DNA of 64,000 nucleotides from the NCBI GenBank assembly GCA_050950825.1, contig JBMNIH010000008.1, positions 1-64,000 of the forward strand, in the 5' to 3' direction. Below are positions 1 to 64,000 of this stretch, piece after piece. Position 1 is the stretch's first letter. The number at the start of each line of letters is the position of its first letter. The translations under genes were made by a program, and so were the position numbers. The notes under the pieces are model-generated. The model was not told the DNA's origin. It saw nothing but the letters and a program-made list of their open reading frames with translations, and searched no databases. Origin of the DNA: Clostridia bacterium. GTDB lineage: Bacteria; Bacillota; Clostridia; JAAYHZ01.

Positions 1-898
1 AATATCGTTTTAATGAATTTGTAGAACAGTTCATAGAAGGTATCAATAACGGACGTATCTTCAATAAGCCGGGAGTGCAGCTTTCATCGTTTATGTCAAA
101 AACGATATCCGGATAACCGAAAAACCTATAATACCCGGAAGAGGTAACGGCATAATCCAATAAGGTATCAATCGCAACAAAAATTTTACGGAAACTTGAG
201 TCCGGTTCATTACCGTGATACAAACCGTCCATAAATTCGTATAAAGCGTCCACACTGTTGATGCTATTGATATCGACTCCCGTTTCCCGGAGCAAATCGT
301 TTTTTACCTTTAAAAACGCCGTCTTCATTAGCGGTACCCCCGCATATATGGCGTAAATCTTGCCGTCGATAATAAAATTATCCTTTATTTGCGGATACCT
401 TTCGAAGTTCAAGATGGCTTCGGGACAAAAGCGTTCCAAGTAGGGCGACAAATCCATGTACAAGCCTTGACGGATGTATTCTTGTCCCCAATGAAAGTCC
501 GATTTGTCTTGAGTAGTGAATGTATTCACGGGAAAAATCAAGTCTCCCGATAAACCCGATTGTATATGAAGAGCTATATCGCTGCTTTTGCCTGCGGGGG
601 CGGAAGAGACAAGTTTGAATTTTATGGGAAATCCCAACTTCTCTTTGCAAAGGTTCGATAAGCTTACATAGTTGATCATGGCGTTGTCGTCGTTTTCATA
701 CCGGACACCCCAACACCGATCATTAGTATATAGGATTTCCAAAGTCGTATCCGTCATAAAAGAAAGATTTTCATCCGGCGTTGCAACCTCCTGCAGCGTA
801 TCCGAAGTTATCAAAGGGTCCGTGCTTTGGCTTTGGCAAGATGTCATAAGGAGTACAAATATCCATACCATGAAAATTGACTTATGTAATTTACTCAT
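1..898 (-). CDS. Lipoprotein, probable extracellular solute-binding protein (3' end outside window)
   Basis: Not in the ORF track because it runs off the window edge. Manual translation from ATG 898 gives MSKLHKSIFMVWIFVLLMTSCQSQ... with a lipobox (MTSC). GLYMDLSPYL and DGKIYAI segments resemble sugar ABC solute-binding proteins. Confidence 0.6.
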   Translation of the reverse strand, partial: MSKLHKSIFMVWIFVLLMTSCQSQSTDPLITSDTLQEVATPDENLSFMTDTTLEILYTNDRCWGVRYENDDNAMINYVSLSNLCKEKLGFPIKFKLVSSAPAGKSSDIALHIQSGLSGDLIFPVNTFTTQDKSDFHWGQEYIRQGLYMDLSPYLERFCPEAILNFERYPQIKDNFIIDGKIYAIYAGVPLMKTAFLKVKNDLLRETGVDINSINSVDALYEFMDGLYHGNEPDSSFRKIFVAIDTLLDYAVTSSGYYRFFGYPDIVFDINDESCTPGLLKIRPLLIPSMNCSTNSLKRY

Positions 899-1050
899 AC
901 ATCCGTACCTCGGAAAAAGGAATATTTTATGATTTATTATCGTGCATGATACATTTACTATCTATATTGTAATATTATCACTTTATAGGGTGGAGTCAAT
1001 GTCTATGTTATATAAATTTCCTTTTTGCCGAAAAGCCGTTCTTTTTCAGT

Positions 1051-1075
1051 AAAAAAACAGGAGTCGCCTCCTGTT
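1051..1075 (-). terminator. Intrinsic terminator
   Basis: AACAGGAG-tcgc-CTCCTGTT hairpin followed by a U-tract on the minus strand. Confidence 0.6.
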
Positions 1076-1109
1076 ATGCAGCGGTAGAATTATTAAAATA
1101 AGGCACGGA

Positions 1110-3356
1110 TTATTGCTTAAAGGACACCTTGTACACGTTGATACCGTTTAAAAGATAAAAGTTTCCGTAGTTGTCCGTAACGTGACCCCATCCCACGTTT
1201 TCCGCAATCGGATAGGCCTTCATGTCTTGGAGGGATACGTAATAAAGGGTTTTCGTGTATGCACAGGAGGCGAATATACAGTTTTCGTCTCCGGGAGTCA
1301 GCTTGAACTCTCTCCAGGTTTGGTTGTTGCACAGGATATCCTGCTGCTTGTAAGCGATAAACTCTCTTTTTTCCGTATCGAAGCAAAATAGATAATTGTA
1401 AGCGAACCCCCAAAGATTGCCGTCCCCTGCGATAGTCAAAGCCGTAATAGCGGCTACGTTTCTCATGGGAAGCTCGTATTCCGTAAAGGTATCTTGTGCG
1501 ATATCGTAAGCTAAAAGCTTTGCTTCCCAAGCCTTCGCATCGGTTCCGTACCCTGCTCTCGATGTCGTACCGATATAGATAATCCCGTCTTTATACGCCA
1601 TGGACACACCGCTTTGATACTTTACGGGAAAAGCGATGTGTTTTTTAACGGTATTCGTGCTTGCTTGAATCAAAGCCATCGCTCCGGTATAGGAGTTTTG
1701 TGCCGGAACCGTGCATATGGCGACAAGGTTTTCTTCGGGAATGGAAAGGAACGTATAGGGTCGATCCTGAAGCTCGTAATCCGGAATTTCGGAAGAGCTC
1801 CCCATATTTAAAACGGTCTTTGACATCCACAGCTTTACGCTCGCGGGACCGTAATGAATCGTCGCATTCGGATAGGTTCCGTAGTAGATCATATTGTCGT
1901 AAGCCGTCATTCCCTCTTGCTGGTTCAATGCATTAAAGAGTGCGCTTTCCCCCGTTTTAATGTCAAAAAAGCCGGTACTTCCGCCGTATCCTCCGCCGAT
2001 ACACAAAATCCCGGATTTGGAGACGGTCAAGCAATTAGGTTCATTGGGTTGTCCGCTCACATTGGTGTCTCTTGTGTAATTAATGCCCGTTTGCAGGTTC
2101 GAGAACTGAATTTTTCCGCTGCCGCCGAACATGCTGCAGGCGGACCAGCCTTCGTATTTTTCTCCTAGCTTTAAAAATACCATGCGGGTATGTGCATTCG
2201 CCATTGTTCTTGTCGTTGAATAGGTTCGGGATACCGTATCGAATAACACCAGTCGATCCGCAATTACCGTATAGAATTTCGTCGGGTCCTCCGGATCCGC
2301 GGCTCCTTGGCGGCAGTTGGTTTTTATGACCTTATATGATGAACCGGTTAATTCGTCTTTGAATTCTACCGTTTCCTCCTTGCGGATATCAAAAAATATC
2401 ATCTCATAGGTGTTGGGATAACGGATAGCCAAAATATCTCCGTAAATGTCCATGTCATAAAAGTTATACTTTACCGCGTCCCTATATTCCTCGGGCGTAA
2501 TATCCTTCTTTTCAAAGGTTACAGGATCCACTCGAAACAGATAATTCTTCGAGTCTTTCGACAGTACGGAAACGTAAAGCTTTTTATCTACGGGATCATA
2601 TGCCGTCGCAAAATATCGGGTTGCATTATCAATAAGGGCGGGCATGGCGAACAGCTCTTTTTTATTCGGATCGTATCCCCAATAGGTAGGAGAATCGGTG
2701 CTGCCGGAATAGACGATTCCGTTTTCCCCTTCGCACATCACTTGGCCCATGCCGGAGCCTGCAGGAAGAGGGCCTATGTTTTCGATTTCGTCTTTATCGC
2801 GATTGTATATGTAAAAGTACGGTTTGCCGTGACCGGATATGTACACGTTTTCCGACGAATGGACAAATACCTCCCACGCGCCGGTACTGTATTCCAAGTC
2901 GAATTCACGCAGGATTTCACCCGTCGCCGCATTTGCGATGACGAACTTTGCATAAGGATTTCCGTCGGTTACAAAATACAGGACAGGAGTTCCGTCTTTA
3001 TAGTACCCCCCGTCGTTCATACGTATATAGACGGTTTTCGTAAAGCTCCCTAAGTTTTCAATAATCGGCTTGTCATCAGGGGTCGGTATATAGGGTACCG
3101 CATCCTCGTATTTTACCGGCACGGGTTCCGAAGCGGAAGACTCGACGGCTTCGCCCTCTTCCCGGGCTGTCGTTTCTTCGGTTTGCGCCGGAGTCGATTC
3201 CGGGGCCTTTGTTTCGATCGGAAGATTTTCGTCGGAAATTTCTTGGGTACAAGAAGTTATTAATAAAAACATGGAAAAAACAATTATCAGGCCAAGCATA
3301 ATTTTTGCACCTTGCTTCCTTTGCATCTTTTCTTTTTCTTTACCGGTTGTTATCAT
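1110..3356 (-). CDS. Large lipoprotein, predicted beta-propeller
   Basis: AGGAGG RBS, signal peptide with ITSC lipobox, acidic Thr/Glu linker, then repeated beta-rich blades (e.g. YWGYDP, LFRVDP, LLAYDI, LFCFDT). Confidence 0.6.
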   Translation of the reverse strand: MITTGKEKEKMQRKQGAKIMLGLIIVFSMFLLITSCTQEISDENLPIETKAPESTPAQTEETTAREEGEAVESSASEPVPVKYEDAVPYIPTPDDKPIIENLGSFTKTVYIRMNDGGYYKDGTPVLYFVTDGNPYAKFVIANAATGEILREFDLEYSTGAWEVFVHSSENVYISGHGKPYFYIYNRDKDEIENIGPLPAGSGMGQVMCEGENGIVYSGSTDSPTYWGYDPNKKELFAMPALIDNATRYFATAYDPVDKKLYVSVLSKDSKNYLFRVDPVTFEKKDITPEEYRDAVKYNFYDMDIYGDILAIRYPNTYEMIFFDIRKEETVEFKDELTGSSYKVIKTNCRQGAADPEDPTKFYTVIADRLVLFDTVSRTYSTTRTMANAHTRMVFLKLGEKYEGWSACSMFGGSGKIQFSNLQTGINYTRDTNVSGQPNEPNCLTVSKSGILCIGGGYGGSTGFFDIKTGESALFNALNQQEGMTAYDNMIYYGTYPNATIHYGPASVKLWMSKTVLNMGSSSEIPDYELQDRPYTFLSIPEENLVAICTVPAQNSYTGAMALIQASTNTVKKHIAFPVKYQSGVSMAYKDGIIYIGTTSRAGYGTDAKAWEAKLLAYDIAQDTFTEYELPMRNVAAITALTIAGDGNLWGFAYNYLFCFDTEKREFIAYKQQDILCNNQTWREFKLTPGDENCIFASCAYTKTLYYVSLQDMKAYPIAENVGWGHVTDNYGNFYLLNGINVYKVSFKQ

Positions 3357-3378
3357 GCGTATAAGCCTCCTTTGGTCT

Positions 3379-3834
3379 TCATTTATACTCGATTCGTAAC
3401 GCCTCTTCGTCGTTCCACGGTCCGAATGCCTCCGAGTACTTGTCTTCTAAAAACACGGGAAGATACAAGGGCATCCCGTTTTCGGAAGGCGTGTTTCTCA
3501 ATTCATCGATAGTGATCCATAAATTTTTGCCTTCGTCGCTTTCTTCTTTCAGAACACCCGAAAAATCTTCCGTTTTGTAGAGAAAAACAATGTATCTCTC
3601 AAAGGTCTTCGTATTCAGCCAGTGGATAACGCCGCAATATTCTAAGTTCTTCACGACAAGTCCGGTCTCCTCCCTTACTTCACGTATCGCGCTGTCGACA
3701 AAGCTTTCGTCATTTTCTACATGCCCCCCGGGAAAGGACAAGCCCTTCCAGCTTTTTATTCGGTCCTGTACAAGAACCTTTCCCGTAGTCTTATCCCGTA
3801 TCATCACCATGTTGGTCAGCGTAACTTTACTCAT
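3379..3834 (-). CDS. NUDIX hydrolase (MutT/MutX-like)
   Basis: Nudix box GGHVENDESFVDSAIREVREETG. Confidence 0.9.
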   Translation of the reverse strand: MSKVTLTNMVMIRDKTTGKVLVQDRIKSWKGLSFPGGHVENDESFVDSAIREVREETGLVVKNLEYCGVIHWLNTKTFERYIVFLYKTEDFSGVLKEESDEGKNLWITIDELRNTPSENGMPLYLPVFLEDKYSEAFGPWNDEEALRIEYK

Positions 3835-3943
3835 GTTACCTCCACCGATGTATAAGAATTGAAAAGGCAGACATTTGTTTGCCTGCCCTTATATTATATA
3901 CTATATATTCTATATATTCTCCGGATACCTTTACTTTTCTGCT

Positions 3944-4828
3944 TTATTCCTTTTTAACAATTTCGGTTAAAGCGGTTGCCAATCCGGCAAGGCCTTGGAT
4001 TTCCGAAGGTATAATGATTTTTGTCGCTTTACCGTCTGCAACATCCTTCAACGCTTCCAATCCTCTTAACGCCAATACCGCTTGGGAGGGATTCGCTTCG
4101 TTCAACATCCGAACACCCTCGGCTATGGCCTTTTGGACTTCCAAAATCGCTTGGGCTTCCCCTTCCGCTTTTCGGATAGCCGCTTCTTTTGCCGCTTCCG
4201 CTCTTAAAATAGCCGCTTCTTTTTCCCCTTCCGCTATTAAAATCTGGGATTTTTTCTCGCCCTCCGCCCTCAAAATGGCTTCACGGCGTTCTCTTTCGGC
4301 TCTCATCTGCTTTTCCATGGCGTCTTGGATGTCCTTCGGAGGCATAATGTTTTTAACCTCCACCCGATTCACCTTGATACCCCACGGGTCCGTGGCTTCG
4401 TCCAAAATGGAACGCATTTTTGCATTAATCAGGTCACGAGATGTAAGCGTATCGTCTAATTCCAAGTCGCCGATAATGTTTCTTAATGTCGTAGCCGTCA
4501 GGTTTTCAATGGCGGTCATGGGCCGTTCGATACCGTACGTATACAGCTTCGGGTCGGTTATTTGGTAATAAACGACCGTATCGATCTGCATGGTTACGTT
4601 ATCTTTTGTGATAACCGGCTGCGGTGCAAAATCGGCCACCCTTTCTTTTAAGGAAACGACAGACGCTATCTTGTCAATCAAGGGAATCTTCACATGCAAG
4701 CCGGTCTCCCATGTCCCGTTATAGGCACCTAAACGTTCAATGACATATGCCTTGGCCTGCGGAACAACTCGAATGTTTGTGAAAACCAATACGATAGCAA
4801 TAAACCCTAAGATAATCCATATCCACAT
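3944..4828 (-). CDS. SPFH/band-7 stomatin-like protein
   Basis: N-terminal TM, VITKDNV, WGIKVNRVE and AEG-rich coiled-coil. Paired with nfeD. Confidence 0.92.
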   Translation of the reverse strand: MWIWIILGFIAIVLVFTNIRVVPQAKAYVIERLGAYNGTWETGLHVKIPLIDKIASVVSLKERVADFAPQPVITKDNVTMQIDTVVYYQITDPKLYTYGIERPMTAIENLTATTLRNIIGDLELDDTLTSRDLINAKMRSILDEATDPWGIKVNRVEVKNIMPPKDIQDAMEKQMRAERERREAILRAEGEKKSQILIAEGEKEAAILRAEAAKEAAIRKAEGEAQAILEVQKAIAEGVRMLNEANPSQAVLALRGLEALKDVADGKATKIIIPSEIQGLAGLATALTEIVKKE

Positions 4829-4888
4829 AATTACAACGCTCCTCTCAATCTGAAATCCGTAATATAGAAGGCCGAAAAATTCGGTCCA

Positions 4889-5317
4889 TTATATCCTTTT
4901 CACTACAAGCTTTACTCCTTCAACGGCAACCACTTCCACTTCCGTATCCTTTTCGATCGGTTCCGAATCGACACTTACGGCCGTCCATATTTGTCCGCCT
5001 ACCTTCACCTGACCTCTGTCGTTTTCGGGTATCGGCACGGTTACGACGCCGGTTTTACCGATGATGGCATTTACGTTGGTCTTCGTATGTCCGACTTTCA
5101 AGTATTTTACCGCAATAGGTCTTGTGAAAATCAGCAGTACAAAGGACACAATTAAAAAGATGATAATTTGAACCTCAATACCCCAACCGATAGCGGCTGC
5201 CAAAATGGCAAACAAGGCACCGATGGCAAACCATGTTGTCGTGAGCCCTAGCGTTGCCGCTTCAATGATTAATAACAACACAATCAACCCGATCCATATA
5301 TAAATGATTTGCTGCAT
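4889..5317 (-). CDS. NfeD-like membrane protein
   Basis: Hydrophobic N-terminus plus OB-fold C-terminus (GQVKVGGQIWTA, VVAVEGVKLVV). Lies upstream of the SPFH gene. Confidence 0.9.
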   Translation of the reverse strand: MQQIIYIWIGLIVLLLIIEAATLGLTTTWFAIGALFAILAAAIGWGIEVQIIIFLIVSFVLLIFTRPIAVKYLKVGHTKTNVNAIIGKTGVVTVPIPENDRGQVKVGGQIWTAVSVDSEPIEKDTEVEVVAVEGVKLVVKRI

Positions 5318-5497
5318 AAACCGGACTCCTTTTCGATAGACTTCCTCTCATTTCATTTTATTATATCCCCTCCGATATTACAACTCCATATAAAAAAGAA
5401 TATGAAAGCATAGCCCCTTTATTCCCTGCCCCGTTATGCTATAATGAAAAACGGGAGAAAACCACGCTCCAAGTAAATCGGAAGGGACTGTTTATTT

Positions 5498-6562
5498 ATG
5501 AGAAAGTTCGAATCGAGATTCGCCGATTGGTCCTATTTAAAGGATATGGCGGGAAAGCCGGACTATACACGTATTCAAAAGGTGTTGGCAAAGGAAAAAC
5601 CGCATCAATATACCTTGTTTGAGTTCTTCCTGCATCCTGCGCTTTACGAGCTATTATCCGGCGAAAAGATAACGAAGGACATGCCGGATTATCGCTTGAA
5701 GGAGCTTCAAATGAAAGCTTATGCCAATGCCGGGTACGACTACATCACCTTTCACGCTTGTCCCATAACTTTTCCTACGGCGGCAAAGGAACAGAAAAAA
5801 ACCATTTCCTTGAACCAAGGCGCCGTTATCTCTTCTTATGAAGATTATGAACGGTATCCGTGGCCAGACCCTTCCTCTTACGATTATTCTCTCCTCGATT
5901 ATTTGGCTTCCCGTAAACCGGAAGGAATGGGTTTGATTCCTTACGGTCCGGGAGGTGTTTTGGAGAACGTGATAGCATTGGTAGGATACGACAATTTGTG
6001 TCTTCTGATGTGGGACGAGCCGGATTTGGTACAAGCCGTTTTTGATAAGGTCGGAAGCATATTGACAAAATACTACGAAATCTGTGCGGAGCATCCGGCC
6101 GTCATTGCCTGCATATCCAATGACGACTGGGGCTTTAACACCCAAACCATGTTATCCGTAGAGCAAATGCGAAAATACGTGTTCCCGTGGCATATTAAAA
6201 TTGCGAATGCCATCAAGAGCCGAGGCAAGTTCGCGATCCTTCATTCCTGCGGATATTACGGAGAGATTATTGACGATATGGTTCTTGATATGAAATACGA
6301 TGCAAGACATTCCTTTGAGGACAATATCATTCCCATTGAAAAGGCGTATCCTCAAATGAATAAAAGAATGGCTCTTTTAGGAGGCATCGACGTGGATTTC
6401 ATTTGCCGGTCCCGGCCGGAGGACGTGTACAACCGGGCTTGTAGAATGCTGGAATTGGCCGACCAAGGAGGATACGCATTAGGCTCCGGAAACAGCATCC
6501 CCTATTATGTTCCGGCCGAAGGGTACTTGGCCATGATCGCAGCGGCTTTGGTCAACCGTTAA
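5498..6562 (+). CDS. URO-D / MtaA-CmuA superfamily TIM-barrel protein
   Basis: NDDWGF, LHSCG, LLGGID and GYALGSGNSI motifs. Confidence 0.85.
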   Translation: MRKFESRFADWSYLKDMAGKPDYTRIQKVLAKEKPHQYTLFEFFLHPALYELLSGEKITKDMPDYRLKELQMKAYANAGYDYITFHACPITFPTAAKEQKKTISLNQGAVISSYEDYERYPWPDPSSYDYSLLDYLASRKPEGMGLIPYGPGGVLENVIALVGYDNLCLLMWDEPDLVQAVFDKVGSILTKYYEICAEHPAVIACISNDDWGFNTQTMLSVEQMRKYVFPWHIKIANAIKSRGKFAILHSCGYYGEIIDDMVLDMKYDARHSFEDNIIPIEKAYPQMNKRMALLGGIDVDFICRSRPEDVYNRACRMLELADQGGYALGSGNSIPYYVPAEGYLAMIAAALVNR

Positions 6563-6880
6563 TCATTCGAACACGATGTAAACGTCTTTTTTCAAAGCAT
6601 ATCCTGCAGCGGCCTCCACGGCTTTTAAAATTGCAGAGGGAACAGGGCATGCCGCATGGCGAATGTTCACTTTGGCGGCATCCATAACCTTTCCCTTACC
6701 GAAACCCGAAAAAAGCTCCTCTAAAGCATCCAATTCCGTAACGGACTGCGCAAGACGCATCACTTGGCTGCAGCCGCTGACCGCTTGCAGGCGCACGTTT
6801 TGCATATCGTCGCAAGAAGCGCGGATGATCGTTTCCATCCCGCAAATCCCGGAAGATATCTTTATCTGTACATTAGCCAT
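6563..6880 (-). CDS. Small Cys-containing conserved protein (DUF6951-like)
   Basis: GICG, SGC and HAACPVP motifs. Start overlaps the yacP stop. Confidence 0.65.
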   Translation of the reverse strand: MANVQIKISSGICGMETIIRASCDDMQNVRLQAVSGCSQVMRLAQSVTELDALEELFSGFGKGKVMDAAKVNIRHAACPVPSAILKAVEAAAGYALKKDVYIVFE

Positions 6881-7388
6881 GCCCTTTCCTCCTCAATCGT
6901 TCCATCCACTTTTTTTGCTCCGGAGTCAAAAAGTCGAGAAAAGTATTCGGTGTATCCTTTAGGGAATTGATAATCCTTCTCTGCGCTTTTTTATTATCCT
7001 CCAACAGCTCCTTCAGTTCCTTCGGGGTAATTCGAGCTCCGCCGTTCGTTATAACCAGCCTTTGTTCCATATAGTCGGAAGTGGCTACAAAAATACGATC
7101 TACGGACCCTTTTTCGTAAACGAATTTTTCAATATAGTTATCGGCGGTCTCGTTTTCTTCCGTAAAAACAATGAATATGCCGTCCTTTTCCAGCATGGAA
7201 CCTTTGCCGCCTTTCACTTGCTGGGCGTCAAAAACCACGATGACGATAAAATCCTTGTTTCCCCCGAAATCAACAAGCATATCCGTCAGCTTGTCCCGAT
7301 TCATCTCCAAATCGTCATTCGGATCAAATACGTCTCTCCATGCATTGATGATGTTGTATCCGTCAACTAAAAGGTATTTCTTCCTCAA
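6873..7388 (-). CDS. yacP: NYN-domain ribosome-associated endoribonuclease (YacP/Rae1)
   Basis: LLVDGYNII, VVFDA, TADNYIE and VATSD motifs. Lies downstream of rlmB. Confidence 0.9.
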   Translation of the reverse strand: MRKKYLLVDGYNIINAWRDVFDPNDDLEMNRDKLTDMLVDFGGNKDFIVIVVFDAQQVKGGKGSMLEKDGIFIVFTEENETADNYIEKFVYEKGSVDRIFVATSDYMEQRLVITNGGARITPKELKELLEDNKKAQRRIINSLKDTPNTFLDFLTPEQKKWMERLRRKGHG

Positions 7389-7407
7389 ACCGATAACCTC
7401 ACCTAAT

Positions 7408-8238
7408 TTAAATATTCTCTCTTTGTCTTAATGCTTCAAACAAGAAAATGCCGGCAGCTACCGAGACGTTTAAAGAGTTCATGGTTCCTTTCATCGGGAT
7501 CTTCGCCAAAAAGTCGCACTTTTCCAACACCAGCCGGCTCATTCCTTTATCTTCGCTTCCGATTACCAAGGCGGTTGCATCTTTAAAATCGCATTTCCAA
7601 TAAGGCATGGTGCCGTTAATATCCGTCCCGATGACCCATATGCCTTTTTCCTTTAACCGGTCGATCAAAGACGGAATGTTCGGAACTCGTGAAATGAGCA
7701 TTCGAGCCGCCGCTCCCGCCGAAGCCTTCGCCGCCGCCGCGTTGACGGCCGCCGATCTTCTTTTCGGCATGATAATGCCGTGGACACCGGCCGCCTCCGC
7801 CGAGCGGATCACCGCTCCGATGTTCCGGCTGTCCGTTAAGCCGTCCAGTATCAAAAGAAACGGTTTTTCGTTCAATTCTTCGGCTTTTTTCAATATGTCC
7901 TCCGGTTCGCAATAGGAAACCGGAGAAACGTATGCGATGACTCCCTGGTGAACCGATTGAGGTGCCAAATCGTCTAAAACCTTTGCTTTGACGATTCGAA
8001 CATCGATATCCTTCTTTTTCGCTTCGTTCATGATCTGGGCGTAGGTGGAGGGGTTGATACCTTCCATCAGCATAATACGATTAATGCTGTTGCCCGCCCG
8101 AATATATTCAATAACCGGGTTCTTCCCGTAGATATAGTCCTCGGATTCAAAAACGTCCGCCTCTTTTTCTACATTCGTATCCGCCTGCTTCTTGCCGGGG
8201 GATTTAAACTCTTTTTCATACCCTTTTTTCTTGTTCAT
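7408..8238 (-). CDS. rlmB: 23S rRNA (G2251) 2'-O-methyltransferase
   Basis: SPOUT motifs HQGV, DSRNIGAVIRSA, IGSEDKG and SLNVSVAAG. Start reassigned to MNKKK. Confidence 0.92.
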   Translation of the reverse strand: MNKKKGYEKEFKSPGKKQADTNVEKEADVFESEDYIYGKNPVIEYIRAGNSINRIMLMEGINPSTYAQIMNEAKKKDIDVRIVKAKVLDDLAPQSVHQGVIAYVSPVSYCEPEDILKKAEELNEKPFLLILDGLTDSRNIGAVIRSAEAAGVHGIIMPKRRSAAVNAAAAKASAGAAARMLISRVPNIPSLIDRLKEKGIWVIGTDINGTMPYWKCDFKDATALVIGSEDKGMSRLVLEKCDFLAKIPMKGTMNSLNVSVAAGIFLFEALRQRENI

Positions 8239-8650
8239 TTTCTTCTTCCTTCCGATCAATTTGTTCCACACAAAATGCCATAATTTGATCCGCCCTGTCC
8301 TTCTGCCCGGTTAAATGCAAATACCCGATCAAGGTTTCCAACCCCGTGGCTTGCCGATATTCCGTTACGTTGCAGTTTTTCGGCACCGAGGGGGACCAAG
8401 CGTTCCGACCTCTTTTAAAAATATAGGTTTCTTCTTCGGAAAGCTTGTCCTTGAGCATTTCCGCGGCATAGGCTTGGCTATGTGCACATACGTATTTGAC
8501 CGCCATTTTATGAAGCGTACCGGCGGTCAAATTTCCGTCGGACAATATCCGGCTTCGAATATACAACTCATAAACGGCATCTCCCACAAAGGCAAGAGCC
8601 AATGGCATCATGCGCGAGGCTTCCGTTTTGCTATATTCAATCGGTTCGAT
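8216..8650 (-). CDS. mrnC: Mini-ribonuclease III
   Basis: LAFVGDAVYE, KRGRN and YRQATGLETLIG motifs in cysS-mrnC-rlmB synteny. Start uncertain: first ATG at 8611, or in-frame ATC at 8650 behind AGGAGG. Confidence 0.9.
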   Translation of the reverse strand: MEPIEYSKTEASRMMPLALAFVGDAVYELYIRSRILSDGNLTAGTLHKMAVKYVCAHSQAYAAEMLKDKLSEEETYIFKRGRNAWSPSVPKNCNVTEYRQATGLETLIGYLHLTGQKDRADQIMAFCVEQIDRKEEENEQEKRV

Positions 8651-8682
8651 ATCTTAACCCTCCTTTTTTATCCCGGTTACTA

Positions 8683-9678
8683 TTATAAATCACGGCTTTG
8701 CAGCAATCGCATGATATCCGTCACTTGTTCTTTCAATTCCGGCTCCGGAAATCTTTCTTTAATATGTTCGGTCAAATCGGATATTTTCAGCCGCTTTTCC
8801 GTAAAGCAGGCTTTCAGCCTTAAAATGAATTCCTCATCCATAGCGTCGGAGTATACGAAGGCACGACGAATCAGCCCGCCTTCCAGTTCAAAGTGAAATT
8901 GGATTTCACCCCAAGAAAACTTCTCGAAAAAGCTGAAGTCAAAAGGCGGCGCTTCTCCGTAGAGCCATTCCCAAGAAGAATATCGGTTATACAATTCGCG
9001 GAGGGTATCTTGGGGAAAGCCGTCAAAGCCGGTGATGACTTCCCCGGCCTTTCCGTAATGCTTTTCAAAGCTTTCTTTTAAACTGTCCGCCACATCCCGA
9101 ACGGTAAGAGAAGGAACGTACTCCGTAAGATTAACGACACGGGACCTTACCGATTGAACTCCTTTGGCCTTCATTTTTTCCGTAGAGACGCGAAGATATC
9201 GGGAAAGCTTATCCATATCCACGGAAACCAAGAGGGTTCCGTGGTGATAAGAACCGTTTTTGCGGTTGCAAAAGGCATTCCCGGAGAACTTTCGCCCGTC
9301 GACTACAAGATCGTTTCTTCCTGTCATCTCCGCCGGTATTCCTAATGCTCGGACCGCATCCAAAAGGACGGTGTACTGCTTGTTCACGTCATACAATGAC
9401 TTTCCCGCCACAAAGGTATAATTTAAATTCCCCAAGTCGTGGTACACCGCTCCCCCGCCGGAGAGCCTTCGGGCCAGCTTCCCGCCTTCTTGCTCCAAAA
9501 GCTCGGCGGCGCATTCCCGCCAAGCGTTTTGGTTTCTTCCGATAACTACCGTATTCTTGTTCTGCCAGATATACAAAAGGATTTGGTCAGGTAAAACGGA
9601 ATCCAGCAAATAGTGTTCGACAGCCAGGTTCAGCCACGGATCCGTCCGGTCCGAATACAATATCTTAATGCCGCTCAT
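8683..9678 (-). CDS. lplA: Lipoate-protein ligase A
   Basis: NLAVEHYL, RRLSGGGAVYHDLGNLN, KFSGNA and HHGTLL motifs. Confidence 0.92.
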   Translation of the reverse strand: MSGIKILYSDRTDPWLNLAVEHYLLDSVLPDQILLYIWQNKNTVVIGRNQNAWRECAAELLEQEGGKLARRLSGGGAVYHDLGNLNYTFVAGKSLYDVNKQYTVLLDAVRALGIPAEMTGRNDLVVDGRKFSGNAFCNRKNGSYHHGTLLVSVDMDKLSRYLRVSTEKMKAKGVQSVRSRVVNLTEYVPSLTVRDVADSLKESFEKHYGKAGEVITGFDGFPQDTLRELYNRYSSWEWLYGEAPPFDFSFFEKFSWGEIQFHFELEGGLIRRAFVYSDAMDEEFILRLKACFTEKRLKISDLTEHIKERFPEPELKEQVTDIMRLLQSRDL

Positions 9679-9694
9679 ATTAGTGCACCTTCGG

Positions 9695-11095
9695 TTATAT
9701 TCTTTTCCAACGAACACCTTGGGGTGTATCTTCCAAAACGATTCCCATTTCTTTTAATCGGTCACGGATGGCGTCCGCTTCCGCCCAATTTTTGTTTTTC
9801 CGAGCTTCTTGGCGTTTTTCGATTAAGTCTTTAATCTTTTGGTCGATATCTTCATCCTCGTCCTTTTCGTTGCCTAAAAGCCCCAGTACGCCGCCTAGCT
9901 CCTTGAATAAATCATACACAACCTTGGCTTCCGCCGGATTTAACGCTTGGCCGTTTATCAAGCCGTTTGCGTACCGTACCATTTCAAACAAAACGGAAAC
10001 GGCATCGGCGGTATTCAAATCGTCGTCCATGGCCTCGATAAACTTTTCTTTGTATCCCTTCAAGTTTTCGACCAGCTCCTCCGACAGCGCTCCTCCGGTT
10101 ACGCCTTCTTTAAATATCCGCTTTAAGTTTAAAAGGCATTCGTATATACGGTCCAATCCTTTCTCCGCCTGCTGCAAAAGCTCGTCGCTGAAATTGATGG
10201 GGCTTCGGTAGTGAGCCGACAGCATGAAGAATCGCAGCACCTCGTAATCGAAGTGTTTTACGATGTCTCTTACGGTAAAGAAGTTTCCTTTGGATTTGGA
10301 CATTTTTTCGTTGTTTATATTGATGAACCCGTTGTGGAGCCAGTAGCGGGCAAAGGTTTTACCGGTTGCGCTCTCGCTTTGGGCGATCTCGTTTTCATGG
10401 TGAGGGAACACCAAATCGGCCCCGCCGCAGTGTATGTCGATGGTGTCTCCTAAATATTTCATGGACATGACGGAGCATTCGATATGCCATCCCGGCCGGC
10501 CTTCTCCCCAAGGGCTGTTCCAGTAAGGTTCGTTTTCCTTTTTGGCTTTCCACAATACGAAATCCATGGGGTTTCTTTTGCGGTCGTCCACTTCGATTCG
10601 CGCACCCAATTCCAGTTCATCCAAATTTTTATTGGACAATTTGCCGTATTCGGGATTTTTGGAGGTGTCGTAATACACATCACCGCCCGCTTCGTAGGCA
10701 TAGCCTTTTTCCATCAAGGTTTTTATAAACGCAATGATATCGTCGATATGCTCCGTAGCCTTCGGATGCACCGAAGCCGGGCGTATGCCCAATCCTTTCG
10801 CATCGATTTCGTATTCTTTAATAAACCGATCGGCCAGCTCCTTGACGGTAATTCCTTCTTCGTTGGCTCGATTGATCATTTTATCGTCAATATCCGTATA
10901 GTTTTGGACGAATGTCACATCGTATCCCCGGTATTCGAAATATCTTCTTAAGCAGTCAAATATAATAAAGGGACGTGCATTTCCAATATGAAAGTAGTTG
11001 TAAACGGTCGGTCCGCAAGAATATATCTTTACCTTGTTATCTTCTAAGGGCACAAACTCTTCTTTTTTCCTCGTCATGGTGTTATACAGCTTCAT
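9695..11095 (-). CDS. cysS: Cysteinyl-tRNA synthetase
   Basis: [20 protein letters not shown] and KMSKS motifs. Confidence 0.98.
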
Positions 11096-11292
11096 TATTT
11101 TCCATCCTCCGTCTAACAATATCGTATCCTAATCGTTCATGATTAAACCTATTGTAGCAGAGGTATATAGGTTTATTCAATGCTATTATGCTCGGTTTTG
11201 CGGGTTTTTACCAAGGGAAGGAGAAATCTGCATAACTTGCCGGCCGATTCGTTTTAAAAAAGGTTTTGTATCAATCAAAAAAGCAATATGAA

Positions 11293-11326
11293 AGACCGTA
11301 CAATCGAATTTACTCGTGTACGGTCT
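11293..11326 (-). terminator. Hairpin, probable terminator of the 11402-12301 gene
   Basis: AGACCGTACA / TGTACGGTCT inverted repeat. Confidence 0.45.
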
Positions 11327-11401
11327 CATTCGGCTCACAAAGCCTTTTTCTTAAGACAGGCTTTCTTTGGTATTTTTTTGCTTTACGATGCCGGCTTCCT
11401 T

Positions 11402-12301
11402 CTAGAAATTGAACTTGCCATTTCCGTCTCTATCCGGCAGTGCTCCGGGGAAGTCGAAGATCTGGGGAGGGAAGAATTCTTCAACCGGGAAATCAATGGT
11501 ATCGAAGATATCGCAAGGATTTTCATCGGTGGAAGCCATGCATTCTTTTTCAGGTACGCAGAAGGAGAATGCAGGTACTAACAATTGTACAACACGGAGC
11601 AGTTTGGTAATGGAGAACAATCCGATGGAAACCACGACCTCTTTCGTGGGTCCTCTGTGGTGTTCTTCCGTTCCGGCAACATCGGTTTCATTGTCGCACA
11701 AGCAATCGAGGATGCATCTCGGAATGTCTTCTAAGCAGCAGCAGTCGTGTTTTTCACAAACTTCAACGATTCGAGCATTCAGAGGAATCGGTTCCGCAAC
11801 TTCTACTTTTACGATCGGCAGATTGTCTTGCTGCAACGTGTCTCCGAGTTCTTGTATGGAGTTGCCTTCACGGGAGTTCGAGCGGAAGATCTTGACGCCT
11901 CCTTCCGATCCGAACAGGATTACTTTCTTATCGAAAATAACCAATCCTTCAACTTGGATGGTATGATGTCCCTTCGGATTGCTCGGTACCAAGAAGCTCA
12001 AGGTGACTTTAATGAAGTACTTCGTATGCACCGTATAGAATCCTCTTTTGAAAGGCAGCGGTTCCACGTCGGTATATACAAATTTCACTTCGGCATCCGT
12101 AATCTTTACGCTGACGGCTCTGTTGACGATCATCTGGACCCATCTCGGATTTTTGAATATGACCTGAGCGTCTTCCAAACAATCCTTGTCTTTGCAGGAA
12201 TCATATATTTTCTCTGTATGTATACATACAGCTTCTCTTATATGACACAAATCTCCTTCGTTGATTAATCCGGGAACTACCTTATGACGATCCAAACCCA
12301 T
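11402..12301 (-). CDS. Cys-rich clostridial conserved protein, candidate spore-coat component
   Basis: EAVCIHTEKIYDSCKDKDC N-terminus, HDCCC cluster, CVPEKEC/NPCDIF C-terminus, and a mother-cell-type promoter upstream. Confidence 0.55.
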   Translation of the reverse strand: MGLDRHKVVPGLINEGDLCHIREAVCIHTEKIYDSCKDKDCLEDAQVIFKNPRWVQMIVNRAVSVKITDAEVKFVYTDVEPLPFKRGFYTVHTKYFIKVTLSFLVPSNPKGHHTIQVEGLVIFDKKVILFGSEGGVKIFRSNSREGNSIQELGDTLQQDNLPIVKVEVAEPIPLNARIVEVCEKHDCCCLEDIPRCILDCLCDNETDVAGTEEHHRGPTKEVVVSIGLFSITKLLRVVQLLVPAFSFCVPEKECMASTDENPCDIFDTIDFPVEEFFPPQIFDFPGALPDRDGNGKFNF

Positions 12302-12335
12302 TCATTTGCCTCCTTAATAATTTAATTTACAATGT

Positions 12336-12371
12336 ATATTATGAATATTGCGCCAAGATGTTACATAATAT
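12336..12371. promoter_or_regulatory. Overlapping divergent sigmaK/sigmaE-type promoters
   Basis: Minus strand: AC-16 nt-CATAATATA (sigmaK-like). Plus strand: GAATATT-14 nt-CATAATAT (sigmaE-like). Confidence 0.5.
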
Positions 12372-12391
12372 TTAGAGAATTCTAAAAGGAA

Positions 12392-13588
12392 GTGATTTTT
12401 TTGTCCAATTATCCGAATTCGCAATATATCGCCATCAAATCCGACGGTACCGTCATCAACTACTACTACCACGGAGATTTCGGCATATGCTCCTCGGTTT
12501 TATCTTCTCCGGGCAAATGGAACAATGCCGTCTCCAATGCCGATGATGCGAAAAAGGACTATTCCGTCGGAATGGATGTCCAAGACACGGTATATATTAT
12601 TTACCGAAACAAAGAAGGGTCCATCAAGGTAATTCTTCATAACGGCCTGGTTTCAAAAACCATGGAGCTTTTGCGAAGCAAAAGCAACCCGGACTACAAC
12701 ATGTTCCCCCAAATCATCCCTTCTTCGGAGCTTTGCCACGTCTTTTATATCATCGAAAATGCAGGCAAAAAAATCATATGTCATCAAACGTTAAAATCCG
12801 GAAAGCCCTTAACCCCCGTTGCCATTGATTACATAAAATACGATCCCGTATACGCTCCTTATTCCGTCGCCAATACAAGCGGCCGCATCTTTCTTCTATA
12901 CACCGCTCTTACCGATGAACAAGAAACGCCGGGATACAAAATATACGATAAAAGCACGAGCAAATGGAGCAAGCTGATCCCCTTGACCAAGCCCGGCCAA
13001 GCCCTTTATTCCCCTTTCATATCCTCTTGTGACGACCGGGTTTTAATAACCTATGTGAAAAAGTACGAAGACGCTACCTATATCATCACCCGTTCCCTGT
13101 CGAATACGGACGGGTCTCCGTTAGCGGAACAGGAAACCCTCCGATGCACGGATCCCGATATTTTCCCGAAGCTTTTAATGCTTCCCAACGAAAACATCAT
13201 CCATTGGCGAGAAGATCGTCAAGTCAAATACGTATCCTTTTTCAACAGCGCCAAAAACCCTTCCTTGCGAACCTTGGAGTTCGCCGATCGAAATCCCTCC
13301 TTGGATTTCAACGTGATAGCCAATATCAACCAAAAGCTCGTACAAGGCTGGTTGGTTCCGGGGAATTTTTCCAACGGCTTGACTTTGGGATTTATTCAAA
13401 TTCCCGAGCCGTCGGGTGCGTCGCGAACACCCGCCCCCTATTTACACGAAACGAAATCCTCCTCGTCCTATTTTGCCCTAAGCGACGAATACAAGGTTTT
13501 TGAAAGGATGCAGGGAAAGATTGCGGATTTGGAGAAAAAAATACGACAGCTTTCCGATCGTATATCCGCATTAGAGAAGAATCGATAG
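12392..13588 (+). CDS. Hypothetical protein, beta-rich with C-terminal coiled coil
   Basis: 398-aa ORF with AAGGA RBS region. No family recognised. Confidence 0.6.
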   Translation: MIFLSNYPNSQYIAIKSDGTVINYYYHGDFGICSSVLSSPGKWNNAVSNADDAKKDYSVGMDVQDTVYIIYRNKEGSIKVILHNGLVSKTMELLRSKSNPDYNMFPQIIPSSELCHVFYIIENAGKKIICHQTLKSGKPLTPVAIDYIKYDPVYAPYSVANTSGRIFLLYTALTDEQETPGYKIYDKSTSKWSKLIPLTKPGQALYSPFISSCDDRVLITYVKKYEDATYIITRSLSNTDGSPLAEQETLRCTDPDIFPKLLMLPNENIIHWREDRQVKYVSFFNSAKNPSLRTLEFADRNPSLDFNVIANINQKLVQGWLVPGNFSNGLTLGFIQIPEPSGASRTPAPYLHETKSSSSYFALSDEYKVFERMQGKIADLEKKIRQLSDRISALEKNR

Positions 13589-13589
13589 A

Positions 13590-14768
13590 TTAGCCTTTCT
13601 TTTTGACAATAACAAAAGCGGTGGCCATGGGGCGCTCCTGCCCTTTGAATGAAGGTCGATTGACGATTTCGCCGTTAATAATCATCTCGCTGTTGGCGCC
13701 GCCGTCCAATAACGCTCCCTCCGTTATACCCAATTCGATCATGATATCCGAAAGCTCCTTTGCCGTAACCCCGATGCTGTATCCGGGCTGACGTCCGTCT
13801 ACCAAAACAAAAACCGGATTTCCCGATGCGTTTATACCTACCGCCGTTCGAGGGTCGTAGCTTTCAAGGGTTCCCACCCAACCGCTGAACATTGGAGCAA
13901 CGTTTTTTCCGTCCTCCACCAATCGGTCTCCGCATTCGTAAGCCCAATCTCCTTCTTTCAATACCGGATCAAAATGAAGAGTGACCTTTTCAAAGGGTAC
14001 AAAAAAGGATGTTAAGAGATCTTGGTCGAAGGGTTTTCCAACGGTAATCAAGTATCCGTTGTTCGGAATCTCCTTTTCTCCCGATACGATCTCCGCCTTT
14101 TGAATGACATCCTCGACAACAGTCACGCAAAAATATTCTTGATCCAACCGATCGGTTTTCCCGTACAAGGGATTGTAGATAATCACGTTGGATACGTACT
14201 CGTGAGGCTTGTTCACCCCGTGAATTTTCATCCTTTGTCCTTTTATCTCGATGTGACCTGAGAAGTCTTTGGATTCCATAAAAAAGTATTGACCGTCCTT
14301 GTATACCAAAACCGGGTATTGATCGGTCTTCCAATTGAAAAATTCGGTTCCTTGTATAAGGACGCCTCCGTGCCGCCCGTAAGCATAGGAAAATCCGCCG
14401 TTTACCCCTCCTTCGGCGTGATGCTTTTCTATGATTTCCGACAAGAGCCGATACCCGAACACCTCGTTATATGCCGGAACGGGCAAAAGCATGTATTCTT
14501 TGCTGTCCTTCGGCATTTCCAATACAAAAACCTTGGAGGTTCTGCCGCCGAAATTCTTCGTGAAAGAATAAAAGAGGATTCCCGTATCCGATTCCTCGGA
14601 ACGGGTCTCCTCTTCACTTTCCTTTATACTTTCGGTAACCGCCTCGGTCGTTGTGCCTTCTACCTTCGTTTCAAAAGGCAATGTCTCTTGCTCGTTCCTT
14701 TGGGGACTGCATCGGGTAAATAAAAACAAAAGACCCAACAAAACCAAGAGCAATTTCCAAGGCTTCAT
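13590..14768 (-). CDS. Phosphodiester glycosidase (NAGPA-like) lipoprotein
   Basis: Signal peptide with Cys, VNGGF, PRTAVG, VDGRQ and LDGGANS motifs. Confidence 0.85.
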   Translation of the reverse strand: MKPWKLLLVLLGLLFLFTRCSPQRNEQETLPFETKVEGTTTEAVTESIKESEEETRSEESDTGILFYSFTKNFGGRTSKVFVLEMPKDSKEYMLLPVPAYNEVFGYRLLSEIIEKHHAEGGVNGGFSYAYGRHGGVLIQGTEFFNWKTDQYPVLVYKDGQYFFMESKDFSGHIEIKGQRMKIHGVNKPHEYVSNVIIYNPLYGKTDRLDQEYFCVTVVEDVIQKAEIVSGEKEIPNNGYLITVGKPFDQDLLTSFFVPFEKVTLHFDPVLKEGDWAYECGDRLVEDGKNVAPMFSGWVGTLESYDPRTAVGINASGNPVFVLVDGRQPGYSIGVTAKELSDIMIELGITEGALLDGGANSEMIINGEIVNRPSFKGQERPMATAFVIVKKKG

Positions 14769-14785
14769 GCTTCGTTTTTTCCGTT

Positions 14786-15808
14786 TTAATATTTGTCTTT
14801 GTTAAATTCCAACTGTTCCAGCATATCGCTGTATTCAAGAGCGATACCGGTTCCGATGGCCACGCAGGAAATGGGATCTTCCGCAACCACAACGTTGATT
14901 CCGGTTTTTTCTTGGATCAGCTTGTCCAACCCGTGGAGCAGGCTTCCTCCACCGGTCATGACGATGCCTCGTTCTCCGATGTCAGCGGCAAGCTCCGGCG
15001 GCGTGTTTTCCAAAACCAAGCGAACGGCTTCCACGATACTGGTAACCACCTCTTCCAAAGCATCCAGCATTTCCGAAGAGGATACTTCGATGGTTCGAGG
15101 CAGACCGGATATGAGGTTTCGACCGCGAACTTCCATGGTTACTTCTTGGGCTCTCGGATAAGCGGTACCGATTCTCATTTTCATTTCTTCCGCCGTACGA
15201 TATCCGATGGCCAAGCTGTGCTTTTTCTTCATGTACTTGACGATGGCTTCGTCAAACTTATCTCCGGCAATCTTCAGCGATTCGCTGACGACGGTTCCGT
15301 TCAAAGAGATGACGGCGATATCGGTGGTTCCTCCGCCGACGTCCACAACCATGCTGCCGCATGCCTTGGAAATGTCGATTCCGGCACCTAAAGCCGCCGC
15401 GATAGGCTCTTCGATTAACATGGTTTTGCGGGCTCCCGCTTTTTCCGCCGCCATGACAACGGCTCTTCTTTCCACTTCCGTAACGCCGGAAGGAACGCAA
15501 ATCATGAATCGGGGCTTGAATAATTTATACATCATTCCCCTGCATACCTTGTCGATAAAGTATTTCAGCATCTTTTCGGTGATTTCATAATCCGAGATGA
15601 CGCCTTCGGACAAAGGACGAATAGCCACAATATTTCCGGGTGTCCTTCCTAACATCAAGCGAGCGGCTTCCCCTACGGCCAATACTTTTCCGGTATTTCT
15701 ATCGATAGCAACAACCGACGGTTCTTGCAGAACAATTCCTTTTCCTTTAATATAAACAAGCACGCTTGCCGTGCCTAAGTCAATTCCAATATCCAATCCG
15801 ATACCCAA
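14786..15808 (-). CDS. mbl: MreB-like actin homologue Mbl
   Basis: IGIDLGT, EPIAAA, VDVGGGTTD and MTGGGSLL motifs. Directly downstream of spoIIID. TTG start inferred. Confidence 0.9.
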   Translation of the reverse strand: MGIGLDIGIDLGTASVLVYIKGKGIVLQEPSVVAIDRNTGKVLAVGEAARLMLGRTPGNIVAIRPLSEGVISDYEITEKMLKYFIDKVCRGMMYKLFKPRFMICVPSGVTEVERRAVVMAAEKAGARKTMLIEEPIAAALGAGIDISKACGSMVVDVGGGTTDIAVISLNGTVVSESLKIAGDKFDEAIVKYMKKKHSLAIGYRTAEEMKMRIGTAYPRAQEVTMEVRGRNLISGLPRTIEVSSSEMLDALEEVVTSIVEAVRLVLENTPPELAADIGERGIVMTGGGSLLHGLDKLIQEKTGINVVVAEDPISCVAIGTGIALEYSDMLEQLEFNKDKY

Positions 15809-16032
15809 ACAACAACAACCCCTTCCTGTACGATAGCAATAACGATCCGGAGCGGTTTTATATTCTACTCCCTCGGTGATTTTTATATATTTTACAAGCT
15901 TTTTTCCCAAAGACTTGAAGCTTTCCTTTTTGTACTCGCATCAAATAAATCACAATTATTATTCTATCCTAAAGGAAGAGTACAATGCAAGACGTTTTGT
16001 GAAAAATAAGAGGGGCATGAAAACGAGGGCAT

Positions 16033-16077
16033 AAAAAACTTGAGGCACTGCATCGCCGACATAAAGATGCAGTGCCT
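16033..16077 (-). terminator. spoIIID terminator
   Basis: AGGCACTGCATC / GATGCAGTGCCT stem followed by a U-rich tract on the minus strand. Confidence 0.65.
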
Positions 16078-16101
16078 AGTTCGTTCATTTTTATCTCCAT
16101 A

Positions 16102-16347
16102 TTACCTCTTGTATTTTTTTCTTGTAGCCTCTCCTCCTCGAATGTGTCGTTCCTCCTTGTTCAAGTCCAATATCTTCCTTACTTCCGCCGCCAGATCCGC
16201 ATCAACTTCCGGTAATCTGTCCGTTACGTCCTTATGTACCGTCGATTTGGAAACCCCTAAGAATTTTGCTGTCGCCCTCACGGTAGATTTATTGTCAATG
16301 ATATGCAACGCCGAATCGATCACTCTTTTTTCAATGTCCGGTCGCAA
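16102..16347 (-). CDS. spoIIID: Stage III sporulation transcription factor SpoIIID
   Basis: TVRATAKFLGVSKSTVHKDVTDRL and RHIRGGEATRKKY. Confidence 0.96.
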   Translation of the reverse strand: MRPDIEKRVIDSALHIIDNKSTVRATAKFLGVSKSTVHKDVTDRLPEVDADLAAEVRKILDLNKEERHIRGGEATRKKYKR

Positions 16348-16381
16348 CTATATTCCCCCGCTCTTGGTTCAATCTCAATAG

Positions 16382-16410
16382 ATTATATGACCCGGCCGGC
16401 CGGTTTATGA
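16382..16410 (-). promoter_or_regulatory. sigmaE promoter of spoIIID
   Basis: TCATAAA-14 nt-CATATAAT on the minus strand. spoIIID is an established sigmaE target. Confidence 0.75.
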
Positions 16411-16579
16411 TTGAATCGGCCACAAGATTGTTCCGCTCTTCGTAAAAATGGAAAAACGGCTATAATAATTTGGGACGGGTGCCGTCCGTTGCTTACGACA
16501 TTCGTTTATGCTATACTAAATCGGCAACAAGCAAGGAAAAAGATAAGGCTTGTTTATAAAAACCGGAAAAGGAGAATGT

Positions 16580-18451
16580 ATGGGAGAACTGCACGGAGAT
16601 ATCTCAACAATTTCAAAAAACCAAATCAAGGCCATCGAAGCTCTGTACGATTATCGTATGGACTTCAACCAATTTGCTTCAAAAGAGCTGCTCAGGGAGA
16701 TGGCGCGCCTTTCCCATGAGATCGATAAAGAAATCGCCGTCTACATCAATCGAAGAGGCATTGTAAATTCCGTCAGCGTAGGAACGGAAAAAACCGCTCC
16801 CTTGCCGAAACCGGACGGCCGAAGAAGCCTTACCGCGACAAACGGGATTCGCTGCGTTCACACCCATCCGAACGGCTCCTCCCGGTTATCGCAAATCGAC
16901 TTAAACTCCCTTCACACCATGAACTTTGATGCCATGGCCGCCGTATCGGTGAAAGACGGAAGACCGGAAACCGTTTCCGTCGCCTTGCCTACCGAATTGT
17001 ATTTGTCCTTTGACGTAGCGCAAGACGAGACGGTCAAAGCCATCCAAAGTGCAGGTAAAGCCAACATCTACGGTCCCTACTTCTATTATGACCCGGCATT
17101 AGATCAAATCATGCTGATGATTCGGGAAAATGACCGTATTTTGAAAAAGGACATATTCGAAACGGCAACAACCGATGATCGTGCCATTTTAATAGCCATT
17201 GAAACTCCGGATTCCAAACCCGTCGGCGGACGTTCCGAAGCCGAGATTTCGTTGGATGAGTTGGAGGAATTGACCTATACGGCAGGCGGAATCGTGTTGG
17301 AGAAGATCTCCCAAAAAAGGCCGAACATCGACCCGGCTTACATGGTGGGAAAAGGAAAATTGGAAGAAATCGCTCTTTTACGGCAAGCCCTCGGAGCCAA
17401 TTTATTGATATTTGACAACGAGCTTACCGGAACCCAGGTAAGAAACATCCAAAAAGTCACCGGAGCACGTGTTTTGGACCGAACCAACCTGATACTGGAC
17501 ATATTCGCCGGCCGTGCCAAATCGAAAGAAGGGAAACTCCAAGTGGAGCTTGCCCAATTAAAATATACCATGCCGCGTCTTCTGGGGTTAGGAGAAGAGC
17601 TTTCACGATTGGGAGGCGGAATCGGCACCCGCGGTCCCGGGGAAACCATGTTGGAAACGGACCGAAGACACGTCTTAAGAAGAATCGCATCGCTGGAAAA
17701 GCAATTGGAGTCGGTGAAAAGGCAACGAGACGTTTTACACCGAAAAAGAGAAAAAAGCCGACTGCCGGTGTTTGCATTGGTCGGATACACAAACGCGGGA
17801 AAATCCACGTTGTTGAACAAAGTATGCAATGCCGATGTGTTTGTCGAAGATAAGCTTTTTGCAACCTTGGACCCGTCCACCCGCATGTTCGAGCTGAATA
17901 CGGGTCAATACGTTACCCAAGCCCTTATGACCGACACCGTCGGATTTATTCGTAACCTGCCTCACCATTTGGTGGAAGCATTTAAATCTACCCTAGAGGA
18001 AGTTCTTTATGCCGACGTAATCCTGCACGTGGTAGACGCTTCCGATCCTTTGGCTCAAGACAAAATCGCGGTTGCCGAAAAGATCCTTGGCGATTTGGGA
18101 GCATCCAAAACGCCCACCCTATTGGTGCTTAACAAAATGGATTTGCCGGGAGCGAAGGACAACTTTTTAAGAATCGATCACCGATGTCCTTGGGTGGAGG
18201 TTTCCGCCGTAACCGGAGAAGGATTGGACAATCTTTACCGAGCCATGGCCCAAATGATAACGGAAAAAACCGTGTCGGATACGTTGACGGTACCATACAG
18301 AAATGCAGGATTTGCTTCCTTTGTACGAAAGCATGCCCTTTCGGTACAGGAGCATTATACCGACAACGGAATCGAAATCGCCTACGAGGCATACCAAAGC
18401 GCAGCCAACCGAATCAAAGCCCAATACGAAAGCTTGGTTACGGAGCAATAA
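16580..18451 (+). CDS. hflX: GTPase HflX, long form with N-terminal extension
   Basis: GIGTRGPGET, GYTNAGKS, DTVGF and NKMD motifs, plus ~200 extra N-terminal residues. Confidence 0.93.
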   Translation: MGELHGDISTISKNQIKAIEALYDYRMDFNQFASKELLREMARLSHEIDKEIAVYINRRGIVNSVSVGTEKTAPLPKPDGRRSLTATNGIRCVHTHPNGSSRLSQIDLNSLHTMNFDAMAAVSVKDGRPETVSVALPTELYLSFDVAQDETVKAIQSAGKANIYGPYFYYDPALDQIMLMIRENDRILKKDIFETATTDDRAILIAIETPDSKPVGGRSEAEISLDELEELTYTAGGIVLEKISQKRPNIDPAYMVGKGKLEEIALLRQALGANLLIFDNELTGTQVRNIQKVTGARVLDRTNLILDIFAGRAKSKEGKLQVELAQLKYTMPRLLGLGEELSRLGGGIGTRGPGETMLETDRRHVLRRIASLEKQLESVKRQRDVLHRKREKSRLPVFALVGYTNAGKSTLLNKVCNADVFVEDKLFATLDPSTRMFELNTGQYVTQALMTDTVGFIRNLPHHLVEAFKSTLEEVLYADVILHVVDASDPLAQDKIAVAEKILGDLGASKTPTLLVLNKMDLPGAKDNFLRIDHRCPWVEVSAVTGEGLDNLYRAMAQMITEKTVSDTLTVPYRNAGFASFVRKHALSVQEHYTDNGIEIAYEAYQSAANRIKAQYESLVTEQ

Positions 18452-18472
18452 GAATTTCAAGGTTTTACGTAC

Positions 18473-18517
18473 AAAAAAAGCGTTACTCTCGATAATCGGA
18501 AGTAACGCTTATTTTTT
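18473..18517. terminator. Bidirectional terminator between hflX and prsA
   Basis: AAGCGTTACT / AGTAACGCTT stem with an A-tract and a T-tract on the flanks. Confidence 0.75.
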
Positions 18518-18542
18518 CTTTGCTTATTCGTTTTGCTTTCTT

Positions 18543-19661
18543 TTATTCAAACAAGCTGCCGAAGGAGCTTCGGAAATTTATTGCGTATTCGCCTTCTTTA
18601 AGTGCTTTGATTTCTTCGTTGAATTTTATGGCCGGCATTTGGGATTTTACAATATCCTTGTTGGCTTCATATCCGAATAAATGCTCCATAACTTCGATGA
18701 TGTGGAATCCGTATTCGGTCCTTACAATGTCAATGGTTCCGGGCTCGTTTTCAAAGCAGAATTTTTCAAATTCTTCTACCATTTGATTTTTTCTGAAGGT
18801 GAACTTTCCTCCGTCGGGAACCGATGCGGTATCCTCGGAGTATTCCTCTACCATCGCTTCAAAATCGGCTTCGCCGTCCTTGATGGATTGCAGGATATCT
18901 TCCGCTTTTTTCTGCAAGCCTTGGATTTTCACTTCGCTGTCGCCTTCGTTAATCTTCAGAAGAATATGCCTTGCCGTAACTCGATCAAAAAGGTCTTTGT
19001 TTTCTTCGTAATAGCTTTGGTATTCTTCTTCGGTAAATTCCTTGTTCTGCACGGTTTGATTGGCATACTTGTCCCCTAAAAATACCTTTTCATAGATTTT
19101 AACCACTTTTCTGAAAGGCAGTCCGTAATTCGCTTTGGATATCGTATTGATGGATACGCCGTATTGGTTCGCCGGTTCTTCCATCATATTTCTCAAACCG
19201 GTTATCATATTGTTGATCTCTTCTTGCGTGAGAGACACCCCGTTTTTCCTGGCTAAATCATAATAGACGGCATAGTCATGAACCTGTTGGGTGGCACTGG
19301 CGATTGCCGCGCTTTGCACGGTAATTCCGCCGCCTAAGTCTTGCTTCAAGAATTCATCCATGCTCAATCTATTGGTATTGTAATTCATATAATAGCTGTT
19401 CAAAACTTGGGTATGGAAAAAGATATACTCATCCCTCGATATTTTATAATCACCCGCCGTTGCAACCGTATTGGGGATAATTAAAAAAACTACGGCAAGC
19501 AAAAGGCATACCGCAACAACACCGGATATCCCGTATATGGAATACCGAACGATGTTTTCCGGATCCGGACCGGTTTTTCCTTTTTTGCCGACAACCTTTG
19601 AAGATTTGACCTGTTTAGCGTTCAAAAAATCCTCTCCCTTCCAAAATTTCTGCCGTTTCAT
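18543..19661 (-). CDS. prsA: Parvulin-type peptidyl-prolyl isomerase (PrsA-like foldase)
   Basis: TM anchor, ARHIL, YSED, MVEEFE and TEYGFHII motifs. Downstream of mfd. The true start may be TTG 19625. Confidence 0.8.
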   Translation of the reverse strand: MKRQKFWKGEDFLNAKQVKSSKVVGKKGKTGPDPENIVRYSIYGISGVVAVCLLLAVVFLIIPNTVATAGDYKISRDEYIFFHTQVLNSYYMNYNTNRLSMDEFLKQDLGGGITVQSAAIASATQQVHDYAVYYDLARKNGVSLTQEEINNMITGLRNMMEEPANQYGVSINTISKANYGLPFRKVVKIYEKVFLGDKYANQTVQNKEFTEEEYQSYYEENKDLFDRVTARHILLKINEGDSEVKIQGLQKKAEDILQSIKDGEADFEAMVEEYSEDTASVPDGGKFTFRKNQMVEEFEKFCFENEPGTIDIVRTEYGFHIIEVMEHLFGYEANKDIVKSQMPAIKFNEEIKALKEGEYAINFRSSFGSLFE

Positions 19662-19804
19662 ATACTCAACGTATCATGCACATGATCGCATACGTTCAAA
19701 TATTCAGCAAAATCATTATACTAAATCGAAATGTTCTTTTCAAAGATTTTCAACATCGTTTACAAAAAGTTAATGATTAATCGTTATTCCCGGCATCATG
19801 CTCC

Positions 19805-22800
19805 TCAATCGTCGTGCAGCAGGCGAATAAGGTTTTCAAGCTCATCCAAAATCACCTTTTCGTTTTTATCCTGCATTTTTAACACCAAGGAGGGCTTTAC
19901 GCCGGCGTCGAACAAAAAGCGCCCTTTGAAAGGAACGGTCAGCTTTCCCATTCTTCGGAATACATCGGGGTTCATATCGCCGAAGGTAATGACCATTTGC
20001 CGACTTTTTCTTTCAATGGATTTGATCTTGATGTCGTTAGCCATTTTTCTCAGCAAGGCAATGCGAATCAGGTTATGGGTTTCTTCCGGAACATCGCCGA
20101 ATCGGTCGATTAATTCGTCTACGATATCCTCCGCCTCTTCCTTGCTCCCTAGAGCGACGATTCTTTTATACAGCTCGATTCGAGTGCTTTCGTTCTCGAT
20201 ATATTCTTTATCAATATACGCGTTAACGTTGATATCCACCGCCGTTTCGTTAACGGTCTCTTCCTTCTTTTCGCCTTTTACCTCCCGAATCGCTTCGTCT
20301 AACAGCCTTACGTAGGTATCGTACCCTACAACATCAATATGTCCGTGCTGCTCGTATCCCAGCAAATTGCCTACGCCTCGCAGTTCCATATCCCGCATGG
20401 CGATTTTAAATCCGGATCCGAAATCGGTGAACTCCCGAATGGCTTCCAGTCTTTTTTCCGCTATGGGGGATAAGGTCATATCTTTTTTGTAAGTGATATA
20501 GGCATAAGCAATGCGGTTGGATCGCCCTACCCTGCCGCGCAATTGGTACAGCTGCGCCAATCCCATTTTATCGGCGTTTTCCACAATTAAGGTGTTGACG
20601 TTGGGCATATCCAGCCCGGACTCGATAATCGTGGTACATAACAAAACGTCAAATTCGCCTTTCAAGAAAGCGTTCATTTGGTCTTCCAGCTTTCTTTCCG
20701 ACATCTGCCCGTGGGCAACCCCGACTTTGACTCCGGGGAGCATATCGAGAAGCTTTTTTTGCTTTCCTTCGATTCCCTTTACGCGGTTGTAAAGATAAAA
20801 GACCTGTCCGCCTCGAGCGATCTCTCGGTAAACCGCATCCTTGATCACTTGCTCGTCATACTCCAGAACGTAAGTCCTCACCGGGTGTCTTTCTTCCGGA
20901 GGGTCTTCAATGACACTGATATCTCGAATCCCGGTCAAAGACATGTGCAGCGTCCTCGGTATGGGGGTTGCGGTCAACGTCAAAACGTCCACTCCCGCGA
21001 AGTCCTTTTTGACTTTTTCTTTGTGCTCCACGCCGAAGCGTTGTTCTTCGTCAATAACCAAAAGGCCTAAATCCTTGAATTTTACGTCTTGGGAAAGGAG
21101 ACGATGGGTTCCTACTACAACATCCACAAGCCCTTTTTCCAAATCCTTAATGATTTTCGCTTGTTGGGCTTTGGTTCGAAAGCGGCTTAACATCTCCACC
21201 TTGATCGGAAATCCTTCAAAACGAGCGGTGAAATTTTCGAAATGCTGCCGGGCCAAAACGGTGGTAGGAACCAAATAGGCCACTTGCTTTCCGTCCATAA
21301 CCGCTTTAAACATAGCCCGCAAAGCCACTTCGGTTTTCCCGTATCCTACGTCTCCGCACAGCAAACGGTCCATCACTTGGCTGTTTTCCATATCTTTTTT
21401 AATTTCTTGGACGCATTTTATTTGATCCTCCGTTTCGATATGGGGAAAGGCTTCTTCGAATTGGGCCTGCCAAACCGTGTCCTTGGAAAAAGCATGCCCT
21501 ATCATGGTCTGCCGCTTGGCATACAATTTCACCAGCTCTTGGGCAATCTCCCTTAAGGATTCTTTTACGCGGCTTTTGGTTCGAATCCATTCCTTTCCTC
21601 CTAGGGAATGGACCTTCGGGGCGCTTCCTTCCTGTCCGATGTATTTTTGAATCAAATCCATTTGATTCACCGGAAGATAAAGAACGTCTCCCCCTTTATA
21701 TTCAATTTTCAAATAGTCCTTTTTAACGTTTTCGATGACCAGCTGTTCCACGCCGACGTAGCGTCCCACTCCGTGGATGTCATGAACCACATAATCGCCG
21801 GGCTTTAAATCGGTAAAAAGGTCCATTCTCTTTTTGGTCTTTTTTGATCTTGCCCTTTGGGAAATGCGGTCCTTTAATGCGATAACGACCCATTTTTCGT
21901 CGACATATTCGAATCCCCTGTTCAAAATACCGTCGCAAAGGTACACTCTGCCAGGAACGATTTCCCGGATGTCTTGTTCCTGAAGGACGGTCCCGATCCC
22001 TTCGTCCGACAAGATTTTCGAAAGGGACAAAATCCTTCTTTCGGACCCTGCGGCGATGATCACCGAATACCGGTCCTTCAGCATCTCCCGCAAGTCCTTG
22101 ATTAAAAAGTCAATCCTCCGCTCGTACAAATCCACCCCTTTGGCATTGATGCCGTATAAAGCGGTGTAACGGATCTCCTTTGCCGGAGTAAAGGGAGCGT
22201 AATAGACGGATTTAGGAAACGAAAACAAAAACTCGTTGAAATGCTCCATGGAAAACAGGCCGTTTTGGCATTGGGGCAACAAATAGCCGTCCTCCATAAG
22301 GGCGGTAACCGTTTCCGAGTGTTCCTTTTGAATGATCTCCATTCTTTCCGCACACTTTTTATAGTCGTCGGCAAAAAGAAGGACGGGCTCCGATATATAG
22401 TCAAAAATGCTTACGGGAGAATCGTTTATAAATTCCGCATAGCGATCCAATCCGGGTACATACAATTGATTGGCAAGCTTTTCAATATCTCTTTCCGTCT
22501 TTTCTCGGAGCTTTTCCATATTTACAAAATCGCTTTTGACTTGGGAAAGAGCCCTTCGTATGTTTTCGAATATCTCGGGAAGGCGTTCCCGATCCATTTG
22601 AATTTCTTCCGCCGGGATGATTTTGATTTTTTCGACGGCTTCAACGGACCGCTGGGTTTCGGGGTCAAAAAAACGGATGGAATCGATCTCGTCGTCAAAA
22701 AACTCGATACGCAGCGCATTTTCATAGTTCACCGAAAAGATATCCAAAATTCCGCCTCTTACGGCAAACTCCCCTTTTTTATACACCGTATCCACCCGCT

Positions 22801-23287
22801 TGTATCCCATGGTCACAAGGGTTTCCGTTAATCGATCCAAATCCGCCGTATCGAAGGCTTTAAGCTCCAAAATGCGGGATTTGAATATTTCGGCGGGGCA
22901 GAGCTTTCTGACAAAAGAATCTACCGATAAAACCAAAACGTCGTATTCCCCGGCCAAAACCTTCGACAAAACGTCCAAACGGGTATAGGCGGTATCTCGG
23001 CTTCCGGCTTCAATGTCATACAGCATGACTTCCCTGTAGGGAAGGTGAAGTACTCGGTCCTTGAAGAAAAAAGAAAAATCTTCGTAAGCTTTTTTCGCTT
23101 CGAATTCGTTATATGTGACGTACAAGCCTTTTAGGTTCATCCTGTGAAGAAGGCATGCGGAAAAATGGACCTTTTGGGAATCGATAAGGCCCGTAACGGA
23201 GCATAGACCCTTCTCCGCTTTCAGGGATGATAAAATCTCTTGAAAAACGGAGCTTCGGTTTAGGATTTGGTCGAATGGTACGTACAT
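19805..23287 (-). CDS. mfd: Transcription-repair coupling factor
   Basis: VRGGILDIF, GDVGYGKT, DEEQRFG, TATPIPRT and QLRGRVGR motifs. Confidence 0.98.
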   Translation of the reverse strand: MYVPFDQILNRSSVFQEILSSLKAEKGLCSVTGLIDSQKVHFSACLLHRMNLKGLYVTYNEFEAKKAYEDFSFFFKDRVLHLPYREVMLYDIEAGSRDTAYTRLDVLSKVLAGEYDVLVLSVDSFVRKLCPAEIFKSRILELKAFDTADLDRLTETLVTMGYKRVDTVYKKGEFAVRGGILDIFSVNYENALRIEFFDDEIDSIRFFDPETQRSVEAVEKIKIIPAEEIQMDRERLPEIFENIRRALSQVKSDFVNMEKLREKTERDIEKLANQLYVPGLDRYAEFINDSPVSIFDYISEPVLLFADDYKKCAERMEIIQKEHSETVTALMEDGYLLPQCQNGLFSMEHFNEFLFSFPKSVYYAPFTPAKEIRYTALYGINAKGVDLYERRIDFLIKDLREMLKDRYSVIIAAGSERRILSLSKILSDEGIGTVLQEQDIREIVPGRVYLCDGILNRGFEYVDEKWVVIALKDRISQRARSKKTKKRMDLFTDLKPGDYVVHDIHGVGRYVGVEQLVIENVKKDYLKIEYKGGDVLYLPVNQMDLIQKYIGQEGSAPKVHSLGGKEWIRTKSRVKESLREIAQELVKLYAKRQTMIGHAFSKDTVWQAQFEEAFPHIETEDQIKCVQEIKKDMENSQVMDRLLCGDVGYGKTEVALRAMFKAVMDGKQVAYLVPTTVLARQHFENFTARFEGFPIKVEMLSRFRTKAQQAKIIKDLEKGLVDVVVGTHRLLSQDVKFKDLGLLVIDEEQRFGVEHKEKVKKDFAGVDVLTLTATPIPRTLHMSLTGIRDISVIEDPPEERHPVRTYVLEYDEQVIKDAVYREIARGGQVFYLYNRVKGIEGKQKKLLDMLPGVKVGVAHGQMSERKLEDQMNAFLKGEFDVLLCTTIIESGLDMPNVNTLIVENADKMGLAQLYQLRGRVGRSNRIAYAYITYKKDMTLSPIAEKRLEAIREFTDFGSGFKIAMRDMELRGVGNLLGYEQHGHIDVVGYDTYVRLLDEAIREVKGEKKEETVNETAVDINVNAYIDKEYIENESTRIELYKRIVALGSKEEAEDIVDELIDRFGDVPEETHNLIRIALLRKMANDIKIKSIERKSRQMVITFGDMNPDVFRRMGKLTVPFKGRFLFDAGVKPSLVLKMQDKNEKVILDELENLIRLLHDD

Positions 23288-23293
23288 CGTATT

Positions 23294-23878
23294 TTATTCT
23301 TTCTTTTTTCCGTTAAACAAATTCATCGCGGTATTCACATCGGACCTTAAAATGCAGGCAACCGCTTCCCCGGCGGCCTTCATTCCCTCGATTAAATCGG
23401 GAAGAGCCGAATCGGGGATCCTCTCCAAAACGAAGTCGATGTTTTCCGCGCCTTCCGGCGGACGTCCGATTCCGATTCGGATTCGTATAAATTGATCGGT
23501 CTGCAAATGGTAAATAATCGATTTCATCCCTTTGTGGGTTCCCGCGCTGCCTTTCGGGCGAATGCGTATCAAGCCCGGTTCGATGTCCATATCGTCATAC
23601 AAAACAATCAATTGCTCGGGAGCTGCGGAGTATCCTTCCAATGCGGCGGATACGGAAACACCGCTGTCGTTCATATAGGTGGAAGGCTTTAAAAGAACCG
23701 TCTTTTTGCCTTCGATTTCGCCTTCTCCGTACAAGCCCTTAAAGCCGATTTTGTTGACTTTTATTCCGTACTTTTCCGACAAATAATCAATGGCGCCGAA
23801 ACCCATATTGTGTCTGCTCAGCGCATATTTCGGTCCGGGGTTCCCCAGACCTGCGATAATGATTACATCATCCTTCAT
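23294..23878 (-). CDS. pth: Peptidyl-tRNA hydrolase
   Basis: GLGNPG, RHNMGF, KPSTYMN and RIRIGIG motifs. Confidence 0.97.
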   Translation of the reverse strand: MKDDVIIIAGLGNPGPKYALSRHNMGFGAIDYLSEKYGIKVNKIGFKGLYGEGEIEGKKTVLLKPSTYMNDSGVSVSAALEGYSAAPEQLIVLYDDMDIEPGLIRIRPKGSAGTHKGMKSIIYHLQTDQFIRIRIGIGRPPEGAENIDFVLERIPDSALPDLIEGMKAAGEAVACILRSDVNTAMNLFNGKKKE

Positions 23879-23920
23879 TCTTACCCTTTAGCACAACTCC
23901 TTATTTCCTCTTACTTTTCC

Positions 23921-24880
23921 CTAATACTTTTGCGTATATATTCTGCTGATCGGCATATTTTCGTAAATGCTTTCAATGGCTTGCGCAAAAATGTCCGCAA
24001 CACTTAGGATCTTAAACTTCGGATTGTTTTTCACGCGGTCGGTACAAATGGTGTTCAGTATGATCATCTCGTCGATACAGGAATTCTCAATCCTTTCAAT
24101 GGCCGGCCCGGACAATACGGCATGGGTGCAGCAGGCATAGATCGATAATGCCCCTTTTTCCTTCATAACGGCCGCCGTATTGGCCAAAGTTCCCGCCGTG
24201 TCCGCAATGTCGTCGATCATAATGACATTTTTGCCTTCCACTTGGCCTACCACATGCAAAATTTCCGACCGGTTGGCTTCCGGTCGTCTTTTATCGATGA
24301 TGGCGAGAGGTATGTTTAAAATCTGTGCAAATCGACGCACCCTTTCAATACTGCCTACGTCCGGCGAAACGGCTACAAATTTGCCGGCGTCAATTTTCCT
24401 TTGTTTAAAGTACTCGGCGAAAACGGGATTTCCGAACAAGTGATTCACCGGAATATCAAAAAATCCTTCCAATTGCGGTACATGCAGATCCATGGTTAAT
24501 ACCCGGTCCACCCCCGCTACGGTAATCAAATTCGCCACCAGCTTAGCGGAAATGGGATCTCTCGACTTGGCTTTACGGTCCTGCCGAGCATAACCGAAAT
24601 ACGGAATAACCGCCGTAATGCTTCCTACCGACGCTCTGCGCAATGCATCGCATATGATCAGAAGCTCCATCAAATTGTCGTTGACCGGTGTGGACGTGGA
24701 TTGTATGACAAAAACATCGCAGCCCCGCACCGTTTCTTTAATGGTGACATTCACCTCTCCGTCGGCAAATCGCCCCACTTCAATGCTCCCTAAGGGAATC
24801 TTTAAAAGCTCGGCAATCTCTTTTGCCAACGATAAGTTCGAATTCCCCGCAAATAACTTAATTTTACCTCCCCCGCTCAT
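23921..24880 (-). CDS. prs: Ribose-phosphate pyrophosphokinase
   Basis: FADGE, PYFGYARQDRK and IDDIADTAGT motifs. Confidence 0.97.
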   Translation of the reverse strand: MSGGGKIKLFAGNSNLSLAKEIAELLKIPLGSIEVGRFADGEVNVTIKETVRGCDVFVIQSTSTPVNDNLMELLIICDALRRASVGSITAVIPYFGYARQDRKAKSRDPISAKLVANLITVAGVDRVLTMDLHVPQLEGFFDIPVNHLFGNPVFAEYFKQRKIDAGKFVAVSPDVGSIERVRRFAQILNIPLAIIDKRRPEANRSEILHVVGQVEGKNVIMIDDIADTAGTLANTAAVMKEKGALSIYACCTHAVLSGPAIERIENSCIDEMIILNTICTDRVKNNPKFKILSVADIFAQAIESIYENMPISRIYTQKY

Positions 24881-24907
24881 TCCCTTTCTTCCTTTCGTTT
24901 ATATTCA

Positions 24908-26038
24908 TTAGTCGTTTTTCAAATCTCTTCTTAACCCTTTTTTTATAACCCAATCTTCCTTGTTCGTTTGCCTTTCGCGGGCAATGGCCAGGGCATGGGC
25001 CGGTACCTCCTGCGTTATGGTGGATCCGGCTGCGATATAGGCGCCGTCACGGACCGTCACCGGTGCGACCAATGCCACGTTGCAGCCGATAAAGGCATGG
25101 TTTCCTATCACGGTGCGGTGCTTGGTTTTCCCGTCGTAATTTGCGGTGATAACACCGCATGCAATGTTGGTGTTCATTCCGACGGAAGCGTCGCCGATAT
25201 AGGCCAAGTGAGGGATTTTGGTAGTTTCGCCGATTTCGGAATTTTTCAATTCCACAAAATCGCCCACCTTGACCCGGTCGTGCAGCATGCATCCCGGACG
25301 AATATATGCGAAAGGCCCTATATTGCAATCGTTGCCGCATTCGCTGTCGGTTATTATCGACTTTATTATCGTATTGTTCTTTCCGATACGGCTGTTTTTT
25401 ATGATCGTGTCCGGTCCGATGACGGAGCCTTCTCGGATAACCGTATCGCCTTCGATCATGCAACCGGGATATATCACGGTCTTTTCCCCGATTTCCACAC
25501 CGTAATCGATATAGGTACGGTCGGGATCGATGAATACGACCCCCTTTTTCATATGCCTTTCAACGATTCGCCTGCGGTAGCATGATATGGCCTCATGAAA
25601 GCCCTCGACGGTACCGATATCAAGAACCGTCGAATCGTTTCTTCGAGTTAACTCGGAAGAAAACTCCCAAGCGTCATCTTTCCAAGAGAAGACATTCGGA
25701 TTGTTCTTTTTTACATAATAAATAAGTCCGTTTAAGGAAAATCCGGGTTCTCGGTAACCGTCGGATTCCTTAACCGTCTTCCACAAACTCTCGGGATCCT
25801 TTATAAACGCTTGCTTGAAAACGAATAAAAGATTTCGATTGCTCCATTTCTCTTCCCGATCGGAAGGGTATAAGACATCAAAACCCGCTTCCGCGAATGC
25901 ATCCCGAAGGTAATCTTCGTTTTTTGCGCCCCAAAATAATGTTCCCTCCGAGGGAACCTTTTTGTCTTGAACCAAAATAACGAATAAATCGTTCATATTT
26001 TTACTCCGATTTTGCAGATCTCCATTATATTTTCTCAT
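24908..26038 (-). CDS. glmU: GlmU-like glucosamine-1-P acetyltransferase with degenerate N-terminal uridyltransferase domain
   Basis: Hexapeptide repeats, GPFAYIRP, HLAYIGD, NYDG and IAAGS in spoVG-glmU-prs synteny. The LAAGxGxRMxS motif is missing. Confidence 0.8.
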   Translation of the reverse strand: MRKYNGDLQNRSKNMNDLFVILVQDKKVPSEGTLFWGAKNEDYLRDAFAEAGFDVLYPSDREEKWSNRNLLFVFKQAFIKDPESLWKTVKESDGYREPGFSLNGLIYYVKKNNPNVFSWKDDAWEFSSELTRRNDSTVLDIGTVEGFHEAISCYRRRIVERHMKKGVVFIDPDRTYIDYGVEIGEKTVIYPGCMIEGDTVIREGSVIGPDTIIKNSRIGKNNTIIKSIITDSECGNDCNIGPFAYIRPGCMLHDRVKVGDFVELKNSEIGETTKIPHLAYIGDASVGMNTNIACGVITANYDGKTKHRTVIGNHAFIGCNVALVAPVTVRDGAYIAAGSTITQEVPAHALAIARERQTNKEDWVIKKGLRRDLKND

Positions 26039-26228
26039 GTTTTGGTGTAATTTTCAATAATCATGTGAAGATTCGACTGAATTCAAAGGATAAGATACGA
26101 ATAGATACGATTTGGACACAAAATAACATAAACTATATGTTATGATACAACATATAATCCGTAATAAATAATGATTCTCCGGACAAGTAACCGCAATACC
26201 GTAAGCGGTATGTAACGGCTTTTTCCTC

Positions 26229-26531
26229 TTAGCCTTCCGAGTCGTCAAGGTCCCCTTCCGCGTTCTCTTCCGGATTGTCCGCCATTTCATTGTACTTTTT
26301 GAGGATTAACGACTGCATCATTTCCCTTGTTTCGGAATTGATCGGGTGTACAATGTCTTTAAACACTCCGCTTGGCGTCTTCCGGCAAGGCATGGCGATG
26401 AAAAGTCCTTTTTTGCTTTCAATGATCTTAATGTCATGTACGGCTATCATGTTGTCCAAAGTCAGAGACACGACTGCACGCATTTTGCCTTCCGTGTTCG
26501 TCTTCCTGATACGAATGTCGGTGATCTCCAT
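26229..26531 (-). CDS. spoVG: SpoVG nucleic-acid-binding regulator
   Basis: [22 protein letters not shown] and FKDIVHPI motifs. Confidence 0.96.
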
Positions 26532-26578
26532 TGTTGTAGGCCTCCCGTTGCTTTTTTGTATAAGCGTCTTTCAGTATT

Positions 26579-26605
26579 ATTCTATATTCGTTTCAAAAAT
26601 CCTTC
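26579..26605 (-). promoter_or_regulatory. sigmaH promoter of spoVG
   Basis: GAAGGATTT-14 nt-GAAT matches the sigmaH consensus. spoVG is the classical sigmaH target. Confidence 0.7.
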
Positions 26606-26690
26606 TTTCAAAGAAAATTTTTTCATAGTCTTTTTTCAATGATTCGGGTATAATATATTAGATAAAATTCGATTTATAGGTAAATATTTT

Positions 26691-28070
26691 ATGAACATCC
26701 GTATTGACGCATTAACCCGTTACAAAAACATTCACATGATCGGAATAAACGGAATCAGCATGAGCGGTTTAGCGGAAATATTGATCGCATCCGGGTACAA
26801 GGTCACAGGGTCCGATTGGACCTCCTCTCCGCGAACGGAACGGTTAAAAGCACTAGGCGCCGTCATTTACAAAAATCATGAAGGCGAAAACGTACAAGGA
26901 GCCGACCTTGTGGTATATACCGCCGCCGTAAAGCCGGATAACCCGGAATACGTTTATGCGGCGGAAAACAACATTCCTTTGATTAAAAGATCCGTTCTTT
27001 TGGGACATTTGATGGATTGCTTTAAAAAAGGCATCGCCATTGCCGGAACCCACGGAAAAACCACCACCACGGGCATGGTTTCGAAGATTTTCATGGAAGC
27101 AGGGTATGATCCTACCGTCCATATCGGAGCCACCTACAAGGAAATCGGAGGTACGGTAAGAACCGGGTCCGACGAATATTTTATCACCGAAGCGGACGAA
27201 TACACGGAAAGCTTTCTTACCCTGCATCCGCACTGTGCCTTGATCACGAATATCGATTTCGATCATGCCGATTATTACAAAGACATCGAAGCGGTAAAAG
27301 ACAGCTTTGTAAAGTTTACGAAAAACGTATCCTCCGACGGATTCTTAATATTGAACGGGGATTGTCCCAACACGAAGGACGTATTCCCTCGCATTCCCGG
27401 CAAGAAAGTAACCTTCGGGCTTTCCGAACAAAACATGTACCAAGCCGTGAATTTAAAGCAAGGTCCTTTCGGTATGTCTTTTTCCGTGAAATATCAAGAT
27501 GCCATCGTCACGGATATTTCCCTAAAGGTTCCGGGAAAGCATAACGTTTTAAACGCATTGGCCGCATTTGCGTGCGGAAACGAGTACGGAATTCCCGTCG
27601 GCACCGTGAAAAAGGCATTGGAAGAGTTCAACGGTACCGACAGAAGATTCGAATACAAGGGGACCTTTAAAAACGCCGCCGTTTACGACGATTACGCCCA
27701 TCATCCGAACGAAATCATCGCCACGCTGACGGCAGCTTTCCCGATAAAAAAAGGCGATCTTTGGTGCGTCTTTCAGCCCCACACCTACACAAGAACTTAC
27801 GAATTGGCGGACGATTTGGCTTACGCTCTGTCGTTAGCGGACAAATGCATTGTCACCGATATTTACGCCGCCCGAGAAAAAGACACCGGCTTGATACATT
27901 CGAAAACCGTTGTCGAGAAGGTGAATCGAATAAAAAACAGCGCCGTATACATCCAAACCTTTGACGAGATCGTCGAATATCTGGGGCGCCATGTAAAAGA
28001 AAACGACCTTATCATCGTGATGGGAGCGGGTAATATTGATAATGTGGCGGTCATGCTGACCGCCATGTAA
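26691..28070 (+). CDS. murC: UDP-N-acetylmuramate-L-alanine ligase
   Basis: GINGISMSGLA, GTHGKTTT, EADEY, DDYAHHP and FQPHTYTRT motifs. Confidence 0.97.
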   Translation: MNIRIDALTRYKNIHMIGINGISMSGLAEILIASGYKVTGSDWTSSPRTERLKALGAVIYKNHEGENVQGADLVVYTAAVKPDNPEYVYAAENNIPLIKRSVLLGHLMDCFKKGIAIAGTHGKTTTTGMVSKIFMEAGYDPTVHIGATYKEIGGTVRTGSDEYFITEADEYTESFLTLHPHCALITNIDFDHADYYKDIEAVKDSFVKFTKNVSSDGFLILNGDCPNTKDVFPRIPGKKVTFGLSEQNMYQAVNLKQGPFGMSFSVKYQDAIVTDISLKVPGKHNVLNALAAFACGNEYGIPVGTVKKALEEFNGTDRRFEYKGTFKNAAVYDDYAHHPNEIIATLTAAFPIKKGDLWCVFQPHTYTRTYELADDLAYALSLADKCIVTDIYAAREKDTGLIHSKTVVEKVNRIKNSAVYIQTFDEIVEYLGRHVKENDLIIVMGAGNIDNVAVMLTAM

Positions 28071-28079
28071 AAACCATCT

Positions 28080-30377
28080 TTAAAGCTTCGTAAGCTGAAC
28101 CATGGAAAGCAGAAACCGCTTCATACCGAATTTATCAAAGGCGATTTCAATGGTGGAGTCTTGGCCGTCTTTGACAATTGCCGAGACGGTTCCTTCCCCG
28201 TATTTTTTATGGTACACTCTATCGCCTACGGCATAGGTCCGGCTTGCATCTTCTTTGGGTTTGACAATATCGTTAAGGTCAATGGCTTTTCCGCCTCTAG
28301 TCAGCAAGCCTCCCAAGCCGAAGGATTCCGTCCTTTTCTTTTCATAACCCCTGTCGTAGGTCGGCTCATCCCAAAAATTCGACAAGGCACGGGATGATTT
28401 CGACACTTCCAGGCAAGCTTCAGGAATCTCGCTAAAGAAACACGAAACCGGGTTTCTGCGAGTACGGCCGAATATGGTTCTTTCGTTCGTATAAGTGATG
28501 TAAAGCTTTTTTCTTGCCCGCGTAAATCCTACGTAGCATAATCGCCGCTCTTCTTCCAAATTGCCTTCGGCAAGAGCCAGATAATGCGGGAAAATCTCTT
28601 CCTCGAAGCCGGGTATGAATACTTCATTGAACTCCAAGCCCTTGGCGCTATGTAGGGTCATTAACGTTACGTATTCTTCGTTAAGATCCAGCTCGTCCGT
28701 ATCCGCCGCCAAAGATACTTTGTAAAGAAAGTCCTCCAAGCTTGCTTCCTTGGCTTCCGCCGGCATGTCCGGGTCCGCATTTTCCGGTATTTCTTCATCG
28801 GACATACGCTCCATTTCCGCCTCGTATTCCATGACAGCGGTAATGAATTCTCGCAAGTTTTCGATTCGCTCGAAGGCTTCTTGGGTATATTCTTTTCGAT
28901 AGCTTTCTTCCATCTCCGTTTCATCAATCACCGCTTCTACCAAATCGGACAAATCCATGACCGGTTTTAAGCTCAAAAGCTTGTATATCAAATTCGTAAA
29001 AGCTTCCAAGCTTTGAGCCGCTCTACCTAAGCCCGGTATGGAGGACGCGTTGGCCGCCGCCAAAAACATGCTTGTACCGTTTTTTTGTGCGTATTCCTCC
29101 AATTTATCCAAGGAAGCCTTTCCGATTCCTCTTTTCGGTACATTGATGACTCTTTTGAATGAAATGTTGTCGGAAACGTTGACCAACAGCCGAAGGTACG
29201 CCAAAAGGTCTTTTATTTCCTTTCGTTCATAAAACTTTATTCCTCCGTACATTTTATACGGGATCCGTTTTTTGACGAAAGCGTCTTCAATGGCACGGGA
29301 TTGGGCGTTCACCCGATACAGCACGGCAAAATCTCCGTAGCTTCCCCCTTCTTCCACTCTTCTTTCAATGGTATTGACGATAAAGTCGGCTTCCTTCCGC
29401 TCGTCGTCAAAATTCATATGGACGATTTTTTCGCCTCCGGTTTTATCGGTCCAAAGCTTTTTATGTTTTCGCCCTTTATTGTTTTTAATCACTTGGTTGG
29501 CGGCTTCCAAGATAATGTCCGTGGATCGGTAATTTCTTTCCAGCTTAATGGTCCTGCAGTCCGGATAGATTTTTTCAAAATCCAGTATGTTGCTGATGTC
29601 CGCTCCTCGCCAACCGTAAATGGATTGGTCGTCGTCGCCTACGACGCACAAATTTCGATGGTACTTGGCAAGAAGGCTGACCAATACGAATTGAGCCCGG
29701 TTGGTATCTTGGTACTCGTCCACCATGATGTATTTAAACTTACGGGAATAGAATTCCAATACGTCTTCGTTTTCACGGAAAATTCGGATGGTGTACATGA
29801 TAATATCGTCAAAATCCAACGCATTGTTGTTCTTCAGCGTTTCTTGATACCGGCGGTACACTTTTCCGATTTCACTCATACGATAATCCGATTCGTAAAC
29901 GGATTCGAATTCGTCGGGATCCATCAAATTGTCCTTAGCCCTTCCGATGGTGTTTATCACCATTTTCGGAGGGAAAACCTCGGTGTCCATATTCAGAGCC
30001 TTCAAGCAATCTTTGATCAACGAAAGCTGGTCATCGGAATCAAAAATTAAAAATTGCCGGTCAAAACCCAATTTATCGATATGCTGTCTTAAAATTTGAA
30101 TGCAAGCGGCATGGAAGGTATAGATCCATATGCCGTTCATTTGTTCTCCCAAAAGGGCGGATACCCTTTCCTTCATCTCTCTTGCGGCTTTGTTGGTGAA
30201 GGTGATGGCAAGGATGTTCCAAGGCTTTACTTGGTAATAATTGATCAAGTGAGCGATCCTGCAGGTGATGACTCTCGTTTTTCCCGAGCCTGCACCGGCC
30301 AGTATCAACAAAGGTCCGTCTTTGTGCCATACGGCGGCTTCCTGTTGCTCATTCAATCCTTCCAGATATTTCATCAT
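28080..30377 (-). CDS. pcrA: ATP-dependent DNA helicase PcrA
   Basis: AGAGSGKT, DEYQDTN, GDDDQSIYGWRGA, HSAKGLE and EERRLCYV motifs, plus a C-terminal Tudor-like tail. Confidence 0.97.
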   Translation of the reverse strand: MMKYLEGLNEQQEAAVWHKDGPLLILAGAGSGKTRVITCRIAHLINYYQVKPWNILAITFTNKAAREMKERVSALLGEQMNGIWIYTFHAACIQILRQHIDKLGFDRQFLIFDSDDQLSLIKDCLKALNMDTEVFPPKMVINTIGRAKDNLMDPDEFESVYESDYRMSEIGKVYRRYQETLKNNNALDFDDIIMYTIRIFRENEDVLEFYSRKFKYIMVDEYQDTNRAQFVLVSLLAKYHRNLCVVGDDDQSIYGWRGADISNILDFEKIYPDCRTIKLERNYRSTDIILEAANQVIKNNKGRKHKKLWTDKTGGEKIVHMNFDDERKEADFIVNTIERRVEEGGSYGDFAVLYRVNAQSRAIEDAFVKKRIPYKMYGGIKFYERKEIKDLLAYLRLLVNVSDNISFKRVINVPKRGIGKASLDKLEEYAQKNGTSMFLAAANASSIPGLGRAAQSLEAFTNLIYKLLSLKPVMDLSDLVEAVIDETEMEESYRKEYTQEAFERIENLREFITAVMEYEAEMERMSDEEIPENADPDMPAEAKEASLEDFLYKVSLAADTDELDLNEEYVTLMTLHSAKGLEFNEVFIPGFEEEIFPHYLALAEGNLEEERRLCYVGFTRARKKLYITYTNERTIFGRTRRNPVSCFFSEIPEACLEVSKSSRALSNFWDEPTYDRGYEKKRTESFGLGGLLTRGGKAIDLNDIVKPKEDASRTYAVGDRVYHKKYGEGTVSAIVKDGQDSTIEIAFDKFGMKRFLLSMVQLTKL

Positions 30378-30449
30378 TACGCTCCTTTGTTACGATATTC
30401 ATTTTATTATAGCACGGCATGGGGTTTTAAAAAAGATAAAATAGGGCAC

Positions 30450-30478
30450 AAAAAAACAGATCCTTTCGGATCCGTTTT
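30450..30478 (-). terminator. Terminator of the RRM gene
   Basis: AAAACAGATCC-tttc-GGATCCGTTTT with an A-tract. Confidence 0.6.
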
Positions 30479-30491
30479 CTCCGTACTTATG

Positions 30492-30746
30492 CTATTTCAT
30501 TTTGTTTTTTGCATAATCAATTTTGAGAGTACGTCCGGCAAATACGTTTCCGTTTAATGCTTCCATAGCAGCGGCAGCATCTTCCGAATTGTCAAATTCG
30601 ATAAAACCGAAACCTTTCGAGCGACCGGAAAATTTGTCATTAATGACAACGGCGTCAACGACGTCGCCGTATTGGGAGAAAAGATTCCCAAGATCGTCAC
30701 TCGTAACCGAATACGCCAAATTACCAACGTATAATTTCTTTCCCAT
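30492..30746 (-). CDS. RRM RNA-binding protein
   Basis: RNP2 LYVGNL and RNP1 KGFGFIEF. Confidence 0.93.
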   Translation of the reverse strand: MGKKLYVGNLAYSVTSDDLGNLFSQYGDVVDAVVINDKFSGRSKGFGFIEFDNSEDAAAAMEALNGNVFAGRTLKIDYAKNKMK

Positions 30747-30994
30747 GTTTTAAAAGAGTCCTTTCGTTATTTTTTCAAATACTATGGGAAATCACGAAAT
30801 GCTTTAGAGGAATTGTTCACAACCACGATCATTCGATACCATGTAATGCGCTACTATTTCCTTCAATAACAAGATCTCACGATGCCAAGTATTTTGTTCA
30901 GGTACTATTGTATCATATTTTCGCTCAATGTAAAGAACTTTTTTTGCTTCCAAATTTTTTAGAAAGGATCTCCCGTAACAAAGGATACCTATCG

Positions 30995-31573
30995 TCAATC
31001 CGAATACATCCTTACTCTCTTTTTTATGGCATTGATGCCGTAGTACAAGACCAAGACTTGAACCGGATACAAAATGACACACTTGATAACGCGGGTTACC
31101 ACCAGCGCTTCATAGGGCATTTGCCAAAGAATCCGGAGCCATACGGACACCAAAACGAAATCCACGATAAGAACATTTGTCAAAACGCATAGCATCACGG
31201 TTTTCAGCTTGAAGGGCCGGTTATACAGAAACAATCCGTAGATAAACGCATACAATGCGGTGCTTACGGTGAACCCCGGGAAATAGGGGCCGCCGGTAGG
31301 AAAGGCCAGCATCCCCAATACATCGGCAATGGCCGCACTTACGGCTCCTACAATCGGCCCGAACAAAACGGAGGTCAACGCTATGGGTATAAACTCCAGG
31401 CTGATTCGTACGGTGAGCATTTGAATGGCCAGAAAACGTGTGAAAACAATCGTTAACGCAATTAAAAGAGCGGTTAGCGTTAGATTCGAAAACCGTTTGA
31501 AAAATGCCTTGTTTCCCCATCGTGATGCGGGACGATTGTCTTCTTCCTCGATCTTTCCTTTACGTTTTTGCAT
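30995..31573 (-). CDS. folT: Folate ECF transporter S component
   Basis: Six-TM S-component (ADVLG, GPYFPGFT), GAGGAGG RBS before ATG 31573, and a THF riboswitch upstream. Confidence 0.88.
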   Translation of the reverse strand: MQKRKGKIEEEDNRPASRWGNKAFFKRFSNLTLTALLIALTIVFTRFLAIQMLTVRISLEFIPIALTSVLFGPIVGAVSAAIADVLGMLAFPTGGPYFPGFTVSTALYAFIYGLFLYNRPFKLKTVMLCVLTNVLIVDFVLVSVWLRILWQMPYEALVVTRVIKCVILYPVQVLVLYYGINAIKKRVRMYSD

Positions 31574-31628
31574 AAAAAAATCCTCCTCATAATGGCACTT
31601 ACCACATAAAGAAGATACACTCATTTAC

Positions 31629-31735
31629 GTGGCAGCGGAATGCGAAAATGATATCGCAAACCGAAACCGGTTTTTCGTCCGACTGACAACTTCCCGTTCA
31701 GTCGGCACTTAACGCATCATTTCCTACTCTGCCAT
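31629..31735 (-). ncRNA. THF (tetrahydrofolate) riboswitch
   Basis: Minus strand reads GGCAGAGTAGG...GCGTTAAGTGCCGACTGAACGGGAAGTTGTCAGTCGGACGAAAA...CGCATTCCGCTGCC. This has the hallmark THF-aptamer sequences and closing stem, directly 5' of folT. Confidence 0.9.
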
Positions 31736-31814
31736 CAGATATTTTTCACTCATTCTACAATACGCAATCGGTTTTGTCTATATATCCGCCAATTTTTTTG
31801 CTATAATCTTCTTC

Positions 31815-32441
31815 ATGAAACAGATTGAAAACGAATTGAAAATATTGATAACGGAAAACACATATCGACATTTGGCAAAATTGGCAAATGACAAAGGCGG
31901 TAAAACGGTTGTGCAAACCAATTACTACTTTGACACGGCCGATTTTTTCATGTACCGCCATAAGAAAGCGCTTCGGATACGAGAAAAAAATCAAAAATAC
32001 GTTTTAACGTTAAAAGCGGGAAGAAGAAAGGACGGTTCCTACCAAACCTCCGACGAATACAACTACTCCTTAACGGAAGACCAAGCGAAAGACGTCCTAT
32101 CGGGAAGACTGCCCCTTCTTTCCTGTTTTCCGGATTCTACGGCAAAAGAGTTTCTCCCGAAAGATAATGCGTTGATATATAGGGGATACATGACAACAAA
32201 AAGAACCCTTTTTGCTCCCGTCCCGAATTTGCGTCCCTTGGAGATCGATCAAAACGACTATTTGGGTTTTCGCGATTATGAATTGGAATGGGAATTTGAA
32301 AAAGAGGAGGATCGTTTTTTTATCCTTCCGCTGCTAAAAGATTTCGGCATCGATCCTTTGTTCTTACCGTCCCGTTCGAAATTCGGCCGATTCATGGAAC
32401 GGTTGATTGCCCAAAAAGAACAAACATTACCCCGGGGATAA
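31815..32441 (+). CDS. CYTH-domain (triphosphate tunnel) protein, YjbK-like
   Basis: ENELK (ExExK), QTNYYFDT, LRIR, DYELEWE and SKFGRF motifs. Confidence 0.88.
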   Translation: MKQIENELKILITENTYRHLAKLANDKGGKTVVQTNYYFDTADFFMYRHKKALRIREKNQKYVLTLKAGRRKDGSYQTSDEYNYSLTEDQAKDVLSGRLPLLSCFPDSTAKEFLPKDNALIYRGYMTTKRTLFAPVPNLRPLEIDQNDYLGFRDYELEWEFEKEEDRFFILPLLKDFGIDPLFLPSRSKFGRFMERLIAQKEQTLPRG

Positions 32442-32557
32442 CCGAAACAAGTTTTCCACGAAAAAAGAAACGGGATAACCCCGAAGACGTCTTGTTTCCA
32501 CAAAGTTATCCACTTTATCCACAATGTTTTTCCCCGATTTGTGGATAATATTCCACC
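32433..32557. promoter_or_regulatory. DnaA-box cluster
   Basis: Perfect TTATCCACA (32515-23) and TGTGGATAA (32540-48). Near-matches TTATCCACT (32506), GTTTCCACA (32494), TTTTCCACG (32452) and others. Confidence 0.75.
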
Positions 32558-32577
32558 CGAACAAATAAACGGTGCAT

Positions 32578-32618
32578 AAAAAAACCGGAAATTCATGTCT
32601 TCTTTCATGAATTCCGGT
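32578..32618. terminator. Terminator hairpin between convergent CYTH and GDPD genes
   Basis: ACCGGAAATTCATG / CATGAATTCCGGT stem with an A-tract (U-tract on the minus strand). Confidence 0.7.
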
Positions 32619-32641
32619 ATGATCAAACGTTAATTCGCTTT

Positions 32642-33367
32642 TTATAATGAGTCCGCCGTTTTTCTTGCCGTATCCGGCACGTTGGTGATGATGCCGTCCG
32701 TACCGATCTCAATAAATCTTTTTATATCCGAAGGATCGTCGATGGTCCAAACATTAACGAACATACGGTTCTTATGACATTCCTTGACAAGCTCCTCGTT
32801 GACCGTATATCCGTGAGGATGGAGCCCGTCGGCACCGAAGCTCTTCCCGTAGTCCCAAGGGCGGAAAAGACCGCAGCTGTACAAGGGGGCCGTAGCCAAT
32901 TCGGGACAAAGCTCCTTCACTTTATACAAGCCGTTGTGATTGAAGGAGGATATGATAATTTGGTCCGTTAAGCCGTATTCCTTAATCAGGGCGACGGTTT
33001 TTTCCTCGATGTCTTCGGTAAGGGAGCTGTACTTGATCTCGATATTTAAAAGAAGACCGGTTTCTTTTACAAAAGCCAGCACCTCTTTCAACAAAGGAAT
33101 CTTCACCGATTTGTACTTGTCGGAGAATTTGAATGAAAAATCATACGCCAATAGCTCTTCGTAGGTCATTTGGGCGACGGCGCCTTTTCCGTTTGATGTA
33201 CGGTCAATAACGTGGTCGTGTATAACCACGACTTGTCCGTCTTTTGTCAGGTGGACATCGATTTCCAATCCGTCGGCGCTCATATCATAGGCCAATCGAA
33301 AGGCTTCCATGGTATTTTCCGGAGCGTAGGCGGACGCTCCTCTGTGTGCAAAGATTTTCGTACTCAT
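32642..33367 (-). CDS. Glycerophosphodiester phosphodiesterase
   Basis: AHRGAS, PENT, EIDVH, IHD, NIEIK and GIITN motifs. Confidence 0.92.
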   Translation of the reverse strand: MSTKIFAHRGASAYAPENTMEAFRLAYDMSADGLEIDVHLTKDGQVVVIHDHVIDRTSNGKGAVAQMTYEELLAYDFSFKFSDKYKSVKIPLLKEVLAFVKETGLLLNIEIKYSSLTEDIEEKTVALIKEYGLTDQIIISSFNHNGLYKVKELCPELATAPLYSCGLFRPWDYGKSFGADGLHPHGYTVNEELVKECHKNRMFVNVWTIDDPSDIKRFIEIGTDGIITNVPDTARKTADSL

Positions 33368-33397
33368 AAAAGGTTCGCTCCTTTCCTAATTTTCAGA

Positions 33398-34675
33398 CTA
33401 CAGCTTCGGAATATCCGTGACTCGTTTTTCTTCCATCGCCGTATCGGCTCGAAATCCGATTAAGTGTCCGTACATGGAATCCTCTAAAGCGGTGCTTGAT
33501 ATGGAAGGCTGCTCTCCGGATATGACCCGAACAAAGTCCTCCGTCAAGCCTATATCGCCTCCTCCGTGGCCGTCCATGGACACGTTCAAATCGATGACCT
33601 GCTCCGTATATTCCTGCTTTAAGTCCGGCTTCCTTACGACCAATACGCTGTCGTTGATATTCCCCTCGATCTCTCCCTTGGTTCCGATAATCTGTACGGT
33701 TCTGCAAGGCTTGGAGGCCGGGGTGGATAAGGTATGGGTCGCGACGACGCCGTTTTCAAATTCGATGATTACCGTTTGCCGGTCGACCACGTTGTTGTCA
33801 CAGTGCCATACGCACCGTCCGAAAGGATTGTCCTTCTTTAAGGATTCGATCTTCATCTCCTCCGTTAAGCTCTCGCCGTAATGCTCGATGGATTCCCAAG
33901 CATAAGCTCTCCACAATCCTTTTTCGATGTAGTTGTTGTAGGCCGAATACGGGCATTCTCTTTCAATCCTGCAGTCCACCAAGCACCTTGTGCCCGAGCC
34001 CTCCGGGGCGTTTTCCGGCTTGAAATAACCCAAGGATCCGAAGCTTGCCACACGAACCGGTGCAATGCCGCTCATAAACCACGTAATCAAATCCAAATCG
34101 TGGCTGCATTTGGCCATGAGAATGGGGGATCCGCACAGATCCTTGTTACGCCAACGGCCTCGAATATAGGCGGTGGCCATATGATGGTAGCTGACCTTTT
34201 CTTCGGTTCGGATGGAAACGATATCCCCGATTTCTCCTTCCAGCAGTAATTTTTTGACGGCCACATAAAAGGGTGCATACCTTAAAACGTGGCACACCAT
34301 GACCCTGCAGTTGTTTTTCTTCGCCGCTTTATACAGAAGATGCAAATCTTCCTCGTTGGTGCATATGGGCTTTTCCAACAGCACATCCCATCCTCTTTCC
34401 AAAAGAGGCAATGTTGTCGCCACATGCAATTGGTCCATGGTTCCGTTCACGACGGCATCCAGCTCGATATCGCTTTTCGCCATCTCTTCCGCGTCATGAA
34501 AAACATTTTCCGAAGGGATGCCGAACTCTTTTACGACTTGGTTTCTTCGAAACTCGTTAGGTTCGGCGATAGCCCATATCTTTACTTTATCGGGCTGCTT
34601 TGCTGCATAGCGAATGTATAGTATGCCTCTGTGTCCTGCACCTACAAGCCCGATCTTCAAAGGTTTGTCGCTCAT
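33398..34675 (-). CDS. Gfo/Idh/MocA oxidoreductase
   Basis: GAGHRG, LEKP, CHVLRY, KCSHDLD and GHGGGD motifs. Confidence 0.9.
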   Translation of the reverse strand: MSDKPLKIGLVGAGHRGILYIRYAAKQPDKVKIWAIAEPNEFRRNQVVKEFGIPSENVFHDAEEMAKSDIELDAVVNGTMDQLHVATTLPLLERGWDVLLEKPICTNEEDLHLLYKAAKKNNCRVMVCHVLRYAPFYVAVKKLLLEGEIGDIVSIRTEEKVSYHHMATAYIRGRWRNKDLCGSPILMAKCSHDLDLITWFMSGIAPVRVASFGSLGYFKPENAPEGSGTRCLVDCRIERECPYSAYNNYIEKGLWRAYAWESIEHYGESLTEEMKIESLKKDNPFGRCVWHCDNNVVDRQTVIIEFENGVVATHTLSTPASKPCRTVQIIGTKGEIEGNINDSVLVVRKPDLKQEYTEQVIDLNVSMDGHGGGDIGLTEDFVRVISGEQPSISSTALEDSMYGHLIGFRADTAMEEKRVTDIPKL

Positions 34676-34707
34676 AATATCCTCCGCTTGGCTCTATATA
34701 TTTTCCC

Positions 34708-35721
34708 TAATACTCCAATTTCGGTATTCGGGCGATGATCTCATCGTTTAAGGAACGATCCGCATGAAATCCTTTCGATATATTCTTCTTTAAGGTCCGG
34801 TTTTCGTAAAACCAAGTACCCGTCGTTCATGTTGCCTTCGATTTCCCCCTTTGTTCCGACGATACGGAGCGTACGGCAGGGCTTTGATGCGGGACTTGAA
34901 AATACCAAATTGGCAACAACGCCGTTTTCAAATTCCACCAAAACCGTATGCCGATCCGCTACGTTGTTGTCGCAATGCCATACGCATCGTCCGTATGGAT
35001 TATCCTTTTTCAAGGACTCTGTCTTAATCTCTTCCGTCAAATTTGCACCGTAGTGCTCCACCGGTTCCCGGGCATAAGGCCCCCATAAGCCTTTTTCCAT
35101 GTAGTTGTTGTAGGCGGAATAAAAGCATTCTTTTTCGATCTTGCAATCCGAAAGGCATCTTGTACCCGCTCCTTCCGGTGCATTTTCCTTTATAAAATGG
35201 GACAAGGATCCGAAGCTTGCCGTTTTAACAGGCCGTACGCCGCTCATAAACCACCGCATTGATCGTAACAATTTCCCCGATTCTCCCGTCTATCAACAGC
35301 TTTTTAACGGCCACATAAAAGGGAGTAGACCGCAAGACATGGCATACCATGACTTTGCAATTGTTCTTCTTGGCGGCACGGTACAAAAGAAATAGTTACT
35401 CTTCCTTTGCGCATATGGGCTTTTCCAACAGCACATGCCAACCTCTTTCCGGAAGAGGCAGGGTAGTTTCCACATGAATTGATCCGTGGTCCCGTTTATG
35501 ACCGCATCCAATTCGATATCGCTTTCGGCCGGCTTTTTTGCGTTGCAAAATACGTTTTCACAAGGAATGTCGAATTCTTTCGTCGTTTGGTTTCTCCGAT
35601 ACTCGTTAGGGTCCGCTATCGCCGATAATCAGACCTTGTCCTTATGTCTTGCCGCATAGCGGGTATACAGGACGCCGCGATGTCCCGCTCCGATCGGCCC
35701 TATTTTCACAATGTCGCTCAT
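34708..35721 (-). pseudogene. Degraded tandem duplicate of the 33398-34675 oxidoreductase
   Basis: MSDIVKIGPIGAGHRGVLY...KDKV then TGA at codon 31, followed by frameshifts. The KCxHDxD and GHGGGD segments are deleted. The C-terminal IPKL remnant is retained. Confidence 0.85.
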
Positions 35722-35742
35722 GCATACCTCCGAAAGATATGG

Positions 35743-37155
35743 TCAGTCGCCCATATCCAAGCCGAAAAAGCTTTTGGCGTTGTCGTAGCAAATGCCTTTA
35801 ATAATTTTCGCAAGCATTTCTTCGTCCATGGGATATTCTCCGGCTTCCACCCATTCGCCGATGAGATTGCATAAAACTCGGCGGAAATATTCATGCCGTG
35901 CATAGGAGAGAAAGCTTCTCGAATCGGTCAGCATGCCTAAAAAATTGCTTAACAGGCCTACGTTGGCAAGGGTCTTCATTTGGTTTTCAATCCCGTCCCT
36001 TTGGTCGTTGTACCACCAAGCGGCGCCGTATTGGACTTTACCGAGGATCCCTTCTCCCGGGAAATTGCCGGCCATGGTGGCAAACATATAGTTGTCTTTG
36101 GGATTCAGATTGTACAAAATGGTTTTCGGCAAAGAGCCTGTCGAATCCAATTTATCGAAAAATTTCGCCATATTCAAAGCCATGGATTTATCCGACATGG
36201 AATCAAAGCCCATATCGGGACCAAAGGTTCGATACACGCGGGAGTTTAAGTTTCTTATGACTCCCAAATGCAGCTGCATGGTCCAGCCTCTTTGGGCGTA
36301 TAATTTGCCGTAGAAGGTCAGCATGAAGAATTTATATGCGTCCGCTTCTTCTTTGGTAACGGGAGATCCGGATACCGCTTTTTCAAAGACCGTCTTTGCC
36401 GTTTCAAAGCAGGAGTCGGTATAGGGGATGTACTCCATGGAGCAGTCGGCAATTCGGCATCCCGCTTCGTGGAAATAGTCTACGCGGGATTCCAAGGTTT
36501 CCAAAAAGTCGTAAAACATTTGAACCTTTCTTCGTCTCATGTTTTGAAGCTTTTCAAACCAAGGCAAAAATGCCGGTTGGTCGATCAATACGCTTGCTTC
36601 CGGTCGAAACGTGGGATACACCTTCGTTTCGAAATCCCCTTCCTCCCGAAGCATTTTGTGGTATCTTAAATCGTCCACCGGATCGTCGGTGGTGCATATG
36701 AGCACAACGTTGGATTTTCGAATTAATCCCCGAGCGGAAAATTCCTTCTCCTGCAGCGCTTTATTGGCCTTTTCCCAAATGGCATCGGCGTTTTTCGGAT
36801 TTAAAACCATGTCGATACCGAAAAACCGCTTCAGCTCCAAATGGGTCCAGTGGTACAAGGGGTTCCCGATCATCTTCGGCACGGTTTCCGCCCATGCCAA
36901 AAATTTCTCGTAGTCTCCCCCGTCTCCGGTCACGTATTTTTCCGGGATACCGTTGCTCCGTAAAAGCCTCCATTTGTAGTGATCTCCGTAAAGCCATGCC
37001 TCCGTAATGTTTTTAAAACGCTTGTCCGTATAGATTTCTTCAGGACTCAAATGGCAATGGTAATCGTATATAGGCATATTTTTGGCATAGGTATCGTACA
37101 GCCATTGCCCGGTTTTGTTGTTTATTAAAAAGTCTTCTCCCAAAAATTCTTTCAT
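35743..37155 (-). CDS. uxaC: Glucuronate/galacturonate isomerase
   Basis: DYHCHL, GDHYKWR, GNPLYHWTHLEL, TTDDP and LTDSRSFLSYARHEYFRR motifs. Confidence 0.97.
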   Translation of the reverse strand: MKEFLGEDFLINNKTGQWLYDTYAKNMPIYDYHCHLSPEEIYTDKRFKNITEAWLYGDHYKWRLLRSNGIPEKYVTGDGGDYEKFLAWAETVPKMIGNPLYHWTHLELKRFFGIDMVLNPKNADAIWEKANKALQEKEFSARGLIRKSNVVLICTTDDPVDDLRYHKMLREEGDFETKVYPTFRPEASVLIDQPAFLPWFEKLQNMRRRKVQMFYDFLETLESRVDYFHEAGCRIADCSMEYIPYTDSCFETAKTVFEKAVSGSPVTKEEADAYKFFMLTFYGKLYAQRGWTMQLHLGVIRNLNSRVYRTFGPDMGFDSMSDKSMALNMAKFFDKLDSTGSLPKTILYNLNPKDNYMFATMAGNFPGEGILGKVQYGAAWWYNDQRDGIENQMKTLANVGLLSNFLGMLTDSRSFLSYARHEYFRRVLCNLIGEWVEAGEYPMDEEMLAKIIKGICYDNAKSFFGLDMGD

Positions 37156-37191
37156 TTTTTCCTTTCTCCCTCTTCCCAATCGTTGTAATTG

Positions 37192-38148
37192 TTATCGGAG
37201 TTCGTCAAGCTCGATTTCTTTTCCCTGTTGTTCTTTGCTTAAAATACCGGCGATGATAATCTTCATCAGCTCTTGCGTTTCTTCGTAAGGGAAAGGCCTT
37301 GTACCCGTTCGTAAATATTCCACAAAGGCTTCCAGCTGCTTTTTAAAGGAGTAAAAAGTATCACCGGATTTCACGTGGACCGACGATGCGGTTCCCGCTA
37401 AGAAAAGATCGCCGAAGCTTCCGTACATGTCTTCGATTTGAGGAATTTGAACAATCGCACCGCTTTTATGCTTGATAACAACCAAATTGCTCTTTCCTTC
37501 TCCCGTATTCCTTACCGATAGAAAGCCCGGTCCCAAAACGGGATACACCGCTTCCGCGGCATGGATTCCGTAGCGTTCCCAGGACTTGGCCATAGGCTTT
37601 ATGACAAGCCTTAACTCCCCTAGCTCCGCCGTAGATTCTCGGTAAGGCCCGTATTCTTTCGTGTACCGCATACAGCTTGATGACATAATGGGCTTGCCTT
37701 CTTCCACCCATTTGTCGAATGTTTTTAGGTCCTTTAAATTGTCCGTTAAAGGCTTATCGACGAATACCGGTATCCCGGCCTCAACAAAGGGCTTGCACCG
37801 ATCCACATGCTCGTACCCGATATCGGTGGTAATGCAAACCGCGTCCACCTTGCCGATGACGTCCTCCGGGTATTTCACCGTATGAGGTATCAAAGAAGCC
37901 TTGGCCACCGCTTCCGCATCCTTCGGATCGTCCGTCCATATATGGGTCACCCTGCAGCCCGGTATTCCGAAGTTTTTTGGCGGCTGCAGTCCCAAGTACT
38001 GAGGAATAACCGGAAAAGGACACTTCTTCATTTCGTCTTTATCATATCCGTTTATGATCGCCGACCAAGAATAGGGGTGGCCGTTACCGTCCACCATCCC
38101 GAGCATGGCGATGGATATTTCCGTTTTGTTCACAAGAGGCTTGCTCAT
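37192..38148 (-). CDS. Gfo/Idh/MocA-like oxidoreductase (atypical N-terminus)
   Basis: FVDKPL, SSSCMRY and WERYGIHA. GNGHPYSW replaces GxGxxG. Confidence 0.75.
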   Translation of the reverse strand: MSKPLVNKTEISIAMLGMVDGNGHPYSWSAIINGYDKDEMKKCPFPVIPQYLGLQPPKNFGIPGCRVTHIWTDDPKDAEAVAKASLIPHTVKYPEDVIGKVDAVCITTDIGYEHVDRCKPFVEAGIPVFVDKPLTDNLKDLKTFDKWVEEGKPIMSSSCMRYTKEYGPYRESTAELGELRLVIKPMAKSWERYGIHAAEAVYPVLGPGFLSVRNTGEGKSNLVVIKHKSGAIVQIPQIEDMYGSFGDLFLAGTASSVHVKSGDTFYSFKKQLEAFVEYLRTGTRPFPYEETQELMKIIIAGILSKEQQGKEIELDELR

Positions 38149-38176
38149 GACGATCCTCCTTTACTGCATCCGTTAC

Positions 38177-40168
38177 TTAGAATATTTTATTCTCCAAAAA
38201 TTTGTTCCATACGGTTTCAAACCAAGTATCCCTGTCGGGAATCGGCCGCGTATTTTCGTAGGTCACGGTACATGAAACATTTTTTTCGTCGTAAGATACG
38301 ATTTGTACCTTGCTTTTGGTCGTATCCGTATCAATCGTAATACCCTCGATAACCTCTTCGGTGATGTCATCAAAAAACTCGTCCAAAATTAAGTAGGATC
38401 CTCTGCTTTTACCTCCTTTTCGTATATAGTCCAAAATGGCGCTTAAATATACGTAGGCGGTGATGAACAGGTCTTTGTTTTTCAATGCGGGGCCCAGTTC
38501 CTTTGAATCCTTGATCTTCATGATTTCGGTAAAGCGAAGGATTCGGTCTTTTAAATGCTCCAACGCACTTTTAATTTCCCCGGGATTTCGGATATGTCCG
38601 CCGGTTTTGGACATAATCCTTTTTACCGCATCCAATTCCTCCTCGATATTGGATACCTCGCTTTTAGCGGAAAGCAAGCTTCCGGCGGTTTTTACGATCC
38701 TTTGTATTTGTTTTTCACCTAATATCAAGAACCGGCGGTTGTCCCTCGGAGGGTTGTTGTATTTTGCGGCAATGTATTCCGCCGCACGCAGAGACGATAC
38801 TTGGGTGTTGTTTAACGCGGAGCCTCCGGGCCGATAGATGCCGAAGGTCCCGGCGCATTCTCCTACGGGGAAAAAGTGCTTAATATTGCTTTCCCAGCGA
38901 TTGTTTGCAAAAAGGCCTCCGTTGTTGTGCTGGGCGCATACGGATATTTCCAACCAATCTTTTTTAAGATCAAATCCGTGAGACAGATACAGCTCGTAGG
39001 CCGGCTTATTCATTTTGATTAAACGCTCGATTGGCGTTCCGAACAATATATCGCAGTTGGCCATATAGGTGTAGGCTTCTTCTTCCAACAAAGAAAAATC
39101 GAAAGCCCCGTCCTTCAAAGAGCAAAGAGGATTTTTCGTATAGTCCAAAAATACCCTTCTTCCCTTGTTGTAGATCTCGTTGTACACCAAAAGATCGATA
39201 AAAGAAGACTTTTGGCCTTTGATCTTTCTCGGGTCAAAGGGCCATTGGTATCCTTTTAAAAAGACGGCGGTCAAAAGCTTTCCGGGAGAATCGAAATAGG
39301 GGGTTAAAAACTCCGTCGGATCGTTTCCCTCCCGATCCGTGGATACGTATCGAGGAATGACTTGTTGGTAGCTGCCGGACAGATTCCATCTGAATTTAAC
39401 GGAAGCGATGCCGTATTGGGACTCGATTACGTTCATTCCCCTGACACCGGCCTCGAAGGCAATGCCGTTAGAACCGACTTGGCTTTCGGGGTACACCGAA
39501 TCCCTGTACATCCCGGCCGGTCCCCCGGTAGCAAAGATCACATTGGTACAGTTAAACAAGACCAATTGCTCCGAAATCCCTTCCGAAACGGTAAGGTCCA
39601 CTCCGACCAAGCCGATACATTCTTTTTCTTCCTCGCCGGTCGTGATGATCCCCGTAATCAATACGTTGTCGATCACCGGTATGTTTTTCAACCGAACGGA
39701 CCTTTCCAAAGCCTCCGTCATATATCTTGAGGTAAGAGGACCTGCCGATGTAGCGCGGGCCTTCGGATCGTGGTCCGTTTTGTAGCCTACGTACTCCCCG
39801 TATTCGTTATGAGGAAAAGGGACACCCAAATCGATAAGCTTGGAAAAGCATCGGAAAGAACAGGCGGCCTCCGTCAGTGCGATATCTCCGTGCATGGCAC
39901 CGCCTTTTACAAGATCCTTCGCCATTTCCACGGGAGAATCCGGAACATCTCCTCCCGTAGAAATTTTGTAATACGTTTGTTTGTCCGATCCCGTGTTTCT
40001 GGAGGTCCCTCGGTTCATCCCTTCCGTTACGATGGCAATGTCTCGAACGCCCAAGTCGTACAAGCAGTCGGCGGCGTTTAACCCCGCCGCTCCGGAGCCT
40101 ACCACCACCGTATTCAATCGATAAACCTTAAACTCATTAGGACCTACGATCAGCTTATCGGGCTTCAT
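38177..40168 (-). CDS. FAD-binding protein, succinate dehydrogenase/fumarate reductase flavoprotein-like
   Basis: VVGSGAAG, FATGG, QHNNGG, GECAG and RPGGSAL motifs. Confidence 0.8.
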   Translation of the reverse strand: MKPDKLIVGPNEFKVYRLNTVVVGSGAAGLNAADCLYDLGVRDIAIVTEGMNRGTSRNTGSDKQTYYKISTGGDVPDSPVEMAKDLVKGGAMHGDIALTEAACSFRCFSKLIDLGVPFPHNEYGEYVGYKTDHDPKARATSAGPLTSRYMTEALERSVRLKNIPVIDNVLITGIITTGEEEKECIGLVGVDLTVSEGISEQLVLFNCTNVIFATGGPAGMYRDSVYPESQVGSNGIAFEAGVRGMNVIESQYGIASVKFRWNLSGSYQQVIPRYVSTDREGNDPTEFLTPYFDSPGKLLTAVFLKGYQWPFDPRKIKGQKSSFIDLLVYNEIYNKGRRVFLDYTKNPLCSLKDGAFDFSLLEEEAYTYMANCDILFGTPIERLIKMNKPAYELYLSHGFDLKKDWLEISVCAQHNNGGLFANNRWESNIKHFFPVGECAGTFGIYRPGGSALNNTQVSSLRAAEYIAAKYNNPPRDNRRFLILGEKQIQRIVKTAGSLLSAKSEVSNIEEELDAVKRIMSKTGGHIRNPGEIKSALEHLKDRILRFTEIMKIKDSKELGPALKNKDLFITAYVYLSAILDYIRKGGKSRGSYLILDEFFDDITEEVIEGITIDTDTTKSKVQIVSYDEKNVSCTVTYENTRPIPDRDTWFETVWNKFLENKIF

Positions 40169-40184
40169 GAAAAATCACCTGCTT

Positions 40185-40955
40185 CTAAAGCCGACGGATA
40201 TGGAAACCGCCGTCCACGTTAATGACTTGTCCGGTCACAAACCCCAGCTTTCCGGATGCGATCACTAAGACCGCATCGGCAATATCTTCGGGGGTACCCC
40301 AGCGTTTAATGGGAGTGATGCCTTCGGCGATCAGTTTATCGTATTTTTCCTTTACTTTCGAAGTCATGTCGGTTTGTATGATCCCCGGCCGAATTTCGTA
40401 TACGTTGATTCCGTATTCCGCCAAGCGATCGGCAAAAAGCAGCGTCACCATGGACAAGCCGGCCTTGGAAATACAATATTCTCCCCGGTTTACCGATGAA
40501 GCGTAGGCTGAAACCGAAGAGATGTTAACGATTTGGGGACGATATTCCGGCAATTTTCCGACCGCTTCGATCATGCTTTTGGCGCAAATTTGGGTCATGA
40601 AAAAGGCGGCCTTTAAATTGATCTCCATCACCGTATCAAAGCTTTCTTCCGTGGTTTCCAAAATATCCAATCGGACGGGAGGCGCAATGCCCGCGTTGTT
40701 GACCAAAAGATCCAATCTGCCGAACCTGTGTAAGGTTTCATTAAGAAGCCTTTCCCTTATCAAAGGGTCCGTTATGCTGCCCCTTACATACAAAAAGTCT
40801 TCTTGGTATTGCCGTATCCGGTCCAGCCCCTCCTTGACCTTCTCTTCAGGGCTGCTGCCGATCCCGGCTACCGCATAGCCTTCTTTTGCCAATGCACTCG
40901 CAATGGCATTTCCGATTCCTCTTGTACATCCCGTAACGATCGCCGTTTTTCTCAT
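40185..40955 (-). CDS. Short-chain dehydrogenase/reductase
   Basis: TGCTRGIG, NNAG, YCISK and VDGG motifs. Confidence 0.92.
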   Translation of the reverse strand: MRKTAIVTGCTRGIGNAIASALAKEGYAVAGIGSSPEEKVKEGLDRIRQYQEDFLYVRGSITDPLIRERLLNETLHRFGRLDLLVNNAGIAPPVRLDILETTEESFDTVMEINLKAAFFMTQICAKSMIEAVGKLPEYRPQIVNISSVSAYASSVNRGEYCISKAGLSMVTLLFADRLAEYGINVYEIRPGIIQTDMTSKVKEKYDKLIAEGITPIKRWGTPEDIADAVLVIASGKLGFVTGQVINVDGGFHIRRL

Positions 40956-42274
40956 TTCACATCCCTCTTGTATATCGGTAAGTATACCGCCGAATCCTTA
41001 ATAACGCATCCGGTCACCGAATCCGCTCTCATAAGCTCCGTACATTTGCTGCAGGTGATGCAGCATTTCTTTCGATCCATTTCGCCTTCGAACAATATAT
41101 CTTTTGCCATATCCGGGTAAGCAAAGGCTTGCCTTCCGAATCCGATAAAATCCGCAAGACCTTGTTCCAATACCCCGGCACCGACATACGGAGCCGCATG
41201 CCGCAGCCAAGTATATCCGGTGGACACGAACGCCATATTCCGGGTTTGGCTCTTTAAGTAGCCGATTCCTCGGATCAGACGCTCCACCCCTTTTACGGGA
41301 TGCTCGGGAGGCGTATAACCGCCGGAATCGTAAGGTCGATTCACATGGGGATTGTAGTAAGGGGTGCCCATGGTGATGTTAATGACGGGAACCTTCTTTT
41401 CTTCCAAAATTCCGATGAGCCTTGAAGGCTCCGTAAAATCCGGGATACGATAGTCTTCCTTCGAAACGCCGAAGCCGTAAGGCCAAGGTATTCCGTCGTA
41501 TGCGTTCAAACGGCAGGTAACGATAAAGTCCTTTGAGGTGGCAGCCTTTACTTTATCGATTACGTTCAGCAAGAATCGTGTTCTTCCTTCGAAATCCCCT
41601 CCGTATTTTCCCGGTCGGGTGTGAGCGGCCAAAAGGCCGGATATTAAGTACCGATGGCAAGACTTTATGTCCACGCCGTCGTAACCGGCTTTTTCCGCCA
41701 TAACAGCGGCCTTCACAAAGTCTTCCTCCAAACGCTCCAGCTCGTTATCGGTAATAATTTTTACGGAGTCGTCAAGCTTGTATTTTTCATCCAAAACCGG
41801 TACTCGGCAAGCCAACACCGGCTCCGGCTTGTTGTAGGGACGACAAAATCGTCCGGAATGGGTCAGCTGCATAATCACTAAAGGACTATGATGAAAAGCT
41901 TTCATCGCCCTTTCCCGTATGGTGCAAAGCAGCTTTTCGAAGGATTCCTTGTTGTTATCATGAATCCACAGCTGTCTCGGATTGGCCCTTCCTTCCGGAA
42001 CTGTCGCCACCGCTTCCATCCAAATCAATCCGGCGCCGCCTTCGGCAAACCGCTCGTACCTTCGCACCGTTAAATCCGACGGGGTTCCATCGGCGCTGCC
42101 GTCGCACCCCTCCATAGGCTGAAGGGCGATGGCATTAGGAGCCGTCTTGCTTCCTACCGGCACTTGTCTTTTAAATATGTCCAAATTGTCGGATACGGGA
42201 ATATCGACGTTGTATGCTTGAAAAGCGTTTTTGATATCGTCCGAATTTTTAAAACTGAAAAGGTCCTTTTCCAC
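40952..42274 (-). CDS. NADH:flavin oxidoreductase (Old Yellow Enzyme family) with C-terminal Cys cluster
   Basis: QPMEG, QLTHSGR, GYDGVDIKSCHRYL, YGGDFEGRTRF and CITCSKC...C. Confidence 0.88.
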   Translation of the reverse strand: MEKDLFSFKNSDDIKNAFQAYNVDIPVSDNLDIFKRQVPVGSKTAPNAIALQPMEGCDGSADGTPSDLTVRRYERFAEGGAGLIWMEAVATVPEGRANPRQLWIHDNNKESFEKLLCTIRERAMKAFHHSPLVIMQLTHSGRFCRPYNKPEPVLACRVPVLDEKYKLDDSVKIITDNELERLEEDFVKAAVMAEKAGYDGVDIKSCHRYLISGLLAAHTRPGKYGGDFEGRTRFLLNVIDKVKAATSKDFIVTCRLNAYDGIPWPYGFGVSKEDYRIPDFTEPSRLIGILEEKKVPVINITMGTPYYNPHVNRPYDSGGYTPPEHPVKGVERLIRGIGYLKSQTRNMAFVSTGYTWLRHAAPYVGAGVLEQGLADFIGFGRQAFAYPDMAKDILFEGEMDRKKCCITCSKCTELMRADSVTGCVIKDSAVYLPIYKRDVK

Positions 42275-42316
42275 TTGTTCCTCCTTCGTCGTTTTCTCTC
42301 TTCCGTTACAGGTTTG

Positions 42317-43651
42317 TCATTTTTTCTTTATGTAGGATATGTCATGCAAATCCGCAAGCTTTGCAAATACGCTCAATTCCTTCGTAAAATCTCCGTACAC
42401 CAGGGTAAAGTGGCAGCCTAAGATTTCACTCATTCGGTCCTCCAAGCCTTCCACCTGAATCTGCAGACGGGTTCTGCAGGTACGAATATCCGGAATCTTT
42501 TCGGCGATACCGGTAAAGTATTGGATGCTTTCCATATGGTTTCCGATCCGCATCAGGGTAACGGTTTTTTGAAGAGGGAAGGATACTTCCGTGCTGACGC
42601 CTTTCCCGGATTCGTGATGAGAACGAAGAGTCAAAGGAAGAGGACCTTCCTCCGTTACCGGTGCCGAGCAGTGAGACAGTATCAGTTTGTCTTTTTCCAT
42701 AACGATGGGATTGGCCATCCACGGGTTCTTCCCGGTCAGCTTCCGCATGACCAGAAGAGAGACCGCCGAATCCAAATCCCCTTCGCAGGCGCCGCACCAT
42801 ACGGCGGAGCTGTTTAAAAAGGAAAGCGCCAAGCAAGCCGTGGTATTGATTCTTCCGATCAGCTCAAAGCATTTGGTACAGAAGCAATCCGCCTCGTACT
42901 GCTGCAAAAGCTCGATGAAAATGCTCTGCAGCTTCGCGGCGTTTCTCACGTCTTCTTCGTTAGGCTCGATCAAAGCGTTCGCTTTTTCCAGCCAAGCATC
43001 GGCATAAATTTTCGCTTTTACATCGTCTCCGCTTTTGTAAAGCTCTTCGATTTCATCCAAGGACAGAGTCTTTACCGTAATACCGAATTTATCTTCGATT
43101 CTTTTTCCGCTTCGCACGCTGCTTAGAACCCAAGGCTCCGGTTCTCCGGCGCTGAGGATGACGGATTTTCGTAATAAATTCAAAACTTCCTTCGTTTTTA
43201 AATAACGCATCGCTTCTTCTCTCGTGTTAACGAAATAGGTTTTGACTCCCATTCTTTTCAACACGGCATACGTGTCGGTCATCGCCGGAGAAGCGTTCTT
43301 TTCGATCACTTTGTACCGTATCTCGTCACTAAAGAAATTTTGGTAGCAGCCGTTTACCAGCACCACAAACCGCGCCAATCTTCCTATTCTCAGCATCCAA
43401 GGCTGAACTCCTCCGCTCATGGGAACCAAAACAACGCCCTTCCCCTTGTATTGGGCCATAAACCCTTCAAATCCGTTTTCATCCGTAATCAGGTGAAAAT
43501 CGATGCTGTCTACGGGATAGGAAGGATGAACAAAGGCTTGTTTGCTTTCCTCGAAGGCTTGTAAAATTTCTTCTTCCTCCCAATAGCGGGTGGAAAACAA
43601 AAAACATACGATGCCCGGTTCGATTCCTTTTTTCTTTTTGCTTTCAGTCAC
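42317..43651 (-). CDS. L-fucose/L-arabinose isomerase-like protein
   Basis: KCF, CEGDLD, WMANP, SHCSAP, CRT and GCHFTLVYGD resemble the FucI/AraA-superfamily C-terminal region. Confidence 0.7.
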   Translation of the reverse strand: MTESKKKKGIEPGIVCFLFSTRYWEEEEILQAFEESKQAFVHPSYPVDSIDFHLITDENGFEGFMAQYKGKGVVLVPMSGGVQPWMLRIGRLARFVVLVNGCYQNFFSDEIRYKVIEKNASPAMTDTYAVLKRMGVKTYFVNTREEAMRYLKTKEVLNLLRKSVILSAGEPEPWVLSSVRSGKRIEDKFGITVKTLSLDEIEELYKSGDDVKAKIYADAWLEKANALIEPNEEDVRNAAKLQSIFIELLQQYEADCFCTKCFELIGRINTTACLALSFLNSSAVWCGACEGDLDSAVSLLVMRKLTGKNPWMANPIVMEKDKLILSHCSAPVTEEGPLPLTLRSHHESGKGVSTEVSFPLQKTVTLMRIGNHMESIQYFTGIAEKIPDIRTCRTRLQIQVEGLEDRMSEILGCHFTLVYGDFTKELSVFAKLADLHDISYIKKK

Positions 43652-45236
43652 GTTCGATCCTCTCCAATAATTTTTTCATATTACCCCCCAAAATCTTTCT
43701 CTTATCCTCAATGGATATACGGGAATAGGCGACCCATGCCAGTTGAGGGGCGGGGTCTCTCATGGGCGTGTCGGTACCGAACAGGACTTTATCCGCACCG
43801 ACCTTTTCAACCATATATTCAATAATACCTCGAGTTAAGGAGGTATAGGTTATTTCCAAGTAAGCGTTTTTGTATCTTTTTGCAACGTCAATCATAAAAT
43901 CCGCATTCGGATAGCTGCTTCCGCTGTGGGCCAATAATATAGCGATGTCGGGATAGGTTTCGCACAGCTTCGGAATCTTCGGATAGATGCTTGAGGATCC
44001 GGTATGAAGCAGCATCAAAAGCTTTCTTTTGTTGGCATACTCGTACCACTCTTTGTACTTCTCATCCAATATGTCCAGCCCGTGCTTCGGGTAATAGGGT
44101 TTGATTCCCACAAAGCCTTTGTCTTTTTCGTGAAATTCCGGAATCACCGTTTCCAATTCCTCTCGGTAATTGGGGTTTAACGAGGCGTAGCTTAAAAAAC
44201 GTCCCGGGAAATCCGACATGGCTTTTTGGCATGTTTTGTTGGCATTGGTTCCGTTTACGGAGATTCCTTCCCAAGGCACGGTTATCGTACAGTCGATACC
44301 CAATTCGTCCATGGTCCTCACCATGGACTTGGCATCGCCGTTCTTCATGACCAAATCGCTGAGGGTATAAATGCCGTCGCCGGACATATGGGCATGAGCG
44401 TCGATGATGTAATAGGATGTCAAGGGTTTTCCTTGGTCGACCAAGGAAGCCGCTTCGTCAAAATCCGGCTCTCCCCTGTAGAGCTCCAAATCCTTTTCGT
44501 CGATATGAAGCAGGCGACAAGCGTTGCCGCAGGCTACCGCATCCTTTTCTTCCTCCGACAGACGGGCGTATTCCACCAGCGCCTTTAATCCCCCCATGAC
44601 CTTGAAGGGATAATCGCTTCCGAATAAGGCTCGCTCAATGCCGAAATACTGCTTTGTGACCTCCAAAATGTCGTTGGATTGGTTGGAAGATATGTCAAAA
44701 TGGAGATTTTTATATCTTCCCAAAAGAGAAAACAAATAACGGTTGTGAGACCATGCCGTATCGGTGAGTATGACGTTGACAGAAGGATAGGCATCCAAGA
44801 ATCGTTCCAACTCGCTCCAATCCGTTTGGGTAATGGAAAGAATAAGGGGTAAATCTTTTGACTGCATCGTAAGGCAAAGCTTTTCCATGGCTTTCGGCGT
44901 GAAAAGGTGTCTTACGGATTTCGGTGCGATATGTACGGCTTTGACCTTTTCTTGATTCAGGATGTCGTACTCAAAGGGTTCGTCCCATTCGTACTTCATC
45001 GCAGGAATCATGGTGGCCGCCAAATACAGGCCTTTGTATTTTTCCGCCGTTTCGATTCCCTTTCGGTTTCCCTGTATCAGACTGTATTCCATACCTTCGT
45101 TTTGAATAAAGAGGCTGCCGTGAATACGGTAGTAAGCCATATCCTTTATCAAGGTTTCGGGATCCCTCGGAAATCTTTCGTCCCAAACGGATTTTCTTCC
45201 TAACGAGGTGTGTATGTCAAAGTATTTTCTCTGCAT
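43644..45236 (-). CDS. Tandem double amidohydrolase-2 domain protein
   Basis: Two TIM-barrel units ending LFGSDYP and LFGTDTP. The second has DAHAH, LHTG and LAHSG. Confidence 0.82.
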   Translation of the reverse strand: MQRKYFDIHTSLGRKSVWDERFPRDPETLIKDMAYYRIHGSLFIQNEGMEYSLIQGNRKGIETAEKYKGLYLAATMIPAMKYEWDEPFEYDILNQEKVKAVHIAPKSVRHLFTPKAMEKLCLTMQSKDLPLILSITQTDWSELERFLDAYPSVNVILTDTAWSHNRYLFSLLGRYKNLHFDISSNQSNDILEVTKQYFGIERALFGSDYPFKVMGGLKALVEYARLSEEEKDAVACGNACRLLHIDEKDLELYRGEPDFDEAASLVDQGKPLTSYYIIDAHAHMSGDGIYTLSDLVMKNGDAKSMVRTMDELGIDCTITVPWEGISVNGTNANKTCQKAMSDFPGRFLSYASLNPNYREELETVIPEFHEKDKGFVGIKPYYPKHGLDILDEKYKEWYEYANKRKLLMLLHTGSSSIYPKIPKLCETYPDIAILLAHSGSSYPNADFMIDVAKRYKNAYLEITYTSLTRGIIEYMVEKVGADKVLFGTDTPMRDPAPQLAWVAYSRISIEDKRKILGGNMKKLLERIERD

Positions 45237-45302
45237 GGCCTTCCCTCCCAAAACAAACGGAAGATAAGATAGCAAAGAAACCCTCCTTGCGAGGGCTCCC
45301 TC

Positions 45303-46061
45303 TTAACTTCCGAATATTTTCTTCAATGCTTTCGCGTCTTCGTAAAACTGTTCTTCCGTGTCGTTGCGGACAAACTCAATCATGGCGTAACGACCCTTGG
45401 GCAGGGAAGCAATTTTTTGAGCTAAAGGAATCCAGTTTTTAATACCGGCTTCCAAAGCCATCCGTTCTCTGCCTTCCCAGTAGTATACGTGGATGTTGGA
45501 TAGATAGGGTGCGATTCGATCCAGCATATCCAATTGTTCTTCTTGGGTGGAGCCGATGGGAGGCTGCCAATAGGATAGAATATTTTTCTCCAAACGCCGA
45601 TCCAAAAGGTCCATGGCGGAGTCTATCGTATCGGTTAAGGTATTGGCATGATATTCGTAAGCGATATCGATGCCGTATTCGGCGGCGGCTTTTGCAATAC
45701 GGCCGGTTTCGGAAATCATGTTTTCACGAACCGCTTCTTCCGTTTTGTCGCTGGCCGTATCTCCCGCCCACACGCGGATAACCGGCGCTTCCAAAGCGAC
45801 GGCGCTTTGCAGCACCTTGTCAAAGGTCAGATTGTATTTTTCTTCACATCCTACTCGGTAATAGGATCCGTAGGAGGCGACCTCCAATCCTGCCTCTTTG
45901 GTCATTTCTTTCACCTTTCGAGCAAGTTCCACGTCGCCGTGAGGAACGTGGACGTCTCCTCCCCATTCAATGGCACAAAGTCCCGCATTTTTTACCATTT
46001 CGATAATCTTTTCAGGGGAGAATTTACGAAAACTTACCGATACCAATCCCGTTTTGATCAT
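45303..46061 (-). CDS. Sugar-phosphate isomerase/epimerase (AP-endonuclease-2 TIM barrel)
   Basis: IEWGGDVH, IRVWAG, YEYH, NIHV and IEF motifs. Confidence 0.82.
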   Translation of the reverse strand: MIKTGLVSVSFRKFSPEKIIEMVKNAGLCAIEWGGDVHVPHGDVELARKVKEMTKEAGLEVASYGSYYRVGCEEKYNLTFDKVLQSAVALEAPVIRVWAGDTASDKTEEAVRENMISETGRIAKAAAEYGIDIAYEYHANTLTDTIDSAMDLLDRRLEKNILSYWQPPIGSTQEEQLDMLDRIAPYLSNIHVYYWEGRERMALEAGIKNWIPLAQKIASLPKGRYAMIEFVRNDTEEQFYEDAKALKKIFGS

Positions 46062-46085
46062 AACAACCTCCGAATTCCCGTGACA

Positions 46086-46814
46086 TTAATCCTGGTCCCA
46101 ATTATGATATACCGTTTGAACGTCATCCAGCTCTTCCAACGCATCGATCAATTTTTCCATGTTGGAAATATGCTTTTCGTTGTCCAATGCGGTGTAGTTT
46201 TGGGGAACCATGGCGATTTCGGCGGACATAAACTCGTACCCCGCCTTTTCCAAGCTTTCTCGAACGGAAGAAAAATCCCCGGGTGCCGTGGTGATTTCGT
46301 AATATTCCTCTTCCACGTTAAAATCCTCGGCTCCCGCTTCGATGCTGTGCATCATCAATTCTTCTTCGTCGATCTCGTCTTTCTTTTCAATAACGATAAC
46401 ACCTTTTTTATCGAACATAAAAGAAACGCATCCGGTTGTTCCCAAATTCCCGTTGTATTTATCAAACAGATGACGAACATCCCCTGCCGTTCGGTTGCGA
46501 TTGTCCGTCATGGCATTGACGATAACGGCAACGCCTCCGGGACCGTAGCCTTCATAGGTTACTTCTTCATAGCTTGCGGAATCCGATTCCCCTGCGGCTT
46601 TTTTTATGCTTCTCATAATGGTATCGTTCGGCATATTCGCCGCTTTAGCCTTGGCAATAACGTCTTTTAGACGGGAATTGTTTTCGGGATCGGGACCGCC
46701 GGATCTTACCGCCACTAAAATTTCTCTTCCCAATTTGGTAAATATTTTGCCCTTTTGAGCATCGGTTTTTTCTTTTTTACGCTTTATATTCGCCCATTTC
46801 GAGTGTCCGGACAT
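46086..46814 (-). CDS. yebC: YebC/PmpR family protein
   Basis: [19 protein letters not shown] and TDNRNRT motifs. Confidence 0.96.
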
Positions 46815-46844
46815 ATAGATATACCACCTTTAAAATTAGATTCT

Positions 46845-47480
46845 TCATCGAATAGCCATAGCCCTGTATTCGGCGGAGCCTTTTTTCACCGCAGCATTTC
46901 CACCCGTCAAATCCATAATTTGAGCAATGACGAAATCCCCTTGGTCTTCCGGCAATACCAAAACCATTTCCACACCGGCTCCGAAACGAACATCCTCTTT
47001 CGTTAAACCGGAGACGTTCACGTAATTGTCCACTTTTCCGTAATGGCTGTAATCCAAGGTAAAGGTGACAGGTATATGGGGGGCCATTTTGACAATGCCG
47101 GCCTTCTCCACTCCTTTGAATGCGCTTTTTCCGTATGCACGAACAAGTCCTTTGGCACCTAAGGGAATGCCGCCGTAATAGCGGGTAACCACGATACATA
47201 TATTATTCAACCGGTTCTTCTTGATGGCCTCCATGGTCGGTAAACCGGCGGTTCCGCTAGGCTCCCCGTCGTCGCTGTATTTTTGCAAAAAGGACGGTTC
47301 GTCGGTGCTGTATGCATAAACATGATGAGTGGCATCCGGATAACGGTTCTTGACCGAATCGATAAACTGCTGTACCTCATCGATGCTTCGGGTATGTGCT
47401 ACGGTTGCTATAAATTTGGATTTTTTCTCGATCATCTCGAAAGAATCCGTCTTTCCTACCGTCAAGTATTCTTTCAACAT
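46845..47480 (-). CDS. yigZ: YigZ/IMPACT family protein
   Basis: KKSKFIA, SDDGEPSGTAG and RYYGGIPLGAKGLVRAY motifs. Confidence 0.93.
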   Translation of the reverse strand: MLKEYLTVGKTDSFEMIEKKSKFIATVAHTRSIDEVQQFIDSVKNRYPDATHHVYAYSTDEPSFLQKYSDDGEPSGTAGLPTMEAIKKNRLNNICIVVTRYYGGIPLGAKGLVRAYGKSAFKGVEKAGIVKMAPHIPVTFTLDYSHYGKVDNYVNVSGLTKEDVRFGAGVEMVLVLPEDQGDFVIAQIMDLTGGNAAVKKGSAEYRAMAIR

Positions 47481-47534
47481 GGCTATACCTCTTAAAATAT
47501 TATATCATACAGACCCTCCGTTGCAAGTCATTTT

Positions 47535-48038
47535 TTATACCCCGGATGAGCCAAACCCGCCTCCTCTGTCCGTTCCGAACCTTTTCACGTCGTCTACCTG
47601 CTCCCAACGAATCCTCGGAACCTTCGAAAGTACCATTTGGGCAATACGATCCCCCTTCTTGATCAGGTAGCTTCCTTGGGGGTTTCCTTCGTCTTTCAAC
47701 GTATAAACTTTATCCGGGCTTCCGGTTGCCAAGTTGTGCATAATAACCATGACTTCTCCGCGATAGCCGGAATCGATGGTAGCCGGAGAATTGGGTATTC
47801 GTAGCAGCGTTTTTAAGGAAATACCGCTTCTTGGCCTTATTTGCACCTCGTACCCCGGAGGAATGGCAAGCTTGATTCCCGTAGGCACCGGTACGGTTTC
47901 ACCGGGCTTTATAAGGCAGTCTTCCGCCGCATAAATATCCATTCCCGCATCGTACGGATTGGCGTATCGAGGAAATACCGCTCCTTCCCTGCAAAGCTCG
48001 ATCTTGATATCTACGATTTCAATGTTTTGCTCGTTCAT
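47535..48038 (-). CDS. dut: dUTPase (trimeric)
   Basis: AGMD, RPRSG, IDSGYRGE, RIAQ and RGGGFGSSG motifs. Confidence 0.96.
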   Translation of the reverse strand: MNEQNIEIVDIKIELCREGAVFPRYANPYDAGMDIYAAEDCLIKPGETVPVPTGIKLAIPPGYEVQIRPRSGISLKTLLRIPNSPATIDSGYRGEVMVIMHNLATGSPDKVYTLKDEGNPQGSYLIKKGDRIAQMVLSKVPRIRWEQVDDVKRFGTDRGGGFGSSGV

Positions 48039-48057
48039 TTTCCAAAGTCTCCTCCCT

Positions 48058-50487
48058 TTACACTCCCTTGCCCCAATGACCGGTATCGGTTTTTACGGTT
48101 AAGCTCCATAAGGCCGGATCCTTCATCCCGGCTACGATCTTCCTAATTTGATCCCGGGTTTCCTTATGGAAAATCAAACGGTTCGACCCGACGGAAAGCT
48201 CGTGACGAATTCTCAGCGGATCGGCACTTAATATTTGAACGCCGCAGTCAAAGGCCGTGTAAAACATATCGTACCTTTTGTTCATTCGATCCGATAGGCT
48301 TATCTCCTCCCGATGAAAGGAACATTTTTTTCTGTCCTGAAGACCGCACAGCTTCATGCCTCCCGTAGGACAATAGGCTAACGTCATCAAAGGAATACGC
48401 CCGTATACCACAAGCTCTATCCTTTTAGGATCGACGGATACAAGCTCTTCGGTCTCGCTTTTGTTAAGCTCTACGGAAGGGGTGATTCGTATCAGTCCTT
48501 TTTCCTTTAAATATTCTGCGGTATATCGATTGAACACGTTCAAGCCGATATCGCCCATTATATTCACATATCCGTAACGCTTTAAAAGCTCAACGGATCC
48601 CATATTCCCGCAATAGATGCCGTCCAAATTTCTTCCGAGTCCTTTTACCAGAAGGCTTTCAAGATAGCAAGAGGCGTTTTCTCCCGTAATCGCCGGAATA
48701 AAGGCGTTGAATTTCATACCGGCGTTTTTCAACTTTTCACCTAAAGATTCGATAATCTCCTCGTCAAGCTCCAAAAGGGGCAGCGTGACTTCGTCCAGCC
48801 CGAAACCGGTATAGTCCGTATCCTTATTGAAGGTATAAAACATTCCGTTCCATGCAGGCTCCGCTTTTTCATAGGATGTATTACAAGCCTTGGTTTGGTC
48901 CTCAAAACCCAAACGAAATTCCCGTCGGGTCTTGTTTCGTAAAAAATCCATCTTCTCTAAAGCCTCTCTTCTTAATCGGTTGAGGGCGGTTAAGGAGATG
49001 TAGATATTCTCGTCCATATCCGTACGTAACGTCTCGAATACAAAGGGCGTATCCCCCGTTCTTTTTAATCGATCCTCCGCATCCTTTTGTAAAACCGGTG
49101 CCTTGTCCGCTTTTTCCACTCTTTCGTCCCCTTCCGTGCGGACGATATTTCCTTCGCTGTCCTGTACGATTAAAACCGGTTTTTCATTAAGCTTTGCGAT
49201 AAAGGTTCCGAACAAAGGAATTTTCACGGTACGGTAGGGCTTTCCCGTTATGATTTTTTTCATCCGTTGGTGTAAATTCCGGTCATAGGTTTTGTATACG
49301 TCATAAACAAGGTCTTTGGCGTTTTTCACGTTACCGATAAGCACCTTTTGCCCGGGTGCGGCCCTTTCAAGCCGTTTTCCCGAAAGGTCCTGAATGGAGG
49401 ATACGTAAAACCCGATGCGGTCTTCCGACGGACGTTGAAGAAACAGGCCGTCTCCGCTTTCGATATCGGTAATCGGGGCAATCTCCAATAGCCCGTCCCT
49501 TTTCTTCGGGCTTTTTACGGCTTTTCCAACGTATACGCCTTCTTTTCCTTCTTGGGAGTATGCCGATATTTGCGGAAAATCCTTTTTAAAAGCGTAGCCC
49601 GGCCACATCTTTCCCCGGTTGAAAATCAAGAGCAAGTCGTTGTAGTCTTTTTCATCCGTCCGGTAGTTTTCAGGGTCCTGTAAAGCCCGATCCAAATACT
49701 TTCGGTATACGGATACGGTGCAGGCTACGTATTCGGGGCTACGCATTCTGCCTTCGATCTTTAAGCTTTTTACGCCGGAAGAAACCACCCGGGGAAGATA
49801 CTCGATCATGCTTAAGTCCTTTATGGACAAAAGAGGCCCTTTTTTTATCTCCTTATAGCCTGCTCCTTTATTAATACAAAGGGAATAATCCAATCGGCAG
49901 GGTTGGGCACAGCAGCCCCGGTTTCCGCTTCTTCCTCCGATAAAGCTGCTCATAAGGCATTGGCCGGAGTAGCTTACGCACATGGCGCCGTGGACAAAGA
50001 TTTCAATTTCCGCAGGGCTTTTTTGAGCGATATTTTTGATTTGCTCCATGGAGCATTCCCGTGCCAAGATTACGCGGGACGCACCGGCTTCATGAAGGGC
50101 GTAAACTCCGTTCAAGTCGTATACCGTCGTTTGGGTACTGGCGTGAATTTCCAAGTCCGAAAAGTGTGATTTAATAAGCCGCATCAATCCGATATCCTGC
50201 ACGATAACGGCATCGATACCGGCTCGGTATGCGGATTCTAAGGTCTTCAGCGCATCTTTTATTTCACGGTCGTGGATTAACGTATTCAGTACTAAAAAAA
50301 ATTTAACACCTCCGGAGCGGCAATACCCGATTGCTTCCGAAAGTGCTTTTTCATCGAAATTATCCGCACCTGCTCTTGCATTGAAATTCTTTGCTCCTGC
50401 GTAAACCGCATCGGCTCCGGCGTTCACCGCCGCCTTCAAGGAATCAAAATTGCCTGCAGGTGCCAAAAGCTCAACCTTTTGATTCAT
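48058..50487 (-). CDS. Peptidase-U32 family long protein, probable 23S rRNA hydroxylase (RlhA-type)
   Basis: ELLAPAG, HASTQ, HGAMCVSYSGQC, NRGCCAQPCR and KIEGR motifs. ~810 aa with a C-terminal second U32-like part. Confidence 0.85.
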   Translation of the reverse strand: MNQKVELLAPAGNFDSLKAAVNAGADAVYAGAKNFNARAGADNFDEKALSEAIGYCRSGGVKFFLVLNTLIHDREIKDALKTLESAYRAGIDAVIVQDIGLMRLIKSHFSDLEIHASTQTTVYDLNGVYALHEAGASRVILARECSMEQIKNIAQKSPAEIEIFVHGAMCVSYSGQCLMSSFIGGRSGNRGCCAQPCRLDYSLCINKGAGYKEIKKGPLLSIKDLSMIEYLPRVVSSGVKSLKIEGRMRSPEYVACTVSVYRKYLDRALQDPENYRTDEKDYNDLLLIFNRGKMWPGYAFKKDFPQISAYSQEGKEGVYVGKAVKSPKKRDGLLEIAPITDIESGDGLFLQRPSEDRIGFYVSSIQDLSGKRLERAAPGQKVLIGNVKNAKDLVYDVYKTYDRNLHQRMKKIITGKPYRTVKIPLFGTFIAKLNEKPVLIVQDSEGNIVRTEGDERVEKADKAPVLQKDAEDRLKRTGDTPFVFETLRTDMDENIYISLTALNRLRREALEKMDFLRNKTRREFRLGFEDQTKACNTSYEKAEPAWNGMFYTFNKDTDYTGFGLDEVTLPLLELDEEIIESLGEKLKNAGMKFNAFIPAITGENASCYLESLLVKGLGRNLDGIYCGNMGSVELLKRYGYVNIMGDIGLNVFNRYTAEYLKEKGLIRITPSVELNKSETEELVSVDPKRIELVVYGRIPLMTLAYCPTGGMKLCGLQDRKKCSFHREEISLSDRMNKRYDMFYTAFDCGVQILSADPLRIRHELSVGSNRLIFHKETRDQIRKIVAGMKDPALWSLTVKTDTGHWGKGV

Positions 50488-50508
50488 CCTACCTCCAAGG
50501 CACATCCG

Positions 50509-50907
50509 TTATTTTTTATAGTTTTTCCGGTTCCGAAGCTCCTTGAGCTCCGTTTCGCATTTGACCAGTTCCAGCCTTAACCGGTTGACTTCCTCCTCCA
50601 ACCGGTCCTTTTCGCTTTGGAGTCTGTTTTTTTCATTCTCCAAGGAAACGGTCTTTTCTTTTCTCACCTTCAAGTCTTCTTCCAAAGCCACGGCTTCTTC
50701 TTTTAGCTTGAATAAATCGCTAGTAATGTGCAACGCAGCTAAAACCGCAGCCATTGAGGTACTCAGCTTACTGCTTCCCTCCATTATTTTGCTCATTTTT
50801 TTGTCGAGATATAAGGCGAGTTTTTGAACGTATTCTTCACTTTCACTGCTTTTTATGCCATATTCTTTTCCCGCAATTCGGACTACGGTTCTGTTTTTGG
50901 CTTCCAC
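50509..50907 (-). CDS. zapA: Cell division protein ZapA
   Basis: VRIAGKEY, EEYVQKLALYLDKKM and AAVLAAL, then a coiled coil. Confidence 0.88.
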   Translation of the reverse strand: MEAKNRTVVRIAGKEYGIKSSESEEYVQKLALYLDKKMSKIMEGSSKLSTSMAAVLAALHITSDLFKLKEEAVALEEDLKVRKEKTVSLENEKNRLQSEKDRLEEEVNRLRLELVKCETELKELRNRKNYKK

Positions 50908-51001
50908 TTCGATTTGCTCCCCACATCTTATGATAATTCTATTATAGCATACGGTCCAAATACTGCAAATAATATTTCATTTTGGAGGAAGCATAGGTCC
51001 T

Positions 51002-51988
51002 TTACCAAACGATCATCCGGTTTTGATTCGGGTCGTAATATACGAGCCAATACCCTTCCGGACCGTTTTGATTTCCACGGTTTCTCACCCATACGGAATA
51101 GTTTTCAAAAGGCTCTTGCTCCGATCGAAAAGGACTCGGAAAACCGAACACCAAAAGCGATCCCTCTTCCCCGTCTCGGTATATACCGGATAGGAGAAAA
51201 CCGTATTTGAAGAAGGAAATCATCACCCGAGCATTAAAGAAGTTTCGGATTTTCACCCCGAAATCCAATAGGATCTCATGAAGAACAACGGGGTTTTCCA
51301 CCCTCCACCATTCGTAATCGTCTCTTCTGTTGGAAAAAGGATCGATAGAATCGAATTGCCTTTCCATGGCTTTTCGGTAGCTTTCGATATCAAAGTCCTT
51401 ACGGGACCGGAACACTTTTTCGGGATCCGAATCCAATAAATAATCCGGCAATTCCACCATGTCCGGTACCCCTTCCTCCGGACTAAACGCGGGAGCTTGG
51501 AAAGTATCAAGGCTTTCCTCTTGACCTTCTTTAGGCTTTTCCTCTTCCTCCTTGTCCGACAGGTTCCAATATTCGCTGAGCTTCGGAGGTCGGGGCATGC
51601 CGTCGGAAATCGGAACATCCTCCCCTTGGAATACTCCGTCGTTTATTTCGTTCTTTGGGTGCAAAACTTCCGTCCGGTCGTTTTTTGCGGAGTCGCTGAG
51701 CAAAACGATTGCGTTTTTCTCATCGGTAACCAAAACCCGGTCCGGATCCTGCATGTCGGTGGGAAATTCAAAATTAATATAGGGCTTAACAAAACGGAAT
51801 TGCGTTACGGCTTTATATTCGCTTGAAGAATTTCCAATGTGAAATACGTAGACTCCTTCGGTAAGATCCCATATCCTGACTTTAATATATCGCGCCGATT
51901 GGCCGCTGTCCATAATCGAAACCAATCCGGCCGCTTGCTTGGCTTCATCGTTTACTCTTTCCAATAACAGATCGAATAACTTCTCCAT
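51002..51988 (-). CDS. Conserved clostridial hypothetical protein, possibly sporulation-related
   Basis: Acidic linker plus C-terminal YGFLLSG...GYWLV domain. sigmaE-like promoter upstream. Confidence 0.55.
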   Translation of the reverse strand: MEKLFDLLLERVNDEAKQAAGLVSIMDSGQSARYIKVRIWDLTEGVYVFHIGNSSSEYKAVTQFRFVKPYINFEFPTDMQDPDRVLVTDEKNAIVLLSDSAKNDRTEVLHPKNEINDGVFQGEDVPISDGMPRPPKLSEYWNLSDKEEEEKPKEGQEESLDTFQAPAFSPEEGVPDMVELPDYLLDSDPEKVFRSRKDFDIESYRKAMERQFDSIDPFSNRRDDYEWWRVENPVVLHEILLDFGVKIRNFFNARVMISFFKYGFLLSGIYRDGEEGSLLVFGFPSPFRSEQEPFENYSVWVRNRGNQNGPEGYWLVYYDPNQNRMIVW

Positions 51989-52017
51989 GGTTTACCCCAA
52001 TATCATTCTACGGTCTA

Positions 52018-52046
52018 AATATATGACCGAGGATATCGGGTTATTC
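52018..52046 (-). promoter_or_regulatory. sigmaE-like promoter
   Basis: GAATAAC-14 nt-CATATATT, overlapping the rsmA stop. Confidence 0.45.
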
Positions 52047-52886
52047 CTTATACAGGAGGTTGGAAAGCTCCGCAAACCGGTCCGCATCCAAATTTTCGCC
52101 TCGGATGTCCGGTCTTAATCCCATGGATTCGACGGCTTTTTGAATGTCTTCTTTTTCAAGATGTAAACCCGGGTAATTGTACAGAGCATTGATAATGTTC
52201 TTTCTTCTTTGGTTGAAAGCACCTCGCACGATTTGAAAAAAGAAATCCTTGTTCTTTACATAATACGCCGGAGCGGATCTTTTTTTAAATTCCAAAAAGG
52301 CGGAATGCACATTGGGCTGGGGCGAAAAGCAATGAGGAGGAACGGATACCACGGGCCGAACTTGGCAATAGTGGTTTACCGCTACCGTTAAGGCACCGTA
52401 ATCCTTGGTGGAGGGCTTGGCCATAATGCGGTCCGCCACTTCCTTTTGCATCATGAAATACATGGAGTCAAAATCAAAGTCGGACTCCAAAAACTTCATG
52501 ATGATGGGGGTGGTGATATAGTAGGGAAGGTTTCCCGTAACCTTTATTTTGTACCCTTGCTCGTAACCGGGTAAAGGATCCTCGAAATTAAATTTTAAAA
52601 CGTCAAAATTCCCCGCATAGAATCCGGGGAAGCTGCCGAAGCGCTCAAGAATAATTTGATGAAGTCTTTTGTCGATTTCGATACAGTAAAGAACGGCGCT
52701 TTTTCCTACAAGCCGTTCCGTCAGGCTCCCCAGCCCGGGACCGATCTCGATAATGTAGTCCCCGGGCTTCGGAGAAATGGCCCGGGCTAATTTCTCGATA
52801 ATATTTTCGTCAATTAAGAAGTTTTGTCCTAAGCTTTTAATCGGTGAAACGTTGTATTTTTTCATCAAACCGATGATTCGGTTCAT
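52041..52886 (-). CDS. rsmA: 16S rRNA m6,2A dimethyltransferase
   Basis: KSLGQNFL, EIGPGLG, NLPYYIT and MQKEVA motifs. Confidence 0.97.
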   Translation of the reverse strand: MNRIIGLMKKYNVSPIKSLGQNFLIDENIIEKLARAISPKPGDYIIEIGPGLGSLTERLVGKSAVLYCIEIDKRLHQIILERFGSFPGFYAGNFDVLKFNFEDPLPGYEQGYKIKVTGNLPYYITTPIIMKFLESDFDFDSMYFMMQKEVADRIMAKPSTKDYGALTVAVNHYCQVRPVVSVPPHCFSPQPNVHSAFLEFKKRSAPAYYVKNKDFFFQIVRGAFNQRRKNIINALYNYPGLHLEKEDIQKAVESMGLRPDIRGENLDADRFAELSNLLYKE

Positions 52887-52902
52887 AAAGCCCTCTCTTT
52901 TT

Positions 52903-53961
52903 TTATTCCGTGGGATCTTGGAGAATATAGACGCGAACGTCTCGGATGCCCCAACGGACCGCTTCCGTTTTGTCTTCCATGTACAAGTCGATCCTGTACC
53001 CCTTAACGCCGGTTCCGATGTCCGCTGCCAACGAAAATCCGTAATTGCCGCCTTTTCCTACCGTTTCCACGTATACCTTCGTTCCCAAAGGAATGACGGA
53101 AGGATCCACGGCGATAACGCCTCTTCTTACCGGCACGCCGGAATAGGTGATACCGAAAGCAGGATGATCGCTTGTTTTACCGCATTCTTCATATGCCGTG
53201 GTATAGGCCGTGGCTTTCATATTATACACTTTGCTGTAGGTGAATGTTTCTCCCGTGGAAGTTTTGTATTGAAGCAGCGTTCCGTATTCTTCAACTCTCG
53301 GAACGGCTTTTTGAATTTCTTTTTGGTAGGTTAGCGTCTTCGAAGCAATGTTGCCGTTTTCCATGACGATGTGATACGTATTGGAAATGATTCCGGGCCG
53401 GCCCTCTTGAAGTACCTTTTTATCCGTTGCCAGCATCCGATTGTTTTCTACAAGCTTGGTTTCGTAAGGAATGTATTCGATTTCCGTTGATTTCATCTCG
53501 GAAACTCTTAATATTTTGATTTCCAATCCGTCAACAAGGCGCGTGTCTCCCCGCATCCCGACAATCCTGTCTTTTTCGCTTAAGACAATGCTTAACTGAT
53601 CCAGAACTTCTTGAATCGTACCTTTCGTAGTTAAAACGGGGATTTTCTCTCCGTCACACTCGACGGTAACGCGCACCGCCTTCTTGACAACAATTTCATT
53701 GGCCTCAAAGTCCACAAGCCTGTAATCAAAGCTTGGGGTTACCGAGTCCTCCGGTCCTACCGAGATTTTCTGCTCCTCTAAGAATTGACCTACCGTATCG
53801 GCGGCGGTAATCAGGGTTTTCGATGTGTTTCCTACGGTAATTGTTACGGTTTTTTCATCGTTAAATGCGGAACCCGGCAAAATTAATAAGCCGGCGGATA
53901 AAAGAATTACGAGTATATATAAAATGCTTTTTATTTTTCGTCCTTTTTTATTCAAGAGCAT
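52903..53961 (-). CDS. yabE: YabE-like cell-wall protein (DUF348-G5-3D)
   Basis: TM anchor, repeated DUF348-like units, G5 (EGRPG), 3D domain (ATAY, IAVDP, DIG, IDL). Upstream of rsmA. Confidence 0.85.
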   Translation of the reverse strand: MLLNKKGRKIKSILYILVILLSAGLLILPGSAFNDEKTVTITVGNTSKTLITAADTVGQFLEEQKISVGPEDSVTPSFDYRLVDFEANEIVVKKAVRVTVECDGEKIPVLTTKGTIQEVLDQLSIVLSEKDRIVGMRGDTRLVDGLEIKILRVSEMKSTEIEYIPYETKLVENNRMLATDKKVLQEGRPGIISNTYHIVMENGNIASKTLTYQKEIQKAVPRVEEYGTLLQYKTSTGETFTYSKVYNMKATAYTTAYEECGKTSDHPAFGITYSGVPVRRGVIAVDPSVIPLGTKVYVETVGKGGNYGFSLAADIGTGVKGYRIDLYMEDKTEAVRWGIRDVRVYILQDPTE

Positions 53962-54111
53962 TGGATTGCCTCCTTAAGCTTTTTGGACTGAAGCGATTTT
54001 ATTTTATCTTATTGCGTTTGTCAATAAAATAGCACAAAATTTTCCATTTTTCATGGTAAATTAATCATCCTGATATAAAATCGTAACGAATTTTTATTAT
54101 TTCTCTCTCTA

Positions 54112-54849
54112 TTATGACTCCGAAATGATGTATTTATAGAAAGTCATCTGATAAATGAACCAATTTTGAGTAATTTCATTGAACTTAAAAACGATGACGG
54201 CACGATTCGGTCCTTCATAGATATTGATATTGCTTGTATCGGGTTCCTCAACGGTTTTGTACTTTGTAACGTTCATGATAGCGGTGAAGGCAATCTCTTG
54301 GTTGGAAATGCGGTTGATATCGCTTAGATTTATTTCCGTCGACTTTAAGTCGATTCTTTCTACGTTGGCAAATTGGGATTTGAATTTATCCAAATTGATA
54401 ATTTGCTTGGTATCAAAAGCATCCCTCAGATTTTGGAGCTCGTAGGCTCGTGTATATTCTTTTTGATTGATGCTGGTTACCCAAGCGTCGAGAATATCCG
54501 TAAACATTTGCGTGTTCATGATTTTCTTTAAGAAACCGATAACAATGTCACGATCTTCGATCTTGGAATTGGCATTTTCCAACTCTTTATTTAAGCTGCT
54601 GATGGTATTTTCGTAATTGTTGATGCGGACGGTTTGGCGGGTAATGGTGCTGACATGTTCGGAATTTTCGTTTCTAAGCTCTAAGTTTTCATTTTGCAAA
54701 GATTCAATATTTAAATTGACGCTTTCTTTGTACATCAACAGAGCGTTGATTTCATTTTCCTTGTTGATGTTATCCCATAAAAGGTAATTAAGCGCAACAA
54801 GTAAAGTCATTATACATATGGCGGTTATAGCTAAAATGAACTTCTTCAT
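54112..54849 (-). CDS. Membrane-anchored coiled-coil hypothetical protein
   Basis: N-terminal TM (ALNYLLWD), Asn/Glu-rich coiled coil, globular C-terminus. Confidence 0.65.
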   Translation of the reverse strand: MKKFILAITAICIMTLLVALNYLLWDNINKENEINALLMYKESVNLNIESLQNENLELRNENSEHVSTITRQTVRINNYENTISSLNKELENANSKIEDRDIVIGFLKKIMNTQMFTDILDAWVTSINQKEYTRAYELQNLRDAFDTKQIINLDKFKSQFANVERIDLKSTEINLSDINRISNQEIAFTAIMNVTKYKTVEEPDTSNINIYEGPNRAVIVFKFNEITQNWFIYQMTFYKYIISES

Positions 54850-54909
54850 TACAAAAACCTCAATAACTGCGGATTATGTATATACCGCAATTAATTTCTG
54901 TCTTTCATT

Positions 54910-54938
54910 ATTATATCATTATCACCTACCGTAGTCAA
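54910..54938 (-). promoter_or_regulatory. IS256-created hybrid sigmaA promoter
   Basis: TTGACT (from the IS end, 54938-33) - 17 nt - TATAAT (host, 54915-10), with an extended-10 TG. Confidence 0.7.
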
Positions 54939-55000
54939 GTCCAAATTAGTGTGTAAATTACCTCGGCATTTTAAATGTAGCAATCAGCCTATGGTCGCAA

Positions 55001-55167
55001 GCGTTTATGCCGCGAAAGCTGTTGACAATGAGTTACATGGCATGTTAGGCTGATAGCCGGGCATCATCCACCTTCTATGAAGCCCATCCCTGTTACTGTG
55101 GGGGATGGCCCGATGCCGGAAAACATGCCATGAGAGGCTCGTTGTCAACAGACCGTGGAATAAATGC
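55001..55167 (+). ncRNA. Conserved structured element, copy A (candidate ncRNA or ssDNA hairpin)
   Basis: Long imperfect rod with branched apex. Homologous to 56695-56862 with compensatory stem changes. Confidence 0.6.
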
Positions 55168-55171
55168 GATC

Positions 55172-56383
55172 TTAGGCAGCAGTACCGGACTTCGAATCGT
55201 TCTCTTTCCGCATCTGGTAATACAACTGCATATTGAAATATTTGTGTCCTGTTTGCCACTTTTCATGCTGTTCCATTAATAAAGCACCCATAAGCCGTAT
55301 GGCTGATGATGCATTGGGAAAGATTCGAATAACCCGTTCACGACGACGAATTTCCTGGTTGAGTCTTTCCACACTATTTGTAGTACGAAGCCGTTTTCGA
55401 TACCTTAAGGGCAGGGCCAGAACAGCAGTGATATCGTCAAATGCCTCGTCCAGAATAGCCGTGGCTTTCGGCGCCTTGGCTTCATAATTTTGGATTATCC
55501 CATCTCTGATGTTACGAGCACTCTCAAGGTCAACGGCCTCATAAAGCCGGCGTAGCTCTTCTTTAATTTCAGGTTGCAGCGCCTTCGGTGTATGATCCAA
55601 AATGTTCTTGGAAAAGTGTGTTTGACAGCGTTGCCAACCAGCGCCTTGAAAGTGCCTTCTAACAGCTTTGACCAACCCTTTATGGTCGTCAGAGGTAACC
55701 AAATCAACATTCTTTAGCCCTCTTTCTTTAAGAGAGGAAAAGAATTCACCCCAGCTGCTTTCGGATTCACTGTTGGCTAATTGAAACCCTATGATTTCGC
55801 GATAGCCTTCCTCATTCACTGCAGTGGCTATCAACAAACCACTTGATTGTACGCGACCATTTTCCCGCACATTTACAAAGATGGCATCCACTATGAGAAA
55901 GGGATAGTGGCACTGCAGAGGACGAGTTCTAAAAGCCTCCACGATGGGATCTAACTTCTTGCAAAGATCTGAGACAGTGGATCTTGAGAACTTCTTCCCG
56001 CATAGTTCCTCGGTTATTAATTCCACTTTTCGAGTGGAAACACCATTGACTACCATCTCCATCATTGCCAACACCAATGCTTGTTCACTGCGCTGATATC
56101 GGGCAAATAACTCTGTGGAGAACTGCCCGTTGCGGTGTCTGGGAATGCGCAGGGTAAGTGTACCTACTCGAGTAGTTAACTGTCTATCTCGATATCCATT
56201 GCGGTATGCGGTTCTTTCTTCGGATCGCTCGTAGGGGTCGGCCTTCAATTGCTCTGAAGACTGGGCTAAAAGAACCTGGTTAAATATTTCTTCCAATAAT
56301 TTGGCAAACGCTTCATCCTTGCCATTTGATAAAAATAATCCGTGCAAAAGTTCTCCGCTTATAGTAATATTAAATTGAGTCAT
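55172..56383 (-). CDS. IS256 (Mutator-type DDE) transposase
   Basis: RNGY, GVSTRKV, VDA, SDDHKGL, WQRCQTHF and RTTNSVERLNQEIRRR motifs. Confidence 0.96.
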   Translation of the reverse strand: MTQFNITISGELLHGLFLSNGKDEAFAKLLEEIFNQVLLAQSSEQLKADPYERSEERTAYRNGYRDRQLTTRVGTLTLRIPRHRNGQFSTELFARYQRSEQALVLAMMEMVVNGVSTRKVELITEELCGKKFSRSTVSDLCKKLDPIVEAFRTRPLQCHYPFLIVDAIFVNVRENGRVQSSGLLIATAVNEEGYREIIGFQLANSESESSWGEFFSSLKERGLKNVDLVTSDDHKGLVKAVRRHFQGAGWQRCQTHFSKNILDHTPKALQPEIKEELRRLYEAVDLESARNIRDGIIQNYEAKAPKATAILDEAFDDITAVLALPLRYRKRLRTTNSVERLNQEIRRRERVIRIFPNASSAIRLMGALLMEQHEKWQTGHKYFNMQLYYQMRKENDSKSGTAA

Positions 56384-56694
56384 TGCTCATCCCTCCTCGG
56401 GTTTGTTTTTTAGTAATTTATATTCTAACCGAGGCATGAGCTTTGGCTCAACTTCTTTTTACACCATTATATAGACTTAATCCCTACCGTTGCAAACAAA
56501 AAAAGTATCGTGATAGCGTCAATATACATTCGGAAATAAAAAGAGAGAGTTCACCCTTATGATAAGATTAAATCTTGTCTGTATCATATATCATTTCCAT
56601 CAATTTTTCCACATTTGTTTTTTTAATTGATTATTACACATCACCCCTATTCAAGAATTCATGAAGACAATAGCAAATGCACAAGTAAAGTACT

Positions 56695-56862
56695 CATTTA
56701 TTCCACGGTTCGCTTTACGACGAGCCTCTGCCGGCATGTTTAGTGGCCTCTGCGGCATCTTCCTACAGGGTGAAGCCGGATACGGCTTTGTGTGTTTGAT
56801 GCCAGGCAGACAAGCCTAACATGCCGTCTACTCATCGTAAAGCGACTTTCGCGGCATAAAGC
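56695..56862 (-). ncRNA. Conserved structured element, copy B
   Basis: Minus strand reads TTTATGCCGCGAAAG-TCGCTTTACGA-TGAG...GGCTCG-TCGTAAAGCGA-ACCGTGGAATAAATG. Same scaffold as copy A. Confidence 0.6.
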
Positions 56863-56903
56863 CTACCGTCACACGGTTACAAAGTCATAGCGGTTCAAGC
56901 TGC

Positions 56904-58388
56904 TTATGCGTCCCAAGCCAGTGTGGTCATATTCTTTAGCCACTTCATACTGCTCCTTTCCAAACCATGTATGTGACGTCTGGTATCTTCCGCATACGTC
57001 CATTTTGAATGTCTTCTTCTCAGATCTCTTATCAATTCTTCTTGTGCTTCACGCCTTTCCTTTTGCTTTTTTCGTTGTTTTTGATATTTTAGCAAGTCAA
57101 GAATCTTACCGCCGTTTCTTTTGTACGCTCTGAGCCTTGCCATGCGGTCGCAACCCAATTCGCTCCATCCCATTGGTCTGCTGCTCATTCTTGCCGACAA
57201 TACATGGCTTATTTGCCCTTCTATGCAATATGTCCAGCCGCTTGTTTCTTCCACTCGGGTTTTTATCCCTTGCCAATGATTTAGAAAATATCTTAACGCA
57301 TCTTCCACTTCTTGCTTCTTGTTTTCACTTTCCGTAACCTTCAGGATCTGCTCATAGATATTCTTCAATTCCTTTTTGTCCAAACGATTCAAGGCTCCCC
57401 AAATCCAGTCTTTCACCTCGTCCGCGCTATCGTAAAGATGCGCCACTGACCTGTTTATATATTTCATCATATGGTATTTATCAAGGACATATTTGCTGTT
57501 CTCCAAATATTCGCATCCTTTTTTTATCCACGAAGCTCCGTCTCCGACTACGTATATTCTCTCAAGATAGTCCGTATCGTATGTTTTTTCTATGTATTCG
57601 GCAACCTCCATCCAAAGCTTTTCGTTGCCTTTGCCACCCTCGTAAATACCGCAAAAGTATTTTTTTCCGATCAGCTTATATCTGGGATTCTTGGATGCTT
57701 CCCCCGATTCATTGATAATATCCTCGAATACACAAACAAGCTTAGGCATCAGGGTATTAATCTTATGGCCCCTCGCATCTCGCTTCAAATCGCCCTTTTC
57801 ATTCCAAAACTGTGCCGCCACATGATCTTCATCGGCTATGACATGAAGCCTTTTTATCTTCTTCTTTCCTTCCGGTTCCGGCATCGGCATGTCCGCCTCA
57901 ATCTCATGTACCAGATCCATCACGGCTTGTTTGCTAATGCCTTCTTCCGCTTTTATGCTTGCATTCTCTCCGCCTTTGCGGTAACTGCTGTCTATACTTT
58001 CTTCCAAGGCTCTCGCAGCTGCGCCTAGCGTTACCTTCTGGTGCGGTTCAAATCCGAGCACCTGATCCAAAAGATATACATACTCACCCGTTCCTTTCGC
58101 ACAATATCCGGTTCGGCAGAATTCAACCTTACCCATGACATCTACGATGGTTTTCTTTTTGTTCCTGTGCTCGACATTCCAATACTTTTTTCTCACGCTG
58201 CTTTCTCGTATATCGTTATCAGCTTTCTCGTACAAATCCGCTATAAGGCTGACCGCTAACGTTGACGTAACTTTATTAACGAGTGCAGTCAAATCATCGG
58301 CATCTTTTTTACCTGCCAGAATATCACCCATCATTTTTTCAATTTCGACTAACCCATTTTCAATAAAATGTAGTATACTTTTATACAT
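56904..58388 (-). CDS. ISLre2 (UPF0236) transposase
   Basis: YLLDQVLG, SYR, ADEDHV, GDGASWI, LDKYH, EGQISHVLSARMSSRPMGWS motifs. Confidence 0.92.
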   Translation of the reverse strand: MYKSILHFIENGLVEIEKMMGDILAGKKDADDLTALVNKVTSTLAVSLIADLYEKADNDIRESSVRKKYWNVEHRNKKKTIVDVMGKVEFCRTGYCAKGTGEYVYLLDQVLGFEPHQKVTLGAAARALEESIDSSYRKGGENASIKAEEGISKQAVMDLVHEIEADMPMPEPEGKKKIKRLHVIADEDHVAAQFWNEKGDLKRDARGHKINTLMPKLVCVFEDIINESGEASKNPRYKLIGKKYFCGIYEGGKGNEKLWMEVAEYIEKTYDTDYLERIYVVGDGASWIKKGCEYLENSKYVLDKYHMMKYINRSVAHLYDSADEVKDWIWGALNRLDKKELKNIYEQILKVTESENKKQEVEDALRYFLNHWQGIKTRVEETSGWTYCIEGQISHVLSARMSSRPMGWSELGCDRMARLRAYKRNGGKILDLLKYQKQRKKQKERREAQEELIRDLRRRHSKWTYAEDTRRHIHGLERSSMKWLKNMTTLAWDA

Positions 58389-58592
58389 AGAGGACACCTT
58401 CCTTTGTGATTTTTTGTATGGAAATTTAATCATATCACAATCGGGGTCCTCTTTCTATTTGTTATATTCTTCCATTGATTATTATCCGAAACTTACTTTA
58501 CGCTAATAAGTATCGTAAACATCAAGATGCCGTCGCCCTTTATGTTATAATAATCGTTAAGCAAGTTAAATATACGCGTTGCGGAGGTAACT

Positions 58593-59675
58593 ATGTCTCA
58601 AATGACGGGTTATGAGCGGATAAAAAACATATTGCAAAGAAAACCGGTGGACCGTATCGGCCTTTACGAGCATTTCTGGAACGATACGAAAAAAATGTGG
58701 GTTGAAGCGGGTAAGGTTGCTCCCGAAGACAATTTAAACGACCTTTTCGATTTTGATATGACCGAGTGCTGGGCTTTCAATTTCACAGCCGATTTGGACT
58801 ACGTTGATGAGATTATCGAGGAAACGGAAGATACCGTTTTAAAAAAAGACGGAAACGGCGCCATTTTAAGAAGACATAAGAAACACGATACCACTCCGGA
58901 GCACGTGGATTTTACCGTAAAAGATCGCAAAGCATGGGAAGAGCTGATCAAGCCGCGCCTTACTCCGGATGAAAGAAGAATCAACTTTACGGCATACCGC
59001 AATGCTAAAAAGAAGGCGAAGGAGCAAAACAAGTTTTTTGTCTGGTCCGGAGTCAACGTATTCGAATGCATGCATCCGGTATGCGGCCACGAGCATATGC
59101 TCGTTGGAATGGCGTGGGATCCGGATTGGGTCAAAGACATGGTGGATACCTACAGCACCTTGACGGTCAGCTTACAAGAAATCCTGTTCGAAAAAGAAGG
59201 ATTGCCGGACGGTATTTGGTATTACGAAGACATGGGCTTTAAAGAACGCCCCTTCATGTCCCCCGCCATGTACGAGGAGATCATAAAGCCGGGGCATAAA
59301 AAAACCATTGACTTTGCAAAATCGAAAAACCTTCCCGTCATTATGCACTCCTGCGGTTACGTAGAGCCCTTGATCCCGGGTATGATTGACGCCGGAATCG
59401 ACTGCTTGCAGGTAATCGAAGTGAAGGCCGGCATGGATTTGCTAAAAATTCATAAAAACTACAAGGACCGCATCTCGTTAATGGGCGGTATCGACGTAAG
59501 AAAGCTTTACACCAACGATTATCGGCAAATCGACGAGGAATTGGAAAGCAAAATTCCCATTGTAAAAGAAGGATTCGGGTATGTGCTCCACAGCGACCAC
59601 TCCATTCCCGGAACCGTATATTTCGATACATATAAATACTTCATACAAAAAGGTCTCGAGCTTGGAACCTACTAA
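58593..59675 (+). CDS. URO-D / MtaA-CmuA superfamily protein
   Basis: VDRIG, EDMGF, MHSCG, MGGID and HSDHSIP motifs. Confidence 0.88.
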   Translation: MSQMTGYERIKNILQRKPVDRIGLYEHFWNDTKKMWVEAGKVAPEDNLNDLFDFDMTECWAFNFTADLDYVDEIIEETEDTVLKKDGNGAILRRHKKHDTTPEHVDFTVKDRKAWEELIKPRLTPDERRINFTAYRNAKKKAKEQNKFFVWSGVNVFECMHPVCGHEHMLVGMAWDPDWVKDMVDTYSTLTVSLQEILFEKEGLPDGIWYYEDMGFKERPFMSPAMYEEIIKPGHKKTIDFAKSKNLPVIMHSCGYVEPLIPGMIDAGIDCLQVIEVKAGMDLLKIHKNYKDRISLMGGIDVRKLYTNDYRQIDEELESKIPIVKEGFGYVLHSDHSIPGTVYFDTYKYFIQKGLELGTY

Positions 59676-59740
59676 AAATCCATGGATAAGTCATGGTATA
59701 ATAGATATTATGAAGAACACGGAACAAGGAGGTACGATAC

Positions 59741-60739
59741 ATGAAACTGGCTATTGCAGGTTTGGATCATTTCCATATTCACGGTTTTTTGCAAGAAGCC
59801 TTGGCCATTCCGGAAACCCAATTGGTAGGACTGTACGACAGTGTCCCGGAAGTTTTAAAGCAAAACGTTGAACGGTATAAAGTAAAAGGATATGAAAATT
59901 TCGAAGAAATGCTGGAGAAATCCGGTGCCGATGTCATCGCAACCGCATGCATCAATAAAGAAAAAGCGGATATTATCTGCAAGTCCTTGGAAAGAGGGTT
60001 CCCCGTCATTGCCGACAAGCCCTTGGTAACCACTGTCGAAGAATTTTTCAGAGTGAAATACGTATATGAAAACACCAAGGACGCGAAATTGTATATGATG
60101 CTAACGGAACGCTTTAATCCCCCGGTTTACACCGCAAAGAAATACATCGACGAAGGCAAAATCGGGAAAGTCGTCAATATGATTTCCTTACGTCCCCATA
60201 AGCTGAACATTGAAACCAGACCTTCTTGGTTTTTTAACAAAGAGTTGTACGGCGGATTGATGAACGATTTGGGCGTTCACGACATGGACGTATTCCGCTG
60301 GTTCGCCGACAGCGACATCGTAAGGGTACAATCTTGCTTCCAAGGCAACAAAGGGTACCCCGAATTGACCGATTTTTCCGATCACTCCGAAGCTTCCCTT
60401 CTTTTGGCGGACAACAGCACCGCATACGTTCGCTTAGACTGGCTGACGCCGAAAGCATATCCTACCCACGGCGACTGCCGATTTATCGTGATCGGCACGG
60501 AAGGCCAACTGGAAGCCTTTACGTATGACAATAAACTGATATTCTTCAACAACGAAACGCCTCCCGTAGAAGTGCCTACGGAAAAAAGACCGTATACTTT
60601 CACGGAGGACGTGTATATGAACATCAAGGATCCTTCCCGCAAGACGGCGATTTCTCCCGATGACATATTCAAAGCCACATGGGCGGCCCTAAAAGCCCAG
60701 GAGGTTGCCGACGCGAATTTAGGAGGATTGCAGATTTAA
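59741..60739 (+). CDS. Gfo/Idh/MocA oxidoreductase
   Basis: ADKP, ERF, WFF and GGLMNDLGVHDMD motifs. Confidence 0.88.
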   Translation: MKLAIAGLDHFHIHGFLQEALAIPETQLVGLYDSVPEVLKQNVERYKVKGYENFEEMLEKSGADVIATACINKEKADIICKSLERGFPVIADKPLVTTVEEFFRVKYVYENTKDAKLYMMLTERFNPPVYTAKKYIDEGKIGKVVNMISLRPHKLNIETRPSWFFNKELYGGLMNDLGVHDMDVFRWFADSDIVRVQSCFQGNKGYPELTDFSDHSEASLLLADNSTAYVRLDWLTPKAYPTHGDCRFIVIGTEGQLEAFTYDNKLIFFNNETPPVEVPTEKRPYTFTEDVYMNIKDPSRKTAISPDDIFKATWAALKAQEVADANLGGLQI

Positions 60740-60756
60740 AAAACCGAAAACAAGAT

Positions 60757-60785
60757 AAAAAGCGGCCGAGCAGAGGCCGCTTTTT
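60757..60785. terminator. Bidirectional terminator
   Basis: AAAAAGCGGCC-gagcaga-GGCCGCTTTTT. Confidence 0.8.
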
Positions 60786-61227
60786 ATATATACTTTATAA
60801 AATTCTTTTGATCTTTTTTATGCAGATAACCGTGCTTACGGTAAAATCGATGGGCATCCGTCCTGTCAATTCCGGATACCAAACGGATTCCGCGGAATCC
60901 GTTTTCTTTTGCCCGATTTTCGAGGTGTTGAATCAATAAGCTGCCGACCCCCTTACTCCTGTACCTTTCTTTTACGACGAAGCCCAAGATATTGATCAAA
61001 GAATCGGAATAAAGAAGCTCGTAGGGGCTCCCGTGAATATATCCGATTACTTCATTTTCCCGTTGGGCAACGAAAATGATATCTTTTGTGTTTTTTTGAA
61101 TATGTTCTATACGCACTTTTACTTTCTCCAAAGGATAATCATACCCCAACTCTTTATTTAACAAGCAGATGTCGTAATAATCCTCCGGCCTTATCTCCCT
61201 TATCATGACCGAGCTCATTTTAATCAT
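60784..61227 (-). CDS. GNAT acetyltransferase
   Basis: VVKERYRSKGVGSLL (motif A) and AHRFYRKHGY. Confidence 0.9.
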   Translation of the reverse strand: MIKMSSVMIREIRPEDYYDICLLNKELGYDYPLEKVKVRIEHIQKNTKDIIFVAQRENEVIGYIHGSPYELLYSDSLINILGFVVKERYRSKGVGSLLIQHLENRAKENGFRGIRLVSGIDRTDAHRFYRKHGYLHKKDQKNFIKYI

Positions 61228-61269
61228 GTCTCCTCTCAAAGGTCTTCTGCAAAAACCGTATTCATCCGC

Positions 61270-61719
61270 TTATCCGTTATCTTTTAAAAAACGGATCAGT
61301 TTTTCATGTCCGTCAAGGCCGGTTACCGAGAAAAAGGTCATTACGAAGGTGAAAAAGGATGCCGCCAAAGTCCAAATAAGAGAAAGTAAAAAAGGAGACG
61401 GTGCCGTCTTCACAAGAAAAATAACATATGCAGCCAAAAACATAGACAGAAGGGAAAAAGGATCCGTTAAACCGATGAAGGGCACTAAGAAAACCTGCGT
61501 CCGGCCTTCCGTGTCCTTCACAAAACCGATCGCTTTATTAAATACAGGATATCTTCCTCCGAAATCCCTTCCCGAATAATAGGTGACGGAAAAAAATCTT
61601 CCCATTATCCGGCCGATATATCTTTCTTGCCCCCAATTCCAACGGCTGTCAAAAGATCGTTTCAAATCATGCAAGTAATCACTTGCTTTTTGGTCGGAAA
61701 TCAATTTCAAAAAGATCAC
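61270..61719 (-). CDS. Small hypothetical membrane protein
   Basis: Two C-terminal hydrophobic helices. Co-oriented in the operon. Confidence 0.6.
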   Translation of the reverse strand: MIFLKLISDQKASDYLHDLKRSFDSRWNWGQERYIGRIMGRFFSVTYYSGRDFGGRYPVFNKAIGFVKDTEGRTQVFLVPFIGLTDPFSLLSMFLAAYVIFLVKTAPSPFLLSLIWTLAASFFTFVMTFFSVTGLDGHEKLIRFLKDNG

Positions 61720-61782
61720 CTCATCAAAATGATAAAGAAATCGGTCTTTTTTGTACGGGCTCTCGATACGGACTTGATATAC

Positions 61783-62994
61783 TTACGATACGACCGTATC
61801 CGCCGCCGCTTTATACAGCGCAACAATATTTTCCGGGGGGACCTCCGCTAACAGATTGTGAATGTTGCAAAAGACGAAACCGCTATCTTGAATCATGTAG
61901 CTTGCCACCTCTTTTGCCTGCGTATACACCTCTTCCGGTGTCCCCAAAGGGAGAACGTATTGGCTGTCTACCCCACCGCCCCATAAGCAGATTTTCCGGC
62001 GGGCACGGTCCTTCCATTCTTTATAGCTTCTTCCTCCCGCCGTCCACTGTACCGGATTCAAAATGTCAAACCCGGATTTGGCTACGATGTCGATCAAATC
62101 GTAAATGGCACCGCAGGAATGGAGAAGCAGCTTCACATGGGGAGCTATGGACTTTATATATTCAATAATTTGCTTGTAGTAAGTAAAAAACAACTCGTCG
62201 ATAAGATCCGGATGCATATACGTGGTGTTTTGCGTTCCCAAATCGTTGGACGAAAGCATCACGATATCCACGTAATCCTTGTAGTAATAGAAGGTTTCTC
62301 GGAACTGTTTTACGGCCAATTCCACATACAGCTTGTTCAGCTCGTGCATATATTCCGGCTCCAAAACGCACAGCATGGTTCCGTTGGCAAGTCCCCCTAC
62401 AAGACCGATGGGAACGGAATCCCCGTTTAAAAAGACCGCACGGTCCGTGGAGCTTCGCACCTTCTCTAAAAATTGACATTTCCTTTTTAATGCTTCCCTG
62501 TCGGGAGCGTATTCTTTGATCCGCCTTCGCAAAGCCGATAAATCGATTTTTTCAAGCTCTCCGGATAAATCGATGGGATTTCCTCCGTGTTCGCTGTCGA
62601 AAACAACGGAAGAAGGGGGCATTTTGCTAGCCCCCTGAAGGATGGTCCCGTCCGGTAAAATTTGAAATTGACTCGGGTCCCATACGGCGGCATACAATCT
62701 TTTATTAAAGTCAAAAGGCTGAAACATAAAGATGCAGTCGAAGGCATTGGTGTAAACCCCGTTGGTGGTGACTACATCCACTCCCAACATGTCCAAAAGA
62801 TCCTTTTCCGGCAGCGCCAGCATCTGACCCGTATCGTATACCAAGGATCGCATTTTTTTCAGACCTAAATATTCTCTTAATTTCGGATGAGCGAAAGCGC
62901 TGATGGAGGTAGAAGCCATTCCTCCCAAATCAACGGGAACGCGGTCGACAGGTTTAAACTCAATGGAGTTGAGTACTCTTTCCCTGCTGTTCAT
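61783..62994 (-). CDS. URO-D / MtaA-CmuA superfamily protein
   Basis: MNSRERV, DRVPVDLG, NDLGTQ, LHSCG, NPVQ, WGGGVD and IHN motifs. Confidence 0.88.
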   Translation of the reverse strand: MNSRERVLNSIEFKPVDRVPVDLGGMASTSISAFAHPKLREYLGLKKMRSLVYDTGQMLALPEKDLLDMLGVDVVTTNGVYTNAFDCIFMFQPFDFNKRLYAAVWDPSQFQILPDGTILQGASKMPPSSVVFDSEHGGNPIDLSGELEKIDLSALRRRIKEYAPDREALKRKCQFLEKVRSSTDRAVFLNGDSVPIGLVGGLANGTMLCVLEPEYMHELNKLYVELAVKQFRETFYYYKDYVDIVMLSSNDLGTQNTTYMHPDLIDELFFTYYKQIIEYIKSIAPHVKLLLHSCGAIYDLIDIVAKSGFDILNPVQWTAGGRSYKEWKDRARRKICLWGGGVDSQYVLPLGTPEEVYTQAKEVASYMIQDSGFVFCNIHNLLAEVPPENIVALYKAAADTVVS

Positions 62995-63023
62995 ATCTCC
63001 CTCCAAAATAGGCGTTTTTTAAT

Positions 63024-64000
63024 TTAAAAATCGACTTCCGTATTCTTCTCAAAGGATTCGTAAGCTTTGTCCATCATTTCCGTCAATTCCACCGCTTCTT
63101 TTATACCGAACTCTACCGGTTCGTTGTACTCGATGGCGTCCAGCCACTGGTCGATGGCGCTTTTTCCGGGCTTTGGCATGGAACCTACTTTAAACCAACC
63201 GGATTTTTTAGGCTCCGTTCCTGCCAAATATCCGCTTTGAAGTACTCCTTGGTCTTTTCCGTCTATAAACAAGGTTCCCTTCGTACCGTAGATTTCCATG
63301 GAAAAAGGCGATGCCGGCGTAACAAAACCGGTTTCGGCAATGGCTACCGCTCCGTTTTTGTATTTGAATACGGATACGGCGTTGTCTTCCACTTCGTGAC
63401 CGGTTACAAAGGTGAATGCGGAATATACCTTTTCCGGTTTTCCCATGAGCCATCTTATCAAGTACATGGGGTGGGCTCCTAAGTCAATCATAGCCCCTCC
63501 GCCGCATTGCTCCTTGGAATAAAAGTGGGGCGGAAGCCAATTGTCCGACGCACCGCTGTGGGCGTTTCTTACACGGAAGAGGCTGATTTCCCCTAAAACG
63601 CCGGAGTCGATGATTTCTTTGACGTAGATGTTCTTGGGAAATGTTCGATGGGGCAGCGAGATAACAAACTTGATCCCGGAATTTTCGATTTCCTTTTGAA
63701 TTTCCAAAGCGTCAACCGTTTTGGCCGTTAAAACCTTCTCGGTGAATACATGCTTCTTCGCTCTTGCCGCTTTGATGATAATCTCTTTGTGCATATTGGT
63801 AGGCGCATTGACCACCACACCGTCGATGTCGGTGTTTAAAAGCTCATCCAAGTCCTCATAAAACTCGGTATCAAGCTCCTTTGCCCACGCGATGCCTCTT
63901 TCCTTTACTTCGTCCCATACGCCTTTAATCAGGACGCGTCCCGTAGCCAAAAGCTCGCGGGCATAACCCTTTGCATGTACATGCCATCCCGACAACATTG
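63024..64000 (-). CDS. Gfo/Idh/MocA oxidoreductase (5' end probably just outside window)
   Basis: WHVHA, TEKVL, GGGAMIDLGAHP and VEDNA motifs. Confidence 0.85.
   Translation of the reverse strand, partial: MLSGWHVHAKGYARELLATGRVLIKGVWDEVKERGIAWAKELDTEFYEDLDELLNTDIDGVVVNAPTNMHKEIIIKAARAKKHVFTEKVLTAKTVDALEIQKEIENSGIKFVISLPHRTFPKNIYVKEIIDSGVLGEISLFRVRNAHSGASDNWLPPHFYSKEQCGGGAMIDLGAHPMYLIRWLMGKPEKVYSAFTFVTGHEVEDNAVSVFKYKNGAVAIAETGFVTPASPFSMEIYGTKGTLFIDGKDQGVLQSGYLAGTEPKKSGWFKVGSMPKPGKSAIDQWLDAIEYNEPVEFGIKEAVELTEMMDKAYESFEKNTEVDF

Follow-up and report, generated by a model that had tools for sequence, protein, structure and literature searches.

Two insertion sequences (ISs) of different families in the window, the whole 64-kb stretch of DNA analysed here, carry the same hairpin module of ~174 nt (148-181 nt across copies), whose sequence and structure mark it as very probably a Clostridial variant of the ssoA-type (palA-type) single-strand origin (sso), at which the lagging strand of rolling-circle plasmids starts. 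Its homology, structure, strand polarity, position within ISs and spread among IS families are established. Elements of this kind are known, but the literature searched yielded no description of one in such a setting. The best explanation of the data as a whole, to which we give a slightly better than even chance, would be an ssoA variant that provides the start of second-strand synthesis on an IS circle.

The shared hairpin and its host insertion sequences

An earlier note on this DNA had described one structured element in the non-coding 3' ends of both ISs, and covariance model (CM) R1 located both copies there, with the bounds listed in Table 1. Aligned end to end, the two hairpins (subfamilies A and F) were identical in 79% of columns and shared the conserved blocks of the proposed scaffold. 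The reported stem exchange was also found, with pairing kept, as CTGTTGACAA/TTGTCAACAG in one copy and TCGCTTTACGA/TCGTAAAGCGA in the other. Each copy folded as one long hairpin, and none of 200 shuffled sequences folded as stably as either.

Both copies lie inside their own IS, beyond the stop codon of the transposase and short of the terminal repeat. In the orientations that the note had read, hairpin A is antisense to the transposase of its IS256-family host, with its 3' end adjoining the stop codon, and hairpin F is sense to the transposase of its ISLre2-family host, ~40 nt past the stop codon. The IS256 element was flanked by an 8-bp duplication, CCTACCGT (54925-54932 and 56483-56490), and the ISLre2 element by a 9-bp duplication, AAGTATCGT (56503-56511 and 58508-58516). 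In an empty-site contig, position 54932 was joined directly to 58508. The ISLre2 element had also been called Mutator-type, which does not apply in the strict sense, as its transposase belongs to Pfam UPF0236 and NCBIfam ISLre2.

The RSB-like box at the 5' base of hairpin A has ACCGTGGAATAAATG (55152-55166) as its partner. The promoter-like layout of this hairpin consists of TTGACA (55022-55027) in a stem, a spacing of 18 nt, and TG-n-TAGGCT (55043-55051) at a three-way junction.

Table 1. Features of the two hairpin-bearing insertion sequences in the window
Feature	Position	Strand	Basis
IS256-family IS, 1550 bp	54933-56482	-	ends by copy comparison, contig joints, empty-site contig and sequence
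ssoA-like hairpin, subfamily A	54998-55171	+	CM R1, 172.6 bits; fold -83.5 kcal/mol, z = -7.4
RSB-like box TTTATGCCGCGAAAG, 5' base of hairpin A	55004-55018	+	12/13 identity to published RSB; pattern match
Promoter-like layout, hairpin A	55022-55051	+	read from sequence and fold; conservation across copies
IS256-family transposase, 403 aa	55172-56383	-	ORF; Pfam Transposase_mut, E 2.9e-132
ISLre2-family IS, 1996 bp	56512-58507	-	1996-nt contig of exactly the same span; sequence
ssoA-like hairpin, subfamily F	56690-56866	-	CM R1, 163.5 bits; fold -78.2 kcal/mol, z = -7.1
ISLre2-family transposase, 509 aa	56904-58433	-	Pfam UPF0236, E 5.4e-65; NCBIfam ISLre2, 257.8 bits (cut-off 200)

Conservation of structure and strand polarity

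Among 58 full-length copies (50 distinct), which are related sequences in an alignment fitted to the model structure, 93.5% of the cells were paired, compared with 88.3 ± 0.3% in shuffles, and 25 of the 58 pairs had changed on both sides, compared with 12.9 ± 1.8 in shuffles; none of 500 shuffles reached either value. Slid controls were 31.6-45.3% paired. The compensatory change described from the two window copies was thereby extended to the larger alignment. The polarity ascribed to the element also held, since one G·U (G·T) pair was invariant in all 50 distinct copies and the strand assigned to the hairpin folded more stably in 49 of them; the advantage was 13 kcal/mol under RNA and 7 kcal/mol under DNA parameters. 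Within the IS256 clade, stems were maintained through compensatory change, which argues that the module is under selection during its residence in an IS. In the tree of modules (FastTree, ~175 columns), the branching is only indicative.

These data bear on the reading that the module is a neutral or selfish passenger, that is, a plasmid sso captured via recombination at short conserved boxes and useless to the IS. The gap between stop codon and terminal repeat would then be the one site of the IS that tolerates inserts. Such a capture would be consistent with the naming of RSB as a recombination site for plasmid cointegrates (in the portion of PMC5703833 consulted), with the constant position in the 3' non-coding gap, where an sso-less IS256 element has only 54 nt, and with the success of sso-less relatives. 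A functionless 170-nt insert should decay, yet pairing and double changes were retained at the levels given above, and IS lineages with 15-28% divergence between their transposases had kept the -35 hexamer and the wobbles fixed. We therefore regard the passenger reading as quite improbable.

Relationship to ssoA-type single-strand origins

The published RSB is 5'-TTATGCCGAGAAAATTT, and the published CS-6 is TAGCGT (excerpt of PMC4598088). The element's TTATGCCGCGAAA was identical to the published RSB TTATGCCGAGAAA at 12 of 13 positions. R1, for which only the six IS-borne subfamilies served as training set, was applied to two plasmids and gave one significant full-length match on each, at 3765-3932 (+) of pT181 (40.5 bits, E 3e-10) and at 635-801 (+) of pE194 (30.2 bits, E 2e-7). 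The next best match reached 8.1 bits, and the opposite strands 3.7 (pT181) and 5.5 bits (pE194). The sole RSB match of each plasmid fell inside the R1 match, and the 3' box TGGAATAAA was common to both. According to the accessible parts of PMC5703833 and PMC4595007, ssoA is an orientation-specific element of ~160 nt that bears RSB; it folds in single-stranded form, and RNA polymerase does the priming.

The earlier note had not recognised the element as a named motif, and had held that a match to a described one would remove its novelty. With the published RSB box at its base, and with a model built only from IS-borne copies matching the RSB-bearing palindromes of pT181 and pE194, the motif itself is not new; the novelty that remains is that of the module inside DDE insertion sequences.

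In ssoA, the primer is 20 nt long and stops at CS-6, a defining box located in the terminal loop. Among the 50 distinct IS-borne copies, the apex contained exact TAGCG[TA] in 2, AGCG in 16, CAGAGC in 14 and none of these in 18; both window copies were without CS-6, and the apex box in pT181 and pE194 is TAGCGA. The RSB-like box was present in 49 of the 50 distinct copies and in all six subfamilies of this genome. The subfamilies were found by blastn; for the fetched loci, the scan pattern included part of this box and TGTTAGGCT, and the invariance of both there partly reflects that. TTGACA was matched at five or more of six positions in 45 of the 50, at 16-18 nt from TGTTAGGCT, and most of its columns (29-32) were near-invariant while adjacent stem columns covaried freely. 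A simple promoter scan did not call the -35/-10 of the hairpin, because TAGGCT matches TATAAT at only 3 of 6 positions.

The -35/TG-n-TAGGCT layout, together with the statement in the excerpt of PMC4595007 that folded ssos act as promoters, could also point to an Frpo-like single-stranded-DNA promoter that activates IS genes while the IS is single-stranded. On a circularised IS256 strand, transcription would, by the geometry inferred, run across the junction and into the transposase gene, in transposase sense. In IS3, ISLre2, IS21, ISNCY and IS6-like carriers, the geometry would instead yield RNA antisense to the transposase, so that the idea fits one carrier family only and appears very improbable.

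No less improbable is a structured RNA, made either as a separate non-coding RNA or as part of a 3' UTR, which had been the leading idea of the earlier note. Of the candidates that it listed, folded single-stranded DNA came nearest, and its preference for RNA is unsupported in view of the homology to ssoA, which works as single-stranded DNA. The G·U wobbles would suit RNA as well as DNA, and contigs from two metatranscriptome runs covered the hairpin at a depth similar to that of the transposase gene. These contigs reveal neither ends, strand nor level, and may stem from DNA carry-over; they were accordingly used neither for nor against an RNA. In the Rfam search that had been suggested, none of 4227 covariance models matched the element, whether gathering scores or an E of 10 served as the cut-off, which goes against a known RNA but says nothing on DNA origins, as Rfam consists of RNA families. 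In addition, the element is antisense in IS256, outside the transposase mRNA, and part of the 3' UTR in sense carriers, so that no single RNA role fits both.

Distribution among insertion sequence families and genomes

The genome contained 29 copies of the module in six subfamilies, all within ISs, namely IS256 (antisense to the transposase), IS3 and ISLre2 elements (both sense). Elsewhere in Clostridia, the hairpin was also found after IS21, ISNCY and IS6-like transposases, and a survey of 401 genomes of the class found the subtype in 21. Among 80 representative loci, 37 belonged to IS256 (all antisense), and 7 to IS3, 6 to ISLre2, 7 to IS6-like, 3 to IS21 and 2 to ISNCY elements (all sense). 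Six loci had no adjacent recognised transposase, and these were mostly the lowest-scoring copies. One carrier had an IS630-type (DDE_3) transposase; the IS630 family is a cut-and-paste family. Homology ended abruptly at the hairpin base in every carrier. The proposal that a strand-specific, structure-constrained module moves independently of the transposase, originally drawn from two families, thus gains further homologs, sharp borders and at least six carrier families.

Other settings were also considered. A MITE-like non-autonomous transposon was rejected, as no duplication was found at the module borders of 27 loci and none of the 29 genome copies lay outside an IS. A role on the chromosomal lagging strand was likewise rejected, the sso strand being the G-rich strand in 13 of the 29 copies, with no bias. 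An sso-less ISLre2-F copy tried as an 'empty site' ends at the stop codon and was uninformative.

Elements without the module were present in the same genome, including seven identical copies of an sso-less IS256 relative as well as sso-less ISLre2-like and IS3-like elements. These elements indicate that the module is not needed for proliferation.

The success of these relatives, and module borders that are sharp and identical in all carriers, would also fit a portable origin that serves not the IS but the plasmid or conjugative element receiving it, as a host-adapted start of the second strand after rolling-circle replication or conjugative entry. In the portions of the sources at hand, ssos are described as host-specific, modular and shuffled among plasmids (PMC5703833) and as required by conjugative elements (PMC4595007). 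Against such an origin, all 29 copies were located on contigs of 143-728 kb rather than on small replicons; blastn of 72,556 plasmid records and a pattern scan of viral contigs gave no match to the module. Orientation was fixed per IS family without exception (37 IS256, 25 sense), which common descent could explain, and the compensatory changes within the IS256 clade imply that the module is under selection as part of the IS. A portable origin for carrier replicons is therefore judged unlikely.

Possible role in transposition

IS3, IS21 and IS256 are copy-out-paste-in families (PMC3299598 and bioRxiv 2023.06.07.543989, both in part). In this pathway, one IS strand is circularised to give a figure-eight, and that strand, once displaced, would resemble the single-stranded circle of a rolling-circle plasmid. 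By analogy with ssoA, the folded single strand may be read as a promoter by host RNA polymerase. With the 3' arm as template, this enzyme would synthesise a short RNA primer in the direction of the apex, and a DNA polymerase would copy the remaining strand. The sso would then be a built-in start of complementary-strand synthesis, leading to a double-stranded IS circle, which would integrate. We infer the priming activity and its use in transposition from this analogy, and we rate RNA-polymerase priming of the complementary strand on a single-stranded IS circle just short of an even chance.

The sso is predicted to read on the circularised strand. The predicted donor would be the right end in IS3, ISLre2 and IS21, with the transposase-sense strand circularised, and the left end in these IS256 elements, with the antisense strand (the + strand in the window) circularised. 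In IS2, the right end is the sole donor, and hence the sense strand is joined (PMC3299598, in part), in agreement with the sense orientation in IS3 carriers. In ISCth4, a studied relative of the IS256 family, the left repeat is the recipient in the solved strand-transfer complex, which is the opposite of the IS256 prediction made here, although the scheme of that study depicts transfer from left to right.

Contigs of DNA run X5 joined the two ends of the window's IS256 element via 6-nt spacers, as would be expected of a circle or of a tandem junction. The spacers AAAATA, GTTTT(+T) and TC(+CCGT) had no exact match to any flank of the copies in this genome.

The transposition literature examined, as far as its accessible text goes, has host replication converting the figure-eight and contains no demonstration of a free single-stranded IS circle for any family. 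Among the matches listed, no paper joined single-strand origins with figure-eights or IS circles, and only the review PMC6199540 mentioned both single-strand origins and IS256, ISLre2, IS3 or IS21. PMC12016507, which treats an IS in pGK12, has the terminal repeats of the IS as its subject and not an sso inside it.

Several observations speak against the explanation as a whole, among them thriving sso-less relatives, the absence of CS-6 from most copies, a weak -10 box (3/6), the IS630-type carrier and the six loci with no recognised transposase alongside.

Implications

Copy-out-paste-in is the pathway of most bacterial IS families. Where selection maintains an origin that functions only on single-stranded DNA, as in IS3, IS21, IS256, ISLre2 and further elements, this would be indirect evidence of a single-stranded IS intermediate. 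We propose tentatively, and with somewhat less confidence than for priming itself, that copy-out-paste-in ISs release a true single-stranded circle and that in Clostridia several IS families, each independently, acquired the lagging-strand origin of a plasmid for its conversion to double-stranded DNA. If so, the formation of an IS circle would correspond in mechanism to the latter half of rolling-circle plasmid replication, and the orientation of the captured origin would reveal the donor end and the circularised strand of each family, giving a prediction for families in which the donor is uncertain. The module also shows that replication origins can pass as modules between plasmids and transposons. 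If it serves carrier plasmids only, ISs would be vehicles of host-adapted origins, with a bearing on plasmid host range.

Comparison with known systems

The IS110 bridge RNA and the IS605 omega RNA are family-specific RNAs, each of which serves as guide for its own recombinase or nuclease. Like them, the module is structured, conserved and located in a non-coding IS end, but it accompanies transposases that are unrelated to one another, lies in either orientation and shares homology with a DNA origin. The Frpo/ssi sites of conjugative plasmids are similar by description, being folded single-stranded DNA used as an RNA polymerase promoter and primer site (cited in the part of PMC4595007 consulted), but they are located in plasmid leading regions. 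The origins sso1 of ICEBs1 and the sso of Tn916 likewise belong to chromosomally integrated mobile elements with a single-stranded stage (PMC4595007, same part). Those elements use rolling-circle replication and relaxase-led single-strand transfer, whereas the carriers here are simple DDE ISs without relaxase or Rep.

The ssoA/palA origins of the pT181, pE194 and pMV158 group share with the module an imperfect palindrome of ~160-175 nt, a strand-specific fold, and an RSB box at the 5' base that pairs with TGGAATAAA at the 3' base. They differ in location, since ssoA belongs to a Rep-encoding plasmid that replicates by rolling circle, where it lies on the displaced strand, whereas all 29 copies in this genome lie in DDE ISs on large chromosomal contigs. 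The IS module also has C in its RSB where ssoA plasmids have A (GCCGCGAAA), mostly lacks CS-6, and has an interior (CATGTTAGGCT, AGAGGCTC and the three-way junction) that sets it apart as a subtype of its own.

Two hairpin copies and their insertion sequences

The two copies of the module in the window aligned end to end with 79% column identity. Both features described in an earlier note, made from the sequence alone, for the 3' ends of an IS256 and an ISLre2 element were present: the conserved blocks and the stem whose sequence had been exchanged. Folding gave a single long hairpin for each copy (-83.5 and -78.2 kcal/mol, z ~ -7), and none of 200 shuffles of either copy was as stable as the native fold. 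Both transposase genes lie on the minus strand; the hairpin is therefore antisense to the IS256 gene and sense to the ISLre2 gene, as that note had stated. Only 29 bp separates the two ISs.

In contigs of two DNA metagenome runs (X10 and X5), position 54932 was joined to 58508 without either IS, which makes the two insertions recent and polymorphic. DNA contigs of run X5 also joined 56482 back to 54933, at three junctions where the IS256 ends meet across spacers of 6 nt; this shows abutted IS256 ends, in a circle or a tandem copy; the spacers could not be matched to either flank. The empty site and these junctions together indicate that the ISs are active in natural populations.

Features of the window, the genome (contigs C2 to C11), and carrier loci of other genomes (L043, L081, L121)
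Feature	Position	Strand	Remarks
Module, subfamily A	54998-55171	+	
Module, subfamily F	56690-56866	-	
IS256-family transposase gene	55172-56383	-	Pfam Transposase_mut, E 2.9e-132
ISLre2-family transposase gene	56904-58433	-	UPF0236; NCBIfam ISLre2 257.8 bits vs cut-off 200
IS256 element	54933-56482		target duplication CCTACCGT
ISLre2 element	56512-58507		target duplication AAGTATCGT
Gap between the ISs	56483-56511		
Strong outward hybrid promoter	54910-54938	-	11/12 matches; the six terminal bases of the IS256 end form the -35, TTGACT; TG-extended TATAAT 17 nt after the -35 in flanking DNA
245-aa ORF	54112-54849	-	target of the hybrid promoter
Tetrahydrofolate (THF) riboswitch aptamer	31631-31733	-	97.3 bits vs gathering score 36
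Module-less IS256 relative	C11:25855, C2:333116, C4:36181, C4:454532, C7:208080, C7:234719, C8:118784		
Nested insertions	C7:3767, C6:115098		
Rearrangement joint	C2:38741-39260		
475-491-aa DDE transposase	L043:5561-6985, L081:229-1701		and relatives
281-aa ORF	L121:5785-6630		Desnuesiella massiliensis contig

Copies within the genome

Blastn identified 29 copies in this genome, and the same 29 were recovered by the covariance model. They formed six subfamilies: A, B, and C in three IS256 lineages (antisense, 4-16 nt past the stop codon), D in an IS3 element (sense, 11 nt after orfB), and E and F after two distant ISLre2 transposases (sense). Copy-to-copy similarity extended beyond the hairpin as far as the IS termini; the hairpin is therefore internal to each IS.

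At the rearrangement joint between two module-bearing ISs, an A-type module minus its first 5 nt was fused straight onto the 3' non-coding region of one ISLre2-F copy, with the IS256 terminal repeat absent and a second, F-type module 180 nt off. Nested IS256-A copies were found just ahead of the start codon of a module-less IS256 element and in an ISLre2-F copy, within its 3' region.

Distribution and carriers

Scanning 185,579 species genomes with a sequence pattern yielded at least 104 matching stretches. Among the matches listed, nearly all were Clostridia from digesters and sludge, and named isolates included Acetivibrio, Anaerobacterium, Thermoclostridium, and Desnuesiella; a few bins, with matches on short contigs, were labelled as other phyla. 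Among 401 genomes from 217 genera sampled evenly across the class, this genome counted, 21 genomes from 16 genera carried the element.

Among the matches listed, R1, a covariance model built from the six IS-borne subfamilies of this genome alone, identified 52 + 22 copies of full length in other genomes. With one representative per own subfamily these made 80 loci, several of which share a MAG and are not independent. The carriers were IS256 (37 loci, all antisense), IS3 (7, sense), a DDE transposase of 475-491 aa that scores under the IS6 cut-off (7, sense), ISLre2 (6, sense), IS21 (3, sense, after istB), ISNCY (2, sense), IS630-type (1, antisense, a short 148-nt copy), and one ambiguous carrier. 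Contig ends lay where the carrier would be at 10 loci, and no recognised transposase was adjacent at 6. Only for some of the carriers would the element make sense as an RNA or as a switch controlling transposase expression.

Homology between carriers began ~4-6 nt before TTTATGCC and ended ~4 nt past ATAAATGC; being limited to the hairpin, it shows that what moved was the hairpin itself. A quick tree of the modules, indicative only, placed the IS256-borne copies in one clade, with sense-type copies of IS3, ISLre2, IS21, and IS6-like carriers intermixed.

The 475-491-aa transposase has a zinc-ribbon-like N-terminus, does not reach the NCBIfam thresholds of IS6, IS3, and IS66 (70.9 bits vs 125), and may represent an unclassified IS family; its stop codon abuts the module. 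On a Desnuesiella massiliensis contig, the usual transposase position is taken by a 281-aa ORF that matches nothing in Pfam and stops within the first part of the module; the flanks are like those of other carriers. A contig of run X10 (joint 55169 to 55001) linked the end of one module to the beginning of a second with 18 other bases in between, and two modules thus stand in tandem somewhere in that metagenome.

Structure and resemblance to plasmid single-strand origins

Covariation was assessed in 58 copies (50 distinct). In this alignment of related sequences, which was fitted to the model, 93.5% of cells were paired (88.3 +/- 0.3 in shuffles) and both-sided changes were found at 25 of 58 pairs (12.9 +/- 1.8 in shuffles); neither value was reached by any of 500 shuffles. 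Sliding the partners along as a control gave 32-45% pairing. One G·U pair was invariant and further G·U pairs were frequent, and the complementary strand was less stable in 49 of the 50 distinct copies. One strand of the element is thus designed for folding, whether it is present as RNA or as single-stranded DNA.

A TTGACA-like hexamer (at least 5/6) lay within the stem in 45 of the 50 distinct copies, 16-18 nt ahead of TG-n-TAGGCT, which is located at a three-way junction with its A unpaired. Most hexamer columns (29-32) were nearly invariant, and adjacent stem columns covaried freely. By analogy, this layout would suit a promoter made of folded DNA, from which transcription would run towards the apex and be templated by the 3' arm; single-strand origins (ssos) are described in this way in PMC4595007. 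TAGGCT matches TATAAT at 3/6 positions, the scan pattern itself accounts in part for its invariance in the fetched loci, and a simple promoter scan did not call the hairpin -35/-10.

Rfam contained no family matching the element. Its 5' base, TTTATGCCGCGAAAG, resembles the RSB box of plasmid single-strand origins, given in PMC4598088 as 5'-TTATGCCGAGAAAATTT together with a second box, CS-6 (TAGCGT). R1, which contains no plasmid sequence, was searched against pT181 and pE194. Each gave a single significant full-length match (pT181, 3765-3932, 40.5 bits, E 3e-10; pE194, 635-801, 30.2 bits, E 2e-7), all others being <=8.1 bits. The only RSB match of each plasmid falls within its R1 match, and the 5' box and its 3' partner TGGAATAAA are common to the IS copies and both plasmid matches. 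A review (PMC5703833) locates RSB in palA (ssoA), the lagging-strand origin of pT181, and describes ssoA as ~160 nt long, working in one orientation, folding single-stranded, and primed by RNA polymerase. From the RSB box, the plasmid matches, and this description, the element is read as a probable ssoA-type origin of a Clostridial subtype.

Possible role in transposition

IS3, IS21, and IS256 are reported to transpose by copy-out-paste-in (PMC3299598; bioRxiv 2023.06.07.543989): one strand is cut at the donor end and then closes on itself beyond the opposite end, and the resulting figure-eight becomes a double-stranded circle through "host replication". If copying of the IS were primed by the 3'-OH of the flank, it would displace the strand that had been joined, and this strand would come off as a single-stranded, closed circle. 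In formal terms such a circle is a rolling-circle plasmid intermediate, and any sso that it carried would prime the complementary strand. We infer, as the best explanation, that the sso primes the complement of a single-stranded IS circle. In IS2, the right end is the only donor according to PMC3299598, so the sense strand is joined; priming by the sso fits this strand choice and predicts that the left end is the donor in the IS256 elements studied here.

The module is dispensable, since a second IS256-family element without it, with 54 nt from stop codon to IS end, was present in seven copies with identical 406-aa transposases. The sso might be a tolerated passenger captured at recombination-prone boxes, but sustained compensatory evolution within the IS256 clade argues against a functionless one. 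It might also serve carrier plasmids or conjugative elements instead of the IS. A role on the chromosome's lagging-strand template was not supported (13 of 29 copies).

Comparison with known origins

The motif, which the earlier note had not recognised as a named one, was already known, as the RSB box and the matches in pT181 and pE194 indicate. Its residence in DDE insertion sequences is the part without a description in the literature searched, where result lists were covered in part. Compared with ssoA, the element carries an exact CS-6 in 2 of 50 copies and in neither window copy, and its place is not on a rolling-circle replicon.
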